From: Hydrolagus affinis
Taxonomy: Eukaryota
Length of the DNA stretch: 64,000 nt
Direction: 5' to 3'
Assembly: GCA_012026655.1 (NCBI GenBank)
Contig: JAAILG010000200.1
Span: 1 to 64,000 of the forward strand
Shown here piece by piece: positions 1 through 64,000 of this stretch; position 1 is the stretch's first letter, and each line of letters begins with the position of its first letter. The notes beneath the pieces were generated by a model. That model searched no databases and had not been told where the DNA came from. It worked only from the letters and a program-made list of their open reading frames with translations. The position numbers and the translations under genes were made by a program.

Positions 1-660
1 GGGGAGCGTTTGTGTGGTCAAGCCTGGATGTTATGAATGAGTGAATGAGGATCTCAGAAGCCTGCGGTGTGAGACGGTGGTGGAGCCGTGCAATGTTGGG
101 AGGATGGGGGAAGGTAGAGGGGGCATGACATGGATATGGGGTAGAAAGGACAATTGTCAAACAAGACACTAAGGTTCCTTACTGGCTTAGTAAGGTGGAG
201 TGTGCATCCTTGGATGTTGATGCTGTCAGTGCCTGAGGTGTGGAGGTACTGATGGGAGCCAATTAGGAGGGCCTTGGCCATGTTGACATTCAACTGTAGA
301 AAGTTAGCTCTCATCCAGGATTTGATGTCTGACAGCCTTTCACATTGGGAAGATGACCATACCTCAGAGGTATGGTCTGAACCATTCAGGGACAGATTCA
401 TGAAGGTTGACGTGAGAGGAGAGGTGATGGAGGGGAATAAAGTAGTCAACAGTTTTGAAGGTGGCAGAGAGGTCAAGAAGGATGAGGAGGCAGTTGGAGC
501 ACTGGTCGCAGATGGACAAAACGTCACTTGTCACTTTGACCAAAGCTGTTTCTGTGCTGTGGGCGGTACGGAATCCCAATTGGAGGGATTCACGAAGGGA
601 GTGGCGGGGAAGGGGGTGAGGGGGGGAAAGGAGCGAAGAAACAAATCGTAGTGAAGTGTT
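1..660 (-). mobile_element. L2/CR1-group LINE ORF2 (reverse transcriptase) fragment, frameshifted, with internal deletion; runs off window start
   Basis: Minus-strand ORFs 364..579 (GFRTAHSTETALVKVTSDVL...LLILLDLSATFKTVD) and 54..527 (LSDIKSWMRANFLQLN...KPVRNLSVLFD) match L2-type RT motifs (GFRxxHSTETAL, LDLSAAFDTVDH, WMxxNFLxLN). Bases 1..245 are reverse-complement homologous to ~62318..62575. Confidence 0.9.
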
Positions 661-1832
661 GTGACTTCGTAAGCAAGCAAAACCCTCAGATAAACACGGG
701 TTTACTCACAGAAACAGTCATTCCACTCTACAGAATGGTTTTCGAAAACATATAGACTAGTTTGGAACTTACATTTAGTTTTTAATCTTCTTTACTTTCC
801 AGGGTTGCTAATGGTATCTTTAATGTGTTGAAATAGTAGTTATTGTGTCACTTACATGGAGAATATTTTCAAATCCAAGCACTACAGAATTTCTGATCAT
901 TAGTAACACATTCAACTAGCGTTTATTCGGTGTACTACTGATATCAGGTAACCCAGCATGCATAATGTGTGACTGTATCTTTAAACATGTGACTTAGAAA
1001 ATCTTCTATCAAAAGAATTAGCCTGTTGCTCTAGGTGGCCCCATATCTTCAGCAAACAGAGCTGCTTATCACATCCATCCCTTTATAATCTGATTTGGGA
1101 CAAGATAAAATCTTTAGTCAACAATCATTACGAAACAAGATCAGCCTTATTGTTTTGGGTTATGACTTGTAGTCAACATTCATTTTGTGGACAAGTTGTA
1201 CAACTCAGGGATTGCAAACATTATTCTGATTCAACACATTTCACAAGTGAAACATTCGGAATATTGGAGAGAAAAATAATAAGAAAATATTCGAAATATT
1301 AGGAAGTAATTCGATGATGTTTACAGCAGCTTATTTGTCACCCAACTCAATACTTATTATAAAAACAGTGGGAAATAACAATTAAAAATGTTATTTTTGA
1401 CAGTGACTTGTGCTTTTGTTACACATTAAGAAATATGTTTTCCATACCTAAAGCTACACACTCTGGGGAGGGTGAGTAGAAACAAATCTATTTTATGCAT
1501 TTTACACTTCAGTTGACAGGTTGGAAAACCTTATTAAGAAAATTAGATGCTTCTCATCCACACCCTGCGCCTGATATATTCAACTAAGATTTGGCTTGTT
1601 AGATCTTGCCAAAGCAAAGGATCGTATGCATACAAATGAATCTAAGAAACAAACTACCGTACATCAAAATGTTTCGGCACCTGTAGGTCAATCATTTTTG
1701 TCTATGGATGTCACAATATTCATTAAGAAAGGTCCAAGACCAAGATTGAATCTTTCTATCTATATGCACATTAAGAAATTGAGTCATCTGTTAACTCGCC
1801 AGCACTGCTGAATATCTACAGTATCAACTAGA

Positions 1833-1970
1833 GAATAATAATAATCATAATAATAATCTTTGTGTTTGATGTAGCATCTTATCAAAATGCTACAAAGTGT
1901 TTCAAAGGATTTATATAAAGTGTAGTTACTGTATTTGTAGGTGAATGTGGCAGCTATTTGTGCACAGCAA
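1833..1970 (-). mobile_element. SINE 3' fragment (Deu-domain end plus (ATT)n tail), degenerate
   Basis: (AAT)n followed by sequence that is the diverged reverse complement of the 22400..22558 SINE 3' end. Confidence 0.7.
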
Positions 1971-4163
1971 TATTTAAGTAGTGTTCAACAGATTTATCTA
2001 CTTCATTTTGTAGATTGTTGGCCATGATCTTTTGAGACATTCCCTTTTCATTTGCAGACAGATAACATTTTAGAAAGGCTTTAACTTCCGCTTTATGTTT
2101 TTGTTAATATAAAAGAAAAATATTGTACATCTTAATATATTTTGACTTCGGTAACTGGACCCTTTACCAAAACCTAAACCTTTGTAAATGAAGCCTTCGG
2201 CAGCAATGGCTCATTGCCCCCAATGTTCTCTTGTTTTTGGTTATTTAGTTTTATAACCAAGCAACCTAACCACGTTGCTCGTCGGTGTATTTATCAATAT
2301 GCAGAATCAACTTTATGCAGCAAATCTTGTAGGGACAAAGCCAAATAGACATTCTTGGCCCCATCAGAGTGAAGGTTAGGGAACACATGCATTGAAACTT
2401 GCATATGTAAATGAATTTGCAGTTCGTGTTTGTTTTAAGTAAAGCTTAGCCACTTACTGTACCAGAGCAGTTATTACATTAGCTCAGATTTCATTTGCCT
2501 TCTTTAACATATTACTTCGACACAGTTGGTGAAGTAATTTATTCCATTCTCTGCAAAGAGCTTGGATCTCATTTGTTAGCATGCTGTTCTCCTCAGCCCA
2601 CTAGGCTGCCATTCATCTCTCGTCTCTGTGGAGCATTAGATCTGTGCAGAATTTTAATCAGAATTGATTTAACTAAACCCAGGGCATAGATTCAAAATTG
2701 GTGCAGTGATCCCACAAGAATTGCTGTAACATGTTTTTTTGTAAAAAGTATGAATGCAAAATTCATCACAATATTGATACATTTAAGATAGCGAAAATTA
2801 GGAAAATTATTGTGTTCAAGGGCTAAACTGAAGCACATTCACTGCCATGTATCAGAAATCTTGGATTGGAGCAAGTTTTGTTTAAGTTCCTGTTCATAGT
2901 CCCTCACCAGCACACTATACCATTGACTGCCAGGGCTCACACATGAACAATGGGCACTTGTACAGAGTATCAGAGGGCAACAGGCATGTATGGAACAAAC
3001 CAGAAGCAGAAAGGCACGTATCAGTGGGCAGAACATTTGATAAATAATGGAACACACCTTCAAAAAAAACAAATGCCAGGATCTTTAGCTGAAACAGTCA
3101 GTAAATCATGCTGCAGAAGAAGTGAAAATAAAATAACACAAGCTGTACACCACTGCTCCGTGGTCTCATAAGTCTTAAACAGCAGCTTCATCAAATGGCA
3201 GGACCATCTGCTAAAACACTGTCTGCAGGTCCTGCAGAAACAGAAGCAGATTGTGAAACAATAAAACAAATAATTAGAAAAATGCCAGATATTCATAATG
3301 CTTTGCTTTTCATGGCCATGCTGTGGTTCAATAGCAGAAATCAATTTGGTGAAATAGTAAAGTCACATTTGAGCTATCTTGGCAAACCTCCAACTTCACT
3401 TGTTTTGTACACACGTCAACCGATCCAGAGATAAATAATGTCCCAGAACATAGAGGGGGCAGAAAAATGACCCAATGTTCCTTTGTAATTTTCTCAAAAG
3501 CAGATCTTCAAACAACAATGAGAGATAGAACAGTGTAGCTTTATCTGTTAAGAACGTACCTTTATTAAGTCAATACAATGAAATATTGTTAAGTGGTTTG
3601 CATTAACAATAGAGAGGTAATTTTGTTGGGTAATTGGAAACCATTCTTCACTGTAGTTTGCAGGACACCTCAGGCTAATATATTTGCCATTATGTCTCTA
3701 AGGTATACTGGAAAATATTGCTGCAGGCAAGCAGACAGCACAGACATACCTTAAACACACAACTGTAGTTGCTTATTTTGCAATGGGCAATTTGCAGGAA
3801 TGTGCAGATTTTTTGTCATCTTTTTGTAGGGGAACCTAGATTGGCCACAGAATCAGAAGTGATGATTTTAACAAGCATTTATCTATATCCTAGTGTTGAA
3901 AATTTTTAGGATCATTGATTAAGGGAAGAGAAAGTTTTCAATCCAACGATTTTTACCACTCCACAAAAGAAATGCAAATAGAGTATCTGTCATTTTCTAG
4001 GCCTTTCCCATAACACAGTTTACATATGAAGGAAGATGTCTTCTAGCAGAACATTTGCCCATCATATTAAATAGTTCTGAGTGGGGCTTGGAAAGGACAC
4101 TGATAGAGCGAAATAGCTTCCTGTTGACATGTATAAATATTTTCAGGGATTTTTAATTAACAA

Positions 4164-4573
4164 ATGGTTCAGTTGGTAGTACTCTGGCCACAGAGTCAGA
4201 CTCCCAATTACGACTTTGAACTCACAGTCCAGGTTGACATTTCAACTCAGATGTGCTGCAGTATTGGAGGTGCCTTCTTTCAGATGAGATGCTAAACTGA
4301 GCCACTCTGCCTATTCAGGTAGTAAAGATCTACCTTAAAAATCTCACAGCACTATTCCTCCACAAAAGAGTGCTTCTCCTTGGTGTCCTGGCCAACAATC
4401 CCCCAAGATGGTTACTCACTTCATGCCTTGTTTGTGGAACATGGTTATGCACAAATTGGCCATTGCATTCATCTACAAAATACAGTCACTACACTTTACC
4501 ATAAAATCACATGAAGCACTTTTTGATGTCTCGCTGACATGATATATTAACTGAAAAGATCATTATTTATTAT
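4164..4573 (+). mobile_element. Old Deu-domain SINE (SacSINE1/AmnSINE1-like), near full length, diverged
   Basis: tRNA-like head remnant (tggttcagttggtagtactct), Deu-domain-like core (ggaggtgccttctttcagatgagatgctaaactgag...ggtgtcctggccaac...tgtttgtggaacatggttatgcacaaattggc) and AT-rich tail. Family assigned from recalled consensus. Confidence 0.75.
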
Positions 4574-4919
4574 GAAGTGGGTGTGACCTATTTCAGGAAT
4601 CAAACAGAATCGGAGGCAGCAAAATAAGCCACAACTAGTTGATATTTCTGGCAGTGAAAGCAATGTTTTTGTAGATCAAAATTTGCTATCATGTCCCGAG
4701 CATTTAGTGTGCAGTGCTGAGAGCTGCAAGCTGATAACTGCAATTTGCTTTTGAAAACATTATGTTGCCAGGAAACCAAATACAGTCATTTGCAATACAA
4801 TCTAACATTATTCTGTTCCTCCAAAAAGACAAAGATCAGTTGTCCTTGTGAGGATTCTTTGACATTTATGCTTTAGTTAGAAGTATTTTCATTATAGCAT
4901 TCCTCAGAATACTTCAAAT

Positions 4920-5120
4920 AACAAATAATAGCTGCATTTGTTATAGCTCCTTTACCATGGGGAGGACATCTCAAAGCGCTTTACAAGATTTACTATAAAG
5001 TGGAGTAAATATGTATCTTGTTGGCAAACTCAGCAGCCAATTTATGCTCAGCAGTGTCCTACAACAACAACAAAATTACATTAATAGAGTGCCTTTCACG
5101 TCAGGGGGACATCATGAAGT
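4920..5120 (-). mobile_element. Two adjacent SINE/L2 3'-tail fragments
   Basis: gcatttgttatagctcctttacc...acatctcaaagcgcttt...gcagccaatttatgctcagcagtgtcctacaa, then (AAC)n-aaaattacattaatagagtgcctttcacgtcagggggac. Both are reverse complements of tails seen at ~22500 and ~63080. Confidence 0.7.
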
Positions 5121-5499
5121 GAAGGAAGCTAGGTACAATGCTTTGAAATAATTTAACTAGCCAAGAAGTTCAATAATAGATCAATTAAAGGGCCTGCATA
5201 CCTAACTATAAAAACACATGCAAACCTGCTCTCTATACTAAACATTCAAAGTACAAATATATATATACTGTACAGGTATATATTTTTTTAACAGGACCAA
5301 AGTGTGTGTGCTTCCTCTTAAATACATTGCTTGTGGCTATGGCAGGAAATTGTGCTCCTGTTGCTCTAAAATTCCTAAGAGCTCAGCAGGGTACGTTCAG
5401 CACAGGCATATACGGTCAGGTACCAGAACAAGTGATTCAACAAAGCAAATCAGGAAAACAATCCACTGACTGATGTAGGAAATGATCAAGAAATAAAGT

Positions 5500-6470
5500 A
5501 TATTCGCATGATAGCAACCTCTCATTCCAGTTAAATTATAATTGATCCTTCACTAAAAGCTTATAAAAATGCTCTGATTACATTGGGCTGTTTTCAAACA
5601 TGCACGTAAAATCAATACTTATGAAATGGTCAACATTGTATAGAAGGAAATTTACCTGCTGTTGCACCCATAAGATGGCTCTTTTTATTTCTATAAATCC
5701 TTTACTATCGAACCATGCTCATCAATACCTAATAGCATTTCTAAGGACTTCTGTCACTGCTGCAAAGATTCAAGAGCTGAATCTAGTACATGTTGGTCAT
5801 CCGTCAATGGATGTGACCCTGACACTTTGTTACAGGACAGACTGTCCCAATCATGAACCATTGGACAAAAGTGGGTTTGTAGTTCACAGAATGAATCACA
5901 TTTTGACTGTCAAATTGACAGTGCTCATCAATCTTTCTGGTGGAGCTAGTCAGAAAATGAGTGACAGAATGAAACAGTTGTGTGGAATGCTGTCATGTTG
6001 TGAAATAAAAAATATGAAGAAACAGTTCAGCAATTTCAAACTAAAATCGACACCAAAAAAAAATGGCAGGCAGCATCCTCAGAAATCTGACACCACAGCT
6101 TCTTGTGTTCTGGAGCTGCGCCACTCTCTTTGATCCTCACAATAAATATGCAGAGCCTAACCATTCAAGACCCATGAGGGCATGTTCAGTTGGCTCGTGA
6201 CAGCAAAGCCTTGGGAAAACTGAAAGGAAAATTTGCAGCGAGGAAGATGGAATTTATGCCCGATAACACTGGAGTGGATGTTGTGGAGTATTGCCAAGTT
6301 GTCAAGGGACGTAGCTAACATTAGCAAATGTTGCCATCAGGCGTTAGCTGTATCAGGTGGGAATATAAATGTGCAGAGATTGTTTTTAAGCAAACTCCAA
6401 TTCGCCAACCAAAGTGAAAGGAATTGCAGCAACATTGAAGTCTTGAAAAGACCAATGATGCCATAAACTG
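5500..6470 (+). mobile_element. Probable decayed hAT-superfamily transposase remnant
   Basis: FWSCATLFDPHNK at 6108..6146 resembles hAT ATxLDPRxK. ANISKCCHQALAVSGGNINVQRLF in ORF 6233..6466 resembles the hAT C-terminal dimerisation motif. The motifs are in the expected order but frameshifted; boundaries uncertain. Confidence 0.4.
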
Positions 6471-7982
6471 GAATGTTAATAGACTTTGCTAAAATGATTC
6501 CATGAACAACTGCAGTTGTGGTCAGGCATCGACAGTTATTGACTTGTGTTTTTCTCTGGATGAACTTCATTCAGAAACAGAATGTTTTTGTTTAAACAAA
6601 ATTTCAATGCTGCAAGTCACTCTTGTGAAACCAGATTGAACTGTGACTGAAACCTTAATGTCTGTGAAATAAATCAACGGGCTTTGCCAAGTCATTACAA
6701 TTTGCAAATGGATTGAACTGAACTACTAGGATTGAAACTGATCCGAAAGATGCATGCCCGCCTCAGCCAACCTTTCATAATGCGAAAACAGTTTGAAGTG
6801 AGCTGCTGAGATTGAAACTTTGTGTCTGTGAACAAAATGGGCAATTTTATTACTATTTGCAAACAATTTGAACCAAACTTATGCCATTAAATTGTGTGGA
6901 GAAACAAGCACATCTAGATTTGGTATGTTTGAATACATTTGTGTTAATTTCCAACCACTTTCTATTATCTTTTCATATCTATTAAGATAAGACTGTTAAC
7001 TGGGCTGACTGAAATGCATGGCCAACAACACAATACAAGTAAAATTATATATTTTTTGCTTACATCTGGCATGGAAACATGCCATTCAGCCCAACTAGTC
7101 TGCCAGGGTGTTTATACGGTACTCCACTGTTGCCCCTACCCCTCCGATTCACCGCAATTATACTGTCCCCTTGCTGTCTCCCTCATCTACGCATAATTTT
7201 TGCTCATAAATACATCTTGTTTGCTTCAACCACAATTTCTGCCTGCGATTTTCACATTCTCACCTATCTCCACATGAAGACATTCTTCCTAAATTTCCTG
7301 TAGATCTACCACTATATATCTAAGATTGATGTCCATAAAATGCATGACACAGAGAATATTGGAAAACAGCAGTGTTATGACATATTAGCGATACAGTACA
7401 AAACTGATAATATTTGATGTGATAATTATCACCAGCAATAGTTAACAGATGAAAATAATTATCACAGTAAATATATTATGAATCATTACAATTTTCCTCC
7501 ATTGCATTGTTCTAACTTTAAAATTGTTGAATCTGTGGACACAGCAGATTTTTTTTAATATTTAGTGATTACATTTGGCAACTCTCTGGTAAGTCTCTGA
7601 ATCCTCATCCATTTCCATTCAAACTGTTAATTTGATAGTAAAGTAACAGATCCATTGTCCAAAGAGACATCTGTGTCGATTTACCTGATGCATTGACTTT
7701 GTTTAGAGCTGTGTCTGCCTCAGAACTCATTAACAGTGGAGATTAAAAATGGAGTAGCTTGGGAATCACAACTCTAATTCCAAATCAGTAACAATACCCT
7801 AAAACATGCATGCCTCATTCTGCAGCTTCTTTATGTGTAAAACAGATAGATCGATATAATTATCATATACAATACATATATAGTATACCACATATATACT
7901 CTGGAAGGTTGGTCAGCATTTTTTCTTGGTGGAAAAATGTCACATACAAGGATACACAAGTAAACAAAATCAGGTAATATCT

Positions 7983-8093
7983 AATAATAATAATCCTTGC
8001 ATTTGATAAAGCTCCTTATCACATCATTGAGACATCTCAAAACACTTCACAGAATATACTGCAAAGTGAATTGACTGTAATTTGTGAGCAAAA
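7983..8093 (-). mobile_element. SINE 3' fragment
   Basis: aataataataatccttgcatttgataaagctccttatcac...gagacatctcaaaacacttcacagaatatactgcaaagtgaattgactgta is the reverse complement of the SINE tail. Confidence 0.85.
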
Positions 8094-9662
8094 TCAACAT
8101 CAAAGACAATGTACAGTTGTTTTAATATAAAACATCTGAACAGGAATATATAAAAATGAGCCACAAAATACTGAAAATGCACAGTTTGCTCATTACCACT
8201 TGAAGTATGACGATAGGTTAATTGTTTGAATGCAACTCTTCATAAAACCAGAAATATAGGGATTAAAAAGAATGGTCAGAGAATTCAGGAGAGTCAGACC
8301 AAGAGAACAATTAAAATCCACCAACCACACACAAATACACACACACAAAGAGACAAGTGAGTAACTCCCAATAGTAATTAGCCAATTGTGGATCACTGAA
8401 AATGGATGTTACAGCACTTAATATCATAGAAAGGTAATAACAGGCAGATGTCCAATATGCAGGCACAAGGACATCTGAGCAGAAAATAATAAGTATCTTG
8501 GGGAATGGAGTGAAAATATTGGGGAAGCTCTGAATTTGTTCAAGTCAATGTTCAGACCAATGGATCATAGAGGGTAACCAAAATTAAGAATAATAACCTG
8601 GAGTTTGTACTGTTTTGTAACCTTTATAAATTGGAGAAGGGTGTGTCTTGAGTTTCTGCAGGGAGATTGAGGGGATTGAGTGGAGACAGTGAAGTAGATT
8701 TTGCAGGATGTGGGGAAGAAGTAGGGTTGATGAGTCAACCTGTCTTTTCCTTCCATTCCTGTCCTGTAATTTTATACATCACATTAGTGTCCAAAACTAG
8801 TTTTCGGTACAATCGTATTACATTCTTAACTGTATAGAATGTTTTGCTATGAGTAATATAACTCCTTGTAAAATTCTTGTCTCTCTCCCCACCTACCAAC
8901 AAACTCACAACTATTCTTTGGCTTTATTAATGCCATTCAACTATGAATGTATAAATCACCTCTGTGCAATTGAACCTAATCCCACATTAGTGAATTGATT
9001 TTTTTTTTAAAAACAGAGTTTACACAAACATGCTGTTGTTTCTATTTTGTGTATGCATGGCTTTAATAAATCACTGTCAAGGAAACAAAAAATTTAAATA
9101 TGCGCCATCCTACTTAAAAATTCATAATGAAAAACTGTAAGGTCACTGTCGATTTGTAAATAGCACAAGTCACAGAGTTACCAGTACAATGTGTGGCTCA
9201 TAATTGATCTCATGTGAGTAATAATTCAAAGTTATACAGATCACCTGTCATCTTTATCTGCATTTACTTCAAACACAATTTGTCAATGCAAAGCTCCCTT
9301 CAATGAATGTGGTTTCTGTGTATGCAAAGATGCAAGATGTTCTAATGGTTTCTTAAACAGCAGGCCAATGGCACAACCTATTGGTGCACCTATGCACTGC
9401 ACCACTGACAACACTATTATATATAAAATATATAGATCGCACACCAATAACTTCAGTTAAAGTGAATTTTCTGATAAGAGTGATCTGAGCGAGATTATGA
9501 ATACAGGCAAGGAGATTCATTTCAGGGACAATAAAAAAAAGTCAGTCCTGAATATTCTTCTAACACCAGCTAGCAAAAGGTTCTGAAACTGTATTCACAG
9601 TAGACTGGGAAAGACTTCTTTGTTGATTCATAATGCATGAAATCTGAGGGACACTTCATTCT

Positions 9663-9757
9663 AATAATAATAATAATCCTTGAATTCGATATAGTGCCTT
9701 TCACATCTTCTGGATGTCTCAAAGCACTTCACAGAATCTAAAGTGAATTGACTATAT
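9663..9757 (-). mobile_element. SINE 3' fragment
   Basis: (AAT)n-ccttgaattcgatatagtgcctttcac...gtctcaaagcacttcacagaat...aaagtgaattgacta. Confidence 0.8.
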
Positions 9758-11972
9758 AAGGGCAAAAATTCTAAACATCATTGTTAAACCACCACGTCTA
9801 AACATGTATAGTTTGCCAACCAAATAAACAGTATTTGCATCATTTCTTGACAGGATTGCCAAAAACGGAAGTGTTGTGTGATCAGAATCCCATTCGAACC
9901 ACAAGAATTCTACTCCAAAAATCGAAGTCCAAAAATATGAGCTACAGATAGTTGAGCAACTTGGATATTTCATTAAAGAAGCTCATTCAAAGAATTCCAC
10001 AAAATAGACCCCAAATTAATTCCCCAAAACACCAATTTGCAATTATACAATGTCCTTTAAGTAGAACATAATGCAGGAAGAAATATACACTCTTAAATCA
10101 TGATGTTTTCCCCAACATGTTTCCACAAAGATTCACAGCAGCGATGCTGTGTATTGAGCATTGAACTCCACCTAGTGTACAATTCTGGAGTGTACAAACA
10201 GCAACATTATCTTTTCAGCACTCCAGCTTGACCACATCAAGTATAAAACATATAATAAAGTTAAAGTTTTGGAACAAACCTTGTTTTTCTTTATTATGTA
10301 AGCAATAAACATTTTACTTATGTTATGTGTAAATTTGTGATTTTAGCTTGATTTATCATTGTGCTCTATTTTATTTGCAATTCTAAATGTTATAATTAAA
10401 TATTATTATTATAAATGTATTCCATTGTCACAAGTATTTTTAAAAATATTTTGAAGATATTGCAACATTTTAAAATAAATCCTGTAAAGAAGAAGTACAT
10501 ATGTAAAGCAAACATCAGGTTTGGATAAGAAACATAAATGGTCAGATTATCACACATAATATTTATTTATGAATTTCTACATGAAGAATATTCCAATTTA
10601 CACTCCTGACCACCTTCCATGTTTTGCTAATCTCACCAAATTAACTAAACGCATCAGTTTTTAAAAAAAATACATCATTAACAGGCAAAGTGTTGCTTTA
10701 AAGTTTACTCTCTTGTTTCAATTGATATTTTCTAAAGTATGTTAAAACAATTTTTTTTATCCTGCCACTATCACTCCTTCAAAAGCATGATAATAAATCT
10801 AGCAACTAAAATGTCAAACATGTTGTGGAGCTGGCAGTGGGTTAGTGTTTAAAGTGAGCATTTGATCTGACCCACCTTGTAATCTCACTGACATTCAGTT
10901 TTGCAACAATGGCAATGCTTTCATGTTCACAGTTTGCAGGCTGCTGATTGCATGACATTAGAAATAAGCCAACTCCACATTAGAAATAGATCCATAGAAA
11001 GCCAGGTCAGGTGGATTCCACATTTAAGTTCCATTTTAGCTTCAGAAACAATAACTCTAATGCATTGCTGTTCACTATACAAATTATTATTAATACAGTA
11101 AACTCCCAATAACTTGCTTGTGGCTTAATTTGTCATTACCACTTAACTCGCTATGCTGTCAATATCCCATCCACTTCCCTTGAAAAATGCTAGTAAGGGA
11201 CTTTACCTGTCACTTCATTTAACATGTAACCAGTCAACCTAATTCAGTAGGTTGGTGTCTCGTTTGTGAGTTGTGTTTAGCAGGTGTAACAAATATGCTC
11301 TTAATTATGTAACTAACAAACAATAAAAAATAATCAGCACAATATAGGGTTGTTAATCACATCATTGAGGGCACCTCAATGATGTGCATGTGTTTGCACA
11401 CGGTCAACACAACCCATCAATTAGTTATTTTGCTTAGTGCAGAAGATTTGCCTGTGGCCATATAGTGATTAAACAAATAGATAAATTTGCTTTCAACCAC
11501 AAAACTGCACATTTCAATGTTCTGTTTTTATAAAAGTCAATACACATAGGCACAATAAAATCTATAATATTCCTAGCATATTGCCTAGCATCTTTCTTGT
11601 CCAGAAGATGTCGGAAAGTCACGGCATGTACTGTAAAGTGTAGTGACTCTGTATTTGTAGGCAAATGTGACAGCCCATGCATGCACAGCAATGTTCCAAA
11701 AACAGCCATGAAGTGAATGATGAACTGTATTTCAAGGTTTGTTGGCTGGGATACTGGGAGAAACTCCCTTTTCGGTTGGATTTTGCAACTACAGAACATA
11801 ATGCACTTTTAAATATTGCAACCACAACATATTGAGTAATACGTTTTGAAGAGAAGAGGTAAGAAGATTGTTTCCCCACCCTTGCAAAATATTATCTAGG
11901 ACTGATCATGGATATGAGCCCTCTTATATGAACATTAGTGTAGTTATTATTATTTAGGATATCTAGATATAG

Positions 11973-12229
11973 TGGAGTCCCATAAATTTTTAAGTGATTA
12001 GAGCATTCACCTCAGAAGCGAGAGATCTGGGTTTGATTCCTGGCAGGATGAAATGTTGGGCAATTTCCTTACTCCACACTATTCTGTGTATCTAGCAGTA
12101 AGTAGGAACCCAGTTGTTAGTCGATTGGTAGATTGCTTTTCCTGGAGTAATAATTCCTTCAAAAATTGAGATGTCTCGAAGATGTGATTTGACACAATAT
12201 CAAATGCAAAGATTATTATTAGTAGTAAT
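11973..12229 (+). mobile_element. tRNA-derived SINE, internally deleted
   Basis: Head ggagtccc...gagagatctgggtttgattcctggcagg...ttgggcaatttccttactccacac is homologous to 22213..22320; ends in atatcaaatgcaaagattattatt. Confidence 0.85.
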
Positions 12230-12435
12230 ATTGACCATCTCCTATGTTCTATTTTTCTCATCTGAGAATCAATCTGCCAAAAAAAACAACTACGTGTTTC
12301 ATTTTGAAAATTAAGAGAAATAAATTGAGCTAGTGGACGATTTCCTACTTTTCTTAATCCAGGCAGCAGTGAGAATTGTATGATTTGTTTGTAGAAATAG
12401 ATATTCACATGTTCCACTTAAAAAATTATAAAAAC

Positions 12436-12540
12436 AATATTAATAATAATAATGTTTGTATTTGATATAGCCCCTCATCATGGTATTGAGACATCCCAAA
12501 GTACTATACTAAAGTGAATTGAGTATATATTTTGAGGGTG
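12436..12540 (-). mobile_element. SINE 3' fragment
   Basis: (AAT)n...atttgatatagcccctcatc...gagacatcccaaag...aaagtgaattga. Confidence 0.7.
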
Positions 12541-14349
12541 GGAAAAAAACAGCAAAACGTTTTTTTTAAAAGTATTGCAGGAAAAAGATATGTGTAAGTG
12601 CTCTGCTGAGATGCTGAACTTACAAACCTCAATTCCTATAATTGACAGCTGAGTCTTTTCATTCTTTGCCCAAATAGACCCTCAAAGTGTTTTAAATTAG
12701 GAGCATACCATAATGCTCCACACCACTACTGAATGGTGTTACAATAAAACACAGGCAATTGCTGGTGCATAAGGAATAAAATTGTAGTACTAAAAAAAAT
12801 GGCGAGTTGAACCTTGCACTTCATCTGTATAATCGGTCACTTTCCCATTCATTCCAAACCTGTGGGGATCCACAGAGAAATACTGAAAATAAACATCATT
12901 CTGTTCGGTGTGAAGTACATTAGGAACTGCTCAATAGGGTGCTGCATTCTAAGAAGCTGTCTGAATTTTAAAGTGGCATGACTTGTGACTTATCTGTTCA
13001 TGGCTGGAACATAATTTTCAGCAGCTTCTATTCTGGAAGAAGGTCTTTGAGCTAATTAAAGTACTCTACTCTTGCTTTGTGCTTCAGTCACTTTGTGCTG
13101 CCTGTTATCCCAGCAAAGAAACTGCTGGAGACTGCATTATCTTTACATCAGTATATTTTTTACATGCTGATAGTTTTAGCACAAAACCCAGTGGAAGTGA
13201 AATGTGGAGCTAGGTCTTTTTCTCCATTCAACATCATAAAAGGAGAATTATTTGCAACTAGATGTGAAAATCTTATAATAATCTCATCAATAAGGCAACT
13301 TTGATTCTCATGATCAATATCAGATTTCATTTGCAGAAATCAATTGTATTCTAACCGTATCTCCTGAATGGTGTAGCTAATTCAGCTAGCATAAATAAAC
13401 TGGAAGCGTTTTTTTATTTCATCATGAACCTGCTTTCTTTTGAGAAAAATCAAGCTGAATTTGTGGAGGTGGTTCACTGTTGTCTTAGAGACGTTTATTC
13501 CCTTATTCAAAGCTCAAATGAGACCTCACTTGCTGTGCGCGTGTGTGTGTGTGTGTGAATGTCTGTGTGTTTGTGCAGGAGAATAGACAAGAAAATTCTT
13601 AAACAAAGTTTGTAGCTTGATTTTGATCAGCCCTAAAGTTTGATCAACCTGCTTTAGTAAGAGAGTAAATTATTGAAGGCTGTATAATGCATCATAAATA
13701 TTGCAGGTGTACAGTTGATCTAATTTGTTTTCATTCCGTTACCAGAATTCCTGTGGTAGTAAAGTGTGGCATTGCAAAATTAATGATGTACTGCTTCTAT
13801 TTAGCTATGAGCCAGGGTTCACTTCAAAATGTTAAGTAACTTATTTGAACCTATCTGAATATATTTGCAGTTTTTAAGCGATTCTTTATTGGCTTGAACA
13901 ATAACTTGAATTATTTTAAAATGTCATTACACAAATATCACCATTATCAGACTCAAATACTGTTAACAATCTAAAGTTCATGACTCACAAATCAATACTG
14001 TAACTTATTCTCTATTCGAATAATTTCCTGGAAACAACTCTCTGTGCATCAATGTGGAAAATATTCAATTCACATTTACAGAGAAAACAGAGTAAACATC
14101 GTTCTATTCTCAAGTCATGAATAAGAAAACAGTTAGCAGTTTCTTATTCTGTCAGATTTCGAGCGAGGAAATAGAAATCTATTCCCAGCTCATGAATAAA
14201 TAAACCATTTATTTGGAACTGGGCAAATAATGAACTGATTACCATTTCTTTATTCAAAAATCACAAATTCTTCCTTTGAAGGAATACATTACTGTTTGAT
14301 TCTGATCACTGCATTCCTTCCAAAAGCACCTCATCAATGAATCTGCATA

Positions 14350-14626
14350 AAATTACAAAAGATGGGGAGTAAAAGATTTTTGTTCTAACAATACAATGGT
14401 TTGTGAGGGTGAGGAAGGGCTTGGAAAACATATGAGTATAATAACTGATTGTGGATAGAAGCCTCTGTTTGAGAAAAGGTTTTATTCCCATCGGGTATGG
14501 GTAAATAGCAAAAGAGATTGTTGAGAAAGGGAGATGTGGGTTGGGGTAGGAGGTTGCTCTGCTAAAGATTATTGCATACAATAGAATGGACCAGCATGTC
14601 CTTCAACCACTGTCACATTTCTTTAT
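14350..14626 (+). mobile_element. Possible very degenerate CR1-type LINE 3' end
   Basis: Purine-rich stretch ending ttgctctgctaaaga...gaatggaccagcatgtccttc...ctgtcacatttct, loosely like CR1 3'UTRs. Recognised from memory only. Confidence 0.3.
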
Positions 14627-14630
14627 TTAA

Positions 14631-14946
14631 GGTGACAAGTGGGGTAAAAAATAAAAAAATAAAAAATATTTTTTTCATGTCAAAGTGTACTTTGAACTAT
14701 ATACTTTCAGAAATAAACTGTTTTGATTGGTGAAATAAACTTATTTCCAAAGAAATATAGGGTAAAGAATAAGAATTCAACAATAAAATAAACCGGAAAT
14801 TGTTATTTCATATGTCACATTCCCTATATTTCTTTGAAAATAAGTTTATTTCACCAATCAGAACAGTTTATTTCTGAAAGTATATAGTTCAAAGTACACT
14901 TTGACATGAAAAAAAATATTTTTTATTTTTTACCCCACTTGCCACA
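14631..14946. mobile_element. MITE / non-autonomous DNA transposon with long TIRs and TTAA target-site duplication (Kolobok-like termini)
   Basis: Arms 14631..14762 and 14822..14946 are inverted repeats with ~4 substitutions plus A-tract indels and a 59-bp spacer. TTAA flanks both ends (14627..14630, 14947..14950). Confidence 0.9.
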
Positions 14947-14954
14947 TTAAAGGT

Positions 14955-15100
14955 GAACCTTTTATATTGGGAGAACATCTTAAAGTGCTTCACCCAGCTG
15001 AATGGGTTCTAAAACTGGGTGGAGGGAAGGGAAGATGGGAAAGGTGGATGAAAGCATGGTCAAAAAGAGAGATCTTAAGGCAGGTTTTGAAGGCAGAATC
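14955..15100 (-). mobile_element. Degenerate L2 3' end
   Basis: cctttt...ttgggagaacatcttaaagtgcttcac and aaagcatggtcaaaaagagagatcttaagg...ttgaagg resemble the reverse complement of the L2 ORF2 end and tail. Confidence 0.5.
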
Positions 15101-15369
15101 AGAAGTTCAAGTTCCAGATAACTAATAGTAATAATTTATCCTCACTGAAGCTGAAATGAGATTCATTAGTGATGCATATTCAATTTTTCTTAATGGTTGA
15201 ATTGCCTAAATGCACTGAATATATTTTCGATAGTTTTTTTAATCAAACAATCTAACTTGCTTTCTCAGAAATAATTGTGATTTCAGAAGTGGTGGATTGA
15301 GACAATATAAACAGGCCTTGGAATCTTTAGCTTTGTGAACTTCCCTTCGGTCGCTCGGGTCCTGGCTGT

Positions 15370-15438
15370 TCAGCATTCTGTGAAGTCCTCCCGATGTGAA
15401 AGGCACTCTATAAATGTAATTTTGTTGTTACTGTTGTT
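15370..15438 (+). mobile_element. L2 3' tail fragment
   Basis: cctcccgatgtgaaaggcactctataaatgtaattttgttgtt matches the 63080..63135 tail. Confidence 0.75.
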
Positions 15439-16369
15439 CCCCTTAATGCAACAATGTGCAATGAAACTAGTCATATCTGACAGAAGCTAAAAAATGCAAT
15501 TTAAGAATACATATTTTAATAATCTCTACAATTTAATTAATCCTGATTGAAAACATCTGGGAGTACAGGTCAGAATCAGTGCAGTCCGAGTTTGACCAGG
15601 AAAGCTCAAATTAGATAATCATATAGCAAGGAACTGTAGTTCAGGTCATGCAATTGATAGCAGAAGTTAGCGCCTCCCAAATCCTCTAGGTGGTGTCAAA
15701 ACACTATCTTGGTGCAGAATTATCAATTTGCATATTTTGCTGGGAATGCGACATTCATAGTCGAGAATTAATATCCAATCCCATTGTGTTATGAGATCCA
15801 TACAGCACATGTTCCAAATAGAGTTGTATACTTTAGATTGAAGAGTAAATGGCAGCATAAAATGAGTATACCAAAATTGCATTTTACCATCGCAAAGACA
15901 TAATCCTGTCACTTGAATGTAGTCATGTTGTACAGGTAAACAGGGTCTCCTTGGTGACATGTTTAGCAATTGAATGTCAGAATCAAGCTAGCCTTCTGTG
16001 GTGTTTTGGGTAGTCCTGAGCCAGGCAGTTCCACAATACTCCAGGGCACTGCTGTTGATAGCACTGGCTCATAAACAGAACTTGGAAGGGCAGAGGTGTC
16101 ACTGGGGCCAGGGAATCATCTATCACACTGTTGAATTCCATTTCCTATGTGAGGAATGCCTGATTATTTTCAGATCAGGATTTCCAGCCACTAGATTCAT
16201 TCAGGATTGAAGTTATCACTTGGCTTGGGGTAGAGGAGAGGCATTACATTTGTGTCTGAGTGTTTGTTCTGAACTAGTGGTATCGTCTATAGTACAGTAT
16301 AACGGATCAGGGTACGCCTCAGTATCATGTGCAGTATTTAGTATATCAGATCGATTTCAAGATCCCTTC

Positions 16370-16590
16370 ATGCCCTGTCATCTACCTACCTTTCCCACCT
16401 TCTTACCCCCCATTCCCGCTCGCCCAGTTCCAGCCTCCTATTTCTCCCTTGTCCTCTCTCTGCTCCACCATCGGTGGCTGTGCCTTCAGCCACTACACCC
16501 TGAAATTCTGGAAATCTCTCCCTCAATCCTTCTGCCTTGCCCCCTCCCCACATTCAAATCCCAACTAAACACCTTTGTTTTAGCTTATAG
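16370..16590 (+). mobile_element. L2 LINE ORF2 C-terminal fragment
   Basis: Translations STIGGCAFSHYTLKFWKSLP and FKSQLNTF resemble the L2 C-terminus (GxRAFSxxAPxLWNSLP...FKxxLKTxLF); similar to ~62850..62975. Confidence 0.75.
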
Positions 16591-19500
16591 ACACCTCCCA
16601 CCTCAAGAACAACGACTTGCATTTATTTAACCCCCTCCATGTCGGACGGCGACTCAGAATGCTTCGCAATGGCAAAGCCTGAAGCCGAGCCAGAGAGAGG
16701 TGGAAGTTGACTGTAAGCATTCTCCCTCTCTACTTGGCTCATTGTCGGACCCCACCGCTGTCAAGTGCTCCACGACGCTAGTCCGCAAGATGGACGCTAT
16801 ATTACTGCAAGTTGCTGTAAATAAATGAATGCAAACTATCCTGCTTTCCTTGTCTTTATTGTTGGCTGTATAATTGGACATTATGCTTGTAAGCTAAATA
16901 TAGACCTGCTATTTTTAAGACAATTGGGACCAATTGTCCTGTGGGTAACAGGAGGGCATACTGCCAGTAGCAAATAATTCTAGTTTCCACAGCTGCCATC
17001 TGTTAACGACTATTAAAAAATGTGTTTGGTTACAAAGGTATTTGGATATTTTTATACCAGACATGTGTAAAACCACGTAAAGCAGGGATGCAGAGAGAGA
17101 GAGAAAGATGTTTTGTCCAGAAGGGAATTATGAAAAGTCAAATGTAGTGAATTCCCAGAGCAGGCATCTTATCTATAACCACTAAGGAAACAAGTAACAA
17201 GTCTCATCAGTTTAAGACCAAGAATATTTTTGAATGATGGAGCGGCTGCTTCTTTTAACCTCACTAACACATTGGCAGGTTTTCATGGCGATGATTGGAA
17301 GCCTTCAGTAATGTCTGTCAATTTGCCACTGATTAAGATAATCTAGCCATACAATTCCTGGGTGGATGCCAGGGGAATCCATAGTAAAAAAAAATGACAT
17401 CTTCTCCAACACTATTTCTTCACCCCTTCCATTGTATTAATAGAAAATGGAGGAATCCACTCAAATGCAAGATTTTTTTCATTTTTAGAACCAAAAAGCT
17501 TTTAGCGTAACAAGTTCCTACATGTTGGAAAATGTCCTACTCATGTCCAACTCAATAGTCACTGAAGAACCATCCCAAAGGATGTCATTGAAAGTCTGAA
17601 CGTGAACAATGAATACCAAAAAGTGCACACAATATACAGACAGTAACAGTTTTTATTAAACTGAATTGTCATTATTCTTTCACCCACTCTTGTTTTCCTT
17701 ATTGAAAAGGTGGAAGATGTTCTTCAGATACTTTTATTGATCCAATGTTTACCAACTATGTGTAAATGATACATTACTGGCTTGTTGTTGGGAGTGAAAG
17801 ATTTCAAAATACTGTACCTTGCAATACAAACTATAAAATTACAACCTGTCATCTGCTTTTGGCAGATTAAACTCTGCAAAGCAGGTTTCAATAGAGAGGG
17901 AAAATTCCAAACAGTCAAAACCTAAGGAGAAAAGCACTCATCTAAATCATGACAAAACAATAATTTGGATCTCAAGCTCAGAATTTTAGTAGACAAAATT
18001 AACAAGGCTATTAAAGTTTTGCATGCTGCAGTGCAAGTATTTGATGCAAATATAAAATGCACTCATCAGAGAGGTCAATCTTATTATGCAAATTCACAAG
18101 CATTCCAGAAATCAATAGTTTCACTTTTTAAAGAAATACTAAACATTATATATTCCAAAATATGTGAATTTATGTAGCACAGTATTTATTCAAATGATGA
18201 TTAATATCTGCCAATGAAAGTCAACTTAAATAGTTTAATATAAAGTGCTAATTGTGACATTAATACCCTCTGAAGTGTTAATACAGCATACACCAGAAGG
18301 ACTTATGTTTCTGTGAGAAAGGAGCATGATTATTGTGAAATATCTGGATTAAAGGAAGACACTTGAAATGGTAAATGTGGGGATATCCATGTTGCCCTTT
18401 AATTTATTGATACTTTTCTCCCCATTTTTCCCCTAAGGATATTTATCATATTTCCACATCCCCTCCATTGTATTAATAGAAAATGTAGGAAACCACTCAG
18501 ATCCAAGATGTGCATGTTTATGTTTGTTTTTACTGACGCTTAAATTCTCCAATTGCATGGCCAGGTAACATATGTTCACATCATTACTGTTCCTAATAAT
18601 ACATTCTTCTTGACCATTAGGAGGCATATTTCTCCAAGGTGCAATATTCAACTAGTATAAAGCACTGCAGACAGTGGCCCAGCCATACAATGAGGAGAGC
18701 TCATCATAGATGCAGATGGCAGATATGAGTAACAAACAGTCTTAAGACTATGCTCTACTGGATTGTAAACACTGGCCTAACTGAATAAAGCACTTAAAAT
18801 TTATGTTAGGTTGTGGTGAAATCTTTAATATTCTCTGCAACAAAGTTGCGCAATGAGAGTAAATGATGGCTAGGATCTATTGATTTGAAATTGCACTGCT
18901 CTGCTAGCAGGTGAATGAAAATAAATAGGTACAGTGTACCTGAGACAAAGGGAACAAGTGTTATATGTAGTCTTCTATGATTTTAAATCACATTATTGCA
19001 TTTTCACTCAACCACCAGCTAACCAGACTAACAGAGGAAAATATGATCCGGCTACATGGATTTTTCAGCTAAGTGTTTATGCATTTAAAATAAATAAAAT
19101 GAAATACTTGTCTTCCAAACCTGTGGTACAATGAATATTGTTCTCATGCAACAGTACATAGCATTTTTTCCATTCAGTTCATTTCTTTCTCCTAGTTTCT
19201 CAAGTAAGATGAAAATACCCTTGATATTCCCATCTATTTTCGTGAAACTAGACTATTTCTTCTCCATTATGATCATGTTTTGGCTAGTTCATTAACACGC
19301 TGTACTAGTAGGTTAAGACATCTACCAACTGTACTTAGAGGTTTATAACAAGGAACTCAGACTGGGAAATTTTTGATAATTCTCAGTTTGGCATTCTTTA
19401 CAAGCTGTTATGGTACATCAGGATAGGTAGCACTTTTACTCTGTAAAATATTTCTCAGGTTGGAAAAAGTAGTGTAATGATGTAGCTGATGATTTATAAA

Positions 19501-20081
19501 GCTTTCATCCAAAATATACACCAAGTGCTGCACAGGTGGGTGGTTTAAAATAAAGCAAACTGGGAGGGTTGGCAGTGCAACACATGACATGAGTTGTTAT
19601 TTAGGGGATGAAGCTTAGCATCTGACAGGAGCTGTCAGGAGAATGCAGTGTAACGTGAGATGTCATTTAGGAAACACAGTGTGGGATAGGATGTGAGTCA
19701 GTGGACAATAGGGAGAATGAAAGGATGAAGAGGAAATTGCTATAGTCTTGTTCAACTAGGATTTAACTATTCTTTTGTAGGTTTTGCTGGGGATTAACTA
19801 ATCTTTTCTTTGTTTGAGATGTAGATTAAATGATTAATAGGATTTTTGCAGTTTATGAAATTGTGCAGTTAGTGAGAAGGTTTAAAGGTGAGAGATAAAA
19901 ATCATCCATCACCTGAGTGATTTTAACTTCGATGGATATAAAACTACAATATGTTCTGGATTTAGCCTAGATTTTGTGTTACTTCGGGACCACATTTATG
20001 AAACTGGGAATTTCTAAATGTGATGATGCCAACAGTTAATATTGGAGTTAACAGTTAACAGCGTGGAAGTTAATAACTTAG

Positions 20082-20131
20082 ACATGTGGAGTAAGGAAAC
20101 TTGCCCAATGTTTCACCCTGGAATTGAACTC
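20082..20131 (-). mobile_element. SINE 5' (tRNA-head/B-box) fragment
   Basis: gtggagtaaggaaacttgcccaatgtttcaccctggaattgaactcag is the reverse complement of ~22262..22316. Confidence 0.8.
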
Positions 20132-20662
20132 AGCTATCAAACAGTTTCTGGTATACTTACATCATTTGTTTTTCTTAGCTTATTTGCAATTTGCATTTGC
20201 ACTTACCATTAAAATTAGAATGATGTGTTCAGCAACCTCATATGATTTGATCCAGCAACACTGCTGTCCAAACTTCTAAAAGTGATGATGCCAAGGTTTT
20301 CTCGGAAAATGGAATGTGCCATTTTGTTGGTACATGGTCTCTTTTGGAATTTCACTTATTTTATCTTAGTATCTAGTAGCAGCATGATTTTCGTTGTCTT
20401 GTAGCTTTTTTTCCCCCCTCTAGTTCTTTTTGAAGGGTCAATGTTCTTATGTCAATTAACGCAACATTAGCACAGCGTAACTTTATTTGAGAGCTTGTTC
20501 CACACAAACACCACTAGGTCAATCTCTCATCTTTCTTGAGGCTTGTTATTGTTATATTCAAGGACTCTAGCCCTGCATTATTGGTCCAATTCATGTAGTC
20601 TGCGATCATTCTACATTATCCATTGGTTTGAACATCTTAAAAATCAGAATCAAGAGGAGACA

Positions 20663-20756
20663 TAATAATCCTTGCATTTGATATAGTGCTTTATCAAATC
20701 TTTGTGATGTCTCACAGAATATACTGTAAAGTTAATTAACTGTATATTGTGTGGGG
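20663..20756 (-). mobile_element. SINE 3' fragment
   Basis: taataatccttgcatttgatatagtgctttatc...cacagaatatactgtaaag. Confidence 0.8.
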
Positions 20757-22212
20757 ATGTGATAGACTTAGGGTTCAGAACACTCGACAAATTGCAACAA
20801 TTGAGAATTCAGTCGTCAAACACAAATGTAGCTGGTCACTACACTATCACTATATTTCATGCTTTGATGTGGATTCGCAGAAATACACCATCTTGATTTG
20901 GGGGAGGTGGGTGGGGGGTGGGGGGGGCGTTGTTTCAAATACAGAGGAAAATAGAAATACTTGGAACACACAACCAAAGGTAAACACAGTTACAGACTGG
21001 CACACTGCTCAACTCAAGTAGTGATTGTTTTGCTTGTGTTTCTGTTTCACTGTGGGTTTCATTTGTCAGACGTGAATTTGGGACTTTATTATTTTGATTA
21101 TTGTCACTGAGAGTCTGTCTCCCCTCCCATCCCCCCAAATGACTACAGTACCTGTTTTCCCATTCTTCTGTGTTTCCGTTGGTGTTTCGCCATCCACAGC
21201 GATACATTTGCCAGTTGGATGCATGGACCTGAGACACAAATTGCACAGTGAAAAGAGCCTCGGCGATCACCCGTGCCAAGTATAAACCACTGAGATTTTC
21301 AGATGCGTTTGGGTGTCTGGCGCCGCGATGACTTCTCTTTTAAATCTGTAACCAAGCGATAAAACTTGAAATTCCCTTTTTATATGCACACACTTGCACA
21401 CACACTTGTACACGTGAAATCAGCGCTCGTTCATATCAGGCAGGATCCTGTAATAATTACTTTCTTCCTAAATTACACAATACTGGGGAGGAAAGAGGAA
21501 ATGCGAGAGGTATTTTTTTGTGTGTGTGTTTGCTGTCCGGCTCCTTTAGGTTGGAGCCAGGATTTATTTGTTCCTGGGGGGGGGGGGTGGGATGGACCCG
21601 ATCAGATTTCCTACCCTCGAGGGAAAAGATTCCCACTCGCTGCTTTACTGGGAACTTTGAGACGAGAGGAACGGGACTGTGGGCTAAACACGGACAAATT
21701 TTAAAAAAATGCGGACAGATTATTCACGGGGATTATACACACGAGGAAGATTGGGAAAAGGAAAGAGGGGGGAGGGGGAGTGAGGGGGGAGGGGAGGGGG
21801 GGGGAGTAATCTCCATCCATCAGCAAAACTAAAGGGGGATATATTATTAAGTTGTTCATCAATGAACGAATAGGTGAACAGGTAAGGAGAGGAACGCAGG
21901 AATATTTCACTAAGTAGGCGCACGATCTCTGTGACAATCTGCCACTGTCAGAGTCAGTATTTTTGTTGTCGTGCGTTGCCATGAGATGGTAGTAATAATA
22001 ATAATAATAATAATCGTTGCGTTTGGTAAAGTTGGCGTTTGTTTGTTTTTTATCAGATTCCAATCAACTCAATCTTCCCACATCATAGATATCTGAGCGA
22101 ACTCCCGGGCGCGGGTGGGGGGGGGGGGGGGGACACACACACACACGCTGTCACACTCCTTCTGAAGTGACTCCATCACTCTGTGCCAAATCAAATCAAA
22201 TCCCATCGACGT

Positions 22213-22558
22213 GGAGTCCGGTAGCTCAGTGGCTAGAGCGCTCGCCTTGTAAGCGAGAGACCTGGGTTCAATTCCAGGCAGGGTTGAAAGCTTGGGCAAA
22301 GTTTCCTTGCTCCACACACCTGTCAATAATCCTGTGGTGGTGGGGGGGGGTGGGGAGGACAATAATACTGTAAATTGGTGGTTTCAATCCACCACTGTTT
22401 GTGGGACTCTGCTGTGCGCAATCGGCTGCCGCATTTCGCCCACAAATATACAGTCAATTCACATTATAGCATATTCCGTGAAGCGCTTTGAGACGTCTAC
22501 AAGACGTGATAAGCGCTACATCGGATGCAAAGGATTATTATTATTATTATTATTATTA
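22213..22558 (+). mobile_element. tRNA-derived SINE with Pol III A/B boxes, partial Deu domain and L2-like (ATT)n tail; best-preserved copy
   Basis: A box tagctcagtgg 22222..22232; B box gttcaattcc 22266..22275; core tgtttgtgggactctgctgtgcgcaatcggctgccgc; tail gtgataagcgctacatcggatgcaaagg(att)8. Confidence 0.92.
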
Positions 22559-24130
22559 AACCCAGTCCCTTGCCTACAGTACTGAGCAGAGAAACTCGGC
22601 CACAAGGGGCGCGTTGGCAATGTGCGGCTCAGACACTCAAAGCCATGATGTCGCCGCTTGGTGTCAGTGGAGAGGCGCTCAGCGCGACAAGACATTCCCA
22701 ACACACACACAAACACACACACACACACACACAGTGGGTCTGATGAGGACCACACGCGTTGTGCTTGCTGATGATTTAGCACAATTGTAAAAATCCGCAC
22801 AACAGTTCGAAATTAGCGTCTGCCTCCATTGGCAAACCATCGGGGGGGTGGGATTTTGTTTTCAAAAGGCACTTTTTTTTTCCCCACCCGGCGGTTTTGA
22901 AATGATTTGAAGTCTGTAGAACATTTGGGATTCTGGTTGTTTAGTAACAGGGAGAGAGGGTGGGCCTCGTACACCCTGTGTGTCAGGCCATCGGCTCAGG
23001 TTGAAGGTGGGAATGTGTCTGGAAGTTCAAACCAGCAGCTGCAAAACCACATTTGCACCGTTAATTTACATGGCATGTGTGGTTTATTTTAAAAAAAACA
23101 TTTTTGTATTAAAAAAGAGATTAACACATCTTTTGACCTCGCCTTACAGTCAAATTTGTTATTTCTGAAGGTTATGTTTGATTATGAAGACAGTAAAAAA
23201 TTACATATCCTGATGGTGTTATTAAAATACTCCCCCCCACTACCCCCCACCCCTGGAATTTGTCAACCATTGGAATATTTAAATTTAACATAAACAATGC
23301 CAGGGCGGATTCTGCGATGTGATACACAGCACCAGGATTTGTGGTGGCTTCAAATATTCTCGGCAGTTTGTGGGGGGGGGGGTGGGGGGGGTGACTGTTC
23401 ATTGCAGCCTCATTGCAGAATGATTTTGCCGAGGTGCTAAGTACCCCCCCCCCCCCAAACCCCTTGAGATAGAAATAGACAGGTGTTTGCACAGTGCAAA
23501 ATAAAACGGTACCTAAGAAATCAAACCTAAAACAAGACAGAGATGTGTGCAACCCTCTGGTAACCCACAGGGTAACCCTCAGCCAATGCAGAAATACTGT
23601 TTTTGTAACACTATTTCATGTGCGGATCCAACTTCAGATTGACCAGCTTTGGGGATCACTCCACAACTGCGCCGCTACTGCCCACGGCAGCGAAACTAAA
23701 TTTAACTGAATTGTCTGCAGCAAGATTAACGGGTTGAAATGTACAAAGGCAAATCATAAATTAACGAAGAATATATATATATTCCATGGGGTTATTTGGG
23801 AATGACCCGTGTTAAAATGAGACTTGTTAGAAAAAAAATACATCAATCGCTTGTGATCGGAAGGGCGAAAGTATTGTATTTGCCTTGTAATCGCCAGCGC
23901 TCCTGATAAAAACAAAGTCAACGCGTTTGTTGATGCTTCTTCGATTGCGATTTTTAAAACATGAAAATAATATAAAGCCACAAGAGATACTCATTTTCTT
24001 TCAACTCATTGGCCATCGCGCCCCCCCACCACACACACACACACAAAAAAACTATATGATCCTAAAAACTGTAGGATTCATTTGTTTTCCTATTATTAAA
24101 AAAATCACGTGTTTTCATAAATCCGATGGG

Positions 24131-24218
24131 AATATAGTAATAATCCTTGCATTTGATGTAACGCCTTATCACTTCGTCGAGACGTCTCAAAGCGCTTCGC
24201 AGGCTATATTGTAAAGTG
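24131..24218 (-). mobile_element. SINE 3' fragment (CpGs retained)
   Basis: taataatccttgcatttgatgtaacgccttatcacttcgtcgagacgtctcaaagcgcttcgcagg. Confidence 0.85.
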
Positions 24219-25734
24219 CTCATTTTTGGTTATGTGTGTGCAAGTTATTTTTTTCCACGTAGAAAAATGATGCTTCAGATTTTAATTTTTTTTATTTTTA
24301 ACATTCGTTTGCGATGCAACGAGGCGAAACTTTCGTAATTCTGCCAATTGTAAAAAAAAACTGAAAACATTTATTTTGAAAGACATGTCACTGTGGTGGT
24401 TTACACAGGGACCAAACACGGGATTAACACACTCTAAGTGGGCAGAATACAAGACGGGCGATAAGAATCAGAGGGCGTGCAATTTTCCAAGTGACACACA
24501 CAGCTCACCAATGAGAAAGTTCCGGGTGGATTAACGGGGCTTTACTCAACAGGAGAATAAACCTGGGATTTCACTTCTGGACCAGGTGGGTCGTGTTTAT
24601 AGGATTTGGGACACTGAGCCAGAAAATCAGCCTCCATTATTACACGGTTCCTGACCGCTCCTGCGTTAAGGTTTTGTTTTCATTAGTGAAGCTGATTGTG
24701 AAGTCCCGAGTGACTTACCGTCAGCCTCTGGAGTGGAAATAACAAGCATAACACACCACAATCCGCAGAGGATCCCATTTATAACACTCGCGGTGTGTTT
24801 ACAAATGGAGGAATGAAGGAGTTTGGTTCGTGGACCTTCAGCCAAAGAAAATCACAGCAACTGCCTGGTGCTGACATTTTATCATTCCAGGATCACGCCA
24901 GTGAAAATCAGCTTTGTTTGTTTGGCAGCACGAGTGAGGTGCGTTCAAAGCACTAAAAAAAATAGAGACGAATATATACCAAAGATTTGCTGAAAGGCAA
25001 TAATCTCATCAAGGGGTTCAGATAATGTCTGCCTCTTGCAGTTTAGAAATATGATTTGAATCCCAAACTGAGACTGTAGCATTGATATCACCCCAGTGCA
25101 CTCGGTATTGCATTGTAACTGCAGCGGCTCTGAGATCCATCTGATTCCTATTTTGATTTGATATTTTCTTCAAGGGCAGTGTCAGGGGAGAATAAATAGC
25201 TGTAGTTGATGCAATAACATCAACACTGAAGGATAGATGTTTGTAGCATAATGACAGAAAGTTTATCCAATGGTAATAGGTGGGTAGTTACCACGAAATA
25301 GTACTGTCAATATATTGTACATTTAAAACATGTAGCAGGAAAAAAGAACTGGAGTTAGTTCAGTTTGTTCACCCCTTCGATCCCGCCCTTCCCCGACTCC
25401 TCTTCGATCCTTCAGCCACAAATTTCAAGTTGTTAAAATGCCACGACTAATATATTTATATTTGGTCGTTGGAAACAATGCTTTCCGTGTCACGATAACA
25501 CATATACTGAATAGCAAAAATGAAACACATTTAGAAATTTTGTATTCTATCCTTGATAAACTATGAACTCCCGTAACCAGGTTAACCTTAAATTGGTGCT
25601 GTTACAAGTCACAGAAATGTATTTTATTGTTAATCATGGAGCCGCTGGACACATGCTGCGAGTATTATTCTTATTTGAATACATATTACAGATATTCTCT
25701 TCTGACTAACTCCAGGGACCTTGCCCAAATAACC

Positions 25735-25830
25735 GTAGTAATATAATGATAATCCTTGCATTTGATATCGCGCCTTATCACAACGTTGAGACATCTCAAA
25801 GCGCTTGACTGTATAGTTTGTGGGTGAAAT
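25735..25830 (-). mobile_element. SINE 3' fragment
   Basis: ataatccttgcatttgatatcgcgccttatcacaacgttgagacatctcaaagcgctt...tttgtgggtgaaa. Confidence 0.85.
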
Positions 25831-27292
25831 CATTCTTCACGTGCAAGACTGGACAGTGATTATTTACGGGTAGCTGGGCAAAGAATGCCACACAAGGTCC
25901 ATCCTGACACTGTGTAGATTGTGTAGATTGAGAGCCCATTTGGGGGTAAGACATTAGTTTACAGATGTGTGCCTCCCCAGTAGGGCTCACGCGTTAACAT
26001 TGTTTGATTGTCTGCTCCATAGTGTAGGAACGTTGATGTCAAAGGAAACCCTCCTCATTACCAACCAATGATCCAAACCCGAGATCTTCTCCTATGGGTC
26101 TATTGATCCCGCACGCCACGGAGATGTCCTAGCCCAATATTTTCTAGTATTCTTTTTAATTAGTTCTACGTGTTTTGTGAGGATGGAACTGTTTCGTTTC
26201 TACGCGCCATAAATCCATCAGAACATCCGTGAAGAAAATCTGTGAACGCCTCAACTGGATCTGTGTTGGAGTGGAAAATCTTCTTTACATTTTCGCCAGT
26301 CGAATCGGATATATATATATGTGTGTGTGTATATATAAAAAAAACACATCTACTTAATTTGCAAACCAGAAACTGGGTAGCAATGTTAAAGTGGTTCTGG
26401 GGAGAGTGGTGGGGGGGGGGGGGGGAGGAGGGGAGGTTGGGGGCAGAGATGCAATTTACCACAATTAAAAATGGGTGAATCATGATAGGACAAGATGAGC
26501 AAATTTCCATTTGATCCATCTGATATTTCACATGCGGCGTTTTGCATGAGGGGGGCATGATACTCTGATGTATTCGCCAATCTACCTCTCCCACCCCGAG
26601 TCCTGCTCGTTTCACTGTCGAGGAGACGGTCAAGATAATCTGGTGATTTCATTAGTGAGTTGGATGGACTTCCTTCCATTGTAACCGGAACAAATGATGT
26701 TCATCGTCCTTCATTCATTCTCCTCTCGTCTTGGGCAAACTTTTTGTTTTGGTGGTTGTGAGGGGCGGGGGTTTAAACGGATCGGCTAATATCTGGATCC
26801 TTGGTTTACTTGATGCTTGAGTTTAACGGGGAAATAAGTTCGTTTTGACCATTCGGGTAGCCACACCTGTGATATAAAAGGGAATATCAAAACCCCCTGG
26901 AAATGTTTATTTTCCATTATTTACCAGTCAGCAGCTAAGTCTTTCTGGGTTACTGAAGGCGAAAGAAGTTGTATTGACATATTCTGTGCTTAGTTGCAGC
27001 TTTCCCGCTGATTTTGGAAACGATTTATTTTCCGTGGGCTTTAATGAACAATTTTCACGCTGTGGTTGCTAAGAAATGAACTGGCTCATCACATATTTCA
27101 ATGCGACTGTTTAAATATTTGGTTTCATATGCACCGTCTACTTTTGCAGATTGTAAATATTTATGAAACATCAAACTAATGTTATTACATATTAGCGGGA
27201 TTGTGTGTTTATCTCATGTACAATACGTTAAACTGAAGTCGCGAACCAGTCAAAAAACAAGCCCGTTTGTGGGAGGTAATTAATGAGCCGCT

Positions 27293-27305
27293 CCACTAGG
27301 TGGCG
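27293..27305 (+). promoter_or_regulatory. Candidate CTCF site
   Basis: CCACTAGGTGGCG closely matches the CTCF core motif. Motif match only. Confidence 0.5.
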
Positions 27306-30300
27306 GTGCCTGCATTGCTTGGGAACAGGTCTGTTACATTGGGAGATGGTGTCAGGAACTATACCAGGGAACCTGACTTGGCGGCCGACACGTTTATTTC
27401 ACACCCACCCCCCACTCCCATCCCCCTACCCTCAAATTGTCTTTGTTTTCATCTGCGAAGCATTCATATGTTCTTCTGAAAGCAAACGACGTTTCCGTCC
27501 GTGTTTAAGAACTTACACAACGTTTGCAATGATTTTGCTTAACGCTATAAATCACCAGTAAATCAAACGGTCGAGCCAGCTTTTTTTTAACTAAAGAAAA
27601 AGTATGTTTATTTAAGAAAGCCTGGTTTAAACATCTATTTGCTAATCATGGAATTGAGTACAGTTTCCCAGTGGTAGAGTGGGAGACTATAAGTGTTACA
27701 GTTCTTTTTTTCTGGTAAACAATGTATATCAGGTTTTTCTAGAAAAAAAAGAGATATAAATCTTTGCTATTGTTGAAACCTTTAGTGATTGTAATAATTG
27801 CAGATGATTTTAGTTATATTGTACAAGCGGATCTTTATTTTCTGGGACTCGATTCACGGTTCACCAGAATCTACTTGGAAGGGGGTGTGTGGAGGGGGGG
27901 GGGTGGGTGTGGAGGGGGGGAGGTGGGGGTAAGAAAAAAAAGTCCGTATCCCAATTAGCAATAATGGATATAAACCCTGTTTTGCTTCGAATTTGATAAA
28001 TTATATATGATTAGCTATTGTGCAGTTCATGGCGTTGGGAGTGAAGGGATGGATTATTTTAGAACAACGATAGAGCGGCAATTATGTGTTGGTTTCCAGC
28101 GCTTTGTTTATGTTGTGTACCTTGAGCACCGACTGCAACAGGAACGTGTCGAGACAAGCACCTCATTTGGATTATTTGCTGAGAGAGAAACCGCTATAGT
28201 TAGATGTATCACAAAGCGGTGTCACTGTCATTCTGACATTCGCTCTGCTGCAGATGTGACCCGATTTTAATATTTATAATTATTCATATTCGCGTCATGT
28301 AAATCACATCAACACGTTAAGGAGAAAGCGAGCGCGAATAATGATCAAAAATCGACTGGAAATAAAATATTGTTCATCACGCGGTTGATACCAAATGTGG
28401 GGAGTTTTACACGTGTGTGTGTGTGTGTTTTAAAAAAAAATCGTCCTATTTATTGTTTCTAAAGTGATAGGTTTTACAAACCTGGTTACCGTTCTCCGAT
28501 GCAGGAGCTCCGGTTACATAAAAATAGATATTACAAATGGGAATCTGTTCATACCATATTGGTTCATACCAATAAAATAATTTTACAACTTCCAAACGTA
28601 AAAATGTAGCCCTGAATGCAGTTGAAATAGTACTGTTTGCTTTAATATCTCTGTACACAAAAAAAACTCTGTATATAGTCTAGATGGCCTTGATATACAG
28701 TTCAAATGCTCACAACACTGCACTTGGTGGGTTATCAAAAAAATATTAAATATGATTGAAAATTGCCTGAAGCGATATTGAATTCAACGAAATATTAATG
28801 ATTCACGCGTATTTTTGCTGAAATGTTCACTTCTGTCTTCTATTTGGTGCTAATTTCTATCGGAGCACGATTAATTGGTACAGTCGTGCTTTATAGGTTT
28901 ATTTGCATAAGTCGTCATTTTCATTTGAAAACTGAAAGAATCATGGACAGAAATAAGCACAATTAACCGATACATTTTTATTTTTGCCGAATTTCAATTT
29001 GACACCGGTAACGTTGCTTCTTATTCGAACCACATCTCCCATATGATGTGAAATGTGAGTTAAAAATCTTTATCTGCTTAAATGCGAGGTGTAACATCAT
29101 CCGAGTTGATAGTCAATATTTGAAGCCAATCATAATGTTAGCGCAGAGCTTCCAATAAATAAACACACCCGTTCAAACCGGCAGCCTATAGACTTTACCG
29201 TCTGACAGACACAATATTGTAAATTACAAGGTAGCGTTTATTCAAAACACCTTCATTCCTGATCTCCCATTGGGAACACGCATCAACGGAGGACAATATA
29301 GATGCAATAAATATATTTGTAAAATGATTATATATTCAAATTCATCATTTGCAATATAACGGCTGGATTGTATTTATTTATATTGACGGTAAGTTTTTCA
29401 ATTTTCAATAAAAAATAGTCCCGTCGTAGATAAAAAAAAACACAAGTTATAGCGACGCGCTTGAGGGAATCATCGGATCTGTTATCAATTCATCTTTAAT
29501 AACGCCTCCAGTTGTAGCCTAATCACCTGTACGCTTAACACAGATCAAAATAATGTTCTTGTGACACGAATATGACACTGAAGATGTGAGCCCTGAACAT
29601 TGGAGATTTTCCCGTCCGATGTAAACAATCTTTTATTAATGATTTTTAAAAGAAAACAATAATAACTGTTTGCGGCCACCGGATGATCAATCCCTAGAAC
29701 AAATATTCCAAATATTTAAGGGCAGAAACAAAATGAACAATGTAAAAAAGGCCATTCGGTCCATTCAGCCTGTCCCATCATTTAACTATGTTAGGAACCA
29801 AATGTTCCAACAACTTAAACTGAAAATCATTAAATTCGCTGTTTTCCCCAATAATACCATGCGTTATTTATATTTCAAAAATTATTTTTGTTTGTGTATG
29901 AAATAGGATTCTTATATACAAAAGTAAAGAAAACGTGTCCTATTTATTGCCGAGGGGATTTTTTTCTTCAAAAATATGTAACCACTAATTATTCTGAATG
30001 TTTTGCAACAACTGTTTTTTTCAAAGGAATAAACATTCTTATCAATCATATCCTGTGGTATATTTACAGCAAATTCTCCTTTTATCAAGAGAGGTTGTGT
30101 CAAAGGAATCGTCTCAATGTTTCGGGTGGTTTGGTATCTCAAGCAAAATAAATAAAAACTCTTTGCTAATTATAAAGTTATTAAGCAAAATGATTTGCTT
30201 TCTGTCTCCGACTATTATTATTTATGTTTGAAGCCATCAGATAGATTCGGCAGCTTTACAATAATGTTTTCATGGTTTTTTGTTGCATCGTTCTGTATGA

Positions 30301-32413
30301 ATCGACCGTTGGATCACCTTTTTATCCCCTCAGTGTCTGGACCTCGAGCAATGGTATACTAGATGCCACTTACATTTTCTCAACACCTACGCAGTTAATT
30401 ATTCAGTCAGTTGAAATGCGTTTACATGCATGTGAGGTTGTAGTCTCAATACACCAAGTGAACTCAGCGGTTCATGGTCGTTGTCTTGTCACGGCTTAAA
30501 ACGGGGTGTTTGCATGTGTTTTTAATCTCATTTACATCCTGCCCCCAGGCCGTCGACTTTTTAAAAGCGTGCACTTTTTTGGTGTTGGAATAAAGTAGGC
30601 AATAGATTGTACGGATAAAATATCGCAAAACAGCAATATATTGTCCGCAAACGTTTCAGTTTGGCATGTGCTTCATTTAGTCTCCATAGACAATACATAT
30701 ATAATCCTACTCACCACAATCCAGTGATGCTTCTTCTGGCTGAGTCGTTAAATTTTTACTCTGGGTGTTACATTTTCCAATTTTTTTTTGCAAATCAATG
30801 TAATGGTGCGTCAGGTACAATTATACGAGTTAAAATGACACAAGGCGTTGGATTGGAGGCGAATAAGCGGGCCATTCTAGGCTTGTGTGTGTTTTCTCTC
30901 TCTCTATCTCTCTCTCTCTCTGCAGTTTTCAGAATTTTCCCAGTGACACAATGTTATGATGGAAAGATGCTGTAAATGACAGCGCTAGTAAACGCTCGTC
31001 TTAATCATCGGGCTCTTAATTTAGTTTGGTGCTGGTCTTTGTGCTGAGGAGCCGCTGACAACCTACAGGGAGTTAATGAGTGACGAGGCAAGGCTGGTGC
31101 AGTAAAGTAACACTTTCCTGGTGCGAAGACCACTAACTGGGAAGTTTAGTTCACTACTGTTCTCGCAAACCTAATAATATAACCTGTAACAAAAAAAAAC
31201 ACTTAAGGAAAATACAACACGTTAAATACAGAAACTTTCAATCACTAATTATTAGCACCTACAGTCAGTTAGTCGAGTGTGGTGTTTAATTTAGTTACTC
31301 GGAAGAGAACTCAATTATTGGTTCGTTCTAACGTAAATACTGCACGTTTAGATCACTTACGGACGAGGGAGTCATAAAATATACATTTGACGTCTGTCCA
31401 ATCATATCTGCGGCTGTGTTTTTTTTGGTCAAAGTTCGTAACAAATGAATGACCCGCTTTTGTAAAATGTGCAAATTTGGCATTTACTCGAGATGCAACG
31501 CACAAACCATATCACCTTAAGTTAGATGCAGTGTATCGCAAATTTAGCTCTTTGACTTATTCAACGGTAAATGTTATCATTGGTCTTGAAATAATGTCTC
31601 AAATGCTATTTTAATCGAGGACCATATTACGTAACTGCATTACTCACTCGATGCAAAAATTAAATACGCCACTGTTAAAACGTCGACCATTTACGACTTT
31701 CAAATCCTGATTTTATTTGCTTCATGTGTGTAATTCCGATAAAAGTAAGATTTTTTTTAAAAAAAGCTAACAGGACACAGACTGTACATTTATTTGTCCA
31801 ATTTTATTTAATCGCATTTATAAATCCGTTATATAACGCTGCATGAATTAAATATAGTGATCACGATTCGACATTTCTTTCAGGAAAAACTGCAAATGAC
31901 CACAAAGTACATTTTAAAGTAAATCATCCAAATAGACTAAGATGTATTTATGTCAAATAGACTATAGATTGGTGTACAGATCAGGGTTCTCCATGGTTTC
32001 AAGAAAAATAAATAAACTGGAATCCAATTCAATATCAATGTTTTTCTTCTCACTGCGGTTCGAAGATGAACATCTGCAGAGGAGACAAAGAAACACATTG
32101 TTAGAAATCGTGTTCCCATAACTGCAAATATTGCTAGATACATTGTGAAACGTGTCATAATCATTAAAATTACATATATATATATATATATATGCACACA
32201 CAGAGTAATGCAATGAGCCAAATGGTCCTTTCTGGGGCTATCTGGAAAGTGAAAGAAAGCTCTTGTTTTAACCCATGCCCACATCCATCACATAACTGTA
32301 TTACTGTATTTTTTAAAACTTTTTTTTTCCATTTCAGTTCTCTCGTCGGTACGTTAAATGAACGCATTCTAGTCATTGCATAAACTTCTTGTTCCATCAA
32401 ATGGTGAACAACC

Positions 32414-32513
32414 NNNNNNNNNNNNNNNNNNNNNNNNNNNNNNNNNNNNNNNNNNNNNNNNNNNNNNNNNNNNNNNNNNNNNNNNNNNNNNNNNNNNNNN
32501 NNNNNNNNNNNNN
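32414..32513. other. Assembly gap (100 N)
   Basis: Run of exactly 100 N; true size unknown. Confidence 1.
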
Positions 32514-33483
32514 GGGGCAATTTTTTTTAAAAAAATGAAATAATGTCAAACAAGCACAATTAAAAGATTGCAGTGATACAGAACTAGCGCAGTTTGCGTC
32601 TTTCTTTCAGACACTGTTCCAAAATCAGTGTGGAATACACATTTGTAAACGTTTCTAAATTGTTATACAAAAATGTTGATTTAAGTACTGCTAAATCACA
32701 GCAACAACAGAGGTTCAATGCAAACAACAGCTGTGTCTATTTTTTTAAAACAATCCCAATGACGATTTGCGCATATGAGCATGCACTCAGCTAATCTCGC
32801 TTTTTCTTCGTGTTAATCAACACTTTCCTTCCTGCATATCAGAATACAAGCACTATAGTTACTCCACATCAGTAAATGTTTATGTAACCTGTCCTTTCCC
32901 AGGAATCCGGTTACGCTAAATCATTTCACGCAAGAGTGGGTAAGAAAACGAGTGGGCCATGCTATCCTTCAGATTTATATGGAAAAATGTAAGAGAAAGG
33001 TTAACTAATTCTATATTAAAATATGAGTGCGCGCGCAGAGAGGCGGATATACAGCCCCCAAAACAATCTACGACCTTGTACAGATTTCATTGGTGACCTT
33101 TTGGCCTCAGATATGTTGCTGTATTAAAAATGGAGAACTCCAGTAGCGTGTCTAAATGCAATAGCGCGCAGCCACATCAAAGGATTCAAACGTGTAATTT
33201 ACTTTGCAATATCTTAGTCGCTTTTCACAAGTCCAACAAAGTAGGGCTTTTCACTGGAGGCCCTAACCTCCCAACCACCCCGAAACACGGCTATTAATAT
33301 TCAGATTTACCCGCAACACAACGTTTAACACGCTTCTCAATAAGTTCCACATAACATCTTTACCGTCTTGGAGAAGTCGATGTATTACATTATCGAACCG
33401 CCGTGAACATAATTTAAAATATAAACGTTTTTTCTTACATATGTTCATATTTTGTACTTGCTATCGGAAAGGATTATCGAGTC

Positions 33484-33515
<32 letters not shown>

Positions 33516-35229
33516 AGGCAGAGCCACCACCGAGCGTGAGAATCTGTATTTTACTCCCGATATATTAAATTTCAAATGAAAGTATATTTAAAGTAGATAT
33601 CGTATTATGAAACTGTAACAGTAAGAGGCCGCAGACTGTCGCTTCAGCGTTGCAGTGTGCGCTAGGATTGGTTTGGTGGGTTTAATGCTAATGGCTTGGG
33701 CTCCTAAATAGTGCCAGTTAGTTCAACATTTGCACCAAAAAAAAGGCGTTTCGACTTGTACTGATCCCGCCAAAGCCATGGGGGGAAAAAATCATGACCT
33801 CAACAGACATTGGTGCACACAAAGGCGGCCCGTATTGCCCCCCCCCCCCCCCACCACCACCCCCTCAAGTCTAAAGCGATTACTGTATTACGCTAACAAT
33901 GTATAAAATGGTGAGAATTATAAGGCGACCCACAACGCGATCAAATGCGTTTGAAAATATCTGCAGAGATATAATGTCCTCCTTCCGTTATTTTCCCACG
34001 GTTCATAGTGAATAAATATTTAAAGGGAGAAAGATACTGTACAATCGGGATGGAGACCCGTGTGTAACAAACACTGTTTGTTGCGGGTTTTTTTTTCTTA
34101 TAAATAAACCCAGGACAGGCTGATTTGTAACCAGCATGAGAATTCCTACCCCCGTCATTATTGTTCGTTATACTCCCTGTCTCTCTCTCTCTCTCTCTCT
34201 CACCCTCTCTCGACTGTCTTTCTCAACTGCCTTCCGATTATTTCGGAGAAGGCTGCATTCCTCACTAACACTACCGTGTGTGTTAAAAAAAATCAGAAAT
34301 ATAGCCATGAATTATTGACATCATGCAACATCCGCCATTAAGGTGTCAATGTGACTGGCAATGAATGGAAAGAATAAGGTTACATTTCTGCCGGATTATG
34401 GCCAACGTGAGGAAGAGGCGGCCTGGCTCCTGCCTGGCTCTCTCTGCCTTGCCGTGCCTCTCTCTTGCCTTGCCCTTGCCCTGGCTATTGCCTTGCCCGT
34501 GTATCTTAAGCACCCTTTGCCCTTTCCTTTCCTTTCCAACGCGGGATGAGAAGTGAGCAGTTGCCCCTGAAACCATCACACTTGCCTTCGGTCCTCTCGG
34601 CCCCACCACCACCCGATCGCCGCTCTTCTCTTATTTGCAGAGATGGCTCTCCTGCCACAGCTACAATTTACAGCACAAAGTCGAACAAGCCTCCAAATTG
34701 TTCTACACCCAATTGGATTGATTTTTGTTTGTGGGGGGAAAGAGGGGAGGAGGGAGGAGGAGAAGGCAAGAGGGGATTCTGTAACTCAGCAATATTATGT
34801 TTAAAAATCGAACCTCAAAAAAACTGTAGGTAGGGAGGGGGGGGGGGTGTATTTGTATGTAAGGCTTGGTGGGGGGGGCAATAGTTTAAAACCAGCTTGA
34901 AGAATGGGGGATGTTTATTATGGGGAAGGATGAGAGCAGCCTCGGAGGTATAAAGTAGTTCCTCGCTTCATTCCACCCCCCCTCCCCACCCCCACCGACT
35001 CTCGCTTTATGGATTTGCGCAAAACTAACTTTGCAACAATAACGGGACATATCGAGCGGGAGGGGCTGGGAGGGGGCGTGTGTGTGGGGTGGGTGGGGGG
35101 GGGGTGGGGAGGTGAGGCGATCACAACGTGGCTACGATGATGCTGTGAATGGTATTTTTTTAGGTGGGGGGTCTGGGTGGGTGGGGAAGGGAAGGGAGGA
35201 GGTGAGGGAGGTATAGGGAGGGAGAGGGA

Positions 35230-35520
35230 GGCCAAGCCGGGCCGGGTGCTGACTGAGTGAGTGATGCGGTGGCTGCACAGCCCCGGCCTCTGAGGGTGGG
35301 ATTGCTCCGCGTGGTTGCGGTGAGGGGGCGGGGCTGACTGAGCGACTGATTGATTGATTGACAGGCCGGTGGGCGGGAGGGAGGGCCGAGGCGAGGCGCT
35401 GATTGGCCGCGGTCTGGCCGGACGCACGGGCACGCGCGGCGCTCTGATTGGCCGCCTGGTGAAAAGGTTACAGTGAGGGTTTGAGCCGAGCACCGAGTGT
35501 CCGCCTTAACATCACAGCGG
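35230..35520 (+). promoter_or_regulatory. FoxG1 proximal promoter / CpG island (no obvious TATA box)
   Basis: GC/CpG-rich. GC box ggggcgggg at ~35324..35332, TGATTGACAG at 35355..35364, inverted CCAAT boxes (ATTGG) at 35402..35406 and 35447..35451, 300-430 bp upstream of the ATG. TSS not determinable. Confidence 0.75.
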
Positions 35521-35572
35521 CTGAGAGCACAGAGCTGGCGGCGCCCGACCTGCCATTGAGAACATGAAGTAG

Positions 35573-35679
35573 TCTCTCTCTCTCTCTAAATCTCTCTCAA
35601 TCTTTCTCTCTCTCTCTCCCTTTCTACATACACACACACACACACACCTACAACACAGACACACACACACACACACACA
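35573..35679 (+). repeat. Compound (CT)n/(CA)n microsatellite in the putative 5'UTR
   Basis: Interrupted (TC)n at 35573..35617, then (CA)n at ~35625..35679. Confidence 0.95.
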
Positions 35680-35691
35680 TATGCAAACTAC

Positions 35692-35751
35692 ATGAGTTGC
35701 CAGCGATTGCAATCCAACTGTGCCGCTGCAGTTTCTTTCACCCGTGTGTGA
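35692..35751 (+). other. 19-codon upstream ORF ([19 protein letters not shown]) whose TGA overlaps the FoxG1 ATG
   Basis: ATG at 35692..35694 is open to TGA at 35749..35751; the A of TGA is the A of the main ATG. Reading frame seen directly; translation not shown. Confidence 0.6.
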
Positions 35752-36986
35752 TGTTGGACATGGGAGATAAGAAAGAAGTGAAAATGATCCCCAAGTCGTC
35801 GTTCAGCATAAACAGCCTGGTGCCCGAAGCGGTTCAGAATGACAACAACCATCACCACCGACCGGCCCCCGACGACGAGGACAAGAACGTTTTGCCAGCC
35901 TTGGAGTCAAAGTCTGAAAACATTCCCAGCAAAACTGACAGCAGCTCCGGGGAGCAGCCCTGCGCGGAAGAGAAGGAGAAGCAGGAAGAGAAAAAGGCAG
36001 ACGGTAAAGAAGGGGATGGTGGAAAGGAAGGGGAAAAGAAAAATGGCAAGTACGAAAAGCCTCCGTTCAGTTATAACGCGCTGATCATGATGGCCATCCG
36101 GCAGAGTCCGGAAAAAAGATTGACATTGAATGGGATCTACGAATTTATCATGAAAAATTTCCCCTATTACAGAGAGAACAAGCAGGGCTGGCAAAACTCC
36201 ATCAGACATAACTTGAGTCTCAACAAATGTTTCGTGAAAGTTCCGAGGCATTACGATGATCCTGGGAAGGGAAACTACTGGATGTTAGATCCATCGAGTG
36301 ACGATGTGTTTATAGGTGGCACCACAGGAAAACTCCGGAGGAGGTCCACAACATCAAGAGCAAAGTTGGCTTTCAAGCGAGGAGCGCGCCTCACTTCTAC
36401 TGGACTGACATTTATGGATAGGGCAGGTTCTCTATATTGGCCTGTATCTCCATTCCTATCCCTCCATCATCCCCGGGCAAGCAGCGCCTTGAGTTATAAT
36501 GGAACCACCTCACCTTATCCGAGTCACCCGATGTCCTATAGCTCGGTGTTAACTCAGAACTCTCTGGCGAACAACCACTCGTTTCCAACTTCAAATGGGT
36601 TAAGCGTAGATAGACTTGTAAACGGAGATATTCCTTATGCCACCCACCACCTAACGGCAGCGGCTGCCCTGGCTGCCTCGGTGCCCTGTGGTTTGTCTGT
36701 TCCGTGTTCAGGCACGTATTCCTTAAACCCATGCTCAGTGAATCTTCTGGCAGGACAGGCGAGTTATTTTTTCCCTCATGTTCCTCACCCTGCAATGACT
36801 TCTCAAAGCAGCACTTCAATGTCGGCCAGGGCAGCGTCCTCCACATCTCCACAGGCGCCTTCAGCTCTTTCCTGTGAGTCTCTAAGACCCTCTTTGCCAA
36901 GTTTCTCCACAGGACTTTCTGGAGGGCTTTCTGATTACTTCACACATCAAACCCAGGGCTCCTCTTCAAACCCTCTAATACACTAA
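35751..36986 (+). CDS. foxg1: Forkhead box protein G1 (411 aa, single coding exon)
   Basis: N-terminus [31 protein letters not shown], forkhead domain from [31 protein letters not shown] (36057) to [24 protein letters not shown], and C-terminus [20 protein letters not shown] are all diagnostic of vertebrate FoxG1. The ORF-track start (TTG 35697) is upstream of the conserved Met. Confidence 0.99.
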
Positions 36987-37895
36987 CAAACCCCCCTTCG
37001 AACAGACTGTAAGTTAATGTTTTACACATATTTGCATTGTAAATAATTCTCAAAATAAGAAGCCCAGGTATTTTTATTCAAGTCCCCATTTTTGTCAGCA
37101 TTTTTTTGTCAAATCCCATAGGGTTGTTTGTTTATTCAATTTCAGCAATGTGCAATTTGGGGCGGTTTAGATAGGAAACCACTGATAATAGTTAAATTAA
37201 TGTAGACTGTGTATTTAAAAAAAATGACTGCATTCCAACTAAAATTTAACGAGGCAGGTCTGTTTTAATCAATCCACCTCTGTCCATGTTTGCAGTATTA
37301 TAAGTTATCATGGTTCTGCTGGTGGCTGCTGATTCCTTTATTGGCGGATCTTATATTTTCAATCAACTTATACAAGTTCAACGCTTAATTTGTATTTAAA
37401 CACTTCACTAGTGATATTACTTAAACATGCCCAACCGTTCGGTCATTTTTTTTCCATTTGGTTACAAAATGGTTCATGTTTACTTTTAGACCAAAGACGG
37501 GGCTAGAAATGCACTCCTTGTTTAAAAGAGCAAGTAATTTGAAAGTAATTCATATTTTCCAGTTTACAATACTGCCTGTATAAGAATCAGAAGGGGACAC
37601 AGTTGATGATTGCCTTTAGTTTGTGTTGTGCATAATTCGATGTATGTGATCACTAACAGGTCCCTTTTCTTTTCTTTATGTAAATGTAGTGAGATGTGTA
37701 AACCTATTGTACTTAAAGGTAAACTTTGCGGACGTGTAACCTGTGTTGCTTAAATGCCTCATAAAATTCCTTGAGTGATTGTTAATGTCGTCTCTAAATT
37801 TCATGATTGTGATATTGTGATCATATGCCCGTGTTGTCACTTAAAATGTTTACTATACAGAAGGCACCGAAATAAAAAAATAGGTTACATTCAGA
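36987..37895 (+). promoter_or_regulatory. FoxG1 3'UTR with miRNA/RBP sites
   Basis: miR-200b/c/429 8mer CAGTATTA 37293..37300; miR-9 8mer ACCAAAGA 37490..37497; miR-33 match AATGCAC 37508..37514; miR-30 matches 37477..37483, 37562..37568 and 37847..37853; Pumilio TGTAAATA 37038..37045. 3' end estimated from the poly(A) signal. Confidence 0.8.
37871..37876 (+). terminator. Polyadenylation signal AATAAA
   Basis: AATAAA ~885 nt after the stop, followed by GT/T-rich downstream sequence (gtgttgatatcttgtccttttctt). Confidence 0.8.
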
Positions 37896-40800
37896 AGTGT
37901 TGATATCTTGTCCTTTTCTTCACCACCACTGAGCCAATAGTTGTCTGCAGTCCTATTTTAAACTATAGCTTTCATGATGTAATTCCTGTAGCCAGTCTAA
38001 ATAAACCAGAGTCTGCTAGAAGGGCAGTGATTGTCCAATTAAACTTTCAACATTTTTTAGGCCTAAATTCTAAATCAATCATTCAGAGTGTTTACTGGGG
38101 TTCAGTTTAACTGCCATCTGCATTTTTTCCCCTGTTTACCGCTTACAATACATATTTTTTGCAATTATTTTACACATTTCCTCAACATAATAAGAATAAG
38201 AATATATTTTCGGTCTTGCACATAAAATCCGTGCACTTTAAACTAAATCAAAAGAGAGTTCACAACTGCTTATGGATTCTAAATAGATTCCTTTTGCGAT
38301 GCCTTTTGGAATATATTTAGCCATTGAATTTTCAATTAAACATTTGAATCAGTTTGCATTACTTCTTGGAGCACACGTTGCTTTAAAGCAACCTTATCGC
38401 ATTGCGTTATTTGCCTCTTTCTTGAATCTACTTTCACTGGGAGAACAAGACATTCCCAGTAATATCACACACTGCAAGTAAATATTGGTAGAAACCCATA
38501 GTGCGCAGATGATAGTTTAAATATCGCAGAATATAGCATACTTCCCAAATGTAAGGTCTTATTTAAAAAAACATCGAAGTTGTTAGGAATTTCACTTGAT
38601 AGTTTCTGAATTGATAGTTTTATGGCCAACGTTACTGCGGTTGTTATTGTAAAATGTCAAATTCTAAAACCACCACGCAACACGAGGCCAATTCAAATAA
38701 ATACTGAGTGTAAATGAACACAGCTGCATCGGCTGTGATCTGGGCTTCAACAACACTTATTTGCTTGAAGTGAAGCCCAACCAGGACATTGTGAATCATA
38801 CCTTGCATGAAGACGTTATGATTATACAGTATTTCATTTTATTCTTAAAAAGTAACTCACGGCGCTAATTTGCAGGCAATACATCTTTTTTGCATTGCTA
38901 CTTTGGCTCCCCCACCCCCCCCCTAAAATATTAAATATGTTTTGACTGGACAGATTTCCACAAGAAGACATCAGATATTGTGAGAAAACGTTTGCTAACA
39001 ATTTCCCCGCTAATCTGATCCGCCTGTAGGCCTGTACGGGGTGATTTGCTCATTTGTTCGTTTTGTATTGTGTTAAATTTGTCCACGAGTAATGTAACAA
39101 GGCCAGTACCTTTCACAATAGGCCTGAAGGAAAATGAATCTCTCCTCTAGATGCTATCGCTCCAATGTTAAACGGGGTGATACGAACGGGACGTGCATAC
39201 TGTGGATTAACAAGAAGATTTATCCGGAAAGAGACAACTGAGAGTTTGAGAGAAGCAGTTGCTATAATCTTTAAATAATACTTTTTTTCCCCTTAAAAAA
39301 ACGTGAAGCCTCATTTGCATAGTGCCAAGACGCGGTGACGTGTTCTCTGCCGAGCTCTCACTCTGAATACGTATAACAGAGAAAATACTGTATCTATCCA
39401 CATCCCCCTCTCCCCTAAATCAGCCGTACAGACCTGGGGGGGGGGGGGGATGATCAATCTGCTTACAATTCGGAAATTAAAGTATATTATAAGATGTGTA
39501 ATACAATATTAAATATTGGTCTTTTGGCTCCAACACAGGCTCGTTAGTTGGTCAGATCGTTCTGTCTCATTCTGGCATTTCTACAGTTGTGTTCTTTGTC
39601 AAGGTAGCTTTTTTTTTGTAACAAAAAATATGACAACACCGTCTCCAATCTAACTTCGCCATGATTCAGTTAAAAGTTCGAGAGTTGTTCGTAAAGTGCT
39701 GATGTACAGTTTTATGGAAGGAGCCGCTGGACACCGCGAAGCTTGGGAGACATGGGCGTGGAGCGGGGCGAGGTTTCTGGCCCGTGGGTAAGTTCATTTA
39801 TTATTCAACCTTACTAAGAGTTCTTGTGGGGTTTTTTTTCTATCGAAGGCTCTCTGAAAATATATATACAATTGCAAAGATCTGAAAGCCCCCACCATTG
39901 CCCTCACCCAAATGAGGCATTGCATTGTGCGGAACAAAGCTAGAAAGCTATCTTGATCTTCTCGGTGTTATTTGGACCTAAATAAGAGTTGCAATGTTTC
40001 TAACTTCAGAAGTCGAACTAATCAATGGAACTACTGTTCGTTGTTGGTTTAAGTAGACGGTACCACAAAGGTATTACATTATACGACATTCGTGTCATTG
40101 GAACGAGACAGCCTTGTAAAATGAAGAGAAATATTTGTAACCGCGCTGATTTTATTTAAACTGATTGTATTGGTTCCATGTTGTACACAGGCAATGGGCG
40201 AATGTGACATAATTTATCATAAAAGCATTGTACTGATTATTTCCACATTAAAACTACAACTTTTACAACAAAATCAGTGGGGTGTGTTTGTGGGAATATG
40301 TTTCAACAGCCGACAAGTTAGACGAGACAATTGGAACCCGATTCTGTATTATCTCAGTAAGACTTCTATCATTGTCAGCATAGTTCCGAGTATTAACCCG
40401 GGGTGGGAGGAGAAATTGGATCTTCGCAGTATTTCTATGTACAGACTCGGTTAAATTGCTCGGCTGTGATTGAGGGAATATCCAACGCGAAAACAAAACA
40501 AATCTCAAATTACCCTCACACCAAAGAACATCAAATTCATCAGCAAGACGTCTGGCAAATATTATATAAAAGTGGGAGAACCAGCTTTTCTGCTCCGCGG
40601 AGCCAAGCGGTTTATAACCTTTAATCTAAAGGTTCCCAATAATCAGGACAATATGTCGAGGTAATAGATTCATACCATAGCTATTGTTTCCCATGACAGG
40701 AATATCAGATAATTCGGTTTTCATTCTTTGGTGCAATAATGTGTTGAGTGACTTGAACTTTTTTTTAAAATGTTCTTTCTAAATATTGAAAAAAGCGAGC

Positions 40801-43800
40801 ACATTTTGAGCGTTCATTTCTCAGCGGGTATCGGGTACAACGCGGTATTTTCAAAAATATAAAGTCAAGTGTACGTTGCTGTGTGCTGCACCGGGAATGT
40901 TGTATTGGTACTGAGTTATGGGAAGAAAGGTTTCACTAAGAGAGAGAGAGGGAGAGGGAGAGAAACAAAACAAAAGGTCACACAACTGTAACAAACTTTT
41001 ATCAGCTTCTCTTCCTCCGCGGGTTTCTTTTTTGTGCACGAATTACTCGGCCTCTTTAAGTTAGTAGAATGGGAAGCACCTTAATCCTTTGTGTGGCATC
41101 AGAGTGCTTTAAGCAACGCCCGTGCTACGATTTCAAAATACAGAAAGGGAATTAACGCCAACATCTCAGGTGTATTTCGAACTATTTTGCTTCGTAAACG
41201 GCAATGGTCAATTCGATATCTACACTCTCGAGTTGGCGGCGCTTTTATTTTTGGCACACAGTGTTGTGTCCCCGATATTTATTTCTATTCTCTAAATTCT
41301 TTTAGCCGTGTCTTGGTGTCGTGCATTTCAATAAATGCCAAAAGAACAACGACACCGAATGATTGTCCGATCAGTTCTAATGATGATCATTATATCCAAA
41401 ATAATGCAGGATAAATACTGATTGCTTGCTACAGGAGTTAGGCAATTAAAACAAATGCTATGTTTATTTATTTAACGGAAAGACCTGGGGGTTTCAATAA
41501 CCCCAAAGAGCGAAATTTCCGATGGAGCGTTTGGGTCAATTGTGATTTGCTGAATTAGGAAAAGGTGAAGGTGAAGATCATTAGAGGTTTTAGGGATGTG
41601 TGAATGGTGCTAAGGTTTATCTCATTGTATTCTGAGGGCGGAGTTTTCGCACATTGTAAAGTTACTGGCCAAACCTCGCTAGAAGTGCCTGGAAACAGAT
41701 GGCAGCGACATAGAAACCGGACCAGAGTTTTAGCACCAATCCGCATTAGGTAGGTAATCTATAATAATAATCATGTGGTATCAGAATAACTGCAGTGGAG
41801 CAAGAGTACACTGACAAAAATCAAGTTACGCGACCTTACAGTTTACCTGTAATTATTGAGAGAGAGCAAACAACTTTTTCCAATAACTTAAAGTCGACTA
41901 GATCAGTACTTCTGTTTTAATTATTTAAACCATGTCTTTTCGGAAACAACGTCAATTTACTTGTTATTTGTGCTAAAATCCTTTAAAATATAAAGATACT
42001 CATCCGTCGTAAGTCATCTTCATGCAACCCTTTGGAAATCTGCTACATCAGTCCAAAGTAAAGAAGTTTATGTGTCAACAAGTATGTCCTCCAACATCTA
42101 GAGCATCTTGCCTTTGGAGTGCTGACGGCCTTTCTTAAATCAGTTTTTACCATTTAGCTCTAATACAAGCATATACGCGTATGTTTGGGATAAAACTATA
42201 TTATATACATGTATATTACTATTTTAAAACACTTATCCGATGTCTTAAATAAAAATAATAATCCGAGGAAATGGATTCACGTACAGATCAAATGTGCAGA
42301 ATTTCGCAGTTGATCAAGTGGAAATACTAGAGATTCGTATTATACCACAATATATCACAACACGACACGAAACACCATCCTTTTAGTTGCGTCTTGGATG
42401 AACAATACTGACATGGGAACTTTTGGTTCCTTGCCGAGTTCTGCATTTTAAAGATAATTGTACCAACCTATTTTTATCATTACCTCTTCCTTAACTGAGG
42501 CACAATAAACGTTGCTTTGTCTGAAAGATTAGTTCCTTTGTGCCATTTATACCAACCACAAATTATCATGTTTAACCAGATACCTGAAGATGTGAATTAA
42601 AGAAAGGGGATTCAATTGCAACGCCACTGTCGGTGACTGCATGTGAATAAGCACCATTAATAAGCACCATTAATAAGGTAAAATGTTTCACTTAAGATTA
42701 ATTTGAACACAATATTAATATAAGAAAGGTGTCGGTGAAAGGTGTCTTTGCAAGAAAATGTAGCCCGGATCGTATCGTCTTGTCAATTGAGTTCTTTGTG
42801 GAACTCGTTGCTTTAATGCGCCGTGTATTGTACATGTATGTGGTTCCTTTAATATAAACGCAGAATGTTGCTATAAATAATGCAGGCCTGGTAGATAAAA
42901 ATAAGTGTTGCTTTATTGCAATACATTTATTGCAAATTTAATACATTTGGTCCCGTTTCCTGCTTTTAAAACAACCGTTGTTTCATTAAATTATCTACAC
43001 GATGTTTTATAAATTTATAGATTTTTTTTAAAAAAAGCACAGTTGTTCCAAATTATTCAGCCGTTCAAAAGCATTCACACACAAATGCAATAATCCACAA
43101 ATCGTAATTACACGTGCGTGTGTAAAACAACAAGGTTTTTCTTTGTATATCAGCCCTTCATTTTTTTTGGCGGGGGGTGGGTGGGGGAGGGAATAAATTA
43201 CATTTCACATTTTGGCAACTAAAACCAGTGACTGGTTTATTTAATTGCTGTTTATGAATCGAGCATTGCGTGAGTAGCCGACCTCATCCTGTATGCCAAC
43301 ATCATTGACTGTGACAGGTCACTTTGTTAGCCGGTACTTGCTGTTACGAACCCAGATATATAAAGTATTTTATTCGAACTTAGCGCAATGCACCTATCAA
43401 ACAATTCTAGGCGATTTCCCGATGATTAGGTTTTAAACACCAAGACTTGTTTTTTTACATGAAAATGAGTCGTATATCGCTACCGGCACAGCCAGTGTAG
43501 AACCCTTTACGTTTACAAACATTACAGCTCCTTTTGCGGTGCAGGTTCTCATAATTTCCAAATATGCGCTGTAACGTGATATACAACTTCTAGATATAAA
43601 AAGAACAGATTATGTGAGAAGACAGGTATTAACTTTCGCCTTTATCGTTGATAACCAATCGTCAAAATATTAAGGACAGAATGAATAGGATGGGGGCGCT
43701 GTTGTTAAAGCAATGAGACTACCAGCGTGTCTTTTTTCTCTGTCTAATCTCTCCCTGTCTCTCGCTTTCCTTCACAGCTTGTGTCTGTGTTTCGAAAACA

Positions 43801-46800
43801 CAATACATGTCTTCGGTTGTCTTTTGTGCACTTAAAATCTATTTTAGTGGCGAAGGAACGGGTGACCGTGTTCAGAAACATGTCCCACAGTAGCTCAGTG
43901 TATCCCTGCTCGGCAGTGGTGTTTAATTGGCACAACATATATCACGTTGCAATTTATAGCTCTAGGAAATTATATTTTGATAAGACATTGTGTTGACAAA
44001 TACAACAACGCGAACAGTTGTAGCACCAATTATGCTTGTTCAGAAGCGGTGTCAGTTTACGAATCATATGCTTAGCTACACTCAATAAACTAACAAAAGA
44101 AAACATTTTGGGATCAACGTTGAAACATTTTGAAAGCAAATCAATGATATTGTTCAACTATGGTTTTTTTTTGCAAATTATAAAATACAAACATTTGGAA
44201 TCGTAAAAGTTTCACTTGCTTTATGAACCAATCTCTTTCATTTCACACATGACGATAGAAGCTTACTTTTTAGCAGAACATAGATCAATCAGCTGTAATG
44301 TTATATGTTGATTCATTGCTCAACAGCAATGAACAGCAACAATATATTAAACCGGGAGAGTGCAGACATGATGTTTTAATACAATTTAAGAGATACATAC
44401 CCACGCAGAATGAAAAAAAACATATAATTGTTCCATTCGGTTGTATTTTTTATTTGACTTAATATTTTGACATCTTTGAAATATCAAATGTCTTTCCTGC
44501 AACCGATATTTCGTCCTTTCAACCTTCTTGTTATGTGGGCATTCTACGGCTCTCTGTTGCTCGTCTTATTAGCTTACAGAGCTAACAAAACAGATTTAAA
44601 TAATTTCTTAATGGGGAGTTTCTATCTTCACCAAAGACATTTGAAAGGGCAAAGAAGGCTAGACCTTGATCAGGCACCGCGATACTCGTGTGTGTGTGTG
44701 TGTGCGTGTGCGCGGGTTTATGTGTTTGTCTGTTATGGGGAAATATATTTAAACATATGTCACTTCATACAGTTCCCAAATATACCATTTTAGTAGCCCT
44801 AATGAGTGCGTGTGTGCGTTCGAGTGTGTACACTGAACAGAATGTGTTCACATATTTTGCAGGTGTACTGAACAGCAGTAAACACTGGCTTTCACTGCAC
44901 GATTTAAATACAGAAAAAAAAAGATAATTTAGGATTTTAGGATTTGATCTCTTGGTTCAGATATATTTTAAAAATGGAAAATCTCCTGGAATGTGCAGCT
45001 AGTCGAATATTACTGTAGATGGAACATCGGGGGATGATGTTAAATGTGAGACTAATCATACGCCCTTTACATCTGAATGAAAGCAGCAGAAGTATTAACC
45101 ACTCAACAGTTTGACCAGACCACGACCCCCTTTACTCCACCTACTCCCAAACCACAAAATTTGTGCTTTTGTTAGACATCATTCGTCCGCGTTTGAAGAA
45201 TATGGGTTTCATAACAGAAGGTGCTTTGTACGGGTGCAATTCCTGCATTCTGGAGAGTTGCGGCTTAAGTGACTGCATGTGTAAATGATATGTGTGTTTC
45301 TGTGTTTGGATGGCGAAAATCTGCGTTTAATGTAAACCGGCGAACAAAACAAACACGATCGGTTATTTCTGTGGATTTTTATAAATGAATAGGAGCTGTA
45401 TTTACAGTGGGTCAAACTGATCCAGAATGCAGATTTGAAGCTTGACAATATTATATTATTGAATTAAATAATAGCAAAATAAAGGGTAGTTTGTATTAAC
45501 TGATTATTATTGCACGATCAAGTGGAGTTATTTTTTTTTAACAATATTTGGCTTTAATAAGTGGCACAGGGATAGTAACTCGATGAAGAATATGTTCGTT
45601 TATGTTTCTTACACAATTTGTGATTTCAGAAAATGCGAAAAATTCTGGTCTCAAAACAAGTTTGCAAACCGAAGCGAACAATGTATAAAATATTTGCCAA
45701 CGTTCCCAGTATTCACATACAAATGTTGAAATCTGTCACAAAATGTAGTGCCTACCATTAAAACTATGGAGAGTTCACACCTCAGTATTTAAGACGAAAC
45801 GCTGATAATTGGTTTAACAATTACACTGCACCTTGTCTTTGTACGTTAACAGTTACTGTATCCTGTATTTTTTTTTACAATAATTATCCCCTTGGATTCA
45901 TTTCAATTCTCGTTGCTAAAATTAATTTTCATACTACATGTAACCTCATTTTGCTATTTTCTTAAATAAACACTTTCGCTCGTTTACACTTCCCTTTTAA
46001 TGTATTCTAGTATCCTTAATTTATTGTAAATATGTTTCCTGTTAATAGAAGCCCACTTAATAAAAGAAACACATATTAGTAAACGTACGTTTTAAATAGA
46101 CATTTATTTTGCGGTTAAGAATTCTGCGAGAATTACTTTCCAATTGAGAGCGACAGCAAATGATAACACTTACAATATCAATAGTAGATAAACGATAATT
46201 AAAATCTCACGTTTTGAGTAATATAGATAATAATATAGTTTTTAATCATATAGATATGAAGTAAAGATTGATCGCGAAGCCGTAAATAATCATTACCTCT
46301 TCTGATAATGTTTTATATGTTTGGGAGACAGAGAATCTACCACTATATTCACACTGTATAAAACATTCGGAAGTCAATGGGGCGAGCCTACCAACATGTA
46401 TCCGACAGGGCATGCCAAATGAATGCGGATAAATCCACCACACTGTTACAAACAGTATAATGAAACAACATAGAAACTAATTTTCGATTCATTTCTGTTA
46501 ACACCATACATTACAAATGAAACCTCTTGCTTTTAGTTGCTAAAATGATCGTTGCGAGTAGGCAAATAGCTATCATCACTTAATATTTCCAATACACCGA
46601 TTTCAAATGCCTGATCCGTTCTCCCCCAAAATTATTTATTAGTATTCTTGCAACACAGATGATATGCCTAATGGCAGGGGTTGATTTGCTGTGTTCTATT
46701 AACATTCTATTAAGTCACACATTTGATTTAGTTTATAAATATTTAAATCTGATTTTATGGTCTTACTTTCCCTCTAAAATACCGACTGCGATATTAATGA

Positions 46801-49800
46801 TAAACATATGTACACATTACAAAGCAACAACAATAACATCGCAAAAAATTATAGTGCAGTCATTTATTGGGGATTCAACACAAACTACACGCTTTATATT
46901 TAAATTTAAACTTGTTTTCGTGTTGTTCAACTGTACCGGTGTCTATCTATTTTTTTTGACGTTTTACTTTCCAATATGTATATTCTTTAGTTTAGGTTCA
47001 TTGTATGGGTTTCTTATTGTCTGAAATGAAATGCCATCAATCCGTTTTTTAAATCTCCTGATAATTTTACACTACAGTAGGGCCATTGTAGGTCACTGGC
47101 AAAGGTGTTTGTGTTTAAACAATTGAAGTACAGAGGTTCAATCGTTATTGTACATTTTCATGTAGGAAACTATAACCGACAACACATGATACATGTCCTT
47201 TACGCAGAGGCAGATAAAACAGTGTGTATAACCTTGAGTCATATCTGCGTTATTTTTCCAGGGCTGTGTTAAGGGCAGTGATTGTGCGAAGTGAGAATAA
47301 AGTGAGTTATAAAATGTATTCCTTTTCCGGCCTAATCACTCGGACTCCCAAGTTAACAGCAACCCAAACCTTTTTTTTATTTTTCTGCGCTATGCTTAAT
47401 CTTGTAACAAATTATAAAATACTTCCAATTGTTTCAAAGAATATTTCGTAGTCAACTGCTACGCTAGGCTTGAAAGGATTTCTTTTAAAAATCAACATTG
47501 AAATTGTGTTTCATATCTTAAATTGCTTTCTGATCAATGCTAAGTCATTACATGTGATGTGAAATGCATTTAGGCATTCATTAGATTGATAAAGAGATCG
47601 CTAGATGTAACTAACTTATTGCTTATTCTTTATATTTGTCTACAGTACAACCCACTAGAAAGTTGAAATTGGACATTTACCTCATTTTTTCACCTAACAC
47701 AGCATAAATATTAAGAAGATTTACAAGGGAACACGGTATGTGTCATTGGGAAGTGCTTGGGCGATAACCTATTATATCAATAAAGTGAGTGACAGCAATT
47801 CAAATTACAGACGTTTCATTAGAAAATTAGACAATCTCGGCTTCACGGTAACACTGGAAAGCGACGGGAAACTGTGCAAAAAAAAATCTACTATTGCGCC
47901 CATCACTTTCAAATATAATGCAATTTATTGCGATAATAATAATAATAATAAAATGCCAATATGCTGTGTGGTTTGTGAGTTTGCTCAGTATTGTGTTTGC
48001 GATGGTCTCCCGTAGGCCAGCACAACCTGTGGACTGCAACATCAATCTGGGTAGCGCTGTTTGAAAGTGCGGATTCTTTCTTTCTTTTGACTCGCCGGCC
48101 CAATAGGTTGAGCTAATGCTGAGGGCTTCGTGTGAATGAACTAGAAAACACTCGACAGGTCGTGAATAATCGTTTTAATGAGTGTGTAAAGCATGCGACG
48201 GGGTGCAGAGAGCTGTCGGGTTAAACAAACAACTTGTACCCTGATGTAATCCGATTGTTAAAGTGCAAAGTGGTGTCATTCCAGTTTTCTGTTCCGTTCG
48301 TTAAAACCACAGCTCCAACACGCGGGAGTCCAATTGTCCCAATTAAAGAAAAATAACAATATTTTCTTAACTTGAGTGTGATCTTGCTTAATGTTACTCT
48401 GTGGTTTAGCCAAGCATCAAGTCAAACAAAAAGGTGATTTGCGATCACACTATGGTCTTTAATCAAAGTCCAACCTAACCCATAATATATTTGCTGTCCG
48501 TAGGACAGCCCATGTGTAAATGTTCAGTGTATTTAGTATAAAAAGGAGTTAGCAGATCGATACAAGGTCAATTATTTTATAAGTACCATGTAGTGCTTTG
48601 ATTGAAGTAATTATGATTTTTAGAGCAGGGAAATACTAATTGTAACTTTTGGATTTTTTTTTCAACTGAAATACATTGGTTTCGAAACCCATGGATAGGA
48701 AGTTATACGATATTTAATAAGTTCGATGGATATTTCTAAATGGCAGATACTCTTTGCATATGTTTTCAAAATGTTAGTCAAGTGTAAATTTCATTTGTAG
48801 TGCATTAAGAAATGTACAGGTACTTAAAGAGGTTTACTTTACATTTCCATCCCAAATACACACTGTTAAATAATAAGATCATTGTTATTTTGAGGCAATG
48901 GTATCGTGTTAAATAATCTCTGAATTAACTGTCACTCCGACCTCCCCAAAAATAAAAGAACTGTCAGGGAGAAGGGAATTATTTAACTGAACATTCCCAA
49001 TGCCAATGGTTTCTCGTGAGTTGTCTTTTGAAATCTAGGTTATATATTAAATTCGCATTGGATATCGATGGGACATTCTTTTACAAAGTCGTGTGACGTT
49101 TAGAAATTATTTAACACGCTAATTTGAAGTTTTGACGTATTGAATGTTCAAAGTGGGAGACAGGTGTTTACCTCTAACTTTTTTAAACGATCTTGTATTT
49201 TAATAAGCGAGGTTCACAATTATTAACAGCCTAACGTTAAATATGAATTCTTACAAAAGTACTCGAGAACATAGTTAGTCAGAGTGAACCGGTAGAATAT
49301 CAGATTTAAGTCCATAAAATGGAAATATAAACATTAATATTTTTTTCAAAATATAAGTTGAAATAATATGCTTGCTTAAAACAACTTACTTCAATGCATT
49401 CGGATTTTAGACTTGCTTAATTACAGCTAATTGTGTTTATTTTGACATACACAATTCAAAAATAACCCTATATATAGAGCCACCCAGTAAACACTTCAGG
49501 TAGTATTACACTAATTATACAGTTGTATACAAACTGCAGTACAATAAAACTTAACACTGTGTAGGTAAGAAATTCATGTATTCTATGCCATTAGTTTCTG
49601 ATAGTATTTCAGTATAAACGTCTCGATGAACTATTGTACTTACAAGTGGTAATATTCCTAAAGTATTTCAAAGGTTCACGTACAAATATTAGATGAAACT
49701 GAAGCCCCCTAATATCTAGTTGACTTTTTCTCTGATAATGTAAAAACAAACTACCCCCAATTTGCTTTTTATTCTGGTTGTTTGTTTTCCGTCCCTTTGC

Positions 49801-51274
49801 TGTGTAAGTAAAATGCGCTGACACATGTTTACGTCAATACAGCTGTGCTTTAAGAAACGTTTGTCTTGCTGAAGTGAAAACAGGTTACAGAAACAAAAAC
49901 ATTTACAACGTCAGAAGCAGGCGGCGACAATTCTCCACACGTCAACAATAACCCATGAGTTTCAGAGGCGAAGAGAAAGTGACAGCGTTCCTATCAGATA
50001 TCTATCTCTTTGCCCAATCTATAATTTCAATTTTAGAAATGAAGTGTTCCACTCTCATTTACAGTCTTTCGCGAAACATACACTTTAGATGATAATTGGT
50101 CGACTTTACTTTTTAAAGATATAATACTGCCCTTTACCCAATGAAAACTTGAGTTTTATTATACGCCTATTGTACATAAACTGTTGAAGAATGAAAGTAC
50201 AGAATAGACAATGGCAAACCGTCGGAAATTACAATCACAAAGAAGTGAATGTGGACTTTTCTGGTCAGCCCCAGTTACACTGGAAATGAATAGTTACTGT
50301 GAAGACGTGAAGCGGCTGCCAAGCGTCGTCATGATGTTTGCAGATTTCAGTCATCACAGTAAAGCAACTTGTGAATTCTGAGATACACCCCCACCAACCA
50401 CCACCCGCCCCCTCCCATCACCACCGCTCTCTCTCTCTCTCTCTCTCTCACTCAGAGTCATTGACCCCCAACTAGAATCACAATGAGTCGTTCAATACTC
50501 CCAGCACAAGAAGTAAAAAAAATGTTCTCGAAAATGACCCTCGGAGCTAGGAACTGAGAGAAGGTGTAATGTCTACTTAGTGAAGTGACTGGGTGTCCGA
50601 TCAGATGTCATGTAAACGAAAGTTAGACGGCGAGAGACATACCTCAGACCAAAGAAGAGGTGAATATGATGAATGAAAAGCTGGTCACAGTGCACCGAGT
50701 CAATATGACATCCCGCCATAAAGTGTTCTTTTGTACAATAAAAAGGAGAGCTCGGCGCCGTTACAGGTTGTAGATGGTAAACAGGTCGTCTCTGCCAGAG
50801 TGGGGATCGCTATTGTTAAACTCGCTGGAGCCATTGTGTGCCAAATAAAGTGGAGAAGAGCACAGACAATCTTGAGATTGGATTTCTTGGTGTATTTTCT
50901 TCCGAAACAGTTCACTGGTTTGTCGAAAAGTAGTGTGTCAAAAACAAAACATTTTTATCCGCAAAATCACGAGAGCAAATGCCCAAGGTTAACTACCCAA
51001 TTGGCAACAACACCGCAGAAAGAATTGTGAAGCTCAGAATCTCCCGTTTAACCGGACTGCTAAAGTCAGTAAGCATAACAATGATTGAAATGATAAATGA
51101 TTTTAAAAAAATGATGTGTTTGGTCCTTAAACCGCTGTTTTGGCACAATCCAGACAAATTAGACCCCATAACTTAATTTATTGTTGTGATAGTAATCGTT
51201 TCCAAAGGTTTATACTCATTAAAATAAATCCATACACGTTTCATTAGTCACCGGCGTTCATTCATGGCGTTCAA

Positions 51275-51470
51275 AAATAATAGTAAGTTAGTGATTCAAC
51301 CCACGACTGTTTGTGGGACACTGCTGTTCGCAATTGGCTGCCGCGTTTCACCCACAAAGATACAGTCAATTCACTTTGCAGTATATTCTGTGAAGGGCTT
51401 TGAGGCGTCTTGAGGATTCGATAAGGCGCTATATCTAATGCAAGGATTATTGTTTTTATTACTATTTATT
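51275..51470 (+). mobile_element. SINE 3' half (Deu part plus tail)
   Basis: ctgtttgtgggacactgctgttcgcaattggctgccgcgtttcacccacaaa...ataaggcgctatatctaatgcaaggattatt aligns to ~22365..22558. Confidence 0.9.
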
Positions 51471-52941
51471 AAACTTTTCATCAGATTTCAAATATTTATA
51501 TTTGTTTACTTGTATTGCTCTACTGTAAAGCGTCATGACAGTAACTAGAGATTTTAATAGTCTACTTACAGCTTTGAATCACAGTTGAACTAACACATTC
51601 TGTATTAACTGTATTCTAGTTCATCTTTATTAAAATAACAAATTCCTTGTTAAAATATGCACTGCACCATCGTTTAACTGTCCTAAAATAATCCTGCATT
51701 GTTTCGAGGGTGAGTGAGCGTACAACTTGCAACCGAAGCTGTAGAGTTAAAACGACCGAAATGAGGCGACGTTAATTTATGTAAACACAAAATAAATCAT
51801 GTGGTAATGTTTCAAGAATCCATTTGTTCTTGATAATTGTTAAGTATCCCAGGTGTAAATGTTGTTCACATTGAAACGATGTCAATTCTTTCTCTCTCTG
51901 GTTTTACAGATTTCTCAGCTCTTTTCTGAGCGGTCTTTTTTTAAAAAAAATGTCAAAAAGCCCAAACGCCAATGATTGGCACTTTATAATGGCATTTTTT
52001 GATCATTCCGGATAAACATATCATAACATTTTTCGATGTATTTCACGTACTTTAACGTTACAGCTGATCTCATCGATTCTACATATGACATCGACGTTGT
52101 CCATAATACTATGGTCCTTGCATACTTTAGAAGACAGATACAATGAAAGTATTGGTATAAATAATCATTGTTTTGTGTAACACCGATATCGTTTGTCACA
52201 ATATACTCTTCTTTGGTACAAATTTTGAAGCGCATGTCAGGCTATGGATTTAATATGTTCTTACCATTACCCTGTTGCTGATAAAATCAATAGGAGTATA
52301 TCTGGTTAACAGGAATTCTTTACAGTGTTATTGAAACATAACATAAATAAAATCGGCGGGTTGTTTGTTAATTTACAATAACAACAACCAGCATTATTTT
52401 GCACCTGGAAAGTTTCAAATTGATAATCCACTTGTTAATGTGATGATTTTAGACATCTGTTGTGAAATTATTTGACAAGTTACCAACACAACGCAAAAAA
52501 GCTCTGATTTCATTCAGTACAAAACAAGAGGAAAGGGAAAGAATAGTCTTTATTCAACCCTCTGAAATGACACAAAGAAATAACCCAAATAATCTGGCTG
52601 ACTTTAATGGAGTTTATGGAAAAAAATCCAGAAATAATAGGACCAATCACTGAGACATAACACTTTTCCCCCAATCAGACGTTTCCCACAGTCTTCACCT
52701 CTACATAAAAGTCAAATACCACAGTATATATATATTCAAGTTTTCAAAAAAAAGTCGAAAACAAAAGCGTTTGAAACTATTATTGATATGAACTGACAGG
52801 GCAATGGTCTCCCAAATAAAATCAGTAAATTAATGTTGATCAAAAAGACAAAAAGTCTGTTTATGATTCTGTATGTTTGTAGAAGAGTGCCAAATATGCA
52901 TTATTTCATTTAAGATTGAATGTCATTGGAGAAATCACCAT

Positions 52942-53009
52942 TACAACAACAAGAATTGCATTTATATAGCGCCTTTCACGTTGGGAGGACGTCCTAACGT
53001 GCCGCACAG
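52942..53009 (-). mobile_element. L2 3' tail fragment
   Basis: acaacaacaagaattgcatttatatagcgcctttcacgttgggaggacgtcc. Confidence 0.8.
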
Positions 53010-56000
53010 TCAATGTTTCGGCATTCATTACATTTATGAACGCTTATATACCATAATATAAAAAAGTGAGAACCGATTTTCGTATGTTTTGCTCCTCGTC
53101 TTAGTGACAAAGTACTGGAGAACAAAGAACAATTCTGAGACTATTATATATATTTTAAAACATTGATTTGTCAAATTGTTATTCTTTTAAATTGGATATA
53201 ATACAAATCGGTATACAATTTGAAACCCCCAAATTCAAGGGATTCAATGATTTAGTGTTATATCAATGTCCTTTCACCTTTGAGATCTGGAGCCAAGATA
53301 TTTGGATCATTGTTCGTTCTTTGATGGCTCTTGGGAATTGTAACTGAAAGAGATCGGGCAGTCTTAACTCAGTTTTCAGTGGATATAAATCCTCAGCAAC
53401 AAAAATCCCCACGATCTGGCAGTTATTGCAACTAATTGGGTGGATAATCTTACCCAGCATTCTAACAGGACATTTTTGTTTATAGAAACTGGAAATATAA
53501 GGGAATGCAGTAAGCAATACTGTGTTGAGTTTGGGGAGGTACATATTTGGACACACAGACACATCAAATATCCCTCTCATTCCAACACATCCATGAATTT
53601 GTATTTCTGAAATTAAGAGGATTGGTATCTTATTGGTATCTTGGGAAACAATGTAGGAATAGAGAAACTAAGTTAAAATGATGGAATGTAAAGCTGTTAT
53701 TAGAAAAACTGAGATATACAACTTAATGGCACCTGCATTTATTAGATTCATTTAACACGACAAGTTTTACTCTAGGAACTCCATAATCTGATTATTATGC
53801 AAGAATGCACAGACATTTGGGACCTTGACAAAGCAATACATGTCTGCCCCGTGATTTAATTAGCTATGTGTTGCTTCTATCTAAATCATATTTTTGCATG
53901 CATATAATTGAATCGTAATAGCGACAACTTTAATCATTATTTACTAAAAATACATATATATATTTCTTCTCATGTGTGGATGAGATGTATGATCATTCAG
54001 TCTTGACTTTTGAATAGGATTTTATTAGCTTTTTTATAGTGTGCTTAAAGTATACACATTTAGGATCATATATGGAGACACATATGACTAGTTAAACAAA
54101 TGATATTTCCAACTAAAACAAATTACATTTGTTCATTCAAACTTCTCAATAATATCATGTCATCTTCTGTCTACCACCATAAGTACTAATACTCGTGCTT
54201 GCTCTGTTATAACTTAATTCAGGCACTGCTGCAGTAATTTTGAGACACGCATTTGCAATCACAGTCACATGATAGTGAAAGAAATTCCAGCAGTATTTAC
54301 ATGTATACATGAACGTAACAAATAATAATGATTTATGCCAAGATGCCATGTATTTGGAGTGGGTATATCACAGGGATCAACTCGCTGACTTTCAAGACAA
54401 TACATATTGAGGATAAGTACTAACGCAGTATATAACATATTTTATTAGTAGAACAAGTTATTGTTAAGAAAACTTATTTTTCTTTGAGGGCATTTCCCCT
54501 TTTATTTTTCGCTCTGGTCTTCTGACAGGCCATAGTAACCTTCACATGCAGAATTCTGTTTTGGGCTACTGGTAGATGAAAGATGATTTTGTCTCTGTTA
54601 CCCGCTTCCTCCACCACCTCTCCCAACTGCCTCCCCCCCACCCCCACCCCACACACACACACCCCTCCCCCCTCCGTGGGAAAGTGTCTGGCTTTTGTTG
54701 AGGCCCTCCCAGAACAGTTGAGATTGGGAAGGCATCAACATGTAGGGTCAAGCTTTGTCCCAATGTTGCGGTGGTCTTGTCCATTGGTATATGTACCTGT
54801 TTTATTATCAGGAATAGACTTACACAATTATAATCGTCTCCAGTGTTGAGTGGAGTTCAGTACCCAGGCGTTCGGGTAATTGAGGTACAATGTTTTCCGA
54901 AACATTGTTGACAGCTTTAAATAATAAACGGAGGAACAAAAATCAGGAAGGTTCAGTCAGTTAGGTCAATGGATTTGCTGCATATTTGTAATTTTGATTA
55001 TAGTCTTAAATGAAATAAACAATTCCTAATATTTATATAGAGCATGATAAATAAAGAATATACCGTATGCACATTCTCATTCATATACATTCACATAGTT
55101 CGACAGACATAATGTATTTAATTCGCGAATGTAATTACTGTATTTAATTTGTTCAATAATATCATATCTGCCTTGTATCAGCTTCATATTCATTCATACT
55201 TTCCGGCTGCTTTCGGTACCAGCTGGAGTGATATGTAACAGACCGCTTCCTGACAAGATTCCAAAACTGTCATTAGAGGGGTATGGTTGAGTGCACTCTC
55301 TTCCCCAACTCCCCATCCTCCACTCTACATCCCAACCCGTCTTGCTCAAAATTCGGTGGTGTCAAGTTTCGCGTGTTTCTTTCGGTCTGGGATGTGTCAT
55401 TCATTAGAATGGAAAACAACAAGTTTTTTTTTGTTTAAAAATGTAACCCCCTCAATAATAAATACAGATCATAAGTGCAGCTAGGTTTGAAATTAGTGTC
55501 ACTTTTGCTTAATCCTAAGTGTTGCCCCTGACATTGCATCAATGTTGACAGCTCTGATTTCCTATGTTTCTTATGGAAATAGGTACTTCCCAATCCGGTA
55601 ATAGAGTTCCTAGATTTTTTTTTATTCTCAGCTGTTACCACTATCTTTGAAAGGTGGCAAGGATATACTCTTGCCCAGTATACCAACATGATCTCTCCCA
55701 ATCTGAACTAGTTCCGTATACATTAATACCACTTCAGAGCTGTCAACCTCAAGGAAGTGTTTAAGAGAGAGATTCTTGATCCAGAAAAGCGAGGACGATT
55801 GCAAACCTGTTTGAACATTTGAAGCTTGTTTTTTTTTCGCAAATATACAACAAAATGTATTCTGGGTGATTTTCTTACAAATTACTAATTGAAACTCAGG
55901 TGGAGAGGCATGAATAATGGAGTTCAATATTTGTGTTTTGTGGAAGACAATTATTTTCCAGAAGCAGTGGAAGAGCCCACTGAAAGGCTATCAAGCGGTT

Positions 56001-58198
56001 CAGGTGGGTACGAGTTGTTGCATTTGGTTTCGATAAATGAATTATCTGAAAAACTATTCCATTTATTGTTATTTATTATAAACAGGCTTTCACGCTCCTC
56101 AGTAACTGGAGTAAAGCGGAACACCGTGGAAGAGGGGAATTGCGTCAGTAGCCGCTGGAAATAATTCAATTGATATAACTTTTAAATTTGTTTTTAATTT
56201 CAGAATTTCGCCAAGAGCCATTCTCACTGGATGTTAATCAAAGCATGGCTAAACCATTAATAGGTGTGATCAGACAACAGGCACAACCCAACTGATTTTT
56301 ATTCCTATTTAATTTCTGGGTGCATGTGGGATTTTATCAGTGACCGAGGAAATCTGCTCCAGCTATTGCTAATTATCACATGATTTCCCTCACCACAACT
56401 GATAATTCTGGCCTTTCTGTTTTTAAAACAAGAAAATATAGTTTTTTTTCCATTTTCCATCTGATTTCTCCCTTACCTTCCCATCCAGGAAACCAAGATT
56501 TATGGCGTGGAATTCCTCAGTCAAGGGTTTTTTCGGTACATTCTCTGAATAACTTTTCTTCATATTTGAGCCAAATAGATTGAACATTGCTAGACGATTC
56601 GACCACAATGCCGTGACACCCAATCTCGTCTTCATCACCTTGGCTTCTCATATGTGTTTTCTTGAAGGAGACAAAAATGATAAAGTTAAGCTCATTATAT
56701 AATAATTATAATAATAATTCTTTCATTTGATAATCAGGATTGCACACCCTGCCCAGTGTTGGCTTGTAGGGTTCACTACTGACCCGGGTTGAGCTTCGAT
56801 CACCAGTAAAGGGGAGATTAGTAATAATATATATTTTTAACATTATTGGTACACTGTCTTATACTTGGGTGATTGGTTGCTGGGGTCTCGATCAGAGCCA
56901 ATAGCGATTATAGAGTAAACAGAAATGCCTGGATTGTCATTTTGCACCCTCTCTGTAAAAGAGGGATGGGTCACAGAGAGAGATGGTGGTTGGGGGTGGG
57001 TGGGGGTAAGATGATGTGTTGGGAATTCTTTTGGACACAAACTAACCTTTGCTAATGATGACTTTAGATTTAGTTGGGCAGCTGTTTGGGTTAAAGGGAT
57101 ACAGTATTGTGAAGTGTGCACGTAGGTAAGGTAAATCTAAAACTTTAATGCAGACGAGGGTGGGTGTGTGTGTGTAGAAGGAGCTGAATTCCTGGAGCAT
57201 TCCCCCCCCACCCCCACCACCCCAACCACCCCCTTTATTCCCAGGTCAGATAGAGGGTCAGCTGAAGGTATGGAATCTCTCATTACAGAATGCTGCCCTC
57301 GCAGATAAAGGAACGACCAAGAAGTTAATGGTTGGAAAGCCACGTATTGTTTTGCGTCAAACCTGGTGACTGTGTGGACTGAGGGCAACTGAGGGCGGTG
57401 TGGACACATTACCAGGACCGAGTTCACTGGCACCACCGCGCTGGTAAGTACCCCCTTGACACGTTCTCACCTGTGGTTGGACTTTGCTTGACTTGGCTTG
57501 TAACAAGTCCAACACCCCCTTTCCATCTTCCAGCGGCACTGCTCCAATCGATTTCCATTTCATTTGTTTTCTCCCATACACGCGAATCGCAAGAGCAGCA
57601 ATCCAACTTGGATAGTAAAATGCTGAACTGTTAGAAGGCAATCCATTCACCAACAGATGCAATTAAACAGCAGGTTTTTTTTTACCTTTGCATTATGTGG
57701 AGAGTATTTTTTTGTACCAGAGTGAGCTAAAGCAGGAAGTCGGTAACCACAGACAAAGCTTCTAGGATCATATCCATCCTCCACACACACATACACACAT
57801 ACCCACATACAACTCTGGACGAAAACTTTTATCCAGTGAAAATGAGGTCAATTGGGTGAATCGCTCTTCGAGATTGAGGGCTTTCAACATTGAAATATTA
57901 TCACTGACCTCTTCTCTTAAGCGCATCCAGTAGATTTTTTAAAATATATATTGGAACAACAAACACATCGATGTTTTCTTTTGCTGTGTAACCCTAAACT
58001 GGCTTTCATTCTTGCTTGCAAACTATGCAAGATGTACCAATAGTGCATTCAACCCCAGACACGTTGACATTAATATTTCCGTTTAGCTACAACTGGTTTC
58101 ACTGTAAACAATAAGGTACAGGTACTGTGCAATTTTTGCCAATGTGACCATAACATAAAAATGAGTTTCCAATCTAAACAATTTAAACACAAACTATG

Positions 58199-58296
58199 CA
58201 CGGAGCAGAATTCCCTGGTTCTGCTCCGTGTGGTCATTGCCACCAAATGTATTGGTGGCAATGACCACACGTGTGGTCATTGCCACCAATACATTT
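58199..58296. repeat. Overlapping perfect inverted repeats including a 52-bp perfect palindrome
   Basis: 12-bp arms 58199..58210/58219..58230; 20-bp arms 58227..58246/58252..58271; spacerless palindrome 58245..58296. Confidence 0.95.
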
Positions 58297-58657
58297 ATTT
58301 ACCACCATAATTTTTTTGGTGGGGGGAGAGGGAGGTGGATCAGCTGGGTTTCTAACTTATGCAGAAACCCCTCTCTGTGCTTCAGTCAATCGAAACCAAA
58401 CTTAGAGTTTCATGCATCTTATCTATACATAGAAATTCCAGAGATGATGTTTAATGGTATGGAATGTGCATTCTCTAGGGAGCTTGGAATACTGTTCACC
58501 TAATTCTGGAAAGAATCAGGCACAGGTGAGCAAGAGGCCAGCCTTATGGATTCCAGTGTGTGCATTGGATATTGATGTGATCCTCTGTTCCTGACCTGTG
58601 CATCACTGCTGTTTGTGTAAATAACTATACCAATATATGTAAAAAGATGCATTGTGT

Positions 58658-58694
58658 TAACAACAACACAATTACATTTATATAGCGCCTTTCA
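58658..58694 (-). mobile_element. Minimal L2 tail fragment
   Basis: aacaacaacacaattacatttatatagcgcctttca. Confidence 0.7.
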
Positions 58695-59627
58695 ATTTAC
58701 TTCTGCAATATTGTGAGCAAAGAGTTCAAGCACTACCAATATAAACTATTTTAAATTCTAAAATATAATTCCAACAGCAAAATGCCAAATATACTTTCCA
58801 GTACGAAATGTTATAAGCTTCAAAAGAATATTGCTCATAAGCAATGCAGTTAAGGATACTGAGAAGGAAGACTTGAGTTTTCATTAAAATTAATTGAAAT
58901 TATATTATAGCCAATATTAGATGTGGACATTATAGTATTCATGTGTATCAGTAAAGTAAATCCAATACCACTTTAGGCCTAATCACATTGCAGAGAATTG
59001 ACAGCTAACCATCCTTTGCTGTCCACTGTGAACCCTTCTGGCAAATCAAAACAATGAGTTAAAAGCAGAAATAGTAAACAAAAACTGTATTTCTGTCTAT
59101 TATGACAATAACATGCTTTGTACTATTTTGCAAGAGGTAATGAATCTTGTGATTCAGGTGACATTAATAAATTGACCAAGTTTCTCTTTTGTGATTCATG
59201 ACTGTTCCTTAAAATAAGATGGGCTGTAATACATAACATGTATCCCGATCAAATGTGAATTAATATGAGTACTAAACTGAGATTTATCTGAAAGCAAGAT
59301 GATTGGAAGACAGGTGACTGTTGTGATACTTAAAAAAAAATAGATTTAAAGTATTCCTGCTGCATTATGAAGGATTTAAAGCTTACCTACTGCATGTTTT
59401 CTCAACCACTGGTCCATAATGAAAATACGAGGAGACCCTGCATAAAATACACTGCCAAAATCCCACAATCCTTCAAAGATAAAATGACAGCATTGTAAGT
59501 GAAGCATATGGATCAGCACTTTTTTAGAATTATGGCAAATACATCGATTCTGAGTCGACACTCAATGCTGGCTTTTCACACTGCTTTTTGTATATATGAT
59601 AAACATTTTTTTTAGAGAGAAAGGGCA

Positions 59628-59811
59628 TAATATAATAATTTGGTCACTCAATCCATGACTGTTTGTGAGACACTGCTGTGTGCAATTGGCTGCCATGTTT
59701 TGCCCACAAATATAGTCAATTCACAATACAGTATATTCTGTGAAGCGATTTGAGACGTCTAGAAAACATGAAAAGTGCTATATCAAATGCAAGGATTATT
59801 AGTATTATTAT
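59628..59811 (+). mobile_element. SINE 3' half
   Basis: ctgtttgtgagacactgctgtgtgcaattggctgcc...gtgctatatcaaatgcaaggattattagtattatt. Confidence 0.9.
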
Positions 59812-61926
59812 AAAGTTCTAATTTCTTATATTTTAAATATTGAAATAATATAAATTTATAAAGCAAATTGAGAAAATAACAGATATACTGTTTCAGATAT
59901 TTATGACAATCTGTTTAATTCTATCGGAAGAAGATAAAATAAAATTGTGAATTTTGTGTAAAATAAATTGTGAATTTTTAACTTCATTTGCATGGTAAAG
60001 CGATTTAGTGGTTTCCGGAATTCTGCAGTGTGGGTGCCTTCTTTAGGGGGAAAAAGAGGTACAACATCAAAGATTTTGATCTGACAGGAAAATTACATTT
60101 CCGCCGTTACAAAGGGGTAATCAGCAGGAAAAAAAACCTGGTCACAATCACAGTTTGACATGGTCTGTCAGATGCGGAAAAAACACACTTATGCTCATCT
60201 GCCTGAGGATGCCACAGACATCAATCTTGCGGATTGACAATTAAAGTACATCATATCATTTCTGGTAACCAACATAAAATGTCCTGTTCATTTTCCAAAT
60301 GTCCCTGTCAACATTTTGAAGACTTGAACAATGGCTTGTCGGCAACAAAAATCTTAAACTAACAACTAATCAATGTGGCTGATATATTTACAGAAATTTT
60401 AAGCATAAAAATCAACATTATTGTATCTTCTCTAAATACTGTTCTTTGTGATCCCATGGTTATGCTGTTCCTTAGTATAATCATCACAAATCTATTTAAT
60501 TTGATTAAATAAGTCAAGCATCTGTTATTACTTTCATTTTAAACAGTTCACCTAATGTCATGTAACAGCTAAGTAATTCATTCATCCCTGGTGTCATGCT
60601 GTTTAAAGAATAGTATTTCAAATGCAGCAAAGATAAAATGTTGGCTATTTACTTTTCTGCACTGAGAGTTTGCCATGCAGACACTTCTGCTCACTCACTG
60701 ACCTGTAAAATCTCAGGTGGTGATCAGGATATGATAGTTAAAGTTTTATTTTAATACATTCAAGTTATATTCACAGGCTTTAAGTAATTTGTTAAACACC
60801 TGTCTGTTTTGTGGGAAATTTTAACATGCCACATGAATCCGCAGGAACTCAGAGGGATTTTCTCACAGTGCATCAGCAATTCACTGTAAAACCAAATGTT
60901 GTAAAATTAATCACTGCACAATTACAGAAATATCAACTGTATTACAACTCACCACAGATGAAAGCTGCCATTCAAATGTTGATAAGCAAAACTGCAAAAT
61001 AATTATTAATACAAAGCTTAAAGTAAGAAATGTATCATTTAAACATTTTGAAAATACAGTACTTCTAAAATACATGAAGCTAAGGAAAACTAGGTGGAGA
61101 TTCTTCACCCTTTCTCAGTGAACCACAAAGAATGAAGATGTGTATGATTTTTGCAAGAGTGGAATGGGTTGTCTATCAGTTGTGTATTGGCGACAGTCTG
61201 TCTGCAGACCGTAAGATGATCTCCACAGCTTCAGAGGAAAGCAGGCAGGATTCCGGGCTTGCGAGCATAGATATTGATCTACCTCAGGCATCCAAACAAT
61301 GCCTCACCTGTTTGCCTTGTTCGTATTTTATTTTATGCAGCCTAATGCGTGTTTTGTTTAGCTTTTCTTTTATTTATGTGGATCTGAGGTTTGATACACT
61401 TTGGGAGTGTATAAACAGTGTTGTACTTGAACACCACCATACTTTCAAGCCCCTTGGTGGTTCTAGACCACCCCCTCCTTGTAGATACATATACTGTGAT
61501 ACCAGATTAAATTAACAGCTAAAAAAAGTTCATAAAGTGGATGTTAAATTAGAAAGGCTATGCACAACATACTAATAAGTTGTGCACTGTGACTTATGAC
61601 TAATATTTAAAATCTTCACCTTTTCATTTTTTCATTTTTTAAACTGAAACTAACTCCTCTTTGGTTTTTAAATAAACATTTGAAAGTCTATTGTCATGGT
61701 GGTGGTAACACAACTTTTATAAACTGCATAGACAAATGTATCTGACATGTAGGAAACACAATGATTATTTGAAATCTGTTTATTTCGGAATTCTAAAATG
61801 ATAGAAACTGTTAAATAGGTTAAAATAATAATTGTGAAGCTATTCTTTGCACCTAACATTTGATATTTTTCTGTTGGTTTAAAGGATTTTTTTTGATGGA
61901 ATTACTATTTATCCTGACCCCTTACT

Positions 61927-61997
61927 GTTCAGCGCCTTAGGATGTCCAAACTCTGCGAAAGGTGTTCTACAAATGTAATTTTGCTGCTGTTGTTGTA
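61927..61997 (+). mobile_element. L2 3' tail fragment
   Basis: cagcgccttaggatgtcc...gaaaggtgttctacaaatgtaattttgctgctgttgttg. Confidence 0.65.
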
Positions 61998-62317
61998 TTT
62001 CTAAAGATTTGTTTCGCTTTTAGGTAAATTCAGTGCTCAGATTCTGCAGTAAGGGAAATGTTTGATAACATATTATGTTGTACAATACTATAAGAAACAA
62101 AATTTTGGAAGTTCCAACATTGTTGGCATAATCTATGAACAGGATTGCTAACTCTAATTTGAATGTATACATAAAGATGGAGAGCTAGCAGGAAGATTTC
62201 AGTATGCAAATTGATAAATATTTCTCCAGTGAGAACAGGAATATCAGTTAGAGAATATTGTGGCCTATGTCTGATACAATGTTCCTGCTGTCAATGATAA
62301 AAAACACGTAAATACGC

Positions 62318-63135
62318 CAGCACCTTCACACCTCAGGCACTGGCAGCATCAACCTCCATGGTTGCACACTCCATCTCACCAAGCCAGTCAGGAACCTAGG
62401 TATTCTTATTTGATCCTCAACTATCTTTCCAGCCCTATATGCAAGCCATGACCCACTCTGCCTTGCTTCACTTCCGCAATATTACCTGACTCCACCTTTA
62501 CCTCACCCCTCAGGTTGTTGAAACCCTCATTCATGTCTTCATTATATCCATGCTCAACTACCTCAACGCCCTGCTTGTCGGCCTTCCAATTCCTCCCTCC
62601 ACAGGCTGCAGATAATCCAGAACTCTGCAGCCCATGTCCTCTACCGCTCCACCCCATCTCCCCCATTCTCACCTGACTCCATTGGCTTCCCAGCACCCAG
62701 AGGATTTAATTCAAGATCCTGGTCCTCACTTTCAAAGCCCTCCAAGGCCTCACCCCACCCTACCTCGGGGAACCTCCTAACCCCCTACCAACCTGCTCAC
62801 TCCCTCCACTCAGCAGGCTCCGGCCTGCTCCATGTCCCCCTACCCACCAGCCCCAGCATTGGCAAGCAAGCCTTTAGCCACTCTGCCCCTAACCTCTGGA
62901 ATTCCATTCTGCAGTCCCTCCACCTCACACCATCCATAGCCTCCTTCAAGTCACGCCTTGAGACCCTCCTCTTCAATGGTCCCATCGGTCATTCCAAATC
63001 CCCTCCTCTCCCTCCATCTTTCCCGATCCCTACCCCAGCTCAGGTCTGAAACATTGACTGTCCAGTGCCCTGGGAAGTTCCCCCCGACATGAAAGGCGCT
63101 ATACAAATGTAAATTTATTGTTGTTCTTGTTGTTG
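62318..63135 (+). mobile_element. 5'-truncated L2 LINE (ORF2 3' part, 3'UTR, (TTG)n tail)
   Basis: Same family as 1..660 in opposite orientation. C-rich ORF2 end encodes HISPILT*LHWLP, FKILVLTFKALQGLTPPYL and GKQAFSHSAPNLWNS-like motifs. Tail tgaaaggcgctatacaaatgtaaatttattgttgttcttgttgttg. Confidence 0.92.
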
Positions 63136-63249
63136 AACATAAGAAAATCTCCTTGTGTGTGTGTATATATATGTGTCTGACCATACAAAGTCAATGAAGC
63201 AAAAAAATGTCAGTTCATTGACCCATCTCTTAAATTCAAGCCTGGCTTC

Positions 63250-63316
63250 TCAACAACAACAATTTGAATTTATGTAGTATTCTTCACGGTGAAAAGCATC
63301 TCAGCGTGCTCCACAA
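63250..63316 (-). mobile_element. Degenerate L2-type tail fragment
   Basis: caacaacaacaatttgaatttatgtagtattcttcacg...catctcagcgtgctccacaa. Confidence 0.5.
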
Positions 63317-63321
63317 TTGCA

Positions 63322-63960
63322 AGGTACGACTGCCCATTGTCACCCACCCTATTCAATGTATTTATCAATGACGTGTTGAATGGCATTGATGGGGATGGAC
63401 TTGGTGTATTTGTTCCAGGCCTTTCTGACAGGATTGTGGAATTTCTGTTCATGTAGGATATTGTGCTACCGGTAGACTCGCTTTGGGACCTTTTGAGCTG
63501 CAGTGAACATTTTGGACACACAGTGGGACATCATGATGGGTTCCCCAAAGGGTAGAATCATTCTATATTGGCTCAAGAGAAGACATTGAGGGTATTGATT
63601 GGAAGATACAAGGAGCATCAATCCCAATTGTTGATTCTTATTGGTATCTTGGAGGTTTTGGTAGACACCAACTTTTGCTTGGACACAGCCCTGAAGGACT
63701 GTACAGAGATTGGGTGAAAGGCACTAAGGTCATGCTCGTCTCACTTGAAGAACAGCCAGGTTCCAATATAGGCCAAGCTTGTTGTACATAAGACCTATAT
63801 GCAAACAGTTCTCCTTTATGGATCTGAGTGGAGGGGTTTCTCCAGTTCATTCACAATTTATAGGATCAAAGCAGTGAGGTGTATTTGTGGCAAACACTGG
63901 AAGCAGTGACAGGGAGGGAGGACTCCGGCCTACATTGAGCACCCTGGAGGTAACAATCTT
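63322..63960 (+). mobile_element. Non-LTR retrotransposon RT fragment of a second, non-L2 family (RTE/RTEX-like), decayed
   Basis: Manual translation gives YDCPLSPTLFNVFINDVL...IVEFLFM*DIVL (cf. QGCPLSPxLFNxFIND...LLFADDIVL), then IPIVDSYWYLG and LLYGSEW, with stops and frameshifts. Confidence 0.75.
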
Positions 63961-64000
63961 TTTTAATCATGGGGATTGTTCACTAGGACAAACTAAAAAA

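Follow-up and report, generated by a model that had tools for sequence, protein, structure and literature searches.

Overall, FoxG1 of cartilaginous fishes and mammals has an upstream open reading frame (uORF) in common that likely damps the translation of the gene. In five species this uORF runs through the start codons Met1 and Met4, whereas in Hydrolagus affinis it ends at a TGATG at Met1, which is likely the result of a recent frameshift. Taken as a whole, we regard this explanation as reasonably probable. The window, i.e. the whole stretch of 64,000 nucleotides of Hydrolagus affinis that was analysed, contains the following features at and upstream of FoxG1, which are listed with their coordinates in the window.

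35326..35451, plus strand: motifs of the promoter type ahead of the leader, namely two GC boxes (35326 and 35371) and two reverse CCAAT boxes (35402 and 35447)
35564..35572, plus strand: micro-uORF ATG-AAG-TAG (here called MK-stop), A at -3
35573..35679, plus strand: microsatellites (TC)n (35573-35618) and (AC)n (35626-35679), the repeat between MK-stop and uORF-A
35681..35695, plus strand: uORF-A (MQTT and stop), weak context with C at -3; it borders on the (AC)n array and is not conserved
35692..35751, plus strand: uORF-B, which has 19 aa in the window and a start in weak context (T at -3, A at +4); its ATG and the motif M-x-CQR...SNCAAA are conserved
35732..35739, plus strand: two copies of TTTC, where the net frameshift is located between the -1 frame of uORF-B in relatives and its +1 frame in the window
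35749..35753, plus strand: TGATG, at which uORF-B stops in the window alone; human and mouse have the letters but their uORF reads through
35751..36986, plus strand: FoxG1 coding sequence, a single intact ORF of 411 aa with the in-frame codons Met1 (35751), Met4 (35760) and Met12 (35784)
35768..35770, plus strand: TAA in FoxG1 codons 6/7, at which the overlapping uORF of the relatives stops but uORF-B of the window does not

The closest named relative of this FoxG1 is that of Callorhinchus (90% over residues 1-60). The GC content is 0.53 at 34001-36000, which comprises the FoxG1 promoter and leader, compared to about 0.33-0.45 elsewhere in the window, and the motifs at 35326..35451 can be read as a putative promoter. 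A sigma-70 promoter scan gave no match, and such a scan is irrelevant to a vertebrate. Three ATGs are located between 35400 and Met1, namely those of MK-stop, uORF-A and uORF-B. An earlier, sequence-only reading of this DNA had described uORF-A and uORF-B as a chain that leads to Met1, and a recheck of the letters confirmed its coordinates, peptides, frames and start contexts: uORF-A and uORF-B overlap in an ATGA, uORF-B and Met1 overlap in the TGATG, the three ORFs use three different frames, and the start context of Met4 (G at -3, G at +4) is stronger than that of Met1 (G at -3, T at +4). MK-stop was absent from its list, although the context of this micro-uORF (A at -3) is better than those of uORF-A and uORF-B. 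Elsewhere in the window, Rfam matched a tRNA at 22215-22286 (51.7 bits), which may be a tRNA-derived repeat, and there are two stop-free stretches (54-530 on the minus strand and 62522-63049 on the plus strand), which by eye presumably correspond to the ends of LINE reverse-transcriptase ORFs.

For the comparison with relatives, four public runs, whose RNA origin is a guess, were searched over the positions 35671-36060, and one contig each was obtained from three of them (X17, X18 and X19) and none from X15. The three contigs are shark- or ray-like, have a length of 2.2-2.5 kb and span the uORF-B region, and given their length and the guessed RNA origin of the runs, uORF-B is putatively part of the mRNA in these relatives. 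The start codon uATG-B and the M-x-CQR...SNCAAA motif are present in all three contigs, with no listed change in uATG-B. The gaps within uORF-B sum to +2 (X17, X18) or -1 (X19) relative to the window, with four letters omitted at 35732 in X18 and X19 and one in X17, and uATG-B is located 61 (X17), 61 (X18) and 58 nt (X19) before Met1, compared to 59 nt in the window. Rebuilt from the listed differences (unlisted are 12 substitutions and, in X19, a gap of 3 nt), uORF-B has 26, 26 and 25 codons in X17, X18 and X19, respectively, and extends past both Met1 and Met4 as far as the TAA at 35768-35770; three to five codons in each rebuilt uORF could turn into an earlier stop by one unlisted change, but for the overlap to be absent all three relatives would need such a change. 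X17 and X19 are without two codons near residue 33, as are named proteins with 408-410 aa from sharks and rays, while FoxG1 of the window is of the 411-aa type, like that of Callorhinchus; the alignment of X18 ends near residue 33. The register of the relatives before Met1 is also found in P0255, a Logan protein of the skate cluster.

Searches for related DNA in metagenome contigs returned one unrelated locus, and those in viral contigs three unrelated matches. In genome contigs, a single forkhead-like ORF with 53% to FoxG1 (L001:818-1498) was found on a contig of 2 kb that belongs to a Polyangiaceae bin; it is likely a eukaryotic contamination. None of these matches is informative on the leader.

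We take the accessions NM_005249_1 and NM_008241_1, which a published supplement gives without a gene name, to be FOXG1 of human and mouse, and this link also rests on the MLDMG-coding end of the printed ORFs. That supplement (Crowe, Wang and Rothnagel 2006, PMC1402274) tabulates 204 uORF pairs conserved between human and mouse, of which these two accessions form one, and the comparison in the available part of this source is the one between human and mouse. The uORF is located in the RefSeq 5' UTRs of both species, comprises 64 codons, reads MTCQR..SNCAAA in human and MPCQR..SNCAAA in mouse and ends with DAGHGR (PMC1402274, supplement). The mammalian MTCQR...SNCAAA motif, which the sequence-only reading had put forward, is real. 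By hand count, the uATG lies 175 nt before Met1 (192 nt of ORF, less the 17 nt that lie within the coding sequence), and as far as the printed ORFs show, the frame is that of X17-X19 and the end is at FoxG1 codons 6/7. On the basis of the shared start motif, the SNCAAA block and this common end, the pair can be regarded as the orthologue of uORF-B, with a difference in length: 64 aa in mammals versus 25-26 aa in the shark- or ray-like relatives and 19 aa, without overlap, in the window.

The distances between uATG-B and Met1 in X17, X18, X19, human and mouse are all a multiple of three plus one. In all five of these species uORF-B is in the -1 frame, covers Met1 and Met4 and has its stop in FoxG1 codons 6/7, and the peptide ends with ...D[VA]GHGR at the identical FoxG1 codon. 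uORF-B is out of frame with FoxG1 in the window as well as in the five others. The idea of the sequence-only reading, that the whole chain is an ancient device, can be maintained for one part of it: uORF-B is old, since its ATG and motif are present in X17-X19, human and mouse. However, uORF-A is missing in all three relatives, and a uORF-B ending at TGATG was found in the window but in none of the five other species, so that across species uATG-B and, outside the window, the -1 frame are kept but the TGATG stop is not.

Sharks and chimaeras are sister groups, with the mammals outside. Because the five other species have the overlap, parsimony on this tree makes the -1 overlap the ancestral state and the form of the window a derived one (or an assembly error), and we infer the direction of change accordingly. 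The stop/start chain of the window is, judged from the aligned frames, likely a recent local change and not an ancient device. It is rather unlikely that the frameshift results from an error of assembly or sequencing and that Hydrolagus affinis also possesses the overlapping form. Such an error could be imagined in a fragmented assembly of 245,464 contigs with simple repeats adjoining the site and a single copy of the FoxG1 locus to compare, but the neighbouring 411-aa FoxG1 ORF is intact and a clean 4-nt tandem duplication is, as general knowledge, a common real mutation.

The other parts of the chain have a different history. uORF-A starts two bases after the end of the (AC)n array and is for this reason seen as a by-product of the repeat. 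The alignments of X17, X18 and X19 start at 35687-35688, with a run of T ahead and without a (TC)n/(AC)n array. MK-stop was found in both relatives that reach that far up (X18 and X19), while the X17 contig begins too late; this covers the cartilaginous relatives, as the mammalian row of the supplement starts at uATG-B. By hand count, the gap between the stop of MK-stop and uATG-B amounts to 22 nt in X18 and 20 nt in X19, compared to 119 nt in the window, where the spacing is wider because the (TC)n and (AC)n microsatellites stretch it. The sequence EHEIV in two of the 12 N-terminally extended FoxG1 models from bony vertebrates (both from teleosts) is compatible with a kept MK-stop.

A stop/start-overlapped ORF that starts within 100 nt was counted for 105 of the 1204 plus-strand and 140 of the 1245 minus-strand ATGs in the window, and a two-step chain for 9 of the 1204 and 13 of the 1245, respectively, i.e. 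for about one ATG in 100, with the whole window as background and not 5' leaders, which are ATG-poor. The geometry of the chain by itself is uncommon, yet not far above chance and not remarkable. What goes beyond chance is the conservation of uATG-B together with its first codons.

From this anatomy we infer that uORF-B is translated and represses FoxG1. According to the scanning model, the weak context of uATG-B would allow most scanning ribosomes to pass and to start at Met1 or Met4. Those ribosomes that start at uATG-B would stop 17 nt past Met1, beyond both starts, and would be lost to full-length FoxG1. MK-stop, located 20-22 nt upstream in the relatives, would allow some of the ribosomes to bypass uATG-B during the time that they need to reload initiator tRNA. 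In Hydrolagus affinis, the microsatellite would have widened the gap between MK-stop and uATG-B and created uORF-A at its edge, and the 4-nt duplication would have shortened uORF-B. Repression in cis is described for most characterised uORFs in the available part of Crowe et al. (PMC1402274). The sequence-only reading had further supposed that its device might also shift the usage of Met1 versus Met4. Since the conserved uORF-B covers both starts, it cannot bring about such a shift by reinitiation, and switching from Met1 to Met4 was discarded as a candidate.

Annotated protein models agree in that Met1 is the usual start. The N-terminal motif is present in 234 of the 255 proteins from the FoxG1 search; Met1 is the annotated start of 198 of these and Met4 that of 15, while 12 carry an N-terminal extension and nine are of another kind. 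The 21 proteins without the motif include spectrin and dematin records inside FoxG1 clusters 3 and 5, which are a clustering artefact.

The same models indicate limits of the conservation. FoxG1 residues 6-7 are E-R in 160, D-R in 52 and D-K in 13 of 225 homologs, and the overlapping stop site is impossible in the 160 homologs with E-R, which include skates as well as most teleosts and most frogs. The 12 N-extended models, which are biased towards an open frame 0 and some of which may be spliced predictions, comprise six with the register of the window, two with that of sharks and mammals, one in frame 0 and three with none. A +1-frame ATG within 40 codons is compatible with only one of them, and Val precedes Met1 in ten. 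The N-extended models from teleosts have other registers, no matching uATG and traces of the motif in several registers, which suggests that uORF-B was lost in many teleosts. A search with shorter proteins gave six matches but no additional N-extended model. Two frog models (P0047 and P0241) have Asp instead of Val before Met1; if the codons were TGT GAT, a uORF in the -1 frame would stop just before Met1. In the window itself, frame 0 is open upstream of FoxG1 over 60 codons (35571-35750) but without an ATG, and a stop closes this frame in X17 and X18, so that an N-terminal extension of FoxG1 was rejected as a conserved feature.

It is conceivable, although rather improbable, that the peptide of uORF-B itself acts, with M-x-CQR...SNCAAA slowing or stalling the ribosome or working in trans, which would be compatible with a leaky repressive uORF. 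Window and human share 11 of 13 aligned residues (M, C, Q, R, L, S, N, C, A, A and A; hand count), and six of the eight base differences in these 13 codons are silent in the frame of the uORF (hand count; P about 0.002-0.01). Of five net indel events, four preserve the frame (P about 0.045), and the pair is tabulated as a conserved human-mouse peptide in the supplement of PMC1402274. However, these counts are small, the blocks were chosen post hoc, C/T changes at CpG produce the same pattern of silent changes, and frame-keeping indels are equally expected under selection on the overlap alone. The uORF has 19, 25, 26, 26, 64 and 64 aa, with the motif 8 to about 50 codons before the stop, its C-terminal residues are dictated by FoxG1 codons 1-6, the stop of the window has moved, codon 2 varies between S, T and P, and uORF-B is apparently lost in teleosts. 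Similarity across distant taxa is hence found, as expected of a conserved peptide, but conserved length and stop position are not. The conserved-peptide uORFs of animals identified by ESUCA (PMC7530721) are, in the available part of that source, alike in keeping a motif over a long evolutionary distance; uORF-B differs from them in its variable length and stop, and selection on its peptide is putative.

A switch of the ATF4 type appears improbable as well. In such a switch MK-stop would be a reinitiation-permissive uORF1 and uORF-B an inhibitory uORF2 in the -1 frame, and FoxG1 would go up when the eIF2 ternary complex is low. The layout of the FoxG1 leader does match that of human ATF4, which, in the available part of PMC11058473, consists of a short uORF1, an overlapping uORF2 in the -1 frame and clustered in-frame AUGs at the start; X18 and X19 have this layout, whereas the window itself does not. 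MK-stop itself, which has A at -3 in the window and is present in both informative relatives, also fits. FoxG1 differs from ATF4 in the two sense codons of MK-stop, in the short gap of the relatives, in the weak uATG-B and in an overlap of 20 nt (PMC11058473, as available). As reinitiation after short uORFs needs a reload distance, according to the accessible text of the sources, and the 20-22 nt may be too short to reload, ribosomes would probably bypass uATG-B under stress and in its absence alike, which argues for a constitutive bypass over a stress switch. Short uORFs that depend on DENR/MCTS1 offer another comparison (PMC5972666 and PMC11375166, both as far as available): MK-stop resembles them in being very short, in its purine at -3 and in its position before a neurodevelopmental gene, but it has A and not G at +4, and any dependence is only putative.

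About as improbable is a leader that is conserved as DNA or RNA, for instance as a promoter-proximal element or a protein-binding site, with the reading frames as by-products. Substitutions are indeed few (three listed in 63 nt for X18 and six in 64 nt for X17), and the teleost models hold their traces of the motif without an ATG. However, ATG, frame and stop are kept despite a length difference of 114 nt between X17/X18 and mammals, the RNA structure of the leader is not above that of shuffled sequences (z -0.46), and no Rfam family matched the FoxG1 leader.

Very unlikely is an ancient chain of stop/start-coupled uORFs in which termination-reinitiation, as known from caliciviruses and influenza B, passes the ribosomes on to Met1: the ATGA and TGATG overlaps of the window, and the TGATG letters in relatives, human and mouse, speak for it, but neither uORF-A nor the TGATG end recurs in the other species, two-step chains are as frequent as stated above, the GTG before the ATG supplies the G at -3, which would account for TGATG without a role as stop, and the UGGGA core of the viral element TURBS, located 40-90 nt before the stop according to the available part of PMC5972666, is missing, with no TGGGA on the plus strand in 35302-35760. 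The viral analogy drawn by the sequence-only reading fails for lack of this core. With TURBS systems as covered by the available parts of PMC5972666 and PMC3035654, the FoxG1 leader shares the stop/start overlap letters, in the window only; it differs in the absent core, in an upstream ORF that is short and not long, and in an overlap that is not conserved.

A leaky repressive uORF is an ordinary class of mechanism, and the stop/start chain is the least general part of the locus. Our literature search, which covered titles and the beginnings of abstracts, found no paper on a FOXG1 uORF. Neither FOXG1 nor SNCAAA was found in the supplements of PMC10032668 (six files), PMC4568590 (nine of 16 files) and PMC10591829 (two small files), and FOXG1 was not found in those of PMC11057154 (three files). 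The available part of PMC12635981 describes 5' UTR reporters for other genes only. Large uORF catalogues beyond those searched may list the FOXG1 uORF already. What was known is the human-mouse pair in the supplement of 2006; its depth in cartilaginous fishes and MK-stop were not found in the literature search and are regarded as new.

FOXG1 is dosage-sensitive (PMC8780739, available part), and heterozygous loss causes FOXG1 syndrome. A repressive uORF that was kept from sharks to mammals would be a concrete single-base handle on the level of FOXG1 protein, which would make uORF-B a place to look for 5' UTR variants and a possible target for strategies of upregulation. A more far-reaching and doubtful possibility is that FoxG1 is under a two-part control as old as the jawed vertebrates, in which MK-stop gates a conserved-peptide uORF over Met1 and Met4 and thereby sets the forebrain dose, perhaps in response to stress or DENR/MCTS1; blocking uATG-B would then raise the FOXG1 output of the intact allele in FOXG1 syndrome. 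If this two-part control were true, the chimaera form, with its wider gap and its shortened uORF, would represent a natural rewiring of it.
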